A DNA stretch of 64,000 nt. It comes from Octopus bimaculoides (lineage: Eukaryota). The notes under the pieces were generated by a model. The model did not search any database. It was not told the DNA's origin and worked only from the letters and a program-made list of their open reading frames with translations. The position numbers and the translations under genes are program-made. Where the stretch lies: the NCBI RefSeq assembly GCF_001194135.2, contig NC_069009.1, positions 8,489,900-8,553,899 of the forward strand. Direction: 5' to 3'. The stretch's first letter is position 1; each line of letters starts with the position of its first letter. Positions 1-64,000 of the stretch are shown here, piece by piece.

Positions 1-53
1 CACTGAGAGATAAATATATACATATGCATGTATGTATCTATGTATGTCAGTGG

Positions 54-88
<35 letters not shown>

Positions 89-630
89 CACATGCATCCA
101 TGTTTGCACATATGTATGTGTAAGTATACTCAACTCTCTACATTAGCCAATCAGTATCTTTTTATTCTCTTGTTTCAATCATTAGACTGCAGCCATGCTG
201 CGGCCATTAGGCTGGGCCATGCCCTGAAGAGTTTTTTTTTAGTTGACCAAATCAACCCCAGTCCTTATATTTTTTTCTTTAAGCCTTGCACTTTTTCTGT
301 CAGTTTAGTTTACTGAACTGCTAAGTTAGAGGGACATAAGCATACCAACACCAGTTGTCAAGCAGACAAATACAGACACAAACACACATGCACACACATG
401 CAACTATGTGTGTGAATGTGTGTACATATGTGTGTGCATGTAGATATGTGTGTGCATATGCATGCATGTGCACACGCGTGTGTGTACAAAGTGGTGGCAA
501 TTTGCAGTAAATGGAAACATAGTCAGAGATCATTAAGCTACATTTTAAAATTATAGTTGAAAGGAATTAAACATGTTTTAAATTGCTTATCATTATATCT
601 AATACAATGACATATCTTTGTATATACATA

Positions 631-945
631 GGCGTAGGAGTGGCTGTGTGGTAAGTAACTTGCTTACGAACCACATGGTTCCGGGTTCAGTCCCACTGCA
701 TGGCACCTTGGGCAAGTGTCTTCTACTATAGCCTCGGGCTGACCGAAGCCTTTGGGAGAGGATTTGGTAGACGGAAACTGAAAGAAGCCCATCATATATA
801 TGTGCATATACATGTATGTGTGTGTGTGAGTATATGTTTGTGTGTCTGTGTTTGTCCCCCCAACATCTCTTGACAACCGATGCTGGTGTATCTACATCCC
901 CATAACTTAGCGGTTCAGCAAAAGAGACCAATAGAATAAGTAGAA
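631..945 (+). mobile_element. tRNA-derived SINE (family B: GGCGTAGGAGTGGCTGTGTGGTAAG...GGTTCAGTCCCACTG, internal (TG)n/(TA)n)
   Basis: A/B-box head; further copies near 12758-13230, 27305-27790 (-), 29965-30122, 34650-34985 (two), 38605-39022, 39450-39670, 45400-45830, 48640-48800 and 63555-63975 (-). Confidence 0.85.
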
Positions 946-1504
946 TAAGATAGAATAATCTACTCACACGGGTTTGGTTGGCCTGAGGCTATAGTAGAAG
1001 ACACTTGCCCTAGGTGCCATGCAAGCTTCTTACCACAGAGCCATGCTCTGAGGCTATTGGATTTGTTCCAATTTATAAAACTTACTTTACAAATCATTCA
1101 ATTCAAGCTGGTTTGTTCTGCTTCTTTTTGGCATTTGTCTCATAATGCTTAATGAGATAGTTTTCTAAATTATGCAACAGTGTTTCTACTTTGTTGCTAT
1201 AACAGCATCTCCACTTAGCTGCTCTGGTTGTCTTTTATACTTGAAAGTTCATATTGCTTAACTAATCCTATCTTATACCTATAAAGCGCAATGTGTTTCA
1301 CATCAGTCATGCTGGTAGAGGGAAGCTAAAACAACAAACAGCGTAGAAGTGAGTGACAGCCAGGGATTCTCAATGCAGACAAACTGTATTGAGAGGTTTT
1401 ACCCAGGAGTTGGTTTTGGATCCTTTTACTCAGAAGTTGCATATGGATCGTAAGGACCCTTCTAGGTTTAGTCAGTGAATGGGGAATCCTGCGCTTGCAG
1501 CAGG

Positions 1505-1830
1505 TAGTATTTGAAATGGATGCATAGGGTGAAGATTTCTTGGTGAGTATTCAGTAATTTAGGTCAATAACTTTGAGTGTCCTAGCTCGCTCAGCTATAC
1601 AAAGCTTGCAGCATATGCTCATGTTGATATCGGGTCCCAGCCGCTCTAAGATCTTCCACTTGATATCATGGGGTTCCATGTTTGAGGTGCCACACATGGC
1701 TGGCCAGGGATGTAACGAATCGTCATTCTGGGACCCTGAAGGAGGACCTGTTGCTTGAAGGCCATCCTGGCTGACCCAATATATTTTCAGGCTTGGGTGT
1801 TGGTTGTGTTCACATTAGTGGTGCATCTTT
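1505..1830 (-). mobile_element. Penelope-like element, decayed GIY-YIG endonuclease
   Basis: Minus-strand frames give KYIGSARMAFKQ, TSLASHVWHLKH and DIKWKILERLG...CCKLCIAER, the usual YIG / LSxxxWxLK / IKWxIL / CxLC series of PLE endonucleases; frameshifted. Confidence 0.8.
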
Positions 1831-3054
1831 GATTGGCTCCAGGTTTGGGGATGTTGTTGTTGCCACCTCACTAACACCGAACTTTTTATTCTTTGATGAC
1901 CAAATGACCAATGATCAGAACAGATTTCTGCCTCCCAGAAGTGAAGAGTTAAATTTGTCTTTGGACTAGAGTCTGAAGAGTCATCTGTGAGCCTACAGCC
2001 TTCATAGATGTTAAACCATTGGTCACTCTATGACCAGACATTAACTCTATTACTTTGATACTAGCATGGGATTCCCTGTTCGCTGACTAAGCCTGGAAGA
2101 ATCCTTATGATCCAAGAGCAACTCCTGAGTAAAACAATCCAAAAGTGACTTCTGAGTAAAAGGCAGAATAAATTATTATTTNNNNNNNNNNNNNNNNNNN
2201 NNNNNNNNNNNNNNNNNNNNNNNNNNNNNNNNNNNNNNNNNNNNNNNNNNNNNNNNNNNNNNNNNNNNNNNNNNNNNNNNNNNNNNNNNNNNNNNNNNNN
2301 NNNNNNNNNNNNNNNNNNNNNNNNNNNNNNNNNNNNNNNNNNNNNNNNNNNNNNNNNNNNNNNNNNNNNNNNNNNNNNNNNNNNNNNNNNNNNNNNNNNN
2401 NNNNNNNNNNNNNNNNNNNNNNNNNNNNNNNNNNNNNNNNNNNNNNNNNNNNNNNNNNNNNNNNNNNNNNNNNNNNNNNNNNNNNNNNNNNNNNNNNNNN
2501 NNNNNNNNNNNNNNNNNNNNNNNNNNNNNNNNNNNNNNNNNNNNNNNNNNNNNNNNNNNNNNNNNNNNNNNNNNNNNNNNNNNNNNNNNNNNNNNNNNNN
2601 NNNNNNNNNNNNNNNNNNNNNNNNNNNNNNNNNNNNNNNNNNNNNNNNNNNNNNNNNNNNNNNNNNNNNNNNNNNNNNNNNNNNNNNNNNNNNNNNNNNN
2701 NNNNNNNNNNNNNNNNNNNNNNNNNNNNNNNNNNNNNNNNNNNNNNNNNNNNNNNNNNNNNNNNNNNNNNNNNNNNNNNNNNNNNNNNNNNNNNNNNNNN
2801 NNNNNNNNNNNNNNNNNNNNNNNNNNNNNNNNNNNNNNNNNNNNNNNNNNNNNNNNNNNNNNNNNNNNNNNNNNNNNNNNNNNNNNNNNNNNNNNNNNNN
2901 NNNNNNNNNNNNNNNNNNNNNNNNNNNNNNNNNNNNNNNNNNNNNNNNNNNNNNNNNNNNNNNNNNNNNNNNNNNNNNNNNNNNNNNNNNNNNNNNNNNN
3001 NNNNNNNNNNNNNNNNNNNNNNNNNNNNNNNNNNNNNNNNNNNNNNNNNNNNNN

Positions 3055-3257
3055 CATGTGTACGAACAGCCATGCTTCATGGCAGTGAAACATGGGCCAT
3101 GACTACTGAAGACATGTGTAGACTCACAAGGAATGAAGACAGTATGCTCCGATGGATGTGTAATGTCAGTGTGCATACTAGACAGAGTGTAAGTAACTTG
3201 AGAGAAAAGTTGAACCTAAGAAGCATCAGTTGTGGTGTGCAAGAGAGACAACTGCAC
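3055..3257 (+). mobile_element. RTE LINE RT C-terminal fragment between gaps
   Basis: MLHGSETWAMTTEDMCRLTRNEDSMLRWMC. Confidence 0.9.
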
Positions 3258-4048
3258 NNNNNNNNNNNNNNNNNNNNNNNNNNNNNNNNNNNNNNNNNNN
3301 NNNNNNNNNNNNNNNNNNNNNNNNNNNNNNNNNNNNNNNNNNNNNNNNNNNNNNNNNNNNNNNNNNNNNNNNNNNNNNNNNNNNNNNNNNNNNNNNNNNN
3401 NNNNNNNNNNNNNNNNNNNNNNNNNNNNNNNNNNNNNNNNNNNNNNNNNNNNNNNNNNNNNNNNNNNNNNNNNNNNNNNNNNNNNNNNNNNNNNNNNNNN
3501 NNNNNNNNNNNNNNNNNNNNNNNNNNNNNNNNNNNNNNNNNNNNNNNNNNNNNNNNNNNNNNNNNNNNNNNNNNNNNNNNNNNNNNNNNNNNNNNNNNNN
3601 NNNNNNNNNNNNNNNNNNNNNNNNNNNNNNNNNNNNNNNNNNNNNNNNNNNNNNNNNNNNNNNNNNNNNNNNNNNNNNNNNNNNNNNNNNNNNNNNNNNN
3701 NNNNNNNNNNNNNNNNNNNNNNNNNNNNNNNNNNNNNNNNNNNNNNNNNNNNNNNNNNNNNNNNNNNNNNNNNNNNNNNNNNNNNNNNNNNNNNNNNNNN
3801 NNNNNNNNNNNNNNNNNNNNNNNNNNNNNNNNNNNNNNNNNNNNNNNNNNNNNNNNNNNNNNNNNNNNNNNNNNNNNNNNNNNNNNNNNNNNNNNNNNNN
3901 NNNNNNNNNNNNNNNNNNNNNNNNNNNNNNNNNNNNNNNNNNNNNNNNNNNNNNNNNNNNNNNNNNNNNNNNNNNNNNNNNNNNNNNNNNNNNNNNNNNN
4001 NNNNNNNNNNNNNNNNNNNNNNNNNNNNNNNNNNNNNNNNNNNNNNNN

Positions 4049-4375
4049 ATACAAAAACTAACTTCCTAGTTAACCTTCCTTTGATATTGCTGCACCTCTT
4101 ATGTGTCCATAGCTTGCACTGGGTACATCTTATAGAGTTACTACCTACTCCTTTTCTACATAATGAGCAGGGCCATCTACTTGAAGGGGTTTGTGTTTTA
4201 TCTACCTTCCTACTTATTAGGAGTTTTGTTTTAGCTAGGTTGACTCTAAGGCCCTTCGATTCTAGTCCTTGCTTCCACACCTGAAACTTCTCCTCTAGTT
4301 CTGATAGTGACTCCGCAATTAGTACAAGGTCATCGGCATAGAGGAGCTCCGTCCCTAAGTTAATGCAACTGCGTT
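4049..4375 (-). mobile_element. RTE LINE RT fragment
   Basis: WKQGLESKGLRVNLAKTK...WPCSLCRKGVGSNSIRCTQCKLWTHKRC; upstream ELLYADDL (YADD) on minus strand. Confidence 0.9.
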
Positions 4376-4518
4376 ACCATTACACCAGTGGATTAGCCTT
4401 CTTGTTTCTGTTGTAGTTGTTTTGTAAACAAACTTTCTATGTGCTTTTGGTGCAAATGGTTTTGTATACGGCACCGTGTTTTACAATCCTGTAAATAATA
4501 ATAATAATGGTATTTCTA

Positions 4519-4789
4519 TAAGCCTAAAGCTTATTGCAATCACCGTGCAATGAGTAAAGAAAATAGTCTAATAATGGGGCATGCTGGTGTAGTTCTTAAA
4601 TTTGACAGAAACAGGGAGGCAAATTCGCTGGTGTAATGGTAACACACTTAGTTGTATTAGCAATGGTATATAGGTTCAAACCCCATGCAGATAGAAAAAC
4701 CTACTTTTTTCTGTTGAGGGCTTATATGTCCCATTATTAGACTATTTACCTTAGTCATTACACAGTGATCACTATAAGCTTCAGGCTTA
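4519..4789. mobile_element. MITE-like element with about 64-bp terminal inverted repeats enclosing a tRNA-like core
   Basis: 4519-4582 and 4726-4789 are inverted repeats (about 54/64 identical by eye); A box TGGTGTAATGGT at 4629 and B box GGTTCAAACCC at 4673. Confidence 0.7.
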
Positions 4790-4815
4790 CATAAATACAG
4801 GATATATATATATAT

Positions 4816-5265
4816 CATCATCATCATCATCATCATCGTTTAACGTCCGCTTTCCATGCTAGCATGGGTTGGACGATTTGACTGAGGACTGGTGAAACCG
4901 GATGGCAACACCAGGCTCCAGTCTGATTTGGCAGAGTTTCTACAGCTGGATGCCCTTCCTAACGCCAACCACTCAGAGAGTGTAGTGGGTGCTTTTACGT
5001 GTCACCTGCACGAAAACGGCCACGCTCGAAATGGTGTCTTTTATGTGCCACCCGCACAAGCCAGTCCAGGGGCACTGGCAACGATCTCGCTCGAAAATCC
5101 TACAGGAGCCAGTCAGGCGGTACTGGCAACGGCCACGCTCAAAATGGTGCATCTCATGTGCCACCCGCACAAGAACCAGTCCAGGGGCACTGGCAACGAT
5201 CTTACTTGGCTTGCCGGGTCTTCTCACGCACAGCCCATTTCCAAAGGTCTCGGTCCGTAGTCATC
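4816..5265 (-). mobile_element. Young RTE 3' end / RTE-tailed non-autonomous element, (GAT)n tail, inside (TA)n
   Basis: Same sequence as the 3' end of the RTE at 12320-12596; near-identical copies at 25567-25950 (-), 46895-47264 (+); shorter copies at 24557-24702, 29078-29195, 46213-46358, 47846-48042. Confidence 0.85.
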
Positions 5266-5289
5266 ATATATATATATATATATACTCTA

Positions 5290-5935
5290 CATTTGTATTG
5301 TTATTTATTGCCAGGGAGAAGCACCACTGGTGCTATACTTCTGTTAAGACAGCTGCTTGAGAAGTACCTAACCCAAAATAAACACCTGTACTTGACTTTT
5401 GTTGACATGGAGAAAGCTGTCAACAGGGTTCCCCATTCCCTTATTTGGTGGTCAATACAGAAACTAGGGATAGATGAATGGTTGGTGAGAGCTGTACAAG
5501 CGATGTACAGGGATGTTGTCAGTGAGGTGCAGGTTGGCGATGAGTATAGTAATAAATTCAGGGCACAGGTAGGGGTTCATCAAGGATCAGTCCTCAGCTC
5601 CCTCTTGTTCATCATAGTCCTCCAGAGGAATTTAAGACACTCTATGTTGGTGACCTTGTTCTTATAGCTAAATCACTACCAGAACTAGAGAGAAAATTTC
5701 ATGTGTGAAAGCAAGGTTCTAGAATTAAAGGGCCTTAAAGTTAGCTTAGCAAAAACCAAAGTCTTAGTAAGAAGGAAAGTGGACAAATTACAAATGCCCT
5801 CAGGTAGACGGCCCTGCTTGATATGTAGAAAAGGTGTAGAGAGAAACTCCATAAGATGTACCCAGAGTAAGTCATGGATGCATGAGAGGTGCAGAAATAT
5901 CAAAGGAAGGTTAACAGGGAAAATAGTTTTTGTGA
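5290..5935 (+). mobile_element. RTE LINE RT fragment
   Basis: AILLLRQLLEKYL...LYLTFVDMEKAVNRVP...VGVHQGSVLS; zinc-finger-like PCLICRKGV. Confidence 0.9.
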
Positions 5936-7699
5936 AACTAGTCTGCAGATGCCAAACCAGCAGGGGGACACTGCTGACCTCCCCTGTTCGAAGGTTATAA
6001 AGGACACAGGTTTCGTGTGTCACATAGCTAGCTAGAAGCGATGGCTTCTTGGAGCTAATTCACGGCAGCTTTCGTCCTAATTTTGGGACTGCCATGTTGG
6101 CTTGGCGATAACTATTAATTTCCGGTACCACTGCCGTAGTCTCCTTTAGAGAGACTTAGAAATATTNNNNNNNNNNNNNNNNNNNNNNNNNNNNNNNNNN
6201 NNNNNNNNNNNNNNNNNNNNNNNNNNNNNNNNNNNNNNNNNNNNNNNNNNNNNNNNNNNNNNNNNNNNNNNNNNNNNNNNNNNNNNNNNNNNNNNNNNNN
6301 NNNNNNNNNNNNNNNNNNNNNNNNNNNNNNNNNNNNNNNNNNNNNNNNNNNNNNNNNNNNNNNNNNNNNNNNNNNNNNNNNNNNNNNNNNNNNNNNNNNN
6401 NNNNNNNNNNNNNNNNNNNNNNNNNNNNNNNNNNNNNNNNNNNNNNNNNNNNNNNNNNNNNNNNNNNNNNNNNNNNNNNNNNNNNNNNNNNNNNNNNNNN
6501 NNNNNNNNNNNNNNNNNNNNNNNNNNNNNNNNNNNNNNNNNNNNNNNNNNACTCCATTTATTTAAGTAATGCGAGCATTACATTAAATGCAATATGTGGA
6601 GCAATCTTCAGCTGCACAGAAATGTAGAAAATTACAGTAGAATAGACATATTATAATTGTGGCAACATTTAAAATCCAAGTGGGAAGAAGAATATATAAA
6701 AATCAATCTTGACATAGCCAAGGCTAATAGGCTAGTAATCAGTTCTAGGTAGAATTCTAACTGTCTCTGATTTTATTGTCTCTTATCTTGTGGTTATAGT
6801 ATAAGGGGCAATCACTTCTAAGGAAAGGGAAGGTGTAAGCATTATACATGGATATGGTTATAAAGGTTTCTCTGGTCAGAGTGGCAACACTATTTTAGGT
6901 TGGGTTTTTTTTACTGCTATCATGATGTTGGGGAATTAAACCTTAAGCATTTAGGTCAACAGAGCTTTTTCTTTAGTCTGTTTTACATGTACTAAGTATG
7001 GGAAATTTATAGATATCAATATTAGCTTAATTAATATGTTAATAATAATAAGTATGTTAATAATAAAAATGTAATTAGTTTATACTAAAACCCTGAAGTA
7101 GTGCCAATTTTGAATTCAAAAGCTATAGATAAGGTGTAAAGTTTAAGAATAATATATATATTGGATTCAGAAAACTATTTTGAATTATTTTAAAAACTTA
7201 TTTTAAAATTTAAGCTAATATATATAATAATACTATTTGAAAGACACATAAAAGATAAGCTTTATTTTTATAATGTAAAGAATTAGTATAGGATTTATAT
7301 AGTTTATAATAATGGGTTTATTAAGGCTTAAGGGACAAAAAAAAAAAAAGAAAAAAGAAGGAATGGTAGGAATTAACAAGGACATCCAATATAGAAACAT
7401 GACAATTGATTACTAGTTTAATTATACTATCTTATATAGTCATGAACTTGTTTTAAGACTAACATGGGCTAATTACAGAATATTAATGGAATAGGATTAG
7501 ATTTATTTAAGTCAAAACATAGAATAAACACGACACTACCACTAGAAGCCCTGAAATAATGTAATAATAATAAGGGTCCTTTTAGAGTCAAGCATTGAAT
7601 AAAATAAAATAAAATTTTAATTTTTTAAAAAGTAGTTAAAATTATCAAAATATGGTATTTCAACTTCTACCATGTTCATCTTTGGCTACTAATTAGCAC

Positions 7700-8125
7700 A
7701 TATTTAAATTTGAAATTGAACCTTTATTACATATATTTCTGATCTCTCACCTTAACATACAATCTTCTTGTGATAACTAAGATTTCAACTTTATTCCATG
7801 AAAGGTATTTTTTTTCACACTACTTCTGCTACTGCTGTTAGTTCTTAATATGTATCTTATCCCTCTGTAGCTTATTAGAATAGGAAGTTTTATAAATTCG
7901 TAATGTTTTTAATTAGTTCCCAAAATTTGGTTGTCTATTTGGTCCTGTGGCTGTTACCTCTGCCTCATATACTACTGTCTCCATGTTGCAGTGGCCATTC
8001 AATAGACAAATTGTATTATCCCTGCATGAGCATCCTGCCTCTGCCTCAGGGGTAGGCCTACCTACTAAAATCTTTTTAACACTAGGTGCACAGCTAAAGG
8101 ATAGTCTCAGGGTATGTCTATTTTC
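7700..8125 (-). mobile_element. Penelope-like element fragment (RT-endonuclease linker and start of GIY-YIG)
   Basis: NRHTLRLSFSC...KKIL...CSCRDNTICLLNGHCNMETVVYEAEVT matches the PLE pattern NRNTVKLSYSC...KKIL...CNCR...CPL.G.C....VVYKA; decays downstream (KTSYSNK). Confidence 0.75.
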
Positions 8126-9050
8126 ACCAAGGGAGGGGGTCTTGTAAATTTTGTGTGTCTGTTCTTTCTTCTTTTTTTTCCTGTGGGGAGAGGGGTCGGT
8201 GGGTTTGGTGACTCTATGGGGAGGGTGGGTCTGAGTGGTCTTGGGTGGGATGAAGTTAGTCTGGGGTCCTACATCACACTGACTGTTCTTCTTTCTCTTT
8301 TTCCTTTTATTCTCTGTCACTGGCCATTCATCCTCCTTGTTCCTTCCATCTATCTGTACTTCTTCCTTTTTTTCCTCTGTCACCACCACCACTTCTTCTG
8401 TCATTTTCCTCTGCAGATGGCAGTGCGCTCTAATGTGGCCCTTTTGGCCACATTTAAAACATTGTGGGTTTCTGCCCTCCACCCACACTCATAACACAAT
8501 CTCTCCCAACGTCACCATATCCGCCAAACTCTCCAATTGCCTCTCCTCTGACTGTATAATGAGGTCCAGTGTTTTTCTTCTCCATCCTCCGTTTCCGTGG
8601 CTTAGAGGACAGCCACCCCTCCTCACTTCCAGCGAGGACGGCTGCCGCAACCCAAGCCACTTCTATATCGGGTGGAATTCCTTCTACCCTCACCTTAGAA
8701 GTCTTTCTCCTAAAGTACATGGGTAGAAGTACCACTTCCTCCGTTTTTACAGTTGCACTCGCCAGCCTCTTTGCCTCCTCCATTGTCATAAGCTGGACAA
8801 CCACCATCCCATATCTATTTCCTTTCGCTATATATGTCACTTCCTTCGAAAACCCCTTCAAAGCTTTTCCGACTTTTTCCATCTCCATCAGCTCCACCTT
8901 CCTACTCTCCACTGAGTACAAATGTCTTCTTTCCCATATTTTCCATGACCCTTTCGGGGGTAATAACTTTACGTCACCGCCCGCCTTCTGTGTCATCTTA
9001 CTCAGCTCCTTCAGTCCGGCTAGGTCCATATTCCTTTTCTTCAACTCTGC
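8126..9050 (-). pseudogene. Gag-like/ORF1 of a non-LTR retrotransposon (CCHC zinc knuckle), disrupted
   Basis: VEGRNPQCFKCGQKGHIRAHC (CX2CX4HX4C) preceded by an RRM-like ORF1 region KTSKVRVEGIPP; frameshift and stop between the two ORF-track pieces; no ORF2 follows. Confidence 0.75.
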
Positions 9051-9322
9051 GTCTCAGCAAAATTCTTTACTCTTTCCATTCGTCCATTCTATTTACCGCC
9101 TTAACGAGCTCTTCCTCTGCTGAGAACAGCTCATAGTCGCTAAGGTCCGAATACATTCCTTTCCACCGGTACAACACTCACCGACAAACTGCTGCCAAAG
9201 CAGCACAAAAAAATTTTGTCTGACTCGTCAAAAATCAACACCACAAATAGACCGACGCATGCGCGGGAAGCAAACTTCTCACCACACAGCTACGCCTACA
9301 CCTCAACAGGAGGTTTCTTATA

Positions 9323-12300
9323 GCATCACATAATATGGAAGACAACTGGAGTTTTCTACGGGGCAACCTGCTGAGAGCCACTGACCAGATTTGTGGATGG
9401 TGCAAAGTCCCCTCACGACCCAACGTGCTGGTGGAACAATGTGGTTGACAGGGCTATTAGACAAAAGAAACAGGCTTGGAAGAATAGTGGCAGCAGGGAA
9501 TTGTATCAAACTGCTAGAAGGGAAGCTAGGAGACAGGTTTATTTAGCCAGAGGGGGAGCAGATACAAAAAAATTTGCCAATGTTCTGCTGTGTGAGGACC
9601 AAAGACTTGAGGTATTTCGTGAGAGAGAATCGTGACATTGTAGGAGAGAAATGTGTCTGCATGGATGATAATATGCTTGCACTAAAGGAGGCTGCAAAGA
9701 GAGAGGTTTGGAGATGCCACTACGAAAGGTTGCTTAATAAAGAGAATGAATGAGAGAAAGAGAGTCTGCCGAATGTCGACCCAACAGAGGGACCAGCTAT
9801 CCTAATTGACAGTACCATGGTAGATAAAGCGATCAAGAGTATGAAGACAGGGGAAGCCCCCGGCCCATCAGGAATCACTGCAGAGATGCTCAAAATCTCT
9901 GGTAGTGTCGGCTATAGCCTAGTTACCGGTATAGTTAACCAGGTGCTACACGAAGGAGTCATACCCAATGACTGGTGTAGCAGCACCATAGTCAACTGCT
10001 ACAAAGGTAAAGGTGACGCTTTAGACACAAACAATTACAGAGGTATCAAGTTGTTGGACCAGGTAATGTAGGTCATGGAGAGGGGCATAGCCCAACTAAT
10101 TAGGGAGAGAGTCAGCTTAGATGAGATGCGGTTGGGAATCGTGCCAGGGAAAAGCACCACTGATGCTATATTTCTGGTAAGACAGCTGCAAGAGAAATAC
10201 CTAGCGAAAGATAAACCGCTGTACCTGGCTTTCGTTGACACGGAGAAAGCCTTTGACAGGGTCTCCCGATCCCTTATCTGGTGGTCAATGAGGAAACTAG
10301 GGATAGATGAATGGTTAGTGAGAGCTGTGCGAGCCATGTACAGGGACGCTGTCAGTAAGGTGAGGGTTGGCAACGAGTAAAGTGAAGAGTTCCGGGTAGA
10401 GATAGAAGTCCACCAAGGTTCAGTCCTCAGCCCCCTCCTATTTAACCATAATTCTCCAAGCAATAACCCAGGAATTCAAGACAGGTTGCCCCTGGGAGCT
10501 CCTCCATGCTGATGACCTTGCTCTAATTGCTGAGTCACTATCAGAACTAGAGGAGAAGTTTCAGGTGTCGAAGCAAGTTGTAGTGAAACCTCTCTCTCGG
10601 GTATTCATTTACAAATGATAACGAAGCGGCTAACATCTAGCTTTCGGGCCGCTTGGACCCTTGTGTCCACCACTCTGATTGATTCTTATTTGCGCAGAAT
10701 TTGTCAACAGTTGTGTTTCGCGCCAGGGTGCATAGCGTCCAATCATGGCCTTCTGTCAAGGTCACGTGAGAGAGAGTTTTTGTGCTTTTTCCAGTGAGCC
10801 CTTTTTTATCTATAAATAGCCTTGTTTGATCCACGCCAGTTTGTCTTCCACTTCAGATCTCTTACAGGTCTGGTCGTTGATCATCACACAGAACACAGCA
10901 CCAGCCAGTTTCCAGCGATGACATCTACACCACCACCAGAGTACACACACCAACAACAACCGCGGTTTCATCTCAACACTGTTTGAGTGGATTGTTTTCC
11001 ACCTTGAGATAACAGCTAGAACAACCTTCGAGAATCTTCTGTACCAAGTAACTGGTCTCCAGCATCGACGCTCAACTTCACATACAACATGTGACACCAC
11101 AGCTCTGCTCTTCGGCCACAACCACTTGTACAGACATTCTACCTACTGTAACTCTTCTATGAACTGGTACTTTCTTATCCTGTGTTCAGGACTCTTATAG
11201 TCTTTGTTACAGACACTTATTCTATGCTTTGTATTTCTCAGTCACAACCTTTGCCACATTCCAGGGAGAAAAACTAGAAGTAGTTGATAGCTTCCGTTAC
11301 CTAGGTGACCAAGTCAGTAGCGGGGGAGGGTGCGCTGAAAGTGTAGCTGCTAGAATAAGAATAGCCTGGGCAAAGTTCAGAGAGCTCTTACCTCTGATGG
11401 TGACAAAGGGCCTCTCACTCAGAGTAAAAGGCAGACTATATGACGCATGTGTACAAACAGCCATGCTACATGGCAGTGAAACATGGGCCGTGACTGCTGA
11501 GGACATGCGTAAGCTCACAAGGAATGAAGCCAGTATGCTTCGATGGATGTGTAATGTCAGTGTGCATACTCAATGGAGTGTAAGNNNNNNNNNNNNNNNN
11601 NNNNNNNNNNNNNNNNNNNNNNNNNNNNNNNNNNNNNNNNNNNNNNNNNNNNNNNNNNNNNNNNNNNNNNNNNNNNNNNNNNNNNNNNNNNNNNNNNNNN
11701 NNNNNNNNNNNNNNNNNNNNNNNNNNNNNNNNNNNNNNNNNNNNNNNNNNNNNNNNNNNNNNNNNNNNNNNNNNNNNNNNNNNNNNNNNNNNNNNNNNNN
11801 NNNNNNNNNNNNNNNNNNNNNNNNNNNNNNNNNNNNNNNNNNNNNNNNNNNNNNNNNNNNNNNNNNNNNNNNNNNNNNNNNNNNNNNNNNNNNNNNNNNN
11901 NNNNNNNNNNNNNNNNNNNNNNNNNNNNNNNNNNNNNNNNNNNNNNNNNNNNNNNNNNNNNNNNNNNNNNNNNNNNNNNNNNNNNNNNNNNNNNNNNNNN
12001 NNNNNNNNNNNNNNNNNNNNNNNNNNNNNNNNNNNNNNNNNNNNNNNNNNNNNNNNNNNNNNNNNNNNNNNNNNNNNNNNNNNNNNNNNNNNNNNNNNNN
12101 NNNNNNNNNNNNNNNNNNNNNNNNNNNNNNNNNNNNNNNNNNNNNNNNNNNNNNNNNNNNNNNNNNNNNNNNNNNNNNNNNNNNNNNNNNNNNNNNNNNN
12201 NNNNNNNNNNNNNNNNNNNNNNNNNNNNNNNNNNNNNNNNNNNNNNNNNNNNNNNNNNNNNNNNNNNNNNNNNNNNNNNNNNNNNNNNNNNNNNNNNNNN

Positions 12301-12592
12301 NNNNNNNNNNNNNNNNNNNAGACTGACTCCTGTGCAGGTGGCATTTAAAAAACATCATTTGAGCGTGGCTGTTGCCAGTGCCGCCGGACTGGCCTTCGTG
12401 CCGATGGCACATACAAAGCACCTACTACACTCTCGGAGTGGTTGGCATTAGGAAGGGCATCCAGCTGGAGAAACTCTGCCAGATCAGATTGGAGTCTGGT
12501 GTAGCCATCTGGTTCGCCAGTCCCCCAATCAAATCGTCCAACCCATGCTAGCATGGAAAGCGGACGTTAGATGGTGATGATGATGATGATGA

Positions 12593-12596
<4 letters not shown>
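9323..12596 (+). mobile_element. 5'-truncated RTE LINE (RT, interrupted by insert and gap, ends in (GAT)n tail)
   Basis: KTGEAPGPSGITAEMLK, YKGKGDALD..NYRGIKLL, FVDTEKAFDRV, HQGSVLSP, then EVVDSFRYLGD...MLHGSETW; stops present; tail GGACGTTAGATGGTGATGATGAT. Confidence 0.92.
10579..11246 (+). mobile_element. Probable solo LTR inserted in the RTE
   Basis: 668-bp non-RTE block starting TGTAGTGA and ending GTCACA with internal TATAAATA near 10810; RTE homology stops and resumes at its edges; no clean TSD. Confidence 0.5.
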
Positions 12597-12633
<37 letters not shown>

Positions 12634-13231
12634 ATGCATACATACATGCATATGTATGCGTGTGTGTGTGTCTGTGTGTATATATATACATGCATATATA
12701 TGTCCGTATGAATATGTATATATATATGTGTGTGTTTATAAATATATGACGTGTATAGACGTAGGAATGGCTGTGTGGTAAGTAGCTTGCTTACGAACCG
12801 CATGGTTCCGGGTTCAGTCCCACTGTGTGACACCTTGGACAAGTGTCTTGTACTATAGCCTCGGGCCGACCAAAGCCTTGTGAGTGGATTTGGTAGACAG
12901 AAACTGAAAGAAGCCCGTCATATATATGTATGTATGTATGTATGTATGCATGTATGTATGTATGTATGCATGTGTGTGTGTTTATGTATGTGTGTGTATG
13001 TGTATGTGTGTGTGTGTATGTATGCATGTGTGTGTATATGTTTGTGCGTCTGTGTTTGCCCCCCCCCCTCAACATCGCTTGACAACCGATGCTTGTGTGT
13101 TTACGTCCCCGTAAAAGCGACCGATAGAATAAGTACTAGGCTTCCAGAGAATAAGTCATGGGGTCGATTTGCTCGACTAAAGGCGGTGCTCCAGCATGGC
13201 CACAGTCAAATAACTGAAACAAGTAAGAGAG

Positions 13232-13270
<39 letters not shown>

Positions 13271-13329
13271 ATAGGTGGACATAAATATATATATANNNNN
13301 NNNNNCACACGCACACACACATATATATG

Positions 13330-13900
13330 GGGGAAGAGAGGAACAAAGACAGCGTGAGAGTTAAAGACAGGCGAGGAACTGGATAAAGAAACAGCATAGT
13401 ATATTCCATACATGTACTTCACACAGTCCTAGAAAATTTATACTTTCAATTTCATGAAAAAAAAAACATTCTTCTTCCTGTTTTAAAAGTCAGTTTCACT
13501 TTTCTGTCGGCTATTTATTTTCCATGATTAGCAGCGGCCTTTCTTGTTGTCACACTACATAAGGGACCTTAAGGACTAAAAATGGAGGTCACCAGAAAAA
13601 GTGAGTCGAATTCTTGACTTTCGTCGTCGGATTTTATCCGTGCTTTGTCATATCTAAGCTTAGTTTACCGTATCTCTATGATATTTTGTATATCGTTCTG
13701 TTTTTCTGTGTTGTTCAGTGTCCGTCTCGCTGTGTCATTTTGTTTAGACGTCGGTTATACTCACATCCGCCGTTGTTTTGGAAAACCAACAAATCCGGCT
13801 TTCTCTTTCGTTTTCCTCTCAAATCCACCCAAACACTCATGCCAATACATACGCGCCTGTTTATATATATCTATTTATTTTAGATAACGTCTATCGATAT
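13330..13900 (+). promoter_or_regulatory. Probable PARN promoter / 5' UTR / start of intron 1
   Basis: Only non-repeat sequence around the ATG; CpG visibly more frequent at 13500-13900 (TCGTCGTCGG, GACGTCGG, CCGCCG); TSS not determinable. Confidence 0.5.
13582..13600 (+). CDS. PARN: PARN coding exon 1 (19 nt, MEVTRK + first base of N)
   Basis: aaaATGGAGGTCACCAGAAAAA|gtgagt; phase 1 fits exon 2; matches the MEIIRSN start of human PARN. Confidence 0.88.
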
Positions 13901-15510
13901 TTATCTTTGTGCTTATTTACGTATTTGTACATATCTTTTTATAATATCTCTGTGTGTGAGCGTGTAAACATATCTGAATGTATGTGTGTATAAAAGTATG
14001 TATATTATGTGTGTGAGAGTGTATATTTATATATATATATACGCACATACAGAGATGTGTGTATGTATGCATCGTGTATATATGTGTTATTGTGTGTAAG
14101 ATACGTGTATACATGCGCATATATACATGTGCATTTGTCTATCTATCAATCTATCCGTGTGTGTGTGTATTTATGTATATGGATATAATAATAATATACG
14201 TATTCGAGTAAATAAATTTGTGTGTGTGACACTCCGTCTCGTGCCATTCCCGTTGGCCATTTGTATTGGCCTTGCACAGAGTTTATACAAACTCCCATTT
14301 CCATCTGGAGCACGAATTAAGTTTCTTTCTCCATATTCCAATCTCTCACGTTCTAAATACACTACCCCTTCCATTTTAAACCCTTCCCCACACACATCCC
14401 TCTCAACTTCCATCACTCAAACACTTATAAGCCTTAAAAAGTCGCTTTGTCTTTGCCTATGGGCATAGCGTAGTGGATAAAAGTGTTTGTTAATACAGTC
14501 CAGTCACCTAGAGTTCAGTCCTAGGCAAGGCGCTAAGGTGAATCAAAAGATACCTGAAGGAGGCGGGAGTGTACGACTGTCAGAATGTAGTGAAAAGCAA
14601 CAATCAAGGTGAAGACATGTAAACATCTCATATAGAATCCTACTCTACACTGTTTAACTCATTACCACACACACACACACACACGGAGGCCATTTATGTT
14701 CAAATAGAATATACATGCACACACACACATGCTCCTACCTACTCCACACATACTTCCATATCCATCTTCATACTCAAAGTAGTAAGCACATAATCACACA
14801 TCCTCACTTCCCAACACCTACCACTTTTGTCACTTCTCTTCCACCCAACTCTTCTCTCCATTATGACACATTTGACATCCTCATATACACACAGTCACTT
14901 CAAGTAGTTTCACTCACACATATATGCATATACATTTTCCAATAGCAAACAAGGACGCATACACACTTGCACACGACATACATACATGCAATAGCTTCAT
15001 ACACTAACACACACATGTATGCACACATTTAAACAGAAAGTAAGAATGCACATGATAGCTTTACGCACATGCGTGCTTGCACACACATCACACACCCTCA
15101 CACACACATTGGTTTCATAACATTTCAGGTCACTTGTTTTCCTTGCTACCCACACCTGAAGTGAAGTTCATAGTTATCTCCCTTACCACTCAGGCCTTTA
15201 GCACCCTCTTCCTCTTCTGGTCATTTCAGTGCTTTGTAAACTTTATCATGTACAAATAAAAGAAAATATTTACATTTATATTGAGATATGCTACCTGTTC
15301 CAATCATTTTTTAAAGATGACTTATTCACACTATTACAGAAAATGCGATAAATTAATGTCATGGTATCAGTTCTGGAAGGTTTTTCTTGCAGAATTCACA
15401 TGGTGCTCTTACAGTATGACTAAATTTTCTTATAAAATGAGTGAAACCAGTCGCATATTTAGAGAAAATGTAAATATTCTCTTTTTCTCAAAGCGTTTTC
15501 TTCTGTTTTT

Positions 15511-15625
15511 GAATATGGCCATGTTGAATGCACTTGTTCTCATCTGATCACCGAAGTTAAGCAACGTCGAACCTAGTGAGTACTTAGATGGGTGACTGCT
15601 TGGGAAACCTAAGTGCTGTGAGCAT
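15511..15625 (+). pseudogene. 5S rRNA pseudogene / 5S-derived SINE head
   Basis: ATGGCCAT..GTTGAATGCACTTGTTCTCATCTGATCACCGAAGTTAAGCAACGTCGAACCTAGTGAGTACTTAGATGGGTGACTGCTTGGGAAACCTAAGTGCTGTG follows invertebrate 5S rRNA with many substitutions and a short 5' deletion; no TTTT terminator. Confidence 0.88.
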
Positions 15626-16658
15626 CTCACACTATTAAGGCGGTACTCCAGCATGGCCACAGTAAAATGACTGAAACAAAAGAATAAAAGAATATGCATA
15701 ACTACGTGTGGGGGTGGGGTATATGAGTAAATCAAAAATAGAAACAGCAAAGTCAAATGGATGTACACAGTGAATGTATTAAGTTTATACTCAGTCTAAA
15801 AGAGGGGATGTGTTGTTTCAAGCGTAGCTCTTCATCAGAAAGAGGAAAAGTCCAGAGAGAAGGGGAAAAAATAGTCTGAGAAAAACTTGTGCTGTTACAT
15901 GGCTGATATGTGTATGCACTCTCTCGCTTTCTCTCTCTCGCTATCTCTCTCTATCTCTCTTTCTCTCTCTCTATATATATATATGTGTGTGTGTGTGTGT
16001 ATGTATACAGACATATATATAATATAAGGCATGTGGAGTTGTGGTTAGTCTACTGCACTCATGATTGCTAGATCATAGGTTCAGTTGCCAGACTGGGCAG
16101 CGCATGGTGTTCTTGAACAAAACACTTCATTTCATGCTGCTCTAGTTGCCCTTTCGATCAAGCGGGGAGTGTTAGATTGCTCACCTAACCAGTGGGATCA
16201 TGTCATTCAATAGCTAAAACAATGCAAAGCACATTGTGACTAGTGATGTGTAACAACATCTGATAGTCTGGTTGGTCACATGGGCAGATACCTACAAAGT
16301 TCTCAGAGTGACACGAATTTGGTTAACTATATCAAACAATCAGGCACCAATAAATTGAAGTTGAATTAACATCCAAAGTAATTCTTTGTGTATGACTAGT
16401 AAATTCAGCCATCACTCAGAACATTATATTTCTTCTGTTTGTATGCGTTCATCTATTCAGAGTTCATTTTGAATTTAACCCACTGTGGATTTCCTTGATA
16501 ATATATTTTCAGACATATATTTTCAGATATATTAATTTGACTTTTATTTCAGACTTTTTTTTTACTGTATCTAAATATACTGGCACAATAGAAATGATTG
16601 TTGGTAATTATGGAGTAATCATCAAATAAAGATGGAATTTTCTCCATTCCTGTTTTTG

Positions 16659-17757
16659 TTATATATATATATGTATATATAAACAAATAGTAAATGAGTA
16701 TATGCATATATACGTACAGGTATGTGCATACCGACATCCACCTGTATGTATAGGTGCATATCTGGGTACAGGACATTGCAAACAAAACAGAGACGAGAAA
16801 ACACACAAGCCACATAGAGAACATTCTACTTCATCAGCTACCTCCGTTTTAACACCGGCGTTTCGAAGAGCTAGGCAGGACGCATCATTAAAACAGCTCT
16901 TCCCATGGACCGCAAATTAAATTTGTATACACAAATTAAATCTTGCCATGGAGGAATGTTGTGGTGGATAAAAAACAAGACAGGAAAACAAACAGAAAAG
17001 GCTTTACGGCCAGACGGTTAANNNNNNNNNNNNNNNNNNNNNNNNNNNNNNNNNNNNNNNNNNNNNNNNNNNNNNNNNNNNNNNNNNNNNNNNNNNNNNN
17101 NNNNNNNNNNNNNNNNNNNNNNNNNNNNNNNNNNNNNNNNNNNNNNNNNNNNNNNNNNNNNNNNNNNNNNNNNNNNNNNNNNNNNNNNNNNNNNNNNNNN
17201 NNNNNNNNNNNNNNNNNNNNNNNNNNNNNNNNNNNNNNNNNNNNNNNNNNNNNNNNNNNNNNNNNNNNNNNNNNNNNNNNNNNNNNNNNNNNNNNNNNNN
17301 NNNNNNNNNNNNNNNNNNNNNNNNNNNNNNNNNNNNNNNNNNNNNNNNNNNNNNNNNNNNNNNNNNNNNNNNNNNNNNNNNNNNNNNNNNNNNNTTATAT
17401 ATATATATGTATATATAAACAAATAGTAAATGAGTATATGCATATATACGTACAGGTATGTGCATACCGACATCCACCTGTATGTATAGGTGCATATCTG
17501 GGTACAGGACATTGCAAACAAAACAGAGACGAGAAAACACACAAGCCACATAGAGAACATTCTACTTCATCAGCTACCTCCGTTTTAACACCGGCGTTTC
17601 GAAGAGCTAGGCAGGATGCATCGTTAAAACAGCTCTTCCCATGGACCGCAAATTAAATTTGTATACACAAATTAAATCTTGCCATGGAGGAATGTTGTGG
17701 TGGATAAAAAACAAGACAGGAAAACAAACAGAAAAGGCTTTACGGCCAGACGGTTAA
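16659..17757. repeat. 363-bp direct duplication flanking an assembly gap
   Basis: 16659-17021 repeated at 17395-17757 with 2 substitutions; probably a contig-overlap or haplotype artefact. Confidence 0.8.
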
Positions 17758-18090
17758 TCTTTACTCATTTGCCTGATTTCTGTTGAGCCATTGTGTATTT
17801 CAGTGTAATTTGGTGGTTAATTTGAGGATTTAGTTCCTCTTTCTAGCAAGTAGGCACCTCTGTTATAAATATAAATTTTATTCTGTAGCTATTTAATGCT
17901 ATTATTGCTTGCTACCACCTTTATTTTTGTTGTTATTATTATTATTGGTGTTGCAGTTCTGGGATCCCATTGGGGAAGAAGCTTTCATCCTGTTGGTCAA
18001 AAAAAGTCATCAACAGCAGATATAACACCTACATCACTGTGATACTAGTTCCCAGCCATATGTTTTTTTTCATGTTGGAGAACAGATGGT

Positions 18091-18408
18091 GGAGGCGCAA
18101 TGGCCCAGTGATTAGGGCAGTGGACTCATGGTCGGAGGATTGCGGTTTTGATTCCCAGACCGGGCGTTGTGTGTGTTTATTAAGCGAAAAACACCTAAAA
18201 AAGCTCCACAAGGCTCCAGCAGGGGGTGGTGGCGACCCCTGTTGTACTCTTTCGCCCCAACTTTCTCTCACTCTTTCTTCCTGTTTCTTGAGTAACGCTG
18301 CAATGGACTGGCGTCTCGTCTAGCTGGGGGAGAACACATATGCCATAGAAACCAGGAAACCAGGCCCATGAGCCTGGCTTGGCTTTAAAAGGGTGCATAA
18401 ATAAATAA
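18091..18408 (+). mobile_element. tRNA-derived SINE with V-domain-like core
   Basis: A/B-box head GGAGGCGCAATGGCCCAGTG...TTGATTCCC; GCTGCAATGGACTGGCGTCTCGTC resembles the V-SINE core; (TAAA)n tail. Confidence 0.7.
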
Positions 18409-18439
18409 TGGGGACAGATGACAGTCAGATCGGGCCACT

Positions 18440-19247
18440 TTAGGAGAATAGGGAGGGTAATCAGCCATTAATGGTGTGACCTGTTTGAAGATAATAAACA
18501 CAATACTTTTTGCTTTCCAAAAAAATGGGCCCATCATTTTCCCTGCAGATGAAATGGCTTTAGTCTTCTTTGGAGTAAGTGAGGAGGGATGTTTTTCCTG
18601 CATGGATTGTCTCTTTGTGTTTGGCTCAAAGTGATGAACCCAACACTCATCCTGGGTAGGAAATGTTCAAGGAAACCAGCTGGGTTTGCCTGAAACAATG
18701 TCAAATTTTCTTGTGATGTGAGCAGCCTGGTGTGCTTTTCATCAGGTGTTAGAAAATGTGGCATCCACCAAACAGAAACTTTTGTCATATCCTGTTCATT
18801 TTGCAGAATATTCTCAACTCTCTCATCGCATATGCTAATAGAATTGGCTATTAGCTTTATAATCAATCACCTGTCATCCGTCACCATGTGGTGCACACGA
18901 TCAATATTTTCCTTGGTGGTGGCAGTTGCAGGACACCCAGACTCTCTCTTCCTGTCCTAAGTTCATTGGCCCACTTTTGCACTGTTGATAAAGTTGGAGC
19001 ATCATCTAATGTAGCAATCATGTCAGGAATATTGTTAGGAGCTAACAGCACAATGCCAAATTTTGTCCATTTTCAAGAGGAGTTGCTACTACTTACTTTT
19101 GAAGTCTCCTTTGAACAGTCAAATATCAGCTTACCTGGAAAGAAACAATGCAGATATTAAGAAGGGTTGAAATTAATGCATGCAAGATTTCACAGCTCTA
19201 GCATCACTCCTTCATAGTCTGCCAATGAACTTTTCAGCTCACTCTCG
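18440..19247 (-). mobile_element. Mariner transposon remnant
   Basis: SICDERVENILQNEQDMTKVSVWWMPHFLTPDEK and KHPSSLTPKKTKAISSAGKMM; terminus TA-CGAGAGTGAGCTGAAAAGTTC on the minus strand. Confidence 0.88.
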
Positions 19248-19569
19248 TAAAATTATGAGGCTAAGAGTAGAGAATTTTTCAAATAATACATGGAACTAGA
19301 AGCAAAATCACATGCCTGTAAAAAGCATAGAAATATATGGCATATAAACAACAATCAAAGCAATGTACAATGAAGATAACTTATAAATTCTTGAAATGAA
19401 GAAACAGAAGAGAATGTGTTATTTCAGGGATAAGATATGCGATATTGAGAGTAAGGTGCCTGATTATATGCTGATTGTATATATGTGTATGTATGACCGG
19501 TACATTGACAGATTTGGTGAGGTTGTGTTGATGCTGGAGCAGAGATGAGAGGATATGTGTAAGAGGTAA

Positions 19570-22500
19570 GAGGAAAAGGATCTTCAGCCAAATTCCTCAC
19601 AGGCCAGAAACAGTAATATTATATTCTTTTAGGTGAGTAAAAGTAATGAAGGGGGTGATCTAGTCTTATTATTAACTGACAGATATTTAGATAAAGTAAT
19701 TGGGGTGGTTAGATTGTATGAAGGGATAATTAAGCTGAGACCAGTTATAGGTTACTCAAACTGACATTTATCTCTGCATTTGCCCCTCAGTCGTGACTGA
19801 CAGAAGAACAGGAAAGACTGTTTCTAAGAGATCCTTCTGCAGTCTACCTCAACAACAATTAACAGCAACTTGATCATTATGGCTGATAACTTTAACTGAC
19901 ATGTTGATCGATACCATGATGGCTTCCATGATGTCCATAGTGGACATGACTATGGTACAAAAAATGAGGAGAGTTTAAGGCGCTTGGGATTCTGTAATGC
20001 CACTGGTATAACAATTTGCAACACACACTTCAAGAAACCAACCAGCAACCACATCACCTACCAATCTGGAAAACACACAAGTCAGAAAGATTTTATTCCC
20101 AAGAAATGCAACAAACAGACTGTTGCAAATAGCAAGGCCTTTCCCAGTGCAGAATGCCCCCCCCCCCCGCCAACTTAGATAAATGGTCAGTGGCTTGAGA
20201 GACAGAACTAGACAGACACAGAAGCAGATGTTATGGAGAAGGAAGACATTGAAACTAAAAGAACCTACAATTTACCATAGGTTTATAGAAATTCTACTTG
20301 ATACTTGAGCAGAGTTCCTATGGGTATATTCTGTTCAAGACTACAGATCAGACATGTGGCTGGTGAGGGTGATATGGCAAAGGAATGACCTCAGAGATAC
20401 AGTGAAAGCTAAAAAAACTGTCCTGGAAAGTCTAGAAGGAAGGTGGAAAGAGAGAGTATTCTTAAGTATCTAGAAGGAAAGTTGGGTGTCTAGTATACTG
20501 CTCAACTAAAGGAAGAGGTTGGCACTTGTTTTGTGACATGAGAATTGACAATGAAGTAGATCCTAGTTGTCACTAAGGATCAAAGTCATATTATTCAATC
20601 GCTGTATGATGTCATTTATTTTTTTGCTCCGCTTCGTCTTGTTTCAAAAGTTGTCACAAATTTCAAGTTTCCCTTGCTCAGTCAATCTGTTAGGAGTTGA
20701 TGTGTGATAATGTTGAAATTAGCCAATCCGAACCAGAAGGAAAGACATTCAAAAACACTTGAACACAAATTTATTATATAAATAACCCTGTAATAAAATG
20801 TTGATAAGTGTAAGCATGTTTATGTACATAAATATATGTATGTGTACATTTGCTCACAATGGAAGTTATGTATTAGCATTACAGATGATATTAACCACTG
20901 GTTGTTGTGTTCATAAAGACTTCAGTCCAAAGGGATCATAATGAGTAGGAGATTTGATAAATATTTGTAACATATTTCAGTGCATTATAAATGTTTTATA
21001 AATGTGTATATGTGTTTGTATGTATGTGTGTGTATGTATTTGTATATGTGTGTGTTGTGTAAGGGGCCTTAGAGTTAACTTAGCAAAGACCAAAGTTCAT
21101 GCAACCAGGAAAGCAAACAGACCCTCTAATCCTTTCTTAGAAATGGCCCTGCTTAATCCATTAAAACCCAGAGTACTTAAATTTCTGAATATTACTTTTA
21201 AACTTTCACAGATGATTGAAAATAGGCTAAAATGAAAAAAATCAGTTATTAAAACTCCTTTACTTCAAGTAGAAATGGAAGTACACAGTGTCCTGTTTAT
21301 AGGACACTGAGACAATGTGATATATTCATAAATTCAAAATCCTTTATATGTTACTTAACTGTATCCTTTTGGTATTAAATTTTATATAAAAAAATTGTTA
21401 ATGTTTTTAAAAGAATACATTGAAATACAAAAAATAATACAAGACATACAAAAATACAAAAAATAATACATTGAAAGAAATACATTCATAAAACTGCATT
21501 CTAGAATGCAGTCTACCCACAGGATTATGTTGCACTTTTGACAATAAGTTAGTGGTTTACTGCTGCAAGACTTATTCTGACAACATCATTGCTTATCTCG
21601 TTTGGCTATTGTATGGCCTTTCAAATCAAATTTCATGTCAGCAGTTGGTGTAGATGTTGTGATCAACTTTGTTTTTTGTCCAGATTGCTTTGTGGATTGC
21701 TTTAGATATGAAACACATACATATCTCTTGAAATCAAGTAAATTTTTTATTTCACCCTTTCCATTATGGATTAGTTTGTAAATAGTCCATGCAATAACAA
21801 CAGTTATATCAGTAACTCTAATAAACAATGGCCAGTCCCACTTTTAGCCTCTGTTTTGAGGTTGCATATTTTGACACTAACCAGTCGTGCTTGTCAACTC
21901 CACCCATGCCATTGTTATATGTACTCAAAACACGAGGTTGAGTCACATTGCCTTTGCTTTTTACCTCTTTCCTCAAGCATTGTACATTGCAAATTGGTTC
22001 AACTGTATCATAATTAATCCCAGTAAGGATTTCATTATTGATGTCAAATCTATAATCATATGAACCTCTTGGCTCCTTTTTCATCAATACTGTCTCCTTT
22101 AGAGGACATCTCTTGAGACGATTATCTCATTGTACCAGTTGCTTCAAATCCTGTTGCTCTGAATAAATTATCAAAATATATGGACTGTGACCGAGGATCT
22201 TATATCACTCCAAGCATTAGTAGGACAACTCTACTTCCAAGTGAAACATCTTCTTGAGGTCCTTCTTGTATACTCTTGCCACAATATAGATCAAAGTTGT
22301 AACAAAATCCTGAAACACTGCACAGTGCCCAAAAGTTGTAACCAAATCTTCTGGGTTTCCCTTTTATAAATTATTTGAGTGAATTATGTATTTGACTATC
22401 ATTTCATTGACTGAGAGACCCTTTAAAAATTGTGAGAGAACGAACTTTGTAACCTTTATCATTTTTATTCTCCTCCCAGTTTTCATTATTGCAAAAGTGA

Positions 22501-24060
22501 ATGATGATTTTCAGATGCTGAAATCAATTTCTTGTAATAGCATTTTTGATTAGTAGCATGCTCAATCCTCCTCATTTGACCAGTAGTTTCTTGTGGAGGG
22601 TAAGCTAAGATAACTGGAACACATTAGAACTAGAAATGTTTTTAGTTCATCTACAGAAAAGATTTTGATTTTATTCTTCCTAGCTGCAGAATATTGAACA
22701 GTTTCTTTTACCTTGGGGTCATATATTTCTGAGGTTAGTAGTTCCTCAAAAATTTCAACAGGGCTGCAATATTGCATAGCATCTTTCATTTTGCTAAAAC
22801 ATTCTGAATAATTCTGTTCTGGTCTGAGTGTTTGTGTATTCAGGAATCTTTTTCCTCCAAAGACGTTCTGAACAAAGTAATTTTCATTTCTTTGTGGGTC
22901 TTCTTGTTTGTTACTTAGGACTCTTCAGCAGTATTAGTCTCATTTTCATAATAATATGTAATTGCAGTGATCCAGGCACAACATTGACAATTGGCTCACC
23001 AGTGTCGTTGCTGTTGGCTAGTCCTCATCAGTGAGATTCTGTGAGTCTGGGGGTACAATGATCTTGTCAGTTGTCAAAGCATGAGCATGTTTTCTTGACA
23101 TCTAAGGGTAGACACCATAAAAGGATATAATTAACTGTTTATTATTGGTTTTATAACTATTTACTACAAAAGAATATTACAATCACAGCATTGCATTACA
23201 AAAACCATAACAGTATAGTTCACTGCGCTTTCAAAACTTTATAATACATACATTAAACAAATTTATCCAGAGGTGTCCTCTCTCCATACCAGCTACTTCA
23301 CTTCTGAATGTTGCAACACACTTTTTGCCTCTAATTACAGAACATATTTCAACTTGTCATAACAATACAGCATCATGTCACCACATGATGCTGTTCATGT
23401 GTCTCTGAGTAGAGTACCAGATCACATCACTACACAATGACCCAGTGTTCCAACATATTATGTAATAAATGTAATGTAATGTGTCTGAACAATTTTAAAG
23501 ATTTAGTTGTGTAAAATGGTTTTTAGAGATTCATATTTTGATGATAGATTTACAGTGAATGTTTTTAGTCAGATATTGAAAACTGAAATTTGTAAGCAAC
23601 TCTACTGACATTATTTTCATCATTTTTGCAGTCAAATTAATGTAACTATCTATTACTTGATTATGTGAATATGTAGTAAGATTAGAGCTTCCTTTATTTG
23701 GCATTCACATAAAAAAATATATAAAATATGAGCATATAAGCTTATTTAATGTTTTCATTTGGTGTCCTATAGGACTGTGGGACTTAATGGGTTGTGTAGA
23801 AAAGGTAAAGGTAGAAATTCCATATGTTGTACCTAGTGTAAGCTAAGGACACATAAGAAATACAGTAGCATCACAACAAGGTTAACAGAAACTAATTTTT
23901 GTGTTTGACAGATATGTAGGAACAATGGTAAACACTGCAAACACACAGGAAATAGACTGAGTCAAGTGCCCAGGGGCATCGTTAGAAATAGTTTCTGTTG
24001 TCTAAGTGATTCAATTAGCTTCTGAGGAGGATGTGTGTAGTTGCGGGAATCGGAACTGGC
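19570..24060 (+). mobile_element. Old RTE LINE (AP endonuclease to RT fragments), split by the piggyBac
   Basis: GFCNATGITICNTHFKKPTSNHITYQSG (APE); RT piece GLRVNLAKTK...WPC at 21060-21152 resumes as CRKG...NSI.CT.CKL after 23792. Confidence 0.75.
21157..23791 (-). mobile_element. Decayed piggyBac (PGBD2/3-like) transposon
   Basis: SPVEIFEELLT...FSVDELKTFL...LPSTRNYWS; QPRVLSTYNNGMGGVDKHDWLVSKY; ends TTAA-TCCATTAAAACCCAG and CTGTGGGACTTAATGGG; many stops. Confidence 0.88.
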
Positions 24061-24434
24061 TGGGAAAAGTTATTAACAAAGGGTCTCTCTCTCTCTCTCA
24101 GAGTGAAAAGCAGACTGTTTGATGCTTGTGTATGAGCGATGCTACACAGTAGTGAAATGTGGGCTGTTGAGGGGTCTTGCCTCATAAGTTAGTAATATGC
24201 TGGTGCCGCATAAAAAGCACCCAGTCCACTCTATAAAGTGGTTTGCATTAAGAAGGGCATCTGGCTGCAAGACCCATGCCAAGATAGACAATAGAGCTTG
24301 GCACAGTCGTCTCATTTGCCAGCTCCTCTCAAACTGTTGTTCATCCTAAGTCAGCATGGAAAACAGGCATTAAATGATGATGATGACAATGTTTGTGTGT
24401 GTGTGTGTGTGTATGATTGTATACATTTATATAC

Positions 24435-24508
<74 letters not shown>

Positions 24509-25530
24509 CTTTATAATTTCTGTACATCACCTCCAAACCTTCCAATATATATATATGGTTGGCGTTAGGAAGGGCATCCAGCTGTAGAAACTCTGCCAAA
24601 TTTAGATTGGAGCCTGGTGTTGCCATCCGGTTTCACCAGTCCTCAGTCAAGTCGTCCAACCCATGCTAGCATGGAAAGCGGACGTTAAACGATGATGATG
24701 ATATATATATATAGACAGACACACACACACATACATAGACACACACATGTACATGTATATAAATGTATATAACAGAAATGTCAAAAACTTTTTGAAAAAT
24801 CTTAGCATGGAAATTTATGATTGTTTTCAGAAAATAGAAGTGAGGAAGTTGGGAATGCACTTAACAGTGAATATGTCATTTTTCAATGTATTGAAACAAG
24901 ATGACATCCTTCAAAATATCGTCCTCGTTTAATGTCCACTTTCCATGCTGGCATGGGTCGGATGATTTGACAGGAACCAGCCAGGTAGAAGATTACACCA
25001 GGCTACTGTGTCTGCTTTGGCAGGGTTTTTATGGCTGGATGTCCTTCCTAACTCTAACCACCCTGCAGAGTAGGCTGAGTGCTTTCTTACGTGGCACCAC
25101 CAGAGTCAGTTTTGGTATGGTTTTGACAGCTGGATGTCCTTTCAATTGCCAACCACTTTACAATATGGATTGGATGCTTTTTATGTGGCACCAGCATTGG
25201 TAGAGTCACCAAGTAGCTTGCACAACAAGGAATCTTTGAGAGGGGAAGGTGCATCAGAGGTGGTGGTCTTGTGTCAGATGATGAAAAGTTAGAATGAGAC
25301 AGAGAGACAGAAACAGGTATCATGCTGTAGAGGAGGTACTTGGTTATCTAGCCAAAGAGAGACGAGGGAGAGAGTTAACAAGAAAGGGACTTCAAAATAT
25401 ACATTGAAAATAAATTTTCCAATGTCTGTATATTCAAATTAAAATTATTGAGCGTTTCCGATATTGGCTACATTGACATACTCTGTTTCACCATTCATTA
25501 CAAGATATATATGTTAAATCTGTGTGTGTG

Positions 25531-25569
<39 letters not shown>

Positions 25570-26005
25570 TCATCATCATCATCATCGTTTAACGTCCGCT
25601 TTCCATGCTAGCATGGGTTGGACGATTTGACTGAGGACTGGTGAAACCGGATGGCAACACCAGGCTCCAGTCTGATTTGGCAGAGTTTCTACAGCTGGAT
25701 GCCCTTCCTAACGCCAACCACTCAGAGAGTGTAGTGGGTGCTTTTACGTGTCACCCGCACGAAAACGGCCACGCTCGAAATGGTGTCTTTTATGTGCCAC
25801 CCGCACAAGCCAGTCCAGGGGCACTGGCAACGATCTCGCTCGAAAATCCTACAGGAGCCAGTCAGGCGGTACTGGCAACGGCCACGCTCAAAATGGTGCA
25901 TCTCATGTGCCACCCGCACAAGAACCAGTCCAGGGGCACTGGCAACGATCATATATATATATATATATGAAGTATGTATATAATGTTGTTTCTTATCTAT
26001 TTCAG

Positions 26006-26083
26006 ATTTCTACGAATGTATAGACCTCATCCAAAAGTCCATTGAAGAATCAGACTTTGTGGCTATAGATGGCGAGTTTACAG
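26006..26083 (+). CDS. PARN: PARN exon 2 (78 nt, NFYECIDLIQKSIEESDFVAIDGEFTG; DEDD residues D and E)
   Basis: tttcag|ATTTC...TTTACAG|gtgagt; AIDGEF exonuclease motif I. Confidence 0.97.
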
Positions 26084-26749
26084 GTGAGTGGAGGTGCCAG
26101 TATTGTGTAGCCCTAGGTCAGTTTTGATCCACCTGACAGGCGTTCCAGCTAAGAACATCCCATCTTATATTCTGTTAGAGTGTATTTAGGACTACATTAT
26201 CTAATGTATAGTAGTAGTTTAGTAGCTACAGGTATTTTTGTTGTTGAGCTCTTACTCAGTCCTGGTCTAGCTTACCTGTGATCAAAGATGTTCCAGTAGC
26301 AACCATTCCATCTTTTATTCAAATATGGTGTATCTAGGGTTATAATATTCTGTGTGTCCCCTTTTTTCTAAGACAGAGAAAGGAAATTTGAAAGATCTGG
26401 CTGTTATCTCTTGCAAGTCATGGTAGACTTCTTTGAAAACTTGAAGCATATCACCACAGTTGTCCCAGACACATTCAATTGTAAAACAGCACCCAACACA
26501 CTCTGTTAAGTGGTTGGCATTAGGAAAGGCATCCAGCTGTAGAAACCATGACAGAACAGACAGTTGGAGTCTGGACAGCTCTATGTCAAACCATCCAACC
26601 CATGCCAGCATGGAAAGAGGATGCTAAATGATGATGATGTTGAAAATGAATGATTATGAGTGTGTGTGTTAATGGTAGATGTGCAAGTATCTGTATATAA
26701 GTGACTTATTTGACATCAGCCTTATTATCTCTCTCTCTCTCTCTCTCTC

Positions 26750-26925
26750 TCAACCGTGCAAGAGAAAGACGTCACAGGGTAGCATCTGCCACAATTCAGC
26801 CAACAGACGATTGTTGTGACATCTGTGGACGCCTGTGTGCTTCCAGCTTTGGACATGCACTCTCATTGGTGAGAACACAGACTTTGTTATCATCAGACAC
26901 TGATGGACTACCAACATGATGCATA
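26750..26925 (+). mobile_element. 3' end of a second (BovB-like) RTE family
   Basis: CDICGRLCASSFGHALS degenerate C2H2-type terminus followed by ACTGATGGACTACCAA. Confidence 0.6.
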
Positions 26926-27523
26926 TGTATATACAGATGAGATCCAGAGGTTCTCAGTACAGAAGACACTTAGTAGTGCTCAAATGATTCAAACTTAGAT
27001 GCCAGTGTCTTTACAGGGGATCAATTCCACAGGGTAAAAAATGGCTATAAGAGGAATCAAGTTGAGCAGATATAGAGGCAATTATGCAGACATTTAGAGA
27101 TATTTAATATAGCTAATTTGTTTATTTGCATAATTGCCTCATGTATTTTGCTTAGGCGTTGTGAAACAAAAAATCTGGTGTAGAACTCAATATACAGGTG
27201 CTTCAGAACGAAGTTTTAGTCAAGTACTGAGCAGTAATAAGAAATTGGGATGACAACAAAAATAAATGATTATCTTGTGAACTTCATGTGTATATAAATA
27301 TATTTTCTTTTATTTTATTCTTTTACTTGTTTCAGTCATTTGGCTGTGGCTATGCTGGAGCACCGGGTTTAGTTGAACAAATTGACCCCAGGACTTATTC
27401 TTTGTCAGCCTGGTACTTGTTCTATTGGTCTCTTTTGCCAAACTGCTAAGTGACGGGGACATAAACACATCAACATCAGTTGTCAAGCGATGGTGGGGGG
27501 ACAAACACAGACGCACAAATATG

Positions 27524-27569
<46 letters not shown>

Positions 27570-28103
27570 GTGTGTGTGTATGTATGTATGTATATATATA
27601 TATATATATATATATAGAAAGAATATATATATACACACACACACAACAGACTTCTTTCAATTTCTGGCTACTAAATCCACTCACAAGGCTTTGGTTGGCC
27701 TGAGGCTATAGCAGAAGACACTTGACCAAGGTGTTATGCAGTGGGACTGAACCTGGAACCATGTGGTTGGGAAGCAAGCTTCCTACCACACATATATATA
27801 TATATATGATATAGGTATCATATACTATTGATATAGGTATCTGTATATTTCTGCGCACATCTATGCGAGTGTGTGTGTGTGTATCTTTGCTTCCTGTGCT
27901 AAAATGTACTTTCAGCAAAGCAGCTTCTGTGTTTAGTTAGCCTTGCCAAATTGCCAGCACCCAATTCTCTTATTCAAATGGTAGAAAAGACACTTGTCCA
28001 AGCTCTGAACCTAAAATATGTGCATGTCTTATTGTCCTTTTTATCATTTTTTTTTCTTTGACATCCATGTGTCTGACCATTTTCTAAAACATCATCTTTT
28101 CAG

Positions 28104-28177
28104 GTTTGGACCACCCTGACCATGGTCAGCCCCAGCCTTTCGATACCCCAGCAGAACGATACCAGAAGCTTAGCAAG
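28104..28177 (+). CDS. PARN: PARN exon 3 (74 nt, LDHPDHGQPQPFDTPAERYQKLSK)
   Basis: ttttcag|GTTTGG...AGCAAG|gtaaac; FDTPxERYQKL motif. Confidence 0.96.
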
Positions 28178-28704
28178 GTAAACCACAATGTGCATTTGTT
28201 CTTTTTTGTTGTTGATTTTTGTCCTGTGCCTCCCCTTCACCTGATCACTTCTCTGGCCACCAGCTATAATCAGAGGACCATTTAATTCAGAAAACTTGGC
28301 TGTAGTAAGATGAGATCAATACCTTTTTTTTTTTCTCTTGTTTATATAATCTTTATTAAGAAATATTTCTCTTGAGCCCAGCAGACAAAATAGAAAAGGC
28401 TTTGCTCCAGAGGATGGCAAGAGAGACATACTGGAACAGCTATTCTACCTCACAGGGCTTGCACTTGCAGACAGCCATCTCTGCTATCGAAGCAGCCATC
28501 TCTGCTATAGCCCTGGGCTGACTAATGGCTTGTGAGTTGATTTGGCAGATGGAAAGTAAAAGTAGCCCATACATAAGTGTATGCGCATGTGCATTTTTCC
28601 TTTTTAGGGGTCAGTTCAGTTTCTACATAAATTACATGTTTTTCTCTCCCTAGGCGTCATTTGGGTTTATACGTACATTACATGTTTCTTTTTTCTTTCC
28701 TTAG

Positions 28705-28772
28705 GGGTCAGTTGAGTTTCTACTGCTCCAGTTTGGTCTTTGTACATTCAAACTAAACCCTGAGACACAGCA
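28705..28772 (+). CDS. PARN: PARN exon 4 (68 nt, GSVEFLLLQFGLCTFKLNPETQQ)
   Basis: ccttag|GGGTCA...CAGCA|gtaagt; QFGLCTF motif. Confidence 0.96.
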
Positions 28773-31272
28773 GTAAGTATCAGTGTCCCCTTTTTTCTTC
28801 TCTTGTTTAACATGTAAATGATGTAGTAATGCCCCAGCATGACCACAGTCCAATGTCTGAACTCTGTAAATAAATCAGACTGGCTCCAGAGCACTATTAC
28901 TGTAACTACACAATTCCTTGTGCTCATTCAGCTTGCTAGAATTAGTAGTCAAATCTCCCTCAGCTCATTCCTAACCATCTTAGAAAAGGACATATTAGGT
29001 AATGTGGTTCTGAGTTTGTTTTACATGGGAAGAACAAGATGGTCATGGCTGGAATACCTTCGCTCATAGGGCTGACCTTCATCATCATCATCATCATCGT
29101 TTAACGTCCGCTTTCCATGCTAGCATGGGTTGGACGATTTGACTGAGGACTGGTGAAACCGGATGGCAACACCAGGCTCCAGTCTGATTTGGCAGGGCTA
29201 AACAACAGCTAAGGCTATGAAATAGATGGATTTTCTTCCATTGCTTTCTATGGATTAGTATCCCAGTTGTTTGATTACCTTAATCCTCCAGCATACAGAA
29301 AACTCTGTCAAATGTAAGGAATATTTATTCATATTGTCTGAATTAGTTATTCATTATCTCATTGTTGTGAGATTTTGTTGATATGTCTCTCTCTGTCACA
29401 CTCTAACCTTTCATCATCTGACACAAGATCACCCCCTCCAATGTCCCCCTCCCCTCTCAAAGGATCTTTGTCTTGCAAGTTATTTGGTGACCTTGCTGGT
29501 GCTGGTGCCGCATAAAAAGCATCCAGTCCACACTGTGAAGTGGTTGGCATTTGGAAGGGCATCCAGCTGTAAAAACCATGGCCGGCTCCTGTCAAACTGT
29601 CAAACCCATGCCAGCATAGAAGACAGACATTAAATGATGATGATGGTAATTCTTTATTTCTAGAATGACATTGTAGGCTAGGTGTCGGAGGCCAGATTTG
29701 GCCAGTTCGAACATAAAACAGGTAGAATATTTGGGCCAGATATGGCCAGTTTAAATACTAAAGGATTAAAATAATACATAAAAGGCCCAATATTTCACAA
29801 ATATGTGTATATTTTTTTCTCCTTTAGTGCAGGTTGGATGGGTCTCACAGCATTTCACTATTTGTCACACTTCTTCATCACCTAGAACATAGTAACAGAG
29901 AAAATTAGCTGTCGTTGGATGTAAGTGTATGTATGTATGTATGTATGTATCTGTGAGTTGACACAGGCATGGCAGTGTTGTGAAGAAGTTTGGTTCCTAA
30001 CCACCTGACTCTAGGTTCAATTCCATTGCATGGCATCTTGGTCAAGTGCCTTCTGCTATTGCCCTGAACTAACCAAAGCCTTCTGAGTGGATTTGGTAGA
30101 CAAAAACTGAAATAAGCTGGTCATGTATATCTATCTTTGTATATGTGTATATATATANNNNNNNNNNNNNNNNNNNNNNNNNNNNNNNNNNNNNNNNNNN
30201 NNNNNNNNNNNNNNNNNNNNNNNNNNNNNNNNNNNNNNNNNNNNNNNNNNNNNNNNNNNNNNNNNNNNNNNNNNNNNNNNNNNNNNNNNNNNNNNNNNNN
30301 NNNNNNNNNNNNNNNNNNNNNNNNNNNNNNNNNNNNNNNNNNNNNNNNNNNNNNNNNNNNNNNNNNNNNNNNNNNNNNNNNNNNNNNNNNNNNNNNNNNN
30401 NNNNNNNNNNNNNNNNNNNNNNNNNNNNNNNNNNNNNNNNNNNNNNNNNNNNNNNNNNNNNNNNNNNNNNNNNNNNNNNNNNNNNNNNNNNNNNNNNNNN
30501 NNNNNNNNNNNNNNNNNNNNNNNNNNNNNNNNNNNNNNNNNNNNNNNNNNNNNNNNNNNNNNNNNNNNNNNNNNNNNNNNNNNNNNNNNNNNNNNNNNNN
30601 NNNNNNNNNNNNNNNNNNNNNNNNNNNNNNNNNNNNNNNNNNNNNNNNNNNNNNNNNNNNNNNNNNNNNNNNNNNNNNNNNNNNNNNNNNNNNNNNNNNN
30701 NNNNNNNNNNNNNNNNNNNNNNNNNNNNNNNNNNNNNNNNNNNNNNNNNNNNNNNNNNNNNNNNNNNNNNNNNNNNNNNNNNNNNNNNNNNNNNNNNNNN
30801 NNNNNNNNNNNNNNNNNNNNNNNNNNNNNNNNNNNNNNNNNNNNNNNNNNNNNNNNNNNNNNNNNNNNNNNNNNNNNNNNNNNNNNNNNNNNNNNNNNNN
30901 NNNNNNNNNNNNNNNNNNNNNNNNNNNNNNNNNNNNNNNNNNNNNNNNNNNNNNNNNNNNNNNNNNNNNNNNNNNNNNNNNNNNNNNNNNNNNNNNNNNN
31001 NNNNNNNNNNNNNNNNNNNNNNNNNNNNNNNNNNNNNNNNNNNNNNNNNNNNNNNNNNNNNNNNNNNNNNNNNNNNNNNNNNNNNNNNNNNNNNNNNNNN
31101 NNNNNNNNNNNNNNNNNNNNNNGGTCGACGTTATTTTTAAAATGTACCTTAATCCCCTGAGATTGCAGATAATATTTCTGAATCTCTTTGATTCTTTAAA
31201 TGTGCTGGCCCCCTGATAATTAATCGATATTAATTAATATATTAATATATGACTAATTACCAGATCTTATAA

Positions 31273-31319
<47 letters not shown>

Positions 31320-33706
31320 AGTGAGAATTTACAAAAAAACAAAAGACGAAGACAGGTGTGTAAACAACGAACAGATGTATTAGTTTAACGCTTGGGAAGT
31401 GAGAAAGTCTTTTACATGTGTTTGTGTCCCCTTCCTTTGACATCGTATGATTGATGTAAATGAACATCACCATCATACAAGCAGTGTCCTTTATTTTGAG
31501 TCTTCAGTGAAAACATGTCAGGCCATGGGGAAATATTAACTTGCTTGGACACAAGTAAAGGTTGATGATCGGAAGGGCATCCATCTGTAGAAAATCTGTC
31601 TGAGTAAACTCTGACCCATGCAAGTATGAAAAAGTGGACATGGGAATAATAATTATGACTTCAATATATATATACAATTATATAATGTGTATACACATGA
31701 ATACACATGTATTTAACTCTTCAAATGGATTGCCAAAAGCAACACACACACACACACCGCTTACTGACTCTTTTGACCAATCTGCCCAAGTTAGGTTTCC
31801 CCATATTTACAGTATACTTGGTATTGCTGTTCCTGTTGTTCAATGCACAGTGGGTGGAGCGCAACCATCCACACCTAACAATTGGTTTATTATATGTACG
31901 ACCTGTCTTCTCTATCTGAGATATATATATGCTGGTACCACTTAAAAAGCACCCATCCTGGTGTCTCATAGAAAAGTACCTGTGCTGGTGCCATGTAGGT
32001 TGGTGTTAGGAAGGGCATCGAACTGTAGAAACCTTGTCAAGACAGACAGCTGGAACCAGTTGCTGCCTTCTGGTTTGCCAGCTCCTATCAAACTGTGCAA
32101 TCCATGCTAGCATAGAAAACGGACATCGAACGATGATGGTGATTATTTTATAAAATATAGAATCTTTTAAGAAACAGTAAAAAAGGTGATGCTTTGGAAT
32201 AAGCAACCATTCCTCACTCAAACAGATACAGACACACATCCACACACAAGTATTTAGTTTTGTTTTTTTTTTGTGTATTATTTATTACATTTCTTTAAAA
32301 TTAAATTGTTTTATGCACAAAAACACTATAGACTAGAACAGACCTTATAAAAAGCACCCAGTCCACTCTGTAAAGTGGTTGGTATTAGGAAGTGCATCCA
32401 GTTGTAAAAACCATGCCAAAGCAGACAATATAGCTTGGCTAAGTCCCTAGATTTACCAGTTCCTGTCAAACGGGCCAACCCAAGCCAGCATAGAGGATAG
32501 ATGTTAAATGACGAAGCATTACAAACCCTCAGTGTGAGTGAAATAAGATTGTAAACACATTTTTTTTTATAAGTGGATAAAAAGAGGGGCAGTCTCTTGA
32601 TGGGCTGTGTCATAGTTTATTGACTGCTCCTCAGAGAAGTTGTACCAAAGTTCTTTTCTCAATTAGTTCCTATATAAAGCAATGATAAATTAAGCTACGT
32701 CCATGGTGAATAGACTAATTTACATTTTTGTGCTTTTGATTGCATGTCATTAATTATTTTATTCACAAAATGGCATTAATCAGAAGAAATTAGATTTAAA
32801 CATGACATTACATCAAGCTAAGTGAAATCATGGTCATGGCTGTTGCTGCTGACGCGTAAAAGGCACCCATGCTGGTGATATGAAGAGGGCACCTGTGCTG
32901 GTCACACGTAAAAAGTATCTATACCAGTGACGCATATAAGGCACCTGTGCCAGTGACACAGAAAAGACACCCAGTACACTCTGTAGAGTGGTTGACATTG
33001 GGAAGGGCATCCAGCTGCAGAAACCAAGCCAAAATAAACTGGAACCTGGTGCAGCTTTCCAGCTGACTGGCTCTAGGCAACCCGTCTAACCCTTGCCAGC
33101 ATCAAAACAGATGTTAAATGTTGATGAATACAATCTTATGTTGAATTTCTTTATTTTAAACACAATAGTAATTATCATTCGCCCATTATACTTTAGTTTG
33201 TTTGAGAGGTGGAGGGAGAGAAATGTGAATAGAGAAGAAAGAAGAGAGGATTATAATAATACACTAAGGTCAAATGCATCACGTGGTTAGTTGAAAGGAG
33301 AGGTGAAGAGCAAGAGGAAAAGTAGGAGAGGGAAGTGTTAATGATGTGCTGTAGGTTGGGGAGGGAAAGGTGAAAAGAAAGAGAGAAATGTTAGAGACAT
33401 GGTTAGAAAGTTTGTTGAAGAGATAGAGAGCAAGAAAGAAATATAAAGTGCTTAGCAGAGGGAAATTTTAAAAAAAGTGAAATAACATAGCAAAATAAAA
33501 ATCATCCTTTCTTTCCTAAATAGCTTTCCTTCATTTTTTTCATTCTGTGGAATTTCCACAGATCCCACTGGTAAAGTCTACAAAAGTATATTCTAGTACA
33601 ATGATTTTTCTTCGAATGTTGTGCTTCTTTCGAAAGGACTCACAAAACCCTTCTAAATACATATTTTGTACATTGACAATAATCTTTCTCTTTTCTATCT
33701 TTGCAG

Positions 33707-33788
33707 GTATGAAACCAATCCATTCAACTTCTACATCTTTCCGAAACCCTTCAAAAAAGAGTCACCTGATCAAAGATTTCTCTGTCAG
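33707..33788 (+). CDS. PARN: PARN exon 5 (82 nt, YETNPFNFYIFPKPFKKESPDQRFLCQ)
   Basis: ttgcag|GTATGA...TGTCAG|gtaggt; FNFYxFPKPF motif. Confidence 0.97.
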
Positions 33789-35445
33789 GTAGGTGATGTG
33801 CTATATACATGTATGTACACACACACACACACACAGGATCTTTTTTGTTTCCAGAGTTCTTCAAAAGTGCCGAGTGATCAGTCAACAAAGAATGTCAACA
33901 TTACGACTGCTTTACTTGACGGGTGCATGCACTCACACACACTTTGTTCTTACATCCATTTTCCCATGTTAGCATGGGTTAGATGAATATATTATTATGG
34001 CATTGTTTTGCATCTTTATTCATTTCCTGTTCCTAACCTATACCTGATTTTCAAGTAAGGAGTCTCTTATTTTGCATGTCTTTGAAGTTCTAAACATTAT
34101 CATATGTTTTCCATGCTGGCATGGGTTAGATGGTTTACTGCACCAGGTTCCAATTTGTTTTGGCTTGGTGTCTATGGCTGGATGCTCTTCCCAACACCAA
34201 CCACTCCAAAAGTGTAATGGATGCTTTTTATGTACCACTGGCACAAGTGCCAGTTATGTGACACTGGCATTAGCTGCAACTACAATTTCACTTCACTTGA
34301 TGAGTTTTCTCAAGCACGGCATATCACCAAAGGTCTTGGTCACTTCTCATTGGCTTTGTGAGGCCTAACATTCAAAGGGTGCCTTTTTATGTGCCACCAG
34401 CACAGGTGCCAGTCACATGACAGCAGCATTGGGCATGACTACAATTTCTTTACCAGGGAAAAATTACATCAACAACACTTGTAGCGCAGTGATTTTCAGA
34501 AAAGGCCAAATATAAGCAAATACACAGATGCATAGATACACGCATGCACATACACACATCTGTGGTAGGCTTTTTTGCAGTTTCTGTCTATGAAACCCAT
34601 TTACAAGGTTTTGGTTAATAACATCTTAAAGATCCTGTCCAGTGAGTGCAGGCGTGGCTGTGTAGTAAGAAGCTTGCTTCCCAACCACATGGTTTCAGGT
34701 TCAGTCCCACTATATGATACCTTAGGCAAGTGTCTTCTGCTATAGCCTTGGGCCAACCAAAGCCTTGTGAATGGATTTGGTAGATGGAAACGGAAAGAAG
34801 CCTGTCATATATATTTTTATTATAGGTGTAGGCATGGCTGTGTGGTAAGAAGCTTGCTTAACAACTACATGGTTTCAGGTTCAGTCCCACTGCATGGCAC
34901 CTTGAGCAAGTGTCCTCTACTTTAGCTTCAGGCTGACCAAAGCCTTATGAGTGGATTTGGTAGACAGAAACTGAAAGGAGTTCATTGTATATGTCTATAT
35001 ACATATACATGTGTGTGTGTATGCACCTCCTTATTTTGGCATCATATGATACTTGTAAAGGAGTGTCAGCTCCATAGGAGCAATGTTGTTCGTTTTTGAC
35101 CTTCCATTAAAAAAGGTCTGGTCAGAAGGAAATATTACCTTGCTTGGAAACAAGTGAGAATTTGTATCAAGAAGGGCATCTTGTTGTAGAAAGTATACTT
35201 CAACAAATTCTATCCAACACACACACTCACACTCACACACTCACACAGTCAGAAATGACAGAGAAATAGTTTGATGAGATTTTATTTGACAGTAAGAAGA
35301 TTCTAATATCATGATAGATTGTTTCGTAACTTCAAAGCATGTAAATAATTTATATCATTATATTTAATAATAAGTAAATTATTTACATGCCTGCATTAAT
35401 ACAAAATGCAAAAAATCCTTCAAAGATAATATTTATGTATGTTTA

Positions 35446-36075
35446 TATATATTAGTAACAGAGATAGTATTAATCCTGAGAGGTAATATTTATCCCCATT
35501 TAAAGATGGGCTATTCTGTTTGAACAAACTTTACTACGGTAGTTAACATGAGAAAAACTTTTGTATTGGCTTTTCATGCAAAATGCACTCTTGTTTATGT
35601 TGCTAGCAATATAAACAAGAGTGCATTGTGTGCCAAAAGTCAGTATGAGAGTTTCTCTCATGATATCTACTGCAGTGTGGTTTCTTCTAACAGAACAGCC
35701 TATCTTTTAGTGGGGCTAAATACTATCTCTTGATATTAACACTGTCTCTTTTAAGATATATTTATTAGCAACTAACTCACTGGCTAACCACAACACCAGC
35801 TACATTTTCTAGCACTGTTTTTTAATTTATCGCTGGTGAGGAGATGAATTGTTGCTATCACCAGCAGTTGAGTGTCCATCATTGATGAGATCAAGGTAGG
35901 TTGAAATAACGTGATCTGGTGGTCTCAGTGCTGGAGATGTCAGGGATTTATCTCCCCACTAGCAATATAAACAAGAGTGTATTTTCCACCAAAAGCCAAT
36001 ACAAGAGTTCCTCATGGTAACTGCTGCAGTATAATTTGTTCCAATAGAACATCCACCTTTAAGTGATGATAAATA
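35446..36075. repeat. Family C repeat: fold-back centred on GCTAGC plus direct 1.x-mer
   Basis: Arms of about 158 bp mirror around 35604/35605; unit recurs about 358 bp downstream; other copies at 50420-50965 and 57750-58210. Confidence 0.75.
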
Positions 36076-36850
36076 ATTTCTCTCTCTCTCTCTTAACTAT
36101 GTATCTATCTACCTGTCTGTCTCAACCAGCACCAAGATGAGAGAGAGTCTGAAGACAGATGCCTAAAGAAGTGCTTATCTCTAACTGTGGAGGGAACCTG
36201 TGGTAGAGGTAGACCCAGGAAGACAATGGGACGAAGTGGAAAGCATGACCTTTGAATGTTGACCTCACAGAGGTGATGACAAGTGACTGAGACCTCTGGC
36301 AATATGCTATGCTTGAAAAGACTCTTCAAACCAAGGGAAATTGTAGTTGTGGCTGATGCCAATGTCACATAAAAGCATCTGTTACACTTTTGGAGTGGTT
36401 GGCGTTAGGAAGGGCATCTAGCCATAGAATCCATGTCAAATCAGACTGAAACATGGTGCAACTCTTTGGCTTACCAGTTCCAGTCAAACTGTTTAACCCA
36501 TGTTAGCATGGAAAGCAGACACTAAAGGATCTTGATGACTCCTCCTCCTCTTTGTGTGCAAAATCCTGAATGTTAAAATTTATTTTAATTCTTAATTCAC
36601 CTGAAGAAAACAGTTTTTTTTACATGATTTAATTGATTTGTTCAAGAAAACCACATCTGAAAGAGCTATCGTGAACCAAAGCCCATGTGTGTTAAATATT
36701 CTTTCATACCTTAGTCAGAAGAAGGACAGTGATTTGGCCCTTTTTCAGGTTGCTGAGATTGGTGGGAGACAGAAAGTATCCCTTAGACCTGATTACTTAT
36801 GACTGAGTCGACTCTACTAAAGACAACCAAAGACCTAGTGTTGGTGTTAA

Positions 36851-37495
36851 CCCTTTAGCGTTCAAAATACTGTGTCAAATGTAATGTTTATAAATTCATA
36901 GTGTTTTGAATTAATCATATCATCTTGTAACCTTGAGATTTTGATATGATTGTTTGTCTATAGTAAAACATTGTAGGGTAGATATGAGAGGTCAGATCTG
37001 TCTGGTCTAAACATAAAGGAAGTAGAATATTTGGGCCAGATATCATCATGATCATCATGTAATGTCTGCTTTCCATGCTGGCATGGGTTAAATGATTTAA
37101 CTGGAACTGGCAGGCTGGAGGGCTGCACCAGTCTGATATGGCATGGCTGGATACCGTGCCTAATGCCAACTGCTCCAGGAGTGTAATGGGTGTTTTTTAC
37201 ATGCCATTGGCATGGGTACCATTTACATGACACTGGTAACAACCACGACTATGATTTCATATGGCTTAATGAGTCTTCTCAAGCACAGCATATCACCAAA
37301 GGTCTCAGTCACTTGTAATCGCATATGTGATGCCCATCATTTGAAGATCATGCTACCAGCAACAGCCACGATTGTGATTTCATGGGTGCCGTTTATATGA
37401 CACTAGCAATGACCATGACTACGATTTCACTTGGCTTAATGAGTCTTCTCAAGCACAGCTTATCACCAGATATGGCCTGTTTAAATGCTAAAGGG
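36851..37495 (+). mobile_element. TTAA-flanked piggyBac-type MITE carrying an RTE-tail insertion
   Basis: TTAA|CCCTTTAGC...GCTAAAGGG|TTAA; related copies at 46699-47289, 29655-29768 (partial, empty site) and 60490-60700 (-). Confidence 0.85.
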
Positions 37496-37743
37496 TTAAA
37501 CTGAGCAATATACAAGGATATCCTAGAACCATTTACTTCTTTGTGTTATACAAAGGGCCTGTAATGACTGCTGAAATTATATGGTGTATGTATTGGTGTG
37601 GTGTTGTATAGCAGTGAAGGGAAAGAAACTAATGATTGGAGACACTCTATGTTGAAGAAGATGGTGTATTAACATGGTGTATTATCTCTAAGTTGCATGT
37701 TACACAGCAGCTTGCTGAATTTTATTTTTTACTTCTGTTCCAG

Positions 37744-37804
37744 TCTTCCAGCATTGATTTCCTTGCTTCACAAGGCTTTGACTTTAATAAAGTCTTCAGA
37801 GAAG
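37744..37804 (+). CDS. PARN: PARN exon 6 (61 nt, SSSIDFLASQGFDFNKVFREG)
   Basis: ttccag|TCTTCC...GAAG|gtcagt; near-identical to human SSSIDFLASQGFDFNKVF. Confidence 0.97.
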
Positions 37805-38775
37805 GTCAGTTCTACACACTCTCTATCTGTTGATGATGCATTTTATTTACATTTGTTTATGTATGTTGTGTATACATACACACACACACACACATACATT
37901 GTGTATGTTTGTATGGATGTGTATATATTTGTATGCATACATAGTTAATGTATTTGTGTGTGTGTGTGTGCGTGTGTTTGCATATATATATGTGTGTGTG
38001 AGTTTATATATATATGTATGTGTGTGTTTGTGTGTCTAACTGACAGGGTCCAGTAATCTTCAGGGCTGCCCTGAATTCCACTGTCAGCTTTTGCATGTCT
38101 TCTATGGCTGAATGCACTTTCTAATACCAACCACTTTACAGAGTGCACCAGGTGCTTTTACTGTGCCATCAGCACTAATAAGGTTGATGAGTAACTCATT
38201 AGGCATAAAAAAAAGAAAAGGAAGAAAGCTCCTGTATGGAGGAGTGTTGAGAAGTGGAGGTGGGTTTATGCCTGGTGTTAAATGGTATGAAAGAGCGATG
38301 AGCATAGGTGTCTTGTTATAATAGAGGGCCTACATGGCTACCCCATATTGTGTAGGGGTGGGTGAAGGTAGCTGAGTGTCAGCAAACTCTCGACATAGAT
38401 GAAGGTGAGCATAAGAGAGGATACAAGGGAGGGGTCATGTGAGGCGAGGAGACGGTGGATACTTTCATAAGAGTGTGAGGGGAGAGCAACAGATGGTTAG
38501 AGATGGGCATATATACAAAAGGCGGCAGCTTAGCTTAATGGTACTGGGACCTTAACTGGCATCTGAGAAGTATGGAGTTTGATTCTCCATAGCTGCCTGC
38601 TGGCAAAATTTTAGGTGTAGGCATGGCTGTGTGGTAAGAAGTTTGCTTCCCAACCACATGGTTTTGGGTTCAGTTCCAATGCATGACACCTTGGGCAAGT
38701 GTCTTTTACTGTAACCTCAGGCTAACTAGAACCTTGTGAATGGATTTAGTGGAAGGAAACTGAAAGAGGCCTGTC

Positions 38776-38810
<35 letters not shown>

Positions 38811-39134
38811 ACTGTGTTTGTCCCCACTATCATTACTTGACAACTGGTGTTGGTGTGTTTACATCCCTGTAACTTAGTGGTTTGGCAAAAAGAGACCAAT
38901 AAAGTAAGTACCAGGCTTAAAATAAAAATAAGTACTGAGGTTGATTTGTTTGACTAAAATTCTTTAAGGTGGTGCCCCAGCATGGTTGCAGTCTGAAGAT
39001 TAAAACAAATAAAAGATAAAAGACGCACACACACCCACCGCTTTTGCCACATTACCCACCACTACTACAACACCCAGCATCATCTACTTCAACTCTGCTG
39101 CCCACCTCTGATGTATGCATTGCTCTGTTTGCAG

Positions 39135-39297
39135 GAATACCTTATCTGACCCCAGATAATGAACAAACTTTACGTGAATGTCTTGAACAGAAGAGACAGC
39201 TCATCAGCCAACATGGCTCATCATCTTACTTCAGCCCCCTTGAACAGAAAGACTTGGAGATCCCTGCTGACCAGAAGGTCTTTGTCGATACTGTATG
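39135..39297 (+). CDS. PARN: PARN exon 7 (163 nt, IPYLTPDNEQTLRECLEQKRQ...IPADQKVFVDTVC)
   Basis: ttgcag|GAATAC...GTATG|gtaggt; GIPYL and IPxDQKxF motifs. Confidence 0.95.
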
Positions 39298-40299
39298 GTA
39301 GGTTGGATTTTATCTTATGTTTTTTATTGTTTAAAACAATGCTTCTCAAGTGAGGTCCATACAGCCATTGGGGTGCCACATAAGATTTTGCTGTTAAAAT
39401 ATATATGCAGTAAATTGGTTATACTTCTACAATACACAAAATATTTTAGTGTGGTAAGAAGCTTGCTTCCCAACCACATGATTCCGGGTTCGGTTCCACT
39501 GTGTGGCACCTTCATCAAGTGTCTTCTACTATAACCTTGGGAAGACCAAAGCCTTATGAGTGGATTTGGTAGACATAAACTGAAAGAAGCTTGTGTGTTT
39601 TCATGTCTGTGTTTGTCCCTCACTACCACATGACACCTGGTGTTGGTGTGTTTATGTCCCCTGTAACAGTTGTCTGTTTCGGTGTGGTTTCTGTGACTTG
39701 GATGCCCTTCCTAACGCCAATCACTTTAGAGTGTACTGGGTGCCTTTTTACATGGTATCAACATCAGTGGGGTGGGGTCACCATGTAGCTTGGAAGGCAG
39801 AGACCGCTCAGCTAGCAAAGGAAGGGGCTGTGTGCCGGGTAAGAAGTTAGAGTATTATAAAGGGACAGAGATAGTTGTCTTACTATTGAGGAGATACTTA
39901 ACTACCCCAGTAGAACAAGGAAGAAAGGTGGGAGAGAGAGAAAGGAATGATGTTGGAGATGTATTGGAGCCTACCCACAGGGAACAGTGGAGGAAAGTAA
40001 GTAGTACAGAGTGGGTAGAGGGATATATGTTCCATAAGAGTGTGAGGGGAGATGTTTAGAAATGGGGAAGATATGACTAGCAGCTGGTAGTGAGAGAAAT
40101 TGAAGCGACTGAGAGGGTTAGGGTTAGTAGATGTGTAAGGGCATGGAGAGGGGATAGGTTCATGAGAGAATGTGGGAGGGGGGTGCAGCAGGGGAGGTGC
40201 CTGTGGTGAGTGGTAGGAAGATGGGTTACAGAGTAGGTGACGGGGGGGCAGATTATGTGTGTGAAGGAGGGGCATGACTGCGAAGGACATTTTTATGTG

Positions 40300-42600
40300 T
40301 GTGGATGACCACGATTTTACTTAGCTTGACATCTCTTTCTAAGCACAGCAATTCACCAAAAGTTTTCATCTCTTGTCATCTCTATGAGTCTCAACATCTG
40401 AAGATCGTTTCTCACCACTTCATCCCTCATCTTCCTGGATTTAATCCTTCCACAGGTTCCTTCTACAATTAGAGATTGGTACTTCTTTTATGTGGCTGTT
40501 ATCCATCTGCATCACATGACCATACCAGTGCAGTCTTCTCTCTTGCACATTACATCTGATGCCTCTTATACCCAGTTTTCCTCTTCACTTATTTCTGCTC
40601 TGACATTACCCATTCAGGAGAATATCCTGGCTTCATTTCTTTCAAGCCTTCACATGTCGTCTGTAGTCACAGCCCATGTTTTATTGTCATGTATCATAGC
40701 TGTTTGCACACAAGTATCACACAAGAAGGCGGCGAGCTGGGTGAAATGCTTAGCGGTATTTCGTCTGCAGCTACATTCTGAGTTCAAATTCTGCCGAGGT
40801 TGACTTTGCCTTTCATCCTTTTGGGGGTCAATTAAATAAGTACCAGTTACGCACTGGGGTCGATATAATCGACTTAATTCGTTTGTCTGTCCTTGTTTGT
40901 CCCCTCTGTGTGTAGCCCCTTGTGGGCAGAAAAGAAATAAGTATCATGCAACTTGCTTTTCACTGAGGGAGAGGCCCTTCATTACCAACAATGCTAGTAG
41001 CTCTCTGAACTTTATCCAGCCCATTCTTATTCTAGCAACTATGCTTTCTGAACTTCCTCTTCCACTGCTAACTTGGTCACCTAGGTAACAGAAGCTACCT
41101 ACTACTTCTAAGGGTACCATTGGGTATTTGTGGAAGTCTATTCTCTGAACATTCTTAGTGTTTATTGTACCTTCATATCTGCCACACACAAAGACTACTT
41201 TCTCCATTAACCTTCCAGTTATACCACTGCACCTCCTATGTGTCTACAGCTTGCACTGGGTTCACTATATGGAATTTCTACCTACACCTTTTTTATATAT
41301 CAAGCAGGGCCATCTCTCTGAAGGGATTAATAATTTGTCTGTTTTCCTACTTACAAGGACTTAACTCCGAGGCCTTTTCATTCCAGACTTTGCTTCCACT
41401 CCTGCAATTTCTTCTCCAGTTCTGATAGTGATTCAGCTAGAAGAACAAAGTCATCAGCATTGAGGAGTTACCAAGAGCAGCCAGTTTTAAATTTCTGTTA
41501 TGGCCTAGAGGACTGTGATGAACAAGAGGAAGCTGAGAGTTGATCCTTGGTGTCTGTACTCTAAATTTGTTGCTATGCTCATTGCCAACTTCCACCCTAC
41601 TGACAACATCCCTGTACATGGCTTGTACAGCTCTCACCAACCATTCTTCTATCTCTAGCTTCCACATTGACCACTGGATAAAGGAGTGGGAGCTATGTCA
41701 AAGGCTTCTCCATATAAAAAAAAAGCCAAATACAGAGGTTTCTTTTTGGCCAAGGACTTCTCCTGCAGCTGCCTCACTAGGAAAATAGCATTAATAGTGC
41801 TTCTCCCTAGCACAAAATCAAACTGCATCTCGTCAACGTTAACTCTCTTCCTAATTAGCTGAGCTATAACCCTCTCTGTAATTTTCATGACCTGGTCCAG
41901 CAGTGTGATATCTCTGTAATTATTTATGTCAAATGCATTACTTTTACTTTTGTAGCAGTTGGCTATAATGCTGCTACACCAGTTATTGGGTACGACTCCC
42001 TTGTGGGCAACCTTATTAACCGTTTGGGTGACTAGACTATATCCCACTCCACTAGACATTTTAAGCACCTCATTAGTGATTCCTGACAGGCCAGGGGTTT
42101 TCCCTGTCTTCATATTCTTAATTCCTTTATCTATCAAGCTACTATCAATTCAGATAACTGCCCTCTCTGTTGGGTTCACATTAGGCAGACTCCTCTTCTC
42201 CCATGCATTCTCTTCGTTTAGCAACCTTTCATAGTAGCATTTCCAAGCCTCTTTCTTTTTAGAATCACTAACTGTAAATGAACCATCATCCATGTAAACA
42301 CACTTGTCTCCTACAACATCATGATTTTTCTCTGAAACACTATCTTGCAATCTGAAACACCTTAAGTCTTTGGTGCTCGCACTACAGAACATTGCCTAAC
42401 TTCTTTTCTGCTTCTTCCCTGACTAAATATACCTGTCTCCTAGCTTCCCTTCTAACTACCTGACATAGTTCTCTGCTACAACCACTTTCTCAGTCTTGTT
42501 TCTTTGCTCTAATGTTCCTGTGTACTACACTATTCCACCATGATGTCACCATGGGTCTGGATGGGACTTTGCACCAACCACAAATTTGGTCAACTGTTTT
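40300..42600 (-). mobile_element. RTE LINE, decayed RT, with nested SINE
   Basis: KTGKTPGLSGITNEVLK...NYRDITLLDQ...AIFLVRQLQEK; EVVGSFCYLGDQV; SINE at 40726-40940 carrying GCCTTTCATCCTTT..GGGGTC.ATTAAATAAGTACCAG (Deu/Nin-domain-like; also at 48420-48630, 58630-58800, 58860-59075). Confidence 0.88.
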
Positions 42601-42859
42601 GTAGGAAAAGTGGATGTTAAACCACTGATGAATTAACAACTGCATATCAGCCATAATCTAACCACCGGTATAGACAATATAATAAAGATTTGTATATCAA
42701 ACCCATTTTAAAGTATTTTTCTGCTCAATCATTACTAGAGTGAGTTTTTGACTTGGAAAATTTTCAACAAAATGCTAAAAGATGATAAGATGATGATAAT
42801 CTCTTTCTCTCCTGTACACTGTTCATTTTTAATTTCTTTATTCTTGATATGTTTTCTAG

Positions 42860-42964
42860 TGAAAGTGTCCAGACATTTGTGGACAACTCTAAAGAAACAG
42901 TATTGGATCTTCCTCCTTGCAACGGATTCCAGAGAAAACTTCTCTATCAAACCCTCAGAAATAA
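42860..42964 (+). CDS. PARN: PARN exon 8 (105 nt, R3H domain, ESVQTFVDNSKETVLDLPPCNGFQRKLLYQTLRNK)
   Basis: ttctag|TGAAAG...AATAA|gtaagt; LDLxPCxGFQRKLxYQTL R3H motif. Confidence 0.95.
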
Positions 42965-43469
42965 GTAAGTGATTTAATTAATTAATTGATTAATTATGTA
43001 CAACTCAGTATATATTGCATAATCTGATATTTGACGAAGAAATACTTACAAATGTTTCATTAGAGTTCTCTGTGGACAGAATATATTTGGATTTTTTTAA
43101 CTACTTTATCAGAGAATAACTTCATTTCCTATCTATGGAGAGAATGATGAATTTTGGTTATTTATACTAAACACAATCCAGAACTCAGCTGAAATGGTTG
43201 CTCTAATTTGCATAACCCTGTGTTTGTTCACAATGTTGTTAATTCATTATGTACTAGCAGAAATACCCAGTGTTGTCTGGGTCAAAGAGAATAAGGAAAT
43301 TTTAAAATGCTGTCTAGAATACGCAGGTTTCAACTGCTAGTAGCTGAGATACCAACTTTCTACATTAATAACTCCCCAACCCATACCAGCATGGAACATA
43401 GACGTTAAGTGAAATGTGAAAAGAAAGTTTTCAACTCATATATGTATATAAAGTAAATACATGTAATTC

Positions 43470-44130
43470 AAAACACGTTTTGTGTAGCTGATTTCGTAAC
43501 CAAAACATAGGTACAGATTATAAACAATGAAAGGCCGATTTTAGTGATTCATTTGACAGAGGTAGCTGAGAGCCAATCTGTTGATAAATCTGACCTTGGA
43601 TCTTGAAAATTTGCATGAATCCTGGCTCAGTTTTCATCTCTTGTGACTCCAAATGATGTCATCTGTAGTGCAGCGTTGTATTGTCTAATTTTGGAAGTGC
43701 TTGGTTAGTTGATGACAACAGTTTCTTCAATGGCTCTGGAAGTTGGGAAATTGCAGGGTATTTAACCTTTCCACCACTGCAGCACAGCGCGGGTGTCTCT
43801 CCTGGCCACTTCCTTGCTTTACAATGTATCCACTCATTTGTCATTACACCAATGGAAACTCTAGTGTCATCTGCATAATAAACTGCTGGACAATAATTGA
43901 AAGCTGCTTCATAGAAGTTGCTTCTATGAGCTGGTGCAACTGCTCTTCATTCTGCAGTGGAGATCCTGTTCCTTGTCAGCCGAGCATATCTCTATTCATC
44001 ACTTTGAGATGCTCTGGCTTTTGTAGTGCACAGTCTGGTATTTCTTGGTATGCTTTCCTTTCTGCAGCTGTTTCTCTTTCCCTGGACTAAGACATTCTTT
44101 TGGCTGACCTTGACATTGTAGACAAATTTG
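43470..44130 (-). mobile_element. Helitron Rep N-terminal remnant
   Basis: HCKARKWPGETPALCCSGGKVKYP...PEPLKKLL, YNAALQMTSFG, GFMQIFKIQGQIYQQIGS across frames. Confidence 0.88.
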
Positions 44131-45570
44131 ACACTTTCCTTCTAGCCATGGTTATATATGTATACAGAAATACACGGGTGCAGAAGACAGTAAACAATGA
44201 AAATAACTTGGTAACGGAAATTATATTTCTTAATATGATGGGCAGAAAGTAAATAAGAAATTTTTACGGAAAATAAAGAATTGTATGGGTTGAAGCAAAA
44301 TTTGTCAGTGAACCAAAGAGCCATTATCAAAGGAACCAAAAAAAAAAGCTGTTAAGAACAGAGAAACACAAAACCGTTGCAAAAGTAAATAAGAAATTTT
44401 TAGGCAAATTAGCTAAGTGTACAGATTGAGGTGAAATTTTATGAAGTTACTTCTGTCGGCAAATTATGTATGAAGTTACTTTCATCAGTAATTGTGAACT
44501 TCTTTCTGTCAGTAATTTGTCATTGTTATTTGTAAATAGTGATTGAAAACTTACAGTGAAAACAATAGCGATTGAACTTAAAGAGAAAACAATAGCGTTT
44601 AAAAAAAATGAAAGTGAAAATAGAGTGAGTGAGAAATAGAGAGATAGGGTAGAGAAAGAGCTAGCAAGTTAGACAAATAGATAGATAAGATGTAGACAGA
44701 CAGATAGATATAGAGATATAGACGTTACTGACGCTAGAGAACCAGAAGTAAATATTTTTTTAAACTTTCGAAGACGTGTATATTATGAAAAGCAATATTT
44801 TAAATAATTTTTATGACCAATGGATTTAAGGGAGACAATCATTTTCTGAAAGTTACTTTGCAAAGAGTTACCTCCCTTCACATAACCCAGGGGGGCCGTT
44901 ACTCATTATGTGAAAAATTTTAAGAGTCTAAAACCATCCCTGAAACACAAGCAATGTATGTTTCAGTTTGGAGAAAATCAGTTGAAAAATACAGCCATTA
45001 TAATCTTTTACATACACACACAGACAGAATGGGATTTATATTATAGACAACACATTTATTGGATAATCTGCAGGAGAAATGTAAACAAATGTTCCTACCT
45101 TTGCATGGAGTGACAAATCTGGTGATTGTCCTGATGTCATCTCTATTTGGAGATTCATCAGGGAACAAATACCTTCAATTCCTGTCCATGGAGAGATCAA
45201 TAACTTATAGTCATTTACATCAAATGCAAGCTGGGACTCAACAGCAACAAAAGAAGCTATTTTGCATAACTCTGCATGTTTTGGGAATGGAAATAATTAA
45301 TTATATGCATGGCTGGGTGGTTAAGAAGTTTGCATTCCAACCTTGTGATATTGGGGTCAATCTCACTACGCATCACTTTGGGCAAGAATTTTCTATATAT
45401 CAGGCACAGGTTGGTTGTGTGGTAAGAAGCTTGCTTCCTAACCACATGGTTTCAGGTTCAGTCTTACTGTATAACACCTTGGGCAAGTGTCTTCTTCTAC
45501 AAATTCGGGCTGACCAAAGCTTTGTGAGTAGATTTGGTTGCTGGAAACTAAAAGAAGCACACTGTGTATA

Positions 45571-45618
<48 letters not shown>

Positions 45619-46432
45619 CATCTTTGTGTCTGTGTTTGTCTCTCCATCACCACTTGATAACCAGTGTTGATGTGTTTACGTCCCTGTAACTTAGCAGTTC
45701 AGCAAAAGAGATGAATAGAATAAGTACTATGCTTTCGAGGTATAAGTCCTGGGGTTGATTTCATTGACTAAAACACCCTTTAAGGTGGTACTCCAGCATG
45801 GCCGCAGTCAAATGACTGAAACAAGTAAAAGAATATCAAGGCTGACCAAATCTTTGTGGATTTAGTAGATGGAAACTGAAAGAAGCCTCTGTGTGTGTGT
45901 TTGTATTTGTTAACATTTACCCTTCCCTGAAAATCCTGAGCTAGAAGTGGTGACACTCTTCTCATTTCTCCTATCAACAAATCTCTGCTGGTTTTGTACC
46001 TTCAAAAAGGCATGAAATAAGAGATCCCTACTTGGAAGTCAGGTAAGGGTTAGTGACTAGAAGGGCTTCACTGATATATACATGTAACTCATGCTAGCAT
46101 TGAAAAACAAATTTAAACACAAATTAATTATGCACAGTCTACTGTATATTGAGTTATCCAACTACAATTGTAGGCCCTTGATCACAACCACAACATTTAT
46201 GATCTACCTTCATCATCATCATCATCATCATCATCGTTTAACGTCCGCTTTCCATGCTAGCATGGGTTGGACGATTTGACTGAGGACTGGTGAAACCAGA
46301 TGGCAACACCAGGCTCCAATCTGATTTGGCAGAGTTTCTACAGCTGGATGCCCTTCCTCTCAACAAAAATGGGAAAAGGGCTAGGTGAATCCGAAAAGTC
46401 ATAGAAAAAGCAGAATAGAGTTATGTTTAGTA

Positions 46433-46696
46433 TTAGGGTTGGGGGTTAACTGCAGGATTAGCATTAGAGCTGAGAGCACTATAGTTAGGGTTGGGGGTTA
46501 ACTGCAGGATTAGCATTAGAGCTGAGAGCACTATAGTTAGGGTTANNNNNNNNNNGCACTATAGTTAGGGTTGGAGGTTAACTGCAGGATTAGCATTAGA
46601 GCTGAGAGCACTATAGTTAGGGTTGGGGGTTAACTGCAGGATTAGCATTAGAGCTGAGAGCACTATAGTTAGGGTTAGGGTTAGGGTTTAGGGTTT
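46433..46696 (+). repeat. 52-bp telomere-like minisatellite ending in (TTAGGG)3
   Basis: Unit TTAGGGTTGGGGGTTAACTGCAGGATTAGCATTAGAGCTGAGAGCACTATAG at 46433, 46485, 46565 and 46617, with a 10-N gap inside, then TTAGGG x3 + TTTAGGG. Confidence 0.92.
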
Positions 46697-47333
46697 AACC
46701 CTTTAGTATTCAGATTATTCTGTCAAATGTAATGTTTGTTTATTTATATTGTTTTTAATTAATCATGTTCAATCTCATAACTTTGAAATTTCAGTGATGT
46801 GGTTATTTAGTTTTAGAATGACATTGTAGGGTTGAGGTGGGAGGCTGGATCTGGCCAGTTTCAAAATAAAACAGGTTAAATATTTTGGCTGGATTGCCAG
46901 TGCCCCTGGACTGGCTCTTGTGCGGGTGGCACATGAGATGCACCATTTTGAGCGTGGCCGTTGCCAGTACCGCCTGACTGGCTCCCGTAGGATTTTCGAG
47001 CGAGATCGTTGCCAGTGCCCCTGGACTGGCTCTTGTGCGGGTGGCACATAAAAGACACCATTTCGAGCGTGACCGTTTTCGTGTGGGTGACACGTAAAAG
47101 CACCCACTACACTCTCTGAGTGGTTGGCATTAGGAAGGGCATCCAGCTGTAGAAACTCTGCCAAATCAGACTGGAGCCTGGTGTTGCCATCCGGTTTCAC
47201 CAGTCCTCAGTCAAATCGTCCAACCCATGCTAGCATGGAAAGCGGACGTTAAACGATGATGATGATGGCCAGTTTGAATGCTAAAAGGGTTTAAGTTTGT
47301 TTAGTCTGTGTATATTTGTGTGTGTTATTGCAG

Positions 47334-47460
47334 GTTTTCCAACAGTATTCATCTGGAGACAAAAACTGGAGAACGCAAGGAAAGATTCATTGTGGTAACC
47401 AAAATCTCAAGTGACGAAGAGCTGAAGAAGAAAGAGAATGAGAAGTATTCTACAGAACTG
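47334..47460 (+). CDS. PARN: PARN exon 9 (127 nt, FSNSIHLETKTGERKERFIVVTKISSDEELKKKENEKYSTEL)
   Basis: ttgcag|GTTTTC...GAACTG|gtaagc; IHxET...KERxIV matches human. Confidence 0.94.
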
Positions 47461-48794
47461 GTAAGCTCTACTTGTTGTTATTTAGCCTCAGGTCAAACAT
47501 GATCCAGAACTCCTATGATCAAAAATGATTCCTGCTGTGACAACCCTATCTTCTATATAGACATAGTATAGCTGAGACTACGTTATCTAATATATAGTGG
47601 TTAGTATCTAGCATCAGTTGTCAGTTAGTCTTTTTCCAGCACTTATGATCAAAAATGATCCAGTAGTCACCCTATGATGTTTTATTCCAACATGCTAAAC
47701 ATTTCGCCTGGCATGCTTACGATTCTGCCAGCTCACCGCCAGCATGCTCAATATCTCTGTAGATTAGTTATAAACACACAATTTTATTTTAGTGTTATAA
47801 GTGGTCAATGCACAAACAAACTTCCTTTTTTTATAAGTAGATATGCGGGTGACACGTAAAAGCACCCACTACACTCTCTGAGTGGTTGGCGTTAGGAAGG
47901 GCATCCAGCTGTAGAAACTCTGCCAAATTAGATTGGAGCCTGGTGTTGCCATCCGGTTTCACCAGTCCTCAGTCAAATCGTCCAACCCATGCTAGCATGG
48001 AAAGCGGACGTTAAACGATGATGATGATGATGATGATGATGATGGTAAAGGGTAAGGGTAAAGACCCCCTTCAGTCATGAATGACCATGGGATTGCACCT
48101 GGAAAATTCCCCCTCTGAGACACAAGTCCGGGCAAGGTTGTTTATGGAAGACCAGCAATCATCCGTGCGTACCAGCCTCCCCTCTCCACACCACCAATTC
48201 GAACCAAGGGGAAGATAAAGGCCAATACAGCTTGGCATCAATGATGTTGCAACTCATTTCTACAGTTGAGTGAACTGGAGCAACATGAAATAAAGTGTCT
48301 TGCTCAAGAACACAACAAATGGCCCTGTCCAGGAATCAAACTCACTACCTTGTGACTGTGAGCCCAATGCTCTAACCACTGAGCCATGTGCCTTCATTTA
48401 TAAGTTTATAGATTAGCTGTTAATATGCTATAAGTTCTCAAGGCAGTGAGCTGGAGAAATTTTCATGCTGGACAAAATGCTTTATGGTATTTTGTCTGTC
48501 TTCATGTTCCAAGTTCAAATTCGACTTTGTCTTTCATCCTTTTGGGGTTGATAAAGTAAGTAACTGGGGTCTATATAATTGACTTACTCTCTCCTCCGAA
48601 GTTGCTAGCCTTGTGCCAAAATTTGAAACTAATATGCTAACATGTGTTGTGTGGTAAGAAGTTTGCTTCTCAATCACATGGTTCTAGGTTCAGTCCCACT
48701 GCGTGGCACCTTCAGCAAATGTATTCTACTATAGACTTGGGCCAACCAAAGCCTTGTGAGTGGATTTGGTAGACAGAAACTGAAAGAAGCCTGT

Positions 48795-48850
<56 letters not shown>

Positions 48851-48941
48851 CCTGGTGCCACCTACTTGTTAGTCCTCAGTCAATAAACCATCCAATCCAT
48901 GCCAGCATGGAAAGCAGACATTAAATGGTGATGATGATATA

Positions 48942-49773
48942 CAGGGTGCGATGGTTAAAATGTCACCATTTTATATTTTTAATTTCATGCATGTGCATTG
49001 ATTGCTTTTGATTTTGTTGACTACACAGTATAGTAGGGTCAGGACCATGGTGCAATTCACTCTGCCAGAAATTTGGAAAGAACATGCTGTACTGCATAGC
49101 ATTAAATCCAATACGGACATTTCAGAGTGTTTGAGTGTCAATCTGAGGACAGTGCAGTGTACCAAGAGTGATAAAGATCAAACATCCAGTCACCATCATG
49201 GTGTTTGGAGTGATCACTAGTGAGGGCAACATTATGCCTCCATTCATCTTCCCACATGGCCTCAGACTCAACACGGATGTCTATATCAAGCACCTGGGGG
49301 AGGTAGTGCTACCCTTAGTCAAGAGGGTGGCTGTTGGAAGACCCTATGTCTGGCAACAGAACTCTGCACTATGCCACACATGCAGGAGAACCCTGTCATG
49401 GCTGTCAGACAATTTCTGCAACCACATCACCCCTAACATCTGGCCACCTAACTCCCTAGACTTCAACCCCCTCAATTATTTTGTGTGGGGCACAGCTGAA
49501 TGAGAGACCAACAAAACTCCTTGTAACACCAAAGATGAACTGAAGGCAATGGTTATGGCAGCATTCACCAACTTAAACAAGGAGACCATCCAGAAGAGTT
49601 GCAGGAGATTCCAAAGTCGTCTGGAGGCCATGGTTGAAGCCAATGGCGATTTTATTGAATAAATTTACTCTTTAGTATTTCAAGATATTTTTATGTAAGT
49701 TTGGTAAATATACCTGTTAAAAAGAGATGTCAGTGTTATTTTCATTTTTGTGTAATTGATTCACTGCACCCTG
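48942..49773 (+). mobile_element. Internally deleted Tc1/mariner-superfamily transposon (possibly maT/DD37D-like)
   Basis: TA|CAGGGTGC...GCACCCTG|TA; IMVFGVITSEG...YVWQQNSALCHT...WPPNSLDFNPLNYFVWG. Confidence 0.88.
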
Positions 49774-51749
49774 TATTTATCTGTCTGTGTTTATGTTCCT
49801 GTAACTTAGCAGTTTGGCAAAAGAGACTGATAGTACTTACTTTAGTACTAGGCTTACAAAGAATAAGTCATGGGGTCAATTTCTTCAAGTAAAACCCTTC
49901 AAGGCAGTGCTCCAGCATGGCTCTGCAGTCAAATGACTGAAACAAGTAAAAGAATAAAAGTTCTTGTATGCTTGTCTTTGTACATATCAACAGTTCATTG
50001 GTTTCCTTTACATGAAAACTGAACTGTCATCCATTTTGCCACCAACAGGACCAGTTGTAAATCATTATAAGCTGTTAATACCTTCCATAACTTTGCCATT
50101 ACATTCTTTGCTGAGACCTCGTTTCTTGATACAAGAATCCTTAACTAGAACAAAAGAGACTACCCACTGAAACGAAGTCTCTCTAAAGTTGTCTCTCACC
50201 AAGTAGCAGTAAGCAGCCATTGATTCCATCACCAGTTGGTAACAAACCTTGCTTAAAAACTTTGATAGCCCTGTCACTTAGAAAATTAGCAGCCAAGCAT
50301 TCAGGAGGCTAATGAGATGCTGTGTAAAACTGTTAATATGAATATAAACTTTATGCAATATGAGTGCTCTTTTCTTCTATTTGTATATCTGTCTGTGTGT
50401 CTGTTCATCTGTTCTGGCATTGTTTTTCTAATCACTGGTGGGGAGATGAGTTGGTGCTATCTCTAGTGGTCGAGCGTCCATCTTTGACAAAACCAAGGAG
50501 AGTGATCTGGTGATCATCACACTGGAGGTGACAGGGATTTATCTCCCTGCTAGCAATATAAACAGGAATGCATTTGCACCAAAAGCCAATATAAGAGTTT
50601 CTCACATGATATCTACTGCAGTAAAATTTATTCTAACAGAACATCCACATTTAAATGGAGATAAATATTACCTATCGGTATTGACTCTGCATCTGTTGCT
50701 AATACATATATCTTAACAGCCTCACTGGCTAATCGCGACACCAGCACCTGTTCTAGCACTGTTTTTCTATTTATATTGCTGGCGAGGAGATGAGTCACTG
50801 CTACTCTAGTGACTCACCCCAGAAAGGGAGATAAATCCCTGCTGGTGTCAGGCAGTGATTTATCTCCCTGCTAGCAATTCAAAAACTACCACAGCATAGT
50901 TTATTCTGACAGAACATCCAGGTTTGAGTGAGGATAAATATTATCTCTCGATATTAATACTGTCTCTGTCGCTAATATCTCTCTTTCTCTCTCTCTCTCT
51001 CACACACACTATCTATCTATCTCTCATTGTGTGTGATAAGATGTGTTATGTTAATAACACCTTCATCTTTTCCACTCACCAAAGTGAATGGAGCTTTGGC
51101 CAGGAGGAACTGATGTTATCAGACAGTGCCCACAGTTCATCGGGTGTTTTGACCTTGAGCTGTAACACCCTCCTTTGGTGGGTCAGCAGAGGTGGCCAAA
51201 TCACTGCTCTTCATCTCCTCCTGGCTTCCAGCTTAACTCCTCTGGCAAGCAACTCTTTCAGCTGCTTTTCCCAGTAACAATATTGCCGTACTGCAACTCT
51301 TTCAGCTGCTTTTCCCAGTCAGCATGGTAGACCATGCTGACTGGGAAAAGTTTTACTCTTTTACTTGTTTCAGCCATTTGATTGCAGCCATGCTGGAGCA
51401 ACACCTTAAAGGGTTTTTTGGTCAAACAAATTAACTCCAGGACTTATTTTTTAAAGCCTAGTACTTATTCTATCATCTCTTTTGCAGAGCCACTAAGTTA
51501 TCGGTGTATAAACCGACTGACATTGGTTTGTAAGTTGGACAAACACAGACACAAAGACACACACACACATGGTTAATCCCTATACATTTTTTTTATCTGT
51601 TTTTTTTTTTCCTCTTAATCTTCTCTGTCAGAAAGCATAGGCTCAAAACGTCAATGGCTTTTCCATTCTTTCTGAATGTTAAACTAATACATCTGCTTGT
51701 TGTTCCCTCACCTGTCTTCATCTTTTACCTCCTGTATATTTGAACTATA

Positions 51750-51798
<49 letters not shown>

Positions 51799-52060
51799 NN
51801 NNNNNNNNNNNNNNNNNNNNNNNNNNNNNNNNNNNNNNNNNNNNNNNNNNNNNNNNNNNNNNNNNNNNNNNNNNNNNNNNNNNNNNNNNNNNNNNNNNNN
51901 NNNNNNNNNNNNNNNNNNNNNNNNNNNNNNNNNNNNNNNNNNNNNNNNNNNNNNNNNNNNNNNNNNNNNNNNNNNNNNNNNNNNNNNNNNNNNNNNNNNN
52001 NNNNNNNNNNNNNNNNNNNNNNNNNNNNNNNNNNNNNNNNNNNNNNNNNNNNNNNNNNNN

Positions 52061-52388
52061 CACGCACCATATATTTGGTGTTAATTTGCTTCAGCTTTAT
52101 TTTACATTAATCGTATTTCAGCCAGAGTTCTTTCATCACACTTCTGTGACCTCATCAGTGGTCCTTTGCTTTCTTCTTTCCTATTTGTGTGTTGCTCCTT
52201 ACTAACGATCAGCCATTTTTCATGGCTGAAAAATGGCTGATCGTTAGTAAGGAAAAACACACATATAAGAAAGAAGAAAGCAAAGGACCACTGATGAGGT
52301 CACAGAAGTGTGATGAATGAACTCTGGCTGAAATACGATTAATGTAAAATAAAGCTGAAGCAAATTAACACCAAATATATGGTGCGTG
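52061..52388. repeat. Long near-perfect palindrome (162-bp arms, 4-nt loop)
   Basis: 52061-52222 is the reverse complement of 52227-52388 with 5 mismatches; left arm abuts the gap. Confidence 0.92.
52121..52164 (-). ncRNA. Candidate minimal type I hammerhead ribozyme motif
   Basis: GGACCA CTGATGA G GTCAC-AGAAGT-GTGAT GAAA GAA CTC TGG: core CUGAUGA/GAAA, 5-bp helix II, 2-bp helix III, CUC triplet, only 3-bp helix I. Confidence 0.4.
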
Positions 52389-52567
52389 TGTTTTTATTGG
52401 CTAAACTGGCAACATGACCATCCCCAAGTACAACAATATATATATATGAGAGAGAGAGAGAGAGAATGAGGGAGAGAAGGCAATAAATAGATATGATTCA
52501 TGTTGTGTGTATATTTAGCCACAGTTTGGCTAATGGTGATATTGAAAGCTCTGTCCATCTTTTTCAG

Positions 52568-52624
52568 ACAAAACTTGACCAAGCTGTGGGTTTCAGCAAG
52601 ATAATCAGGTTAATATCTAGCAGT
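52568..52624 (+). CDS. PARN: PARN exon 10 (57 nt, TKLDQAVGFSKIIRLISSS)
   Basis: tttcag|ACAAAA...AGCAGT|gtaagt; AVGFS motif. Confidence 0.95.
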
Positions 52625-53475
52625 GTAAGTATCTACAACAACCATCGTCCATATATCACCACCACCACCACCACTACTACATTGCTACTTCTACCAGCCA
52701 TACATCATCACTAACTCTATTACAACATACATATACTACCACCTCTACCTGCACTATGTCACCACTACTTCTCTAGTGGTGCCATGCTATATTCACCAAT
52801 ACTACCGCCTATACTACCTCTACCACATTTACTTTCTCTACTAGAGTGCTATCATTGTTGGACACAAAGCTACTGGACATGTACACTATACCACTATTAC
52901 TTTTACTGCTACATATACACCACTACTATTGCCTAGACTACATCTACTTTCTCTACTACACTGCAATCATTGTTGGACACATTATATATATGTATGTGCC
53001 TNNNNNNNNNNNNNNNNNNNNNNNNNNNNNNNNNNNNNNNNNNNNNNNNNNNNNNNNNNNNNNNNNNNNNNNNNNNNNNNNNNNNNNNNNNNNNNNNNNN
53101 NNNNNNNNNNNNNNNNNNNNNNNNNNNNNNNNNNNNNNNNNNNNNNNNNNNNNNNNNNNNNNNNNNNNNNNNNNNNNNNNNNNNNNNNNNNNNNNNNNNN
53201 NNNNNNNNNNNNNNNNNNNNNNNNNNNNNNNNNNNNNNNNNNNNNNNNNNNNNNNNNNNNNNNNNNNNNNNNNNNNNNNNNNNNNNNNNNNNNNNNNNNN
53301 NNNNNNNNNNNNNNNNNNNNNNNNNNNNNNNNNNNNNNNNNNNNNNNNNNNNNNNNNNNNNNNNNNNNNNNNNNNNNNNNNNNNNNNNNNNNNNNNNNNN
53401 NNNNNNNNNNNNNNNNNNNNNNNNNNNNNNNNNNNNNNNNNNNNNNNNNNNNNNNNNNNNNNNNNNNNNNNNNNN

Positions 53476-53516
<41 letters not shown>

Positions 53517-53651
53517 TATATATATTTTGGACCTGTACCTGTTGTTGGGGGGACACACACATATATATATATATGCTATGCTGCTGCCACTACCCTTACT
53601 ACCACACATACAACTACCCATGCTTCATCTCTCACTTTCTCTCTCACCCAG

Positions 53652-53729
53652 GGCACTGTCGTTGTTGGACACAACATGTTACTGGACATCATTCATATTC
53701 TACACCAATTCCATTCTCCTCTGCCACAG
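53652..53729 (+). CDS. PARN: PARN exon 11 (78 nt, GTVVVGHNMLLDIIHILHQFHSPLPQ; third DEDD aspartate)
   Basis: acccag|GGCACT...CCACAG|gtcagt; GHNMLLD motif; not recovered in frame by the ORF track. Confidence 0.96.
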
Positions 53730-55244
53730 GTCAGTATTATTGTTTTTTTCTTTCATTGCTTTGTGGCCATCCTGGGATACACACCATCTTCAAGGGACAA
53801 AAGTGATGTGACTTTTAGTTGCCCATATTGACAACAATCACAACACTCCTTCCATGGACTTCTTTAGTCCTTTGTATTGATTGCTCTTCTAATGAACAGC
53901 TAGGTTTACCTACTGAGTGAGTTAATGTCTGTTTAAAGTTCCTCCATTGTAACAGAGTAAAAACTCAGAGAATTTATTCATACAAGTGAACCCCAACACA
54001 TTCATGTCCATGAACCAATACTGGCACTCTGTTGGTCACAACAAAGAGGGTTCCACTCGATCTGATCAATGGAACAGTCTGCTTTTGAAGTTAATGTGCA
54101 AGTGGCTGAACACTCCACAGAAATGTGTATCCTTAATGTAATTCTCAGGGAGATTCAGCATGACATAGAGTGTAACAAGGCTGGCCCTTTGAAATATGGG
54201 TACTACTCACTTTTGCTAGCTGAGTGGACTGGAGCAATGTGAAATACAGTGTCTTGCTCAGGGACACAACATGTTGCTGGAAATTGAACTCATGACTTTA
54301 CGATTGTAAGCCAAATACCCTAACCACTAAGCCATGTGCTTTCCACATGAGAGAGGTTACATGTGGTCAGTTGCTATTCAGTTGGCAAAAATGAGTAATC
54401 CTGCAACAGACCAACATCACATTCAGGGAGGAATATATCATCATCACCATTATTTAATATGTCTGCCTTCCATGCTGGCATGGGTTGGACAGTTTGACAG
54501 GTGCCAGTCAAGCAGAAGATTACACCAGACTTCTGTGTCTGTTTTTATGGCTGGATACCCTTCCTAACACCAACCACCCCACAGAGCGGACAGTTCTTTT
54601 TACATGACACAAGCTCAGGTGAGGTCAGTTTTGGCATGGTTTTGATGGCTGGATGCCCTTCCAAATACCAGCCACCCTGCAAAGTGGACTGAGTGCTTTT
54701 TATGTGGCACCAGCACAGGTGAGNNNNNNNNNNTCCAAATACCAGCCACCCTGCAAAGTGGACTGAGTGCTTTTTATGTGGCACCAGCACAGGTGAGGTC
54801 AGTTTTGGCATGGTTTTGATGGCTGGATGCCCTTCCAAATGCTAATCACTTCACATTGTAGACTGGATGCTTTTTATGTGGCATATATATGCACCACAGG
54901 AACTGGGAAACCAGCTCTATGAGTCTATATGACTCTGGGAGTATCATGATCCTTTATCCTGCAAGAAATAGTTAGTCAAACCAACTTTAAATCACAATAT
55001 CACTGCTTGCTTCACCATCTCAAATGAGGATGACTTCATTGTATAGAAATATGAATGGATGGGTTGAAGAGGCACACTAAAGCAACATCACACCTTTTCA
55101 CCAGATACTCTTCCTGCCTCTGACTGTCACCTATTTCCAACTTAGGTAATATTTTCCTATGGCTGGACATATTTTCATGAATGATTAGAAATGACAGTGA
55201 AACTCATTTACGACAATTGCATGATGTCAAAGCAAGAAGACAAA

Positions 55245-55286
<42 letters not shown>

Positions 55287-55364
55287 AGACTTTCAGCTTC
55301 CATATATCAAATCCACTTCATCTGTGTGTGTGTGTGAGTGCAATTATAGTGAAAGCACATTGCT

Positions 55365-55985
55365 TAGTGGTTAGTGTACTTCACTGACAATCATAAGGTT
55401 GTAAGTTCAATTCCCAGTGACGTGTTGTGCCCTTGAACAAGACACTTTATTTCACATTGCTCCAGTCCACTCAGCTAGCAAAAATGAGTTGTGTCTGTGT
55501 CACGCTGAATCTCCCTCAGAACTACATTAAGGGTACACATGTCTGTGGAGTGCTCAGCCACTTGCACGTTAATTTCACAAGCAGGCTGTTCCATTGACTG
55601 GATCAACTGGAACCCTCATTGTCATTGTGTGTGTGTGTGTGTGTGTAAGTATATGTATAGTAAAGACGTATTGCTTAGTGGTTAGGGCACTCCACTGACA
55701 ATTCTAAGGCCGTGAGTTCAATTCCCTGCAGTGCATTGTGTCCTTGAGCAAGACACTTTATTTCACATTGCTCCATTCCACTCAGCTGGCAAAAATGAGT
55801 TGTACCTGTAATTCAAAAGGGCCAGCTTTTATGCATTCTGTGCCATGCTGAATCCCCCTGAGAACTACATTAACTGTACCCATGTCTGTGGAGTGCTCAA
55901 CCATTTGCGTGGTAATTTTCACGAGAAGGCTGTTCTGTTGATAAGATCAACTGGAAGCCTCATTGTTGTAATTGACTGAGTGCCA
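55365..55985 (+). mobile_element. Two tandem tRNA-derived SINEs (family E, GTGTCCTTGAGCAAGACAC...CAAAAATGAGT)
   Basis: Heads GCTTAGTGGTTAG...GTTCAATTCCC near 55365 and 55670; other copies at 16030-16280, 48050-48400 (-), 54020-54340 (-), 57012-57230 (-), 60040-60325. Confidence 0.8.
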
Positions 55986-56040
55986 TATATATATATAAGT
56001 ACATAATTATTTGTTTGTGAGCTCTCATGATGGAGATGTA

Positions 56041-57012
56041 TCAGGTCATCCCATAAGTTCTGTCCGATTTTACCTTTTGTAAAATTGAATGAAATTTAAT
56101 AGTATTTTAGAATGTCTAATGAAATTAAAAATTATTTATATGCATTTGTGTACATTCTAACTAATTAGATATTATTTTGCAGAATAATAGAATTAACATT
56201 TCTTTGATTAAAATTCTTTCTAACATGGAAAGAGCATTTGAGGCACATAATACTTTATGAGTACAAAAAAGGAAACTCTGCAGCCAAAGCGACTCGAAAC
56301 ATACGCTCAGTTTACGGGAAAGAATGCTTGAATGAAAGAACTTGCAGAAGATGGTTTGCAAAATTCAGAAGTGGAGATTTCAGCCTTGAAGATAAAGATC
56401 GAACAGAACGTCCAGTTGAGTTTGATGATAAGCTCCTTGAGGCATTATTTGNNNNNNNNNNNNNNNNNNNNNNNNNNNNNNNNNNNNNNNNNNNNNNNNN
56501 NNNNNNNNNNNNNNNNNNNNNNNNNNNNNNNNNNNNNNNNNNNNNNNNNNNNNNNNNNNNNNNNNNNNNNNNNNNNNNNNNNNNNNNNNNNNNNNNNNNN
56601 NNNNNNNNNNNNNNNNNNNNNNNNNNNNNNNNNNNNNNNNNNNNNNNNNNNNNNNNNNNNNNNNNNNNNNNNNNNNNNNNNNNNNNNNNNNNNNNNNNNN
56701 NNNNNNNNNNNNNNNNNNNNNNNNNNNNNNNNNNNNNNNNNNNNNNNNNNNNNNNNNNNNNNNNNNNNNNNNNNNNNNNNNNNNNNNNNNNNNNNNNNNN
56801 NNNNNNNNNNNGCGAACTCATTTCACCATTTTTGGATAGACTTGTGACTGGTGATGAAAAATGGATCTTCTATAGAAATGTTAAATGTTGTAAACAGTGG
56901 CTTGGTAAAAGGGAAAAAGCTCAACCACAACAGAGAAGAGAACTTCATGGGAAAAAAATTCTCTCTATCTGGTGGGATTGCAAAGGAGTAATTCATTTTG
57001 AATTGTTACCAC
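56041..57012 (+). mobile_element. Mariner (Mos1/SETMAR-like) transposon, 3'-truncated, gapped
   Basis: TA|TCAGGTCATCCCATAAG terminus; HTH region RHIILYEYKKGNSAAKATRNI...CRRWFAKFRSGDFSLED; VTGDEKW; SIWWDCKGVIHFELL. Confidence 0.92.
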
Positions 57013-57410
57013 CTCTTTCCACACCACCAATGGCATCCAAGGGAAAGGCAAAGGCCAATACAGTTTGGCACCAGTGATGTCGCAACTCATTTCTACAATT
57101 GAGTGAACTGGAGCAACGTGAAATAAAGTGTCTTGCTCAAGAACACAACACACAGCCCAGTCGGGGAATCGAACTCACTACCTCATAAGTGTGATCCTGA
57201 TGCTCTAACCACTGGGCCATGTACCTTCACGTACTCATTGCCTGTATAGCCACTAAGTTTAGCAGTACAACATTATTGGATGGACCAATTTTACATATTG
57301 AACACATTCCTGGCAGCTAGGCAGAAACGGAATTAATTCTGTAACAAAACCCTTGATAGAACACACACATGCACACATGCATCTCTAACCCCTTTTTGTC
57401 TCTCTTACAG

Positions 57411-57497
57411 GAATATGAAGAGTTTAAGGGTTTCTTACATTCGCAGTTTCCCAACTTGATCGACACAAAACTCATGGCAAGCACCAGTCCATTCAGA
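57411..57497 (+). CDS. PARN: PARN exon 12 (87 nt, EYEEFKGFLHSQFPNLIDTKLMASTSPFR)
   Basis: ttacag|GAATAT...TTCAGA|gtgagt; FPxLxDTKLMAST motif. Confidence 0.96.
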
Positions 57498-58044
57498 GTG
57501 AGTATTTGGTGTGTGTGTGTGGTGGTTATTGGGAATGTATGTGTGTGATAGTGTATGTAGAAGATTGCATGTTATGTAGAATGTATAATGGTGTATTGTG
57601 GTGTACAGAGAGAACTGTGTGCAGTATGTATAATATGATGTTGTACAACAGAGTATATAGTGGATTGTATGCAATGTATAACGTGTGTGATGGTGTGTGG
57701 AAGTGTATATAGAGGAGAATTTTTTTAACAAACTCACTCGGTAAGTGGGGATAAACATTATCTCTTGATATTAACATTGTCTCTGTTACTGATAAATATA
57801 TTTAACAAACTCACTGAGGACACCAAGCACATGTTAAGGCACTGTTTTTCTGTGTATCACTGGCGAGGAGTCACTGCTATCTTTAGCAGTTGAGCAACCA
57901 TCATTGACAAGATCAAGGATGGACTAAATCATGTGATCTGCCACTGGAGATGGTAGGAATTAATCTCCCTACCAACAACATAAACAAGAGGGCATTTTAC
58001 ACCAAAAGGCCAATATGAGAATTTCTCTCATGGTATCTACTGTA

Positions 58045-58171
58045 CAGGGTCTCCACAAAGTCTGGGTACATGCCAATTAACACATACTTTAAGAAATTAT
58101 TATTTCTTATATTTAATTGTTTATGTTATGATTTTATTTACTTCATGTACCCAAACTTTGTGGACACCCTG
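58045..58171. mobile_element. 127-bp Tc1/mariner-type MITE nested in family C repeat
   Basis: TA|CAGGGTCTCCACAAAGTCTGGGTACATG...CATGTACCCAAACTTTGTGGACACCCTG|TA. Confidence 0.9.
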
Positions 58172-58410
58172 TAGTATAGTTTGTTCTGACAGAGCATCCA
58201 TGTTTAAGGGGTCAAAAATAGAGCAGAGTATATTATTTCCCCTCTTGAAGATCTTTGAAAACCTCTGAAGCATTAATAAGTTCTATCTTTTGATATGGAG
58301 AAGGAATGATATCATTTTATGGTGGAAAGTGTTAATTAGTCTATGATTTGATGCCTAAAGCCCCATTTCTCACCTGCTGCCCGTCTCATTCTTTTGCCTG
58401 TTGTATCCAG

Positions 58411-58486
58411 GAGTTAGTCTCTAGCAGTTCTCTGGGTGACTTGCTCAACATTCTACAGACGAAACCCTTCAAAACTGTGGAATATT
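58411..58486 (+). CDS. PARN: PARN exon 13 (76 nt, ELVSSSSLGDLLNILQTKPFKTVEY)
   Basis: atccag|GAGTTA...AATATT|gtaagt; phases 0/1 fit the neighbouring exons; SL..L...L...PF pattern. Confidence 0.92.
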
Positions 58487-58804
58487 GTAAGTATTCACCA
58501 CTTCCTACCCACCTCTATTGTTGTAATCTTCATTGCAATCATCATCATCATTAATTAGTTATTGTAATCATCAATCATCACCATTGTCATCATCATCATC
58601 ATCAATCATCACCATTGCCATCATCATCATCACTTAGCAGCATTTCATTCATCTTTATGTTTCTGAGTTCAAATTCCACTGAGGTTGACTTTCCCTTTCA
58701 TTCTTTCAGGGTTGATAAAATAAGTACCAGTTAAGTATTGGGGTCGATGTTATTGATAAACTCCCATTCCTCAAAACTCAGGCCTTGTACCTATAGCAGA
58801 AAGG

Positions 58805-58805
<1 letters not shown>

Positions 58806-58858
<53 letters not shown>

Positions 58859-59076
58859 TGCAAGGCTGTGATCTGGCAGAATTGCTAATTTGCTGGATGA
58901 AATGATTCGTGGTATTTCACCCATCTTCACGTTCTGAGTTTGAATTCCGCCAAGGTTGACTTTGCCTTTCATCCTTTCGGGGGTCGATAAATTATATACC
59001 AGTTGAGTGCTGGGGTTGATGTAATTGACTCGTCCCCTCCCCACAAATTTCAGGCCTTGTACCTTTAGTAGAAAGG

Positions 59077-59118
<42 letters not shown>
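58806..59118. repeat. (ATT)n microsatellites as SINE tails
   Basis: Runs at about 58806-58858 and 59078-59118 ending two tandem Deu/Nin-like SINEs. Confidence 0.9.
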
Positions 59119-59248
59119 GAGCTGATATATTTAGTAACCTATTTGTCCAATTGAGAAACAAAATACATCTTTAAGTACACAACTACCACCTCTCATGCTC
59201 ATGTACAGCCACATACTTAAACATAAACTGACTTGCAACTATACATTG

Positions 59249-59290
<42 letters not shown>

Positions 59291-59345
59291 ACAAACATAA
59301 GCACTTACTCGCCCTGACTTTTGCTGACCTCTCCTCTATTTTCAG

Positions 59346-59456
59346 CCATACCAGAAGAGTTCCCAAAATATGATTTGGAAAACCAACAACTTCACGAGGC
59401 TGGCTATGATGCCTTCATCACTGGGCTATGTTTCATAGGAATGGCAAACTACCTGG
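59346..59456 (+). CDS. PARN: PARN exon 14 (111 nt, [36 protein letters not shown]; catalytic His and fourth Asp)
   Basis: tttcag|CCATAC...ACCTGG|gtaagt; LHEAGYDA motif. Confidence 0.97.
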
Positions 59457-62164
59457 GTAAGTATGTGTGTGTATGTGTGTGTGTCTACGTGCATGTATCT
59501 CACTCTCTCTAATCCTGGGTAGCTTCAATAACACCTCACCTTCGGTCTATTGTTGTCGTGTTTAACCCCAGGTCAGCTCTGATGAAGTAGTCTTAAGATC
59601 AAAGATATTCTAACCATGTCCATCCTGTCTCTTAATCTTTCAGTAACTACAGTGTATCATTTATGATTGTAAGGTGTAATTTGAGGGAAATGTGACTGCT
59701 ATTTCTAGCATTGCAACCTAGTCTATCTCATGTTTTCTGCATATCAGGAACCACTTTGAATAATGTGCCCTTTTCCTTTAAGAGAGAAGGATGTGATTTG
59801 AGGGAGATTTTACTGCTATTTCTTGCATTTTAATGCAATACTGTTAGACAGACAGAGAGTGATAACCTAATACCTCTTCACCTTCTTTTATAGTTTTCCC
59901 CTTCACTAGTTCCCCATTTCTGCCTCTTCCCACCCCTCACAAGAAACAAAATTTTATGTACAGTACAGTATATTAGAGTAGACGTATTAATTAAATATCT
60001 AATCACTTAAAACCAACATTATATTATTAATTACAATCATGAGGTAGTGAGTTCAATTCTCAGACTGGGCTGTGTGTTGTGCTCTTGAGCAAGACAGTTT
60101 ATTTCATGTTGCTCCAATTCACTCAGCTGTAGAAATGAGTTGCAATGTCACTGGTGCCAAGCTGTATCGGCCCCTTATCCTTTCCCGTTGGATAACATGG
60201 GTATCGTGGAGAGAAGGGAGGCTGGTATGCAAGGGGCAACTGCTGGTCTTCCATAAACAACCTTGCCCAGACTTATGCCTTGCAGGGGAATTTTCTAGGT
60301 GCAATTCCATGGTCATTCATGACCGAAGGTCTTTACCCTTTATTCTGTTCTCCCTCTCTTCCATTCTCCCTCTGAGGGTTTTAGGGGCTCATAGTGATGT
60401 CACTAGTGCTGGTACTACAATAACATGTACCCAGAACACTCTGTAAAGTGGTTGGTGAAGCCATCTAGAGTCCTGATGACTCTTTGACTTTTAAACCAGC
60501 CATATCCAGCCAAAATATTCTCTGTTTTATCTTCAAACTGGCCAGATCTGGCCTCTCACACCTACACGACAATATTATTCTAAAAATAAACAATCACATC
60601 ATTGAAAAACTCAAAGCTACAAGGTAAAGCTTGACTAATTTAAGTCAACGTGAATAATAAGCATTACATTCGACTGAGAAATTTGAATGCTAATTGGTTA
60701 ATCTTATTGAGAACAAGGAAACTGCTCTTCCGCTGTTGTTATGAGACAGTATTGCCCCAGGGTTAGGAAAACCATCTAGCTAAGTCAAAAGGAAGACAAC
60801 CAACTGAGATGTGGTCCCCCAAGCCCATGTAGTTTGGAGAACCACATCTTCAAGTAAGAACTGACCAGACTGTAATGAACCCTGTGGTTTTCAGGGGTCT
60901 ATAGGGGTTCTTATAAGATTTTGTTGTTAAATTGGTTGTGTTTCTACAATAAACAAAATATATTAATGATTTTTTTATGCAGTTTTTGATAATATTAATC
61001 AGAAAAATATGATAGGACTTTTTTAAACATTGAATAGCTACGAGGTCCCACCCAAATAAAATATATATCAAAGGGGTCCTTAGGCAAAAGATGATTGAGG
61101 ACTACTGATCTGACCCATGCCAACATGGGAAACAAATGTAAAATAGTGATGAGGACATATAATCAACAGCAATTGATTATGTATTATTAATTTAGCTTTA
61201 ATTAGTGTCTTTATGTATTATTAATTTAGATGGTACATACCCAGAGGTGTTCAGACCAATCCTTCTGGTTGTATAAAGCACCAATGGCACAGGTACCACG
61301 TAATAGCACCTGTGTGGCAACACGTAAAGGTGCCTGTGCAGTGACACATAAAAGTGTCCATGCAGTGCCATGCAAAAGTACCCAGCACACTTTTTGAAGT
61401 GGTTGGTGTTAGGAAGGGCATCCAGTTGTAGAAACCATGCCAAATCAGGCAGGAGTCTGGTACAACACCCCCGCCCCCACCCCATCTTGCCAGCTCTGGT
61501 CACACCTTCCAACCCATACCAGCATGGACAACGGACGTTAAATGATAATGATAATGATGATAATTTCTTTAGTGAAAAAAGAAAATGCAGGAAGACCATT
61601 GAAATTATCATCATCATCATATGTCTGTTTTCCATACTGTCATGGGTTGGACGTTTCAACCAGAGCTGGTAAGACCAGGGGCTGCTTCAAGCTCTATTGT
61701 CTGTTCTGGCATGGTTTCTACAGCTGGATGCCCTTCCTAATGCCAACTACTCCACAGAGTGTATTAGGTGCTTTCTATGTGGCACCGGCACCAGTGCTTT
61801 CTATGTGGCACCAGCACCATTATCAATTCTGCTGTGGTAGACAGGTTCTCTTGAATACAACAATGTGCCAGACATCTCTGTTCTTAGTCATCTCCTTCAT
61901 AAGGTCAGTGTCTTGAGATGGGCCTTCAATACTTCATCCCGTGTCTACCTGGGTCTCCTTCTTCCACAAGTTCCATCCACTTTAAGTGATCGACACTTCT
62001 CAATCTAAATCTGATTTCTCACCACTGGATTCTCCAAAATTGCTTCCATAGAATTCTGAAATTTCCTTGAGGTGGTGCAAGGAGAATTCCCTACACCTAC
62101 CTTCCAATTAAGAATTGAGGATAAAAGTATGTAATCTCAACTGTCTGTGTCCTCTTTTCACCAG

Positions 62165-62234
62165 ATAAACTCAGCAGTACAAAATACCCCCTCTTCTCAC
62201 CACTGTCACCTTTGTTGGAGCCATTCAAAAACAA
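62165..62234 (+). CDS. PARN: PARN exon 15 (70 nt, DKLSSTKYPLFSPLSPLLEPFKNK)
   Basis: caccag|ATAAAC...AACAA|gtaagt; phases 1/2; LxEPFxNK motif. Confidence 0.92.
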
Positions 62235-62750
62235 GTAAGTACCGTGTTTATCCATTCTCTGTCTGTCTGTCTTAGCTCTTCCTGTCTTAACCATTGTCAC
62301 CATCTTTTCTCTCTCTCCATCTCTCTCTCTCCAAAATATTCAGTTTTTGTTTTCTTTTAACAATAGTATACAACTATCGCCATCACTAGACAACACTAAC
62401 AAAATAAGGGGATTTCTACACAGTTGTTTGGCCTGCTAAATAAGCAGCCAAATCTCCAAATTATAACCCTTTTCCTCTTCTGTGGGCCCTCAAATTCTGA
62501 TGGAGTTATTAAGGTTTGACATCTCACTACTGGACCCCGTAACTGTCAGTCAAATACTGAGATTAAGTTAAGCCTATAAACNNNNNNNNNNNNNNNNNNN
62601 NGTGAATATAAGACCAGCTTTGCCTTCCATCTTTCTGGGGCTGATGAAATAAAGTACCTGTCAAATATGGCAGTAGATTTAACCCTTTCATTACTATTCT
62701 TTTACTTGTTTCAGTCATTTGACTGCGGCTATGCTAGGGCACTGCCTTAA

Positions 62751-62973
62751 CCCCTTCGTTACTAATCTGGCTGAAACCAGCTTTGGATCTGAGTACAAAT
62801 GTCTTGTTTTCATAAGTTTTGAATTAAAATCTTCCACCAAACCTTAGTCACAATTTATGTTCCTGACACTAGCTTAATGATAGCTCAGTTAGTTTACTAA
62901 ATTCTTTGTTATATTTAAAACTAATTGAAAGAAACACAGAGAACATCTCAAAATAAATACAGTAATGAAAGGG
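62751..62973. mobile_element. TTAA-flanked MITE (second family) inserted in a SINE tail
   Basis: TTAA|CCCCTTCGTTACT...AGTAATGAAAGGG|TTAA; host SINE GCACTGCC-TTAA-AAGGTTTTTAG rejoins when it is removed. Confidence 0.85.
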
Positions 62974-63090
62974 TTAAAAGGTTTTTAGTTGAAGAAATTG
63001 ACTCCAGGATTTATTCTTTCTAAGCCTAGTACTACAAATGCCACTGCTACCACCACTAACACACCAACACCTTTTTCTCTACTTTTCTAG

Positions 63091-63146
63091 GTTGTTCATG
63101 AGTCGTGTACAAGACATTCCATACGTCAACGTTACAGGAAATGACA
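63091..63146 (+). CDS. PARN: PARN exon 16 (56 nt, LFMSRVQDIPYVNVTGND)
   Basis: ttctag|GTTGTT...ATGACA|gtgagt; corresponds to human LFLMRVMDIPYLNLEGPD. Confidence 0.95.
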
Positions 63147-63761
63147 GTGAGTGACCATTTTGTTTTTTTGTTTTTTGTCACCACATTTCACCTTTCATAT
63201 ATCTGAGGTTCCATACTTGTAGCAGTTTGACTGGTGACCTTCTCCAGCTCTGTGTCTTGCTCTCATTTGTTGCTTACTCTTAACATCTTTGTGACATTTA
63301 GCTTCTATGGGTCATTTTTCTCCATTTATATATCATCATGATTCCTTTCCAACGTAGATCCCTCCTACTTATCGCATGCCTTTCTCACCTTTGTCAGGTT
63401 TAACATCCTAAGATCAGCCTTCACTATTTCTGCCCATGCATTTCTTAGTCCTCTCCTACATTTTCCTTATACATGAATCTCTTACCTTGTGAGAGAATTT
63501 TAAAAGACAGAAATTGTGTGGAAGGCTGTCAGATATATTTGTTTATTGTTTATCTGTTTCAATCATTTGACAGGGGCCATGCTAGGGCACCGCCACAAAG
63601 AAGTTTAGTCAAATGAATCATCAACTCCAGTACTTAGTTTTTTAATCCTGGCACTTATTCTGTCTTCCCTTTTGCTGAACCGCAAAGTTATGGGGACATA
63701 AACATACTAACACCAGTTGTCAAGCAGTGATGTGAGACAAATACGCACACAAAGACACACA

Positions 63762-63801
<40 letters not shown>

Positions 63802-64000
63802 NNNNNNNNNNCACAAACATATGTACATCTTTCAGTTTCCATCTACCAAATCCACTCACAAAGCTTTGGTCAGCCTGAGGCTATAGCAGAAGACTCTTGC
63901 CTAAGTGCTACACAGTGGGACTGAACCCGGAACCATGTGGTTGGTAAGCAAGCTTCTTACCACACAGCTACACCTGCACTTGTATATATATATATATATA

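What the first reader, a model, noticed from the sequence alone, without database searches (positions are those of the whole stretch)
52790..53729. Echo copies of the catalytic exon 11 junction, with a possible in-frame pseudo-exon
Seen: upstream of exon 11 (ACTTTCTCTCTCACCCAG|GGCACTGTCGTTGTTGGACACAACATGTTACTGGACATC) lie decayed copies with a 115-bp period. Copy A at 52831 reads ACTTTCTCTACTAG|AGTGCTATCATTGTTGGACACAAAGCTACTGGACATG (AG intact, 2-nt deletion). Copy B at 52946 has AG changed to AC. A possible third is near 53541, and the 474-N gap may hide more. From copy A's AG, 52845-52991 is a stop-free 147-nt in-frame segment (SAIIVGHKATG...) ending at a GTATGT donor-like site. Inference: if spliced in place of exon 11 it would remove the GHNMLLD aspartate and give a nuclease-dead isoform; if spliced in addition it would add 49 aa. 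This is the second such echo in one gene.
Basis: partly seen in the sequence, partly recalled or inferred. Interest (0 to 1): 0.7.

Follow-up and report, generated by a model that had tools for sequence, protein, structure and literature searches.

The report
Decayed splice-junction duplicates in octopus PARN intron
Two decayed copies of the start of a catalytic exon, each with its upstream splice signal, sit in the preceding intron of the octopus PARN deadenylase gene; they look like old, harmless leftovers of small local duplications, not a hidden alternative exon.

Summary
The window is the Octopus bimaculoides PARN gene. Exon 11 (53652-53729) encodes GTVVVGHNMLLD. Copies A (52799-52881) and B (52903-52981) of its 3' splice junction are real: z = 12 and 5.3 against shuffles, 115-nt period, found nowhere else in the loci held. 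Both copies occur at the same place in the gap-free introns of O. sinensis and O. vulgaris. Those introns hold exactly two copies, and only background similarity where the O. bimaculoides gap lies. The proposed third copy (53541) is at background level.

A and B share derived changes, so one old echo was duplicated again. They diverge between species at the general intron rate, and copy B lost its AG only in O. bimaculoides.

The 147-nt stop-free segment exists, but all three frames of this G-poor intron are nearly stop-free. Its donor scores at the 2nd percentile of true donors. Five equally good in-frame, stop-free candidates occur in this gene's introns. No annotated isoform or database protein contains its peptide.

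Exon 4 has a clean three-unit tandem array of the same kind.

Best reading: neutral fossils of small duplications spanning a 3' splice site. Use in RNA remains untested.

The parts
52568..52624 (+). PARN exon 10 (TKLDQAVGFSKIIRLISSS), donor AGT|gtaagt
   Evidence: Exact match to O. bimaculoides PARN protein P0123. Donor scores 9.1 bits.
52625..52798 (+). 5' part of intron 10: C-rich, G-poor CAC/TAC-type low-complexity tract with no recognisable junction copy
   Evidence: Junction probe scores 18, which is background (189/500 shuffles reach it). The orthologous O. sinensis stretch (L002 36525-36700) has the same composition as the 56-nt tail before O. sinensis exon 11.
52799..52881 (+). Echo copy A: about 46 nt of intron tail, AG at 52843-44, then about 37 nt of exon 11 head with a 2-nt deletion
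   Evidence: 61/84 identity to 53608-53689. z = 12 against shuffles. Orthologous copies in O. sinensis and O. vulgaris.
52903..52981 (+). Echo copy B: intron tail, AC at 52958-59 (AG in the sister species), then 22 nt of exon head
   Evidence: 84% identical to A at 115-nt spacing. z = 5.3 against the exon 11 junction. The AG is intact in O. sinensis and O. vulgaris.
52845..52991 (+).
   Evidence: Translation has no stop. The same arrangement at 129 nt occurs in the sister species. The donor is weak and the base rate of such candidates is high. No protein or isoform evidence.
53002..53475 (.). Assembly gap inside intron 10 (474 N, length estimated)
   Evidence: The same gap is in assembly v2. 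The orthologous stretch in gap-free species is about 400 nt: a short TA-rich run, then about 360 nt that match nothing else in the loci held, with no junction copy.
53539..53562 (+). Proposed 'third copy': not supported
   Evidence: 19/24 identity with 2 gaps, score 19, equal to background. No counterpart in O. sinensis or O. vulgaris.
53596..53729 (+). Source junction: 56-nt C-rich intron tail, AG at 53650-51, then exon 11 (53652-53729, GTVVVGHNMLLD...)
   Evidence: Acceptor scores 7.7 bits.
28594..28772 (+). Second echo in the gene: head-to-tail array of units at 28594-28639 and 28640-28690, then the real unit from 28691, which runs into exon 4 (28705-28772)
   Evidence: the repeat finder family D1. 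Acceptor probe scores 50 against a background maximum of 26. Conserved in O. sinensis and O. vulgaris. Using either echo AG would bring in a premature stop.

Best explanation
Copies A and B are neutral fossils of small local duplications that spanned the 3' splice junction of PARN exon 11.

Proposed history:
1. A segment holding at least 56 nt of intron tail (a length that could hold the branch point as well as the pyrimidine tract and AG) plus about 38 nt of exon head was copied upstream, in direct orientation.
2. The downstream copy stayed a complete 3' splice site joined to the intact exon, so the mRNA did not change. The upstream copy became intron sequence.
3. That echo was later duplicated again, giving A and B (115-nt period in O. 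bimaculoides, 109 nt in the sister species).
4. An insertion of different base composition, about 400 nt long in O. sinensis, probably then separated the echoes from the real junction.

The copies have since drifted at the intron rate.

Shown:
- The homology, orientation and period of the copies.
- The sister relation of A and B.
- Presence in three Octopus species and absence in a cuttlefish.
- Neutral-looking divergence between species.
- A clean, uninterrupted tandem array of the same type at exon 4.

Inferred:
- That the first step was a tandem duplication.
- That the spacer is a later insertion.
- That the echoes are not spliced to any meaningful degree.
For: - Homology crosses the AG, covering intron tail and exon head together in direct orientation. 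It is far above chance.
- The A/B unit matches only itself, its partner and the exon 11 junction in the window, O. sinensis, O. vulgaris and cuttlefish loci, so it is not a dispersed repeat.
- A and B share derived states against exon 11: ATCATT vs GTCGTT, and CTCTACTAG vs CTCTCACCCAG.
- K2P distances: A-B 0.17-0.22; A or B to the source junction 0.41-0.60; orthologous copies between O. bimaculoides and O. sinensis 0.05-0.07. Both steps therefore predate the split of the three species.
- The cuttlefish PARN gene has the same intron positions and no echo at any of 22 exons.
- Echo-region identity between species is 93-95%, against an intron background of 93%.
- The AG of copy B is lost in one lineage only.
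- Exon 4 shows three head-to-tail units of 46-51 nt, the last running into the exon. This is the pattern a tandem junction duplication predicts.
- In O. sinensis the 5' part of the intron and the 56-nt tail share one composition (C 0.33-0.39, G 0.05-0.06). The spacer between them differs (C 0.14, G 0.17) and has no similarity to the 5' part.
- Small tandem duplications that create or reshape introns are documented (PMC3265369, PMC2891723, PMC4974935).
Against: - Copy B and the real junction are about 480 nt apart in the gap-free species, not one unit length. A simple tandem origin therefore needs a later insertion, and I found no transposon hallmark or second copy of the spacer in about 200 kb.
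- The pseudo-exon keeps an open frame, a length divisible by three and the GTATGT in all three species. All three indels inside it are multiples of three. That is what weak coding constraint would look like, although slippage in a trinucleotide-like repeat gives the same result.
- Two of 15 acceptors carrying local-only echoes exceeds the 1.1% local-only background if only that class is tested (p about 0.01).
- No RNA data were examined.
Confidence: 0.77

Rival explanations
1. Copy A's AG and the GTATGT define a cassette pseudo-exon. Spliced in addition to exon 11 it adds 49 aa. Spliced in its place it removes the His and Asp of GHNMLLD and gives a nuclease-dead PARN isoform.
For: - The AG with a pyrimidine tract scores 6.1 bits, the 20th percentile of true acceptors and the 97th of decoy AGs.
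- The segment is stop-free and phase-compatible in three species, at 147 or 129 nt, and the GTATGT is retained.
Against: - The donor is at the 2nd percentile of true donors.
- Five equally good in-frame, stop-free candidates exist in this gene's introns.
- All frames of this intron are nearly stop-free.
- There is no conservation above the intron background.
- No annotated isoform has the insert.
- No database protein carries the peptide.
- The insert would sit inside the CAF1 nuclease domain, immediately before the GHNMLLD motif encoded by exon 11.
Confidence: 0.05
2. The echo acceptors are kept as decoy or poison 3' splice sites. They bind U2AF/U2 and tune productive PARN splicing. At exon 4 their use would give transcripts with premature stops; at exon 11 it would give an insertion.
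For: - Two acceptor echoes occur in one gene, both retained in three species and mostly with the AG intact.
- Use of either exon 4 echo AG gives a premature stop.
- 2/15 acceptors against 1.1% local-only background.
Against: - Divergence is at the neutral intron rate.
- Copy B's AG is lost in O. bimaculoides.
- Counting all 60 junction-by-direction tests, 2 hits against 0.66 expected gives p about 0.14.
- With dispersed repeats included, 7% of arbitrary probes have a local match.
- Retention in three species is expected anyway, because they differ by only about 7% at neutral sites.
Confidence: 0.07
3. The copies arose by a non-tandem route, such as a template switch or double-strand-break repair that pasted a junction fragment a few hundred nt upstream. 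In that case the spacer is original intron sequence.
For: - About 480 nt separate copy B from the source junction in the gap-free species.
- The spacer has no repeat or transposon signature in the sequence held.
Against: - The 5' part of the intron and the 56-nt tail share an unusual composition that the spacer interrupts.
- The A-to-B step and the exon 4 array are plainly head-to-tail.
Confidence: 0.1
4. Artefact: chance similarity in low-complexity sequence, or a mis-assembly next to the gap.
For: The copies lie within 160 nt of a gap, in CAC/TAC-rich sequence. Elsewhere in the window, near-identical duplicates flank other gaps.
Against: - z = 12 and 5.3 against dinucleotide shuffles.
- The same two copies are present in two independent gap-free assemblies of other species.
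Confidence: 0.01

Closest known systems
Intron creation or remodelling by small tandem genomic duplication (Rogers model; Hellsten et al. 2011, PMC3265369; Lehmann et al. 2010, PMC2891723; potato RdRp case, PMC4974935)
   Same: A short local direct duplication carries splice-signal sequence. One copy of former exon sequence ends up inside an intron, and the mRNA is preserved because one full set of signals remains.
   Different: Those cases duplicate an exonic AGGT proto-splice site and create a new intron. Here the duplication spans an existing 3' splice site, so it only lengthens an old intron whose position is shared with cuttlefish, and leaves an exon-head fossil.
Tandem exon duplication giving mutually exclusive or cassette exons (Kondrashov and Koonin 2001; Letunic et al. 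2002; recalled from my own knowledge, not read here)
   Same: A direct local copy of exon sequence with an acceptor sits upstream of the parent exon.
   Different: Only the first 38 of 78 nt were copied. A 2-nt deletion shifts the frame after GH. The candidate donor is not homologous to the exon 11 donor. The copies have decayed at the neutral rate.
Junction duplications reported as human disease alleles that create competing 3' splice sites (recalled from my own knowledge; my literature search, did not retrieve a specific open-access example)
   Same: Duplicating intron tail plus exon head creates two AGs in tandem, and the outcome depends on which one is used.
   Different: Those are recent and deleterious. 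The octopus copies are ancient and fixed, and they appear to be tolerated.
Octopus tRNA-derived SINE in intron 11 (54100-54345)
   Same: It contains GGACACAACATGTTGCTGGA, 19/20 identical to exon 11 (53667-53686), and translates to GHNMLLEI.
   Different: It belongs to a dispersed family whose other copies read differently at that site. It lacks the acceptor and the CTGTCGTTGTTGG part, so it is a chance resemblance and not an echo.

Membership tests
Duplication spanning a 3' splice junction (junction echo) | Homology runs uninterrupted across the AG, covering both intron tail and exon head, in direct orientation | tested here: met
   A: 52799-52880 vs 53608-53689. B: 52903-52981 vs 53596-53673.
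Duplication spanning a 3' splice junction (junction echo) | Similarity exceeds chance for this composition | tested here: met
   z = 12 (A) and 5.3 (B), 0/500 dinucleotide shuffles. The score also exceeds all 375 background chunks.
Duplication spanning a 3' splice junction (junction echo) | Head-to-tail spacing equals the unit length (strict tandem) | tested here: inconclusive
   Met for A to B (115 nt) and for the exon 4 array (46-51 nt). Not met for B to the real junction, which are about 480 nt apart in gap-free species. A compositionally foreign spacer lies between them.
Duplication spanning a 3' splice junction (junction echo) | Local only, not a dispersed repeat | tested here: met
   No other copy in the window, L002, L003 or L004.
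Alternative exon born by tandem exon duplication | The whole exon is copied with both splice sites, and length and phase are kept | tested here: not met
   Only 38 (A) or 22 (B) of 78 nt were copied. A 2-nt deletion is present. The donor is not homologous.
Alternative exon born by tandem exon duplication | The copy encodes a homologous, constrained peptide | tested here: not met
   SAIIVGHKATGH... loses NMLLD. Divergence equals the intron background.
Functional cassette or poison pseudo-exon | Splice sites within the range of true sites | tested here: inconclusive
   Acceptor at the 20th percentile of true sites, donor at the 2nd. The weight matrix was built from only 41 sites.
Functional cassette or poison pseudo-exon | Conservation above the neutral intron level | tested here: not met
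   93-95% against a 93% background. Copy B's AG is lost in O. bimaculoides.
Functional cassette or poison pseudo-exon | Transcript or protein evidence of inclusion | not testable with these tools
   No RNA reads are available here. Indirectly, there is no annotated isoform and no matching protein among 5.8 billion clusters.
Dispersed SINE or transposon fragment | Several copies elsewhere in the genome | tested here: not met
   Not met for A and B. Met for the separate GHNMLLEI element at 54262.

The most novel reading that the evidence does not exclude
The echo acceptors are used. In Octopus PARN, duplicated 3' splice modules upstream of exons 4 and 11 act as regulated decoy or poison sites. 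The exon 4 echoes would give transcripts with premature stops. Echo A would give a 147-nt in-frame insert, or replace exon 11 and yield a catalytically dead PARN. More broadly, junction echoes may be enriched at acceptors genome-wide and so be a distinct route of intron growth and splice regulation in cephalopods.
Probability: 0.07. Interest if true: 0.5.

Novelty: new member of a known kind. Interest (0 to 1): 0.22.

Why it matters
As it stands, this is a tidy, datable example of how a small duplication across a 3' splice site can be absorbed silently and lengthen an intron. It has a clean three-unit counterpart at exon 4 of the same gene.

It is also a caution for scanning. In a G-poor, low-complexity intron, an in-frame stop-free segment with an AG and a GT is common: five occur in this gene alone.

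It would matter more if a genome-wide scan showed such echoes enriched at acceptors, or if RNA data showed the echo sites are used. Either result would add a mechanism of intron growth or of unproductive-splicing control in cephalopods.

Tried and rejected
- A 45-aa query of exons 10+11 against the protein collection found nothing because it was too short. A 387-aa model then identified Octopus PARN.
- Tandem Repeats Finder does not detect either echo array because they are too diverged. TRF counts were therefore unusable as a control.
- The tblastn hit GHNMLLEI at 54262 looked like a downstream echo. It lies inside a dispersed SINE, so I rejected it.
- The third copy at 53541 scores at background and is absent from the sister species.
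- I looked for an older copy in the first 166 nt of the intron (around 52760) and found nothing above shuffles.
- I tested the hypothesis of one large (about 480 nt) tandem unit. The 5' part of the intron and the spacer share no similarity.
- I tested whether the spacer is a repeat. It has no second copy in about 200 kb, apart from its TA run.
- Inverted repeats that could pair with exon 11, such as an RNA-editing complementary site: only N-run and low-complexity artefacts turned up.
- A search for the pseudo-exon peptide, using three species' versions as an alignment, found no protein at E <= 10.
- The literature search for junction-duplication disease alleles returned nothing specific.

Full report
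**Identity of the locus.** A tblastn search with a PARN sequence placed PARN exons in order on the + strand from about 26 kb to 63 kb. A 387-aa model built from those hits matched PARN of Octopus at 98% identity (P0001, O. sinensis and O. vulgaris). The cluster also holds the O. bimaculoides isoforms X1 and X2 (P0123, P0122). The window encodes the O. bimaculoides variant (ECIDLIQKS), and its exons translate exactly to P0123. The refined junctions are:
- exon 10: 52568-52624
- exon 11: 53652-53729
- exon 12: starting at 57411

Exon 11 is 78 nt, phase 0, and encodes GTVVVGHNMLLDIIHILHQFHSPLPQ, which includes the GHNMLLD motif the finding calls catalytic.

**The gap, tested first.** The 474-N gap (53002-53475) lies inside intron 10.
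The candidate pseudo-exon (52845-52991) ends 10 nt before the gap, and exon 11 starts 176 nt after it.
- I fetched the same gene from three assemblies: O. bimaculoides v2 (L001), O. sinensis (L002) and O. vulgaris (L003).
- L001 is letter-for-letter identical to the window over 52568-53729 and keeps the same gap.
- L002 and L003 have no gaps. Their intron 10 is 817 and 811 nt.
- The left flank of the window aligns with them up to the gap edge. The right flank aligns from about 53598 into exon 11. The stretch 53476-53597 is a (TA)n run plus poorly alignable sequence.
- Order and orientation across the gap are therefore sound. Its true length is probably near the estimate.

**The observation.** Copies A and B are real.
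- The repeat finder reports a three-member family: 52812-52866, 52927-52981 (84% identity, 115-nt spacing) and 53619-53673.
It gives B 52903-52981 against 53596-53673 at 60/87.
- Against 500 dinucleotide-preserving shuffles, no shuffle reached the score of A (z = 12) or B (z = 5.3).
- The exon 11 acceptor probe's score upstream (41) exceeds all 375 background chunks of the window.
- The A/B unit matches only itself, its partner and the exon 11 junction in the window, L002, L003 and the cuttlefish locus. It is not a dispersed repeat.
- The proposed third copy near 53541 scores 19, which equals the background mean. It has no counterpart in the sister species.

**What the gap may hide.** In both gap-free species the intron reads as follows: a CAC/TAC-rich 5' part, copy A, copy B, a short TA-rich run, about 360 nt of sequence with no second copy in the loci held, the conserved 56-nt C-rich tail, then exon 11. 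A sliding scan with the junction probe shows only A and B above background. The stretch that corresponds to the gap scores 10-17. Extra hidden copies in O. bimaculoides cannot be excluded, but nothing suggests them.

**History of the copies.**
- A nine-sequence alignment (A, B and the real junction in three species) shows that A and B share derived states against the source: ATCATT for GTCGTT, and CTCTACTAG for CTCTCACCCAG.
- K2P distances are 0.17-0.22 for A-B, 0.41-0.60 for A or B against the source junction, and 0.05-0.07 for orthologous copies between O. bimaculoides and O. sinensis.
- So one junction fragment was copied long before these species split. That echo was duplicated again later, also before the split.
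- In the cuttlefish Acanthosepion pharaonis, PARN has the same intron positions, including the same 78-nt GHNMLLD exon. None of its 22 exons shows an echo. The events are therefore specific to the octopod lineage.
- In O. sinensis the 5' part of the intron and the 56-nt tail share an unusual composition (C 0.33-0.39, G 0.05-0.06). The spacer differs (C 0.14, G 0.17) and has no similarity to the 5' part.
- I read the spacer as a later insertion into an originally short, slippage-prone C-rich intron. I found no transposon signature or second copy of it, so this step is an inference.

**A second, cleaner case.**
- A systematic scan of all 15 internal exons in the window (acceptor and donor probes, upstream and downstream) gave two outliers above the local-match threshold of 41: the exon 11 acceptor upstream (41) and the exon 4 acceptor upstream (50, background maximum 26).
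- Two weaker values also exceeded their background maxima. The exon 11 acceptor downstream scored 36; this is the SINE described under side findings. The exon 3 donor downstream scored 28 (background maximum 24); this appears to be a low-complexity intron-to-intron match, and I did not follow it up.
- At exon 4, three units of 46-51 nt lie head to tail: 28594-28639, 28640-28690, and 28691 onward. Each has a pyrimidine tract, an AG and about 19 nt of exon head. The last unit continues into the real exon.
- This array is conserved in all three Octopus species.
- Using either echo AG would bring in a premature stop.
- This is what a tandem duplication across a 3' splice site should look like. It supports the same origin for the exon 11 echoes.

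**Is the pseudo-exon special?**
- The 147-nt segment is stop-free and followed by GTATGT. The sister species keep a 129-nt open, phase-compatible version with the same GTATGT.
- However, all three frames of the first 400 nt of this intron carry only one or two stops, so an open frame means little here.
- I built a position weight matrix from 41 true sites of the Octopus and cuttlefish genes. It puts copy A's acceptor at 6.1 bits (20th percentile of true acceptors; the real exon 11 acceptor scores 7.7). It puts the donor TAT|GTATGT at 4.2 bits, the 2nd percentile of true donors, and 6.5% of intronic GTs score as well or better.
- The window's PARN introns contain 78 acceptor/donor pairs at least this good and 50-250 nt apart. 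Of these, 27 have lengths divisible by three, and 5 are in frame and stop-free in the phase of their host intron.
- Identity between O. bimaculoides and O. sinensis is 93-95% in the echo region and 93% over 29.7 kb of aligned, mostly intronic, sequence.
- Copy B's AG is intact in O. sinensis and O. vulgaris and has become AC in O. bimaculoides.
- No RefSeq isoform of O. bimaculoides or O. sinensis has an insertion between SSS and GTVVV.
- An alignment query with the exon 10 plus pseudo-exon peptide of all three species found no protein at E <= 10 among 5.8 billion clusters.
- One observation points the other way. The three indels inside the segment are 9, 3 and 6 nt. Slippage in a CAC/TAC and TA repeat context predicts the same lengths.

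- With all repeats counted, 7% of arbitrary 70-nt probes in the window have a local match at or above the exon 11 score. On that basis 2 of 15 acceptors is unremarkable (binomial p about 0.28).
- With only local duplications that have no distant match, the rate is 1.1% upstream and 1.1% downstream.
- On that stricter basis 2/15 gives p about 0.01 if only the acceptor-upstream class is tested. It gives about 0.14 over all 60 junction-by-direction tests, which is the fair count for a post hoc pattern.
- A 64-kb window cannot settle this. A genome-wide scan is needed.

**Comparison with what is known.** Small tandem duplications that carry splice signals and turn former exon sequence into intron are documented as a route to new introns (PMC3265369, PMC2891723, PMC4974935). 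The octopus case differs in that it spans an existing 3' splice site and only lengthens an old intron. It is not a tandem exon duplication of the kind that gives mutually exclusive exons. Only the exon head was copied, the frame is broken after GH, and the candidate donor is unrelated to the exon 11 donor.

**Verdict.** The sequence observation is real and well above chance. Its best explanation is neutral decay of old duplications of the splice junction. The proposed nuclease-dead isoform is unsupported but was not tested at the RNA level.

**Side findings.**
- The GHNMLLEI match at 54262 is a chance resemblance inside a SINE.
- Near-identical duplicates flank two other gaps in the window.

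Noticed in passing
window 54100-54345 (core 54262-54285): A tRNA-like SINE in intron 11 contains GGACACAACATGTTGCTGGA. This is 19/20 identical to exon 11 (53667-53686) and translates to GHNMLLEI. Other family copies lie at 55351-55489(-), 55494-55563(-), 55670-55903(-), 48252-48395, 57100-57150 and 60075-60140(-), and they read differently at this site. It is a chance resemblance, not an echo.
   Followed up: yes
window 28594-28772: Exon 4 of PARN has a clean three-unit tandem array of its acceptor junction (46-51 nt units). It is conserved in O. sinensis and O. vulgaris. Using either echo AG would introduce a premature stop.
   Followed up: yes
window 16615-16999 vs 17420-17804; 46433-46544 vs 46556-46680: Near-identical duplicated sequence sits on both sides of two assembly gaps (17022-17394 and 46546-46555). 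At the second gap it is a 52-nt tandem unit. These may be real tandem repeats or collapsed or duplicated gap edges.
   Followed up: no
window 63980-63994 and protein P0123 C-terminus: The RefSeq isoform X1 of O. bimaculoides PARN (621 aa) ends in [36 protein letters not shown]. This looks like translation of TG/TA microsatellite sequence and not a real C-terminus. The O. sinensis protein ends in ...KQPAVQLFEKDDNW.
   Followed up: no
window 53476-53651: The 176 nt of read sequence between the gap and exon 11 contain no AG apart from the acceptor itself. In O. sinensis and O. vulgaris the nearest upstream AG is 72 nt away, just after a CTAAC branch-point-like motif.
   Followed up: partly
L002 36885-37290 (O. 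sinensis intron 10 spacer): A stretch of about 400 nt lies between echo B and the real intron tail. After its first 45 nt or so of TA-rich sequence it differs in base composition from the rest of the intron and has no other copy in about 200 kb. It may be an old insertion of unknown origin.
   Followed up: partly
window 54541-54870: A 98-nt tandem repeat (about 80% matches) spans a 10-N gap at 54724-54733 in intron 11.
   Followed up: no
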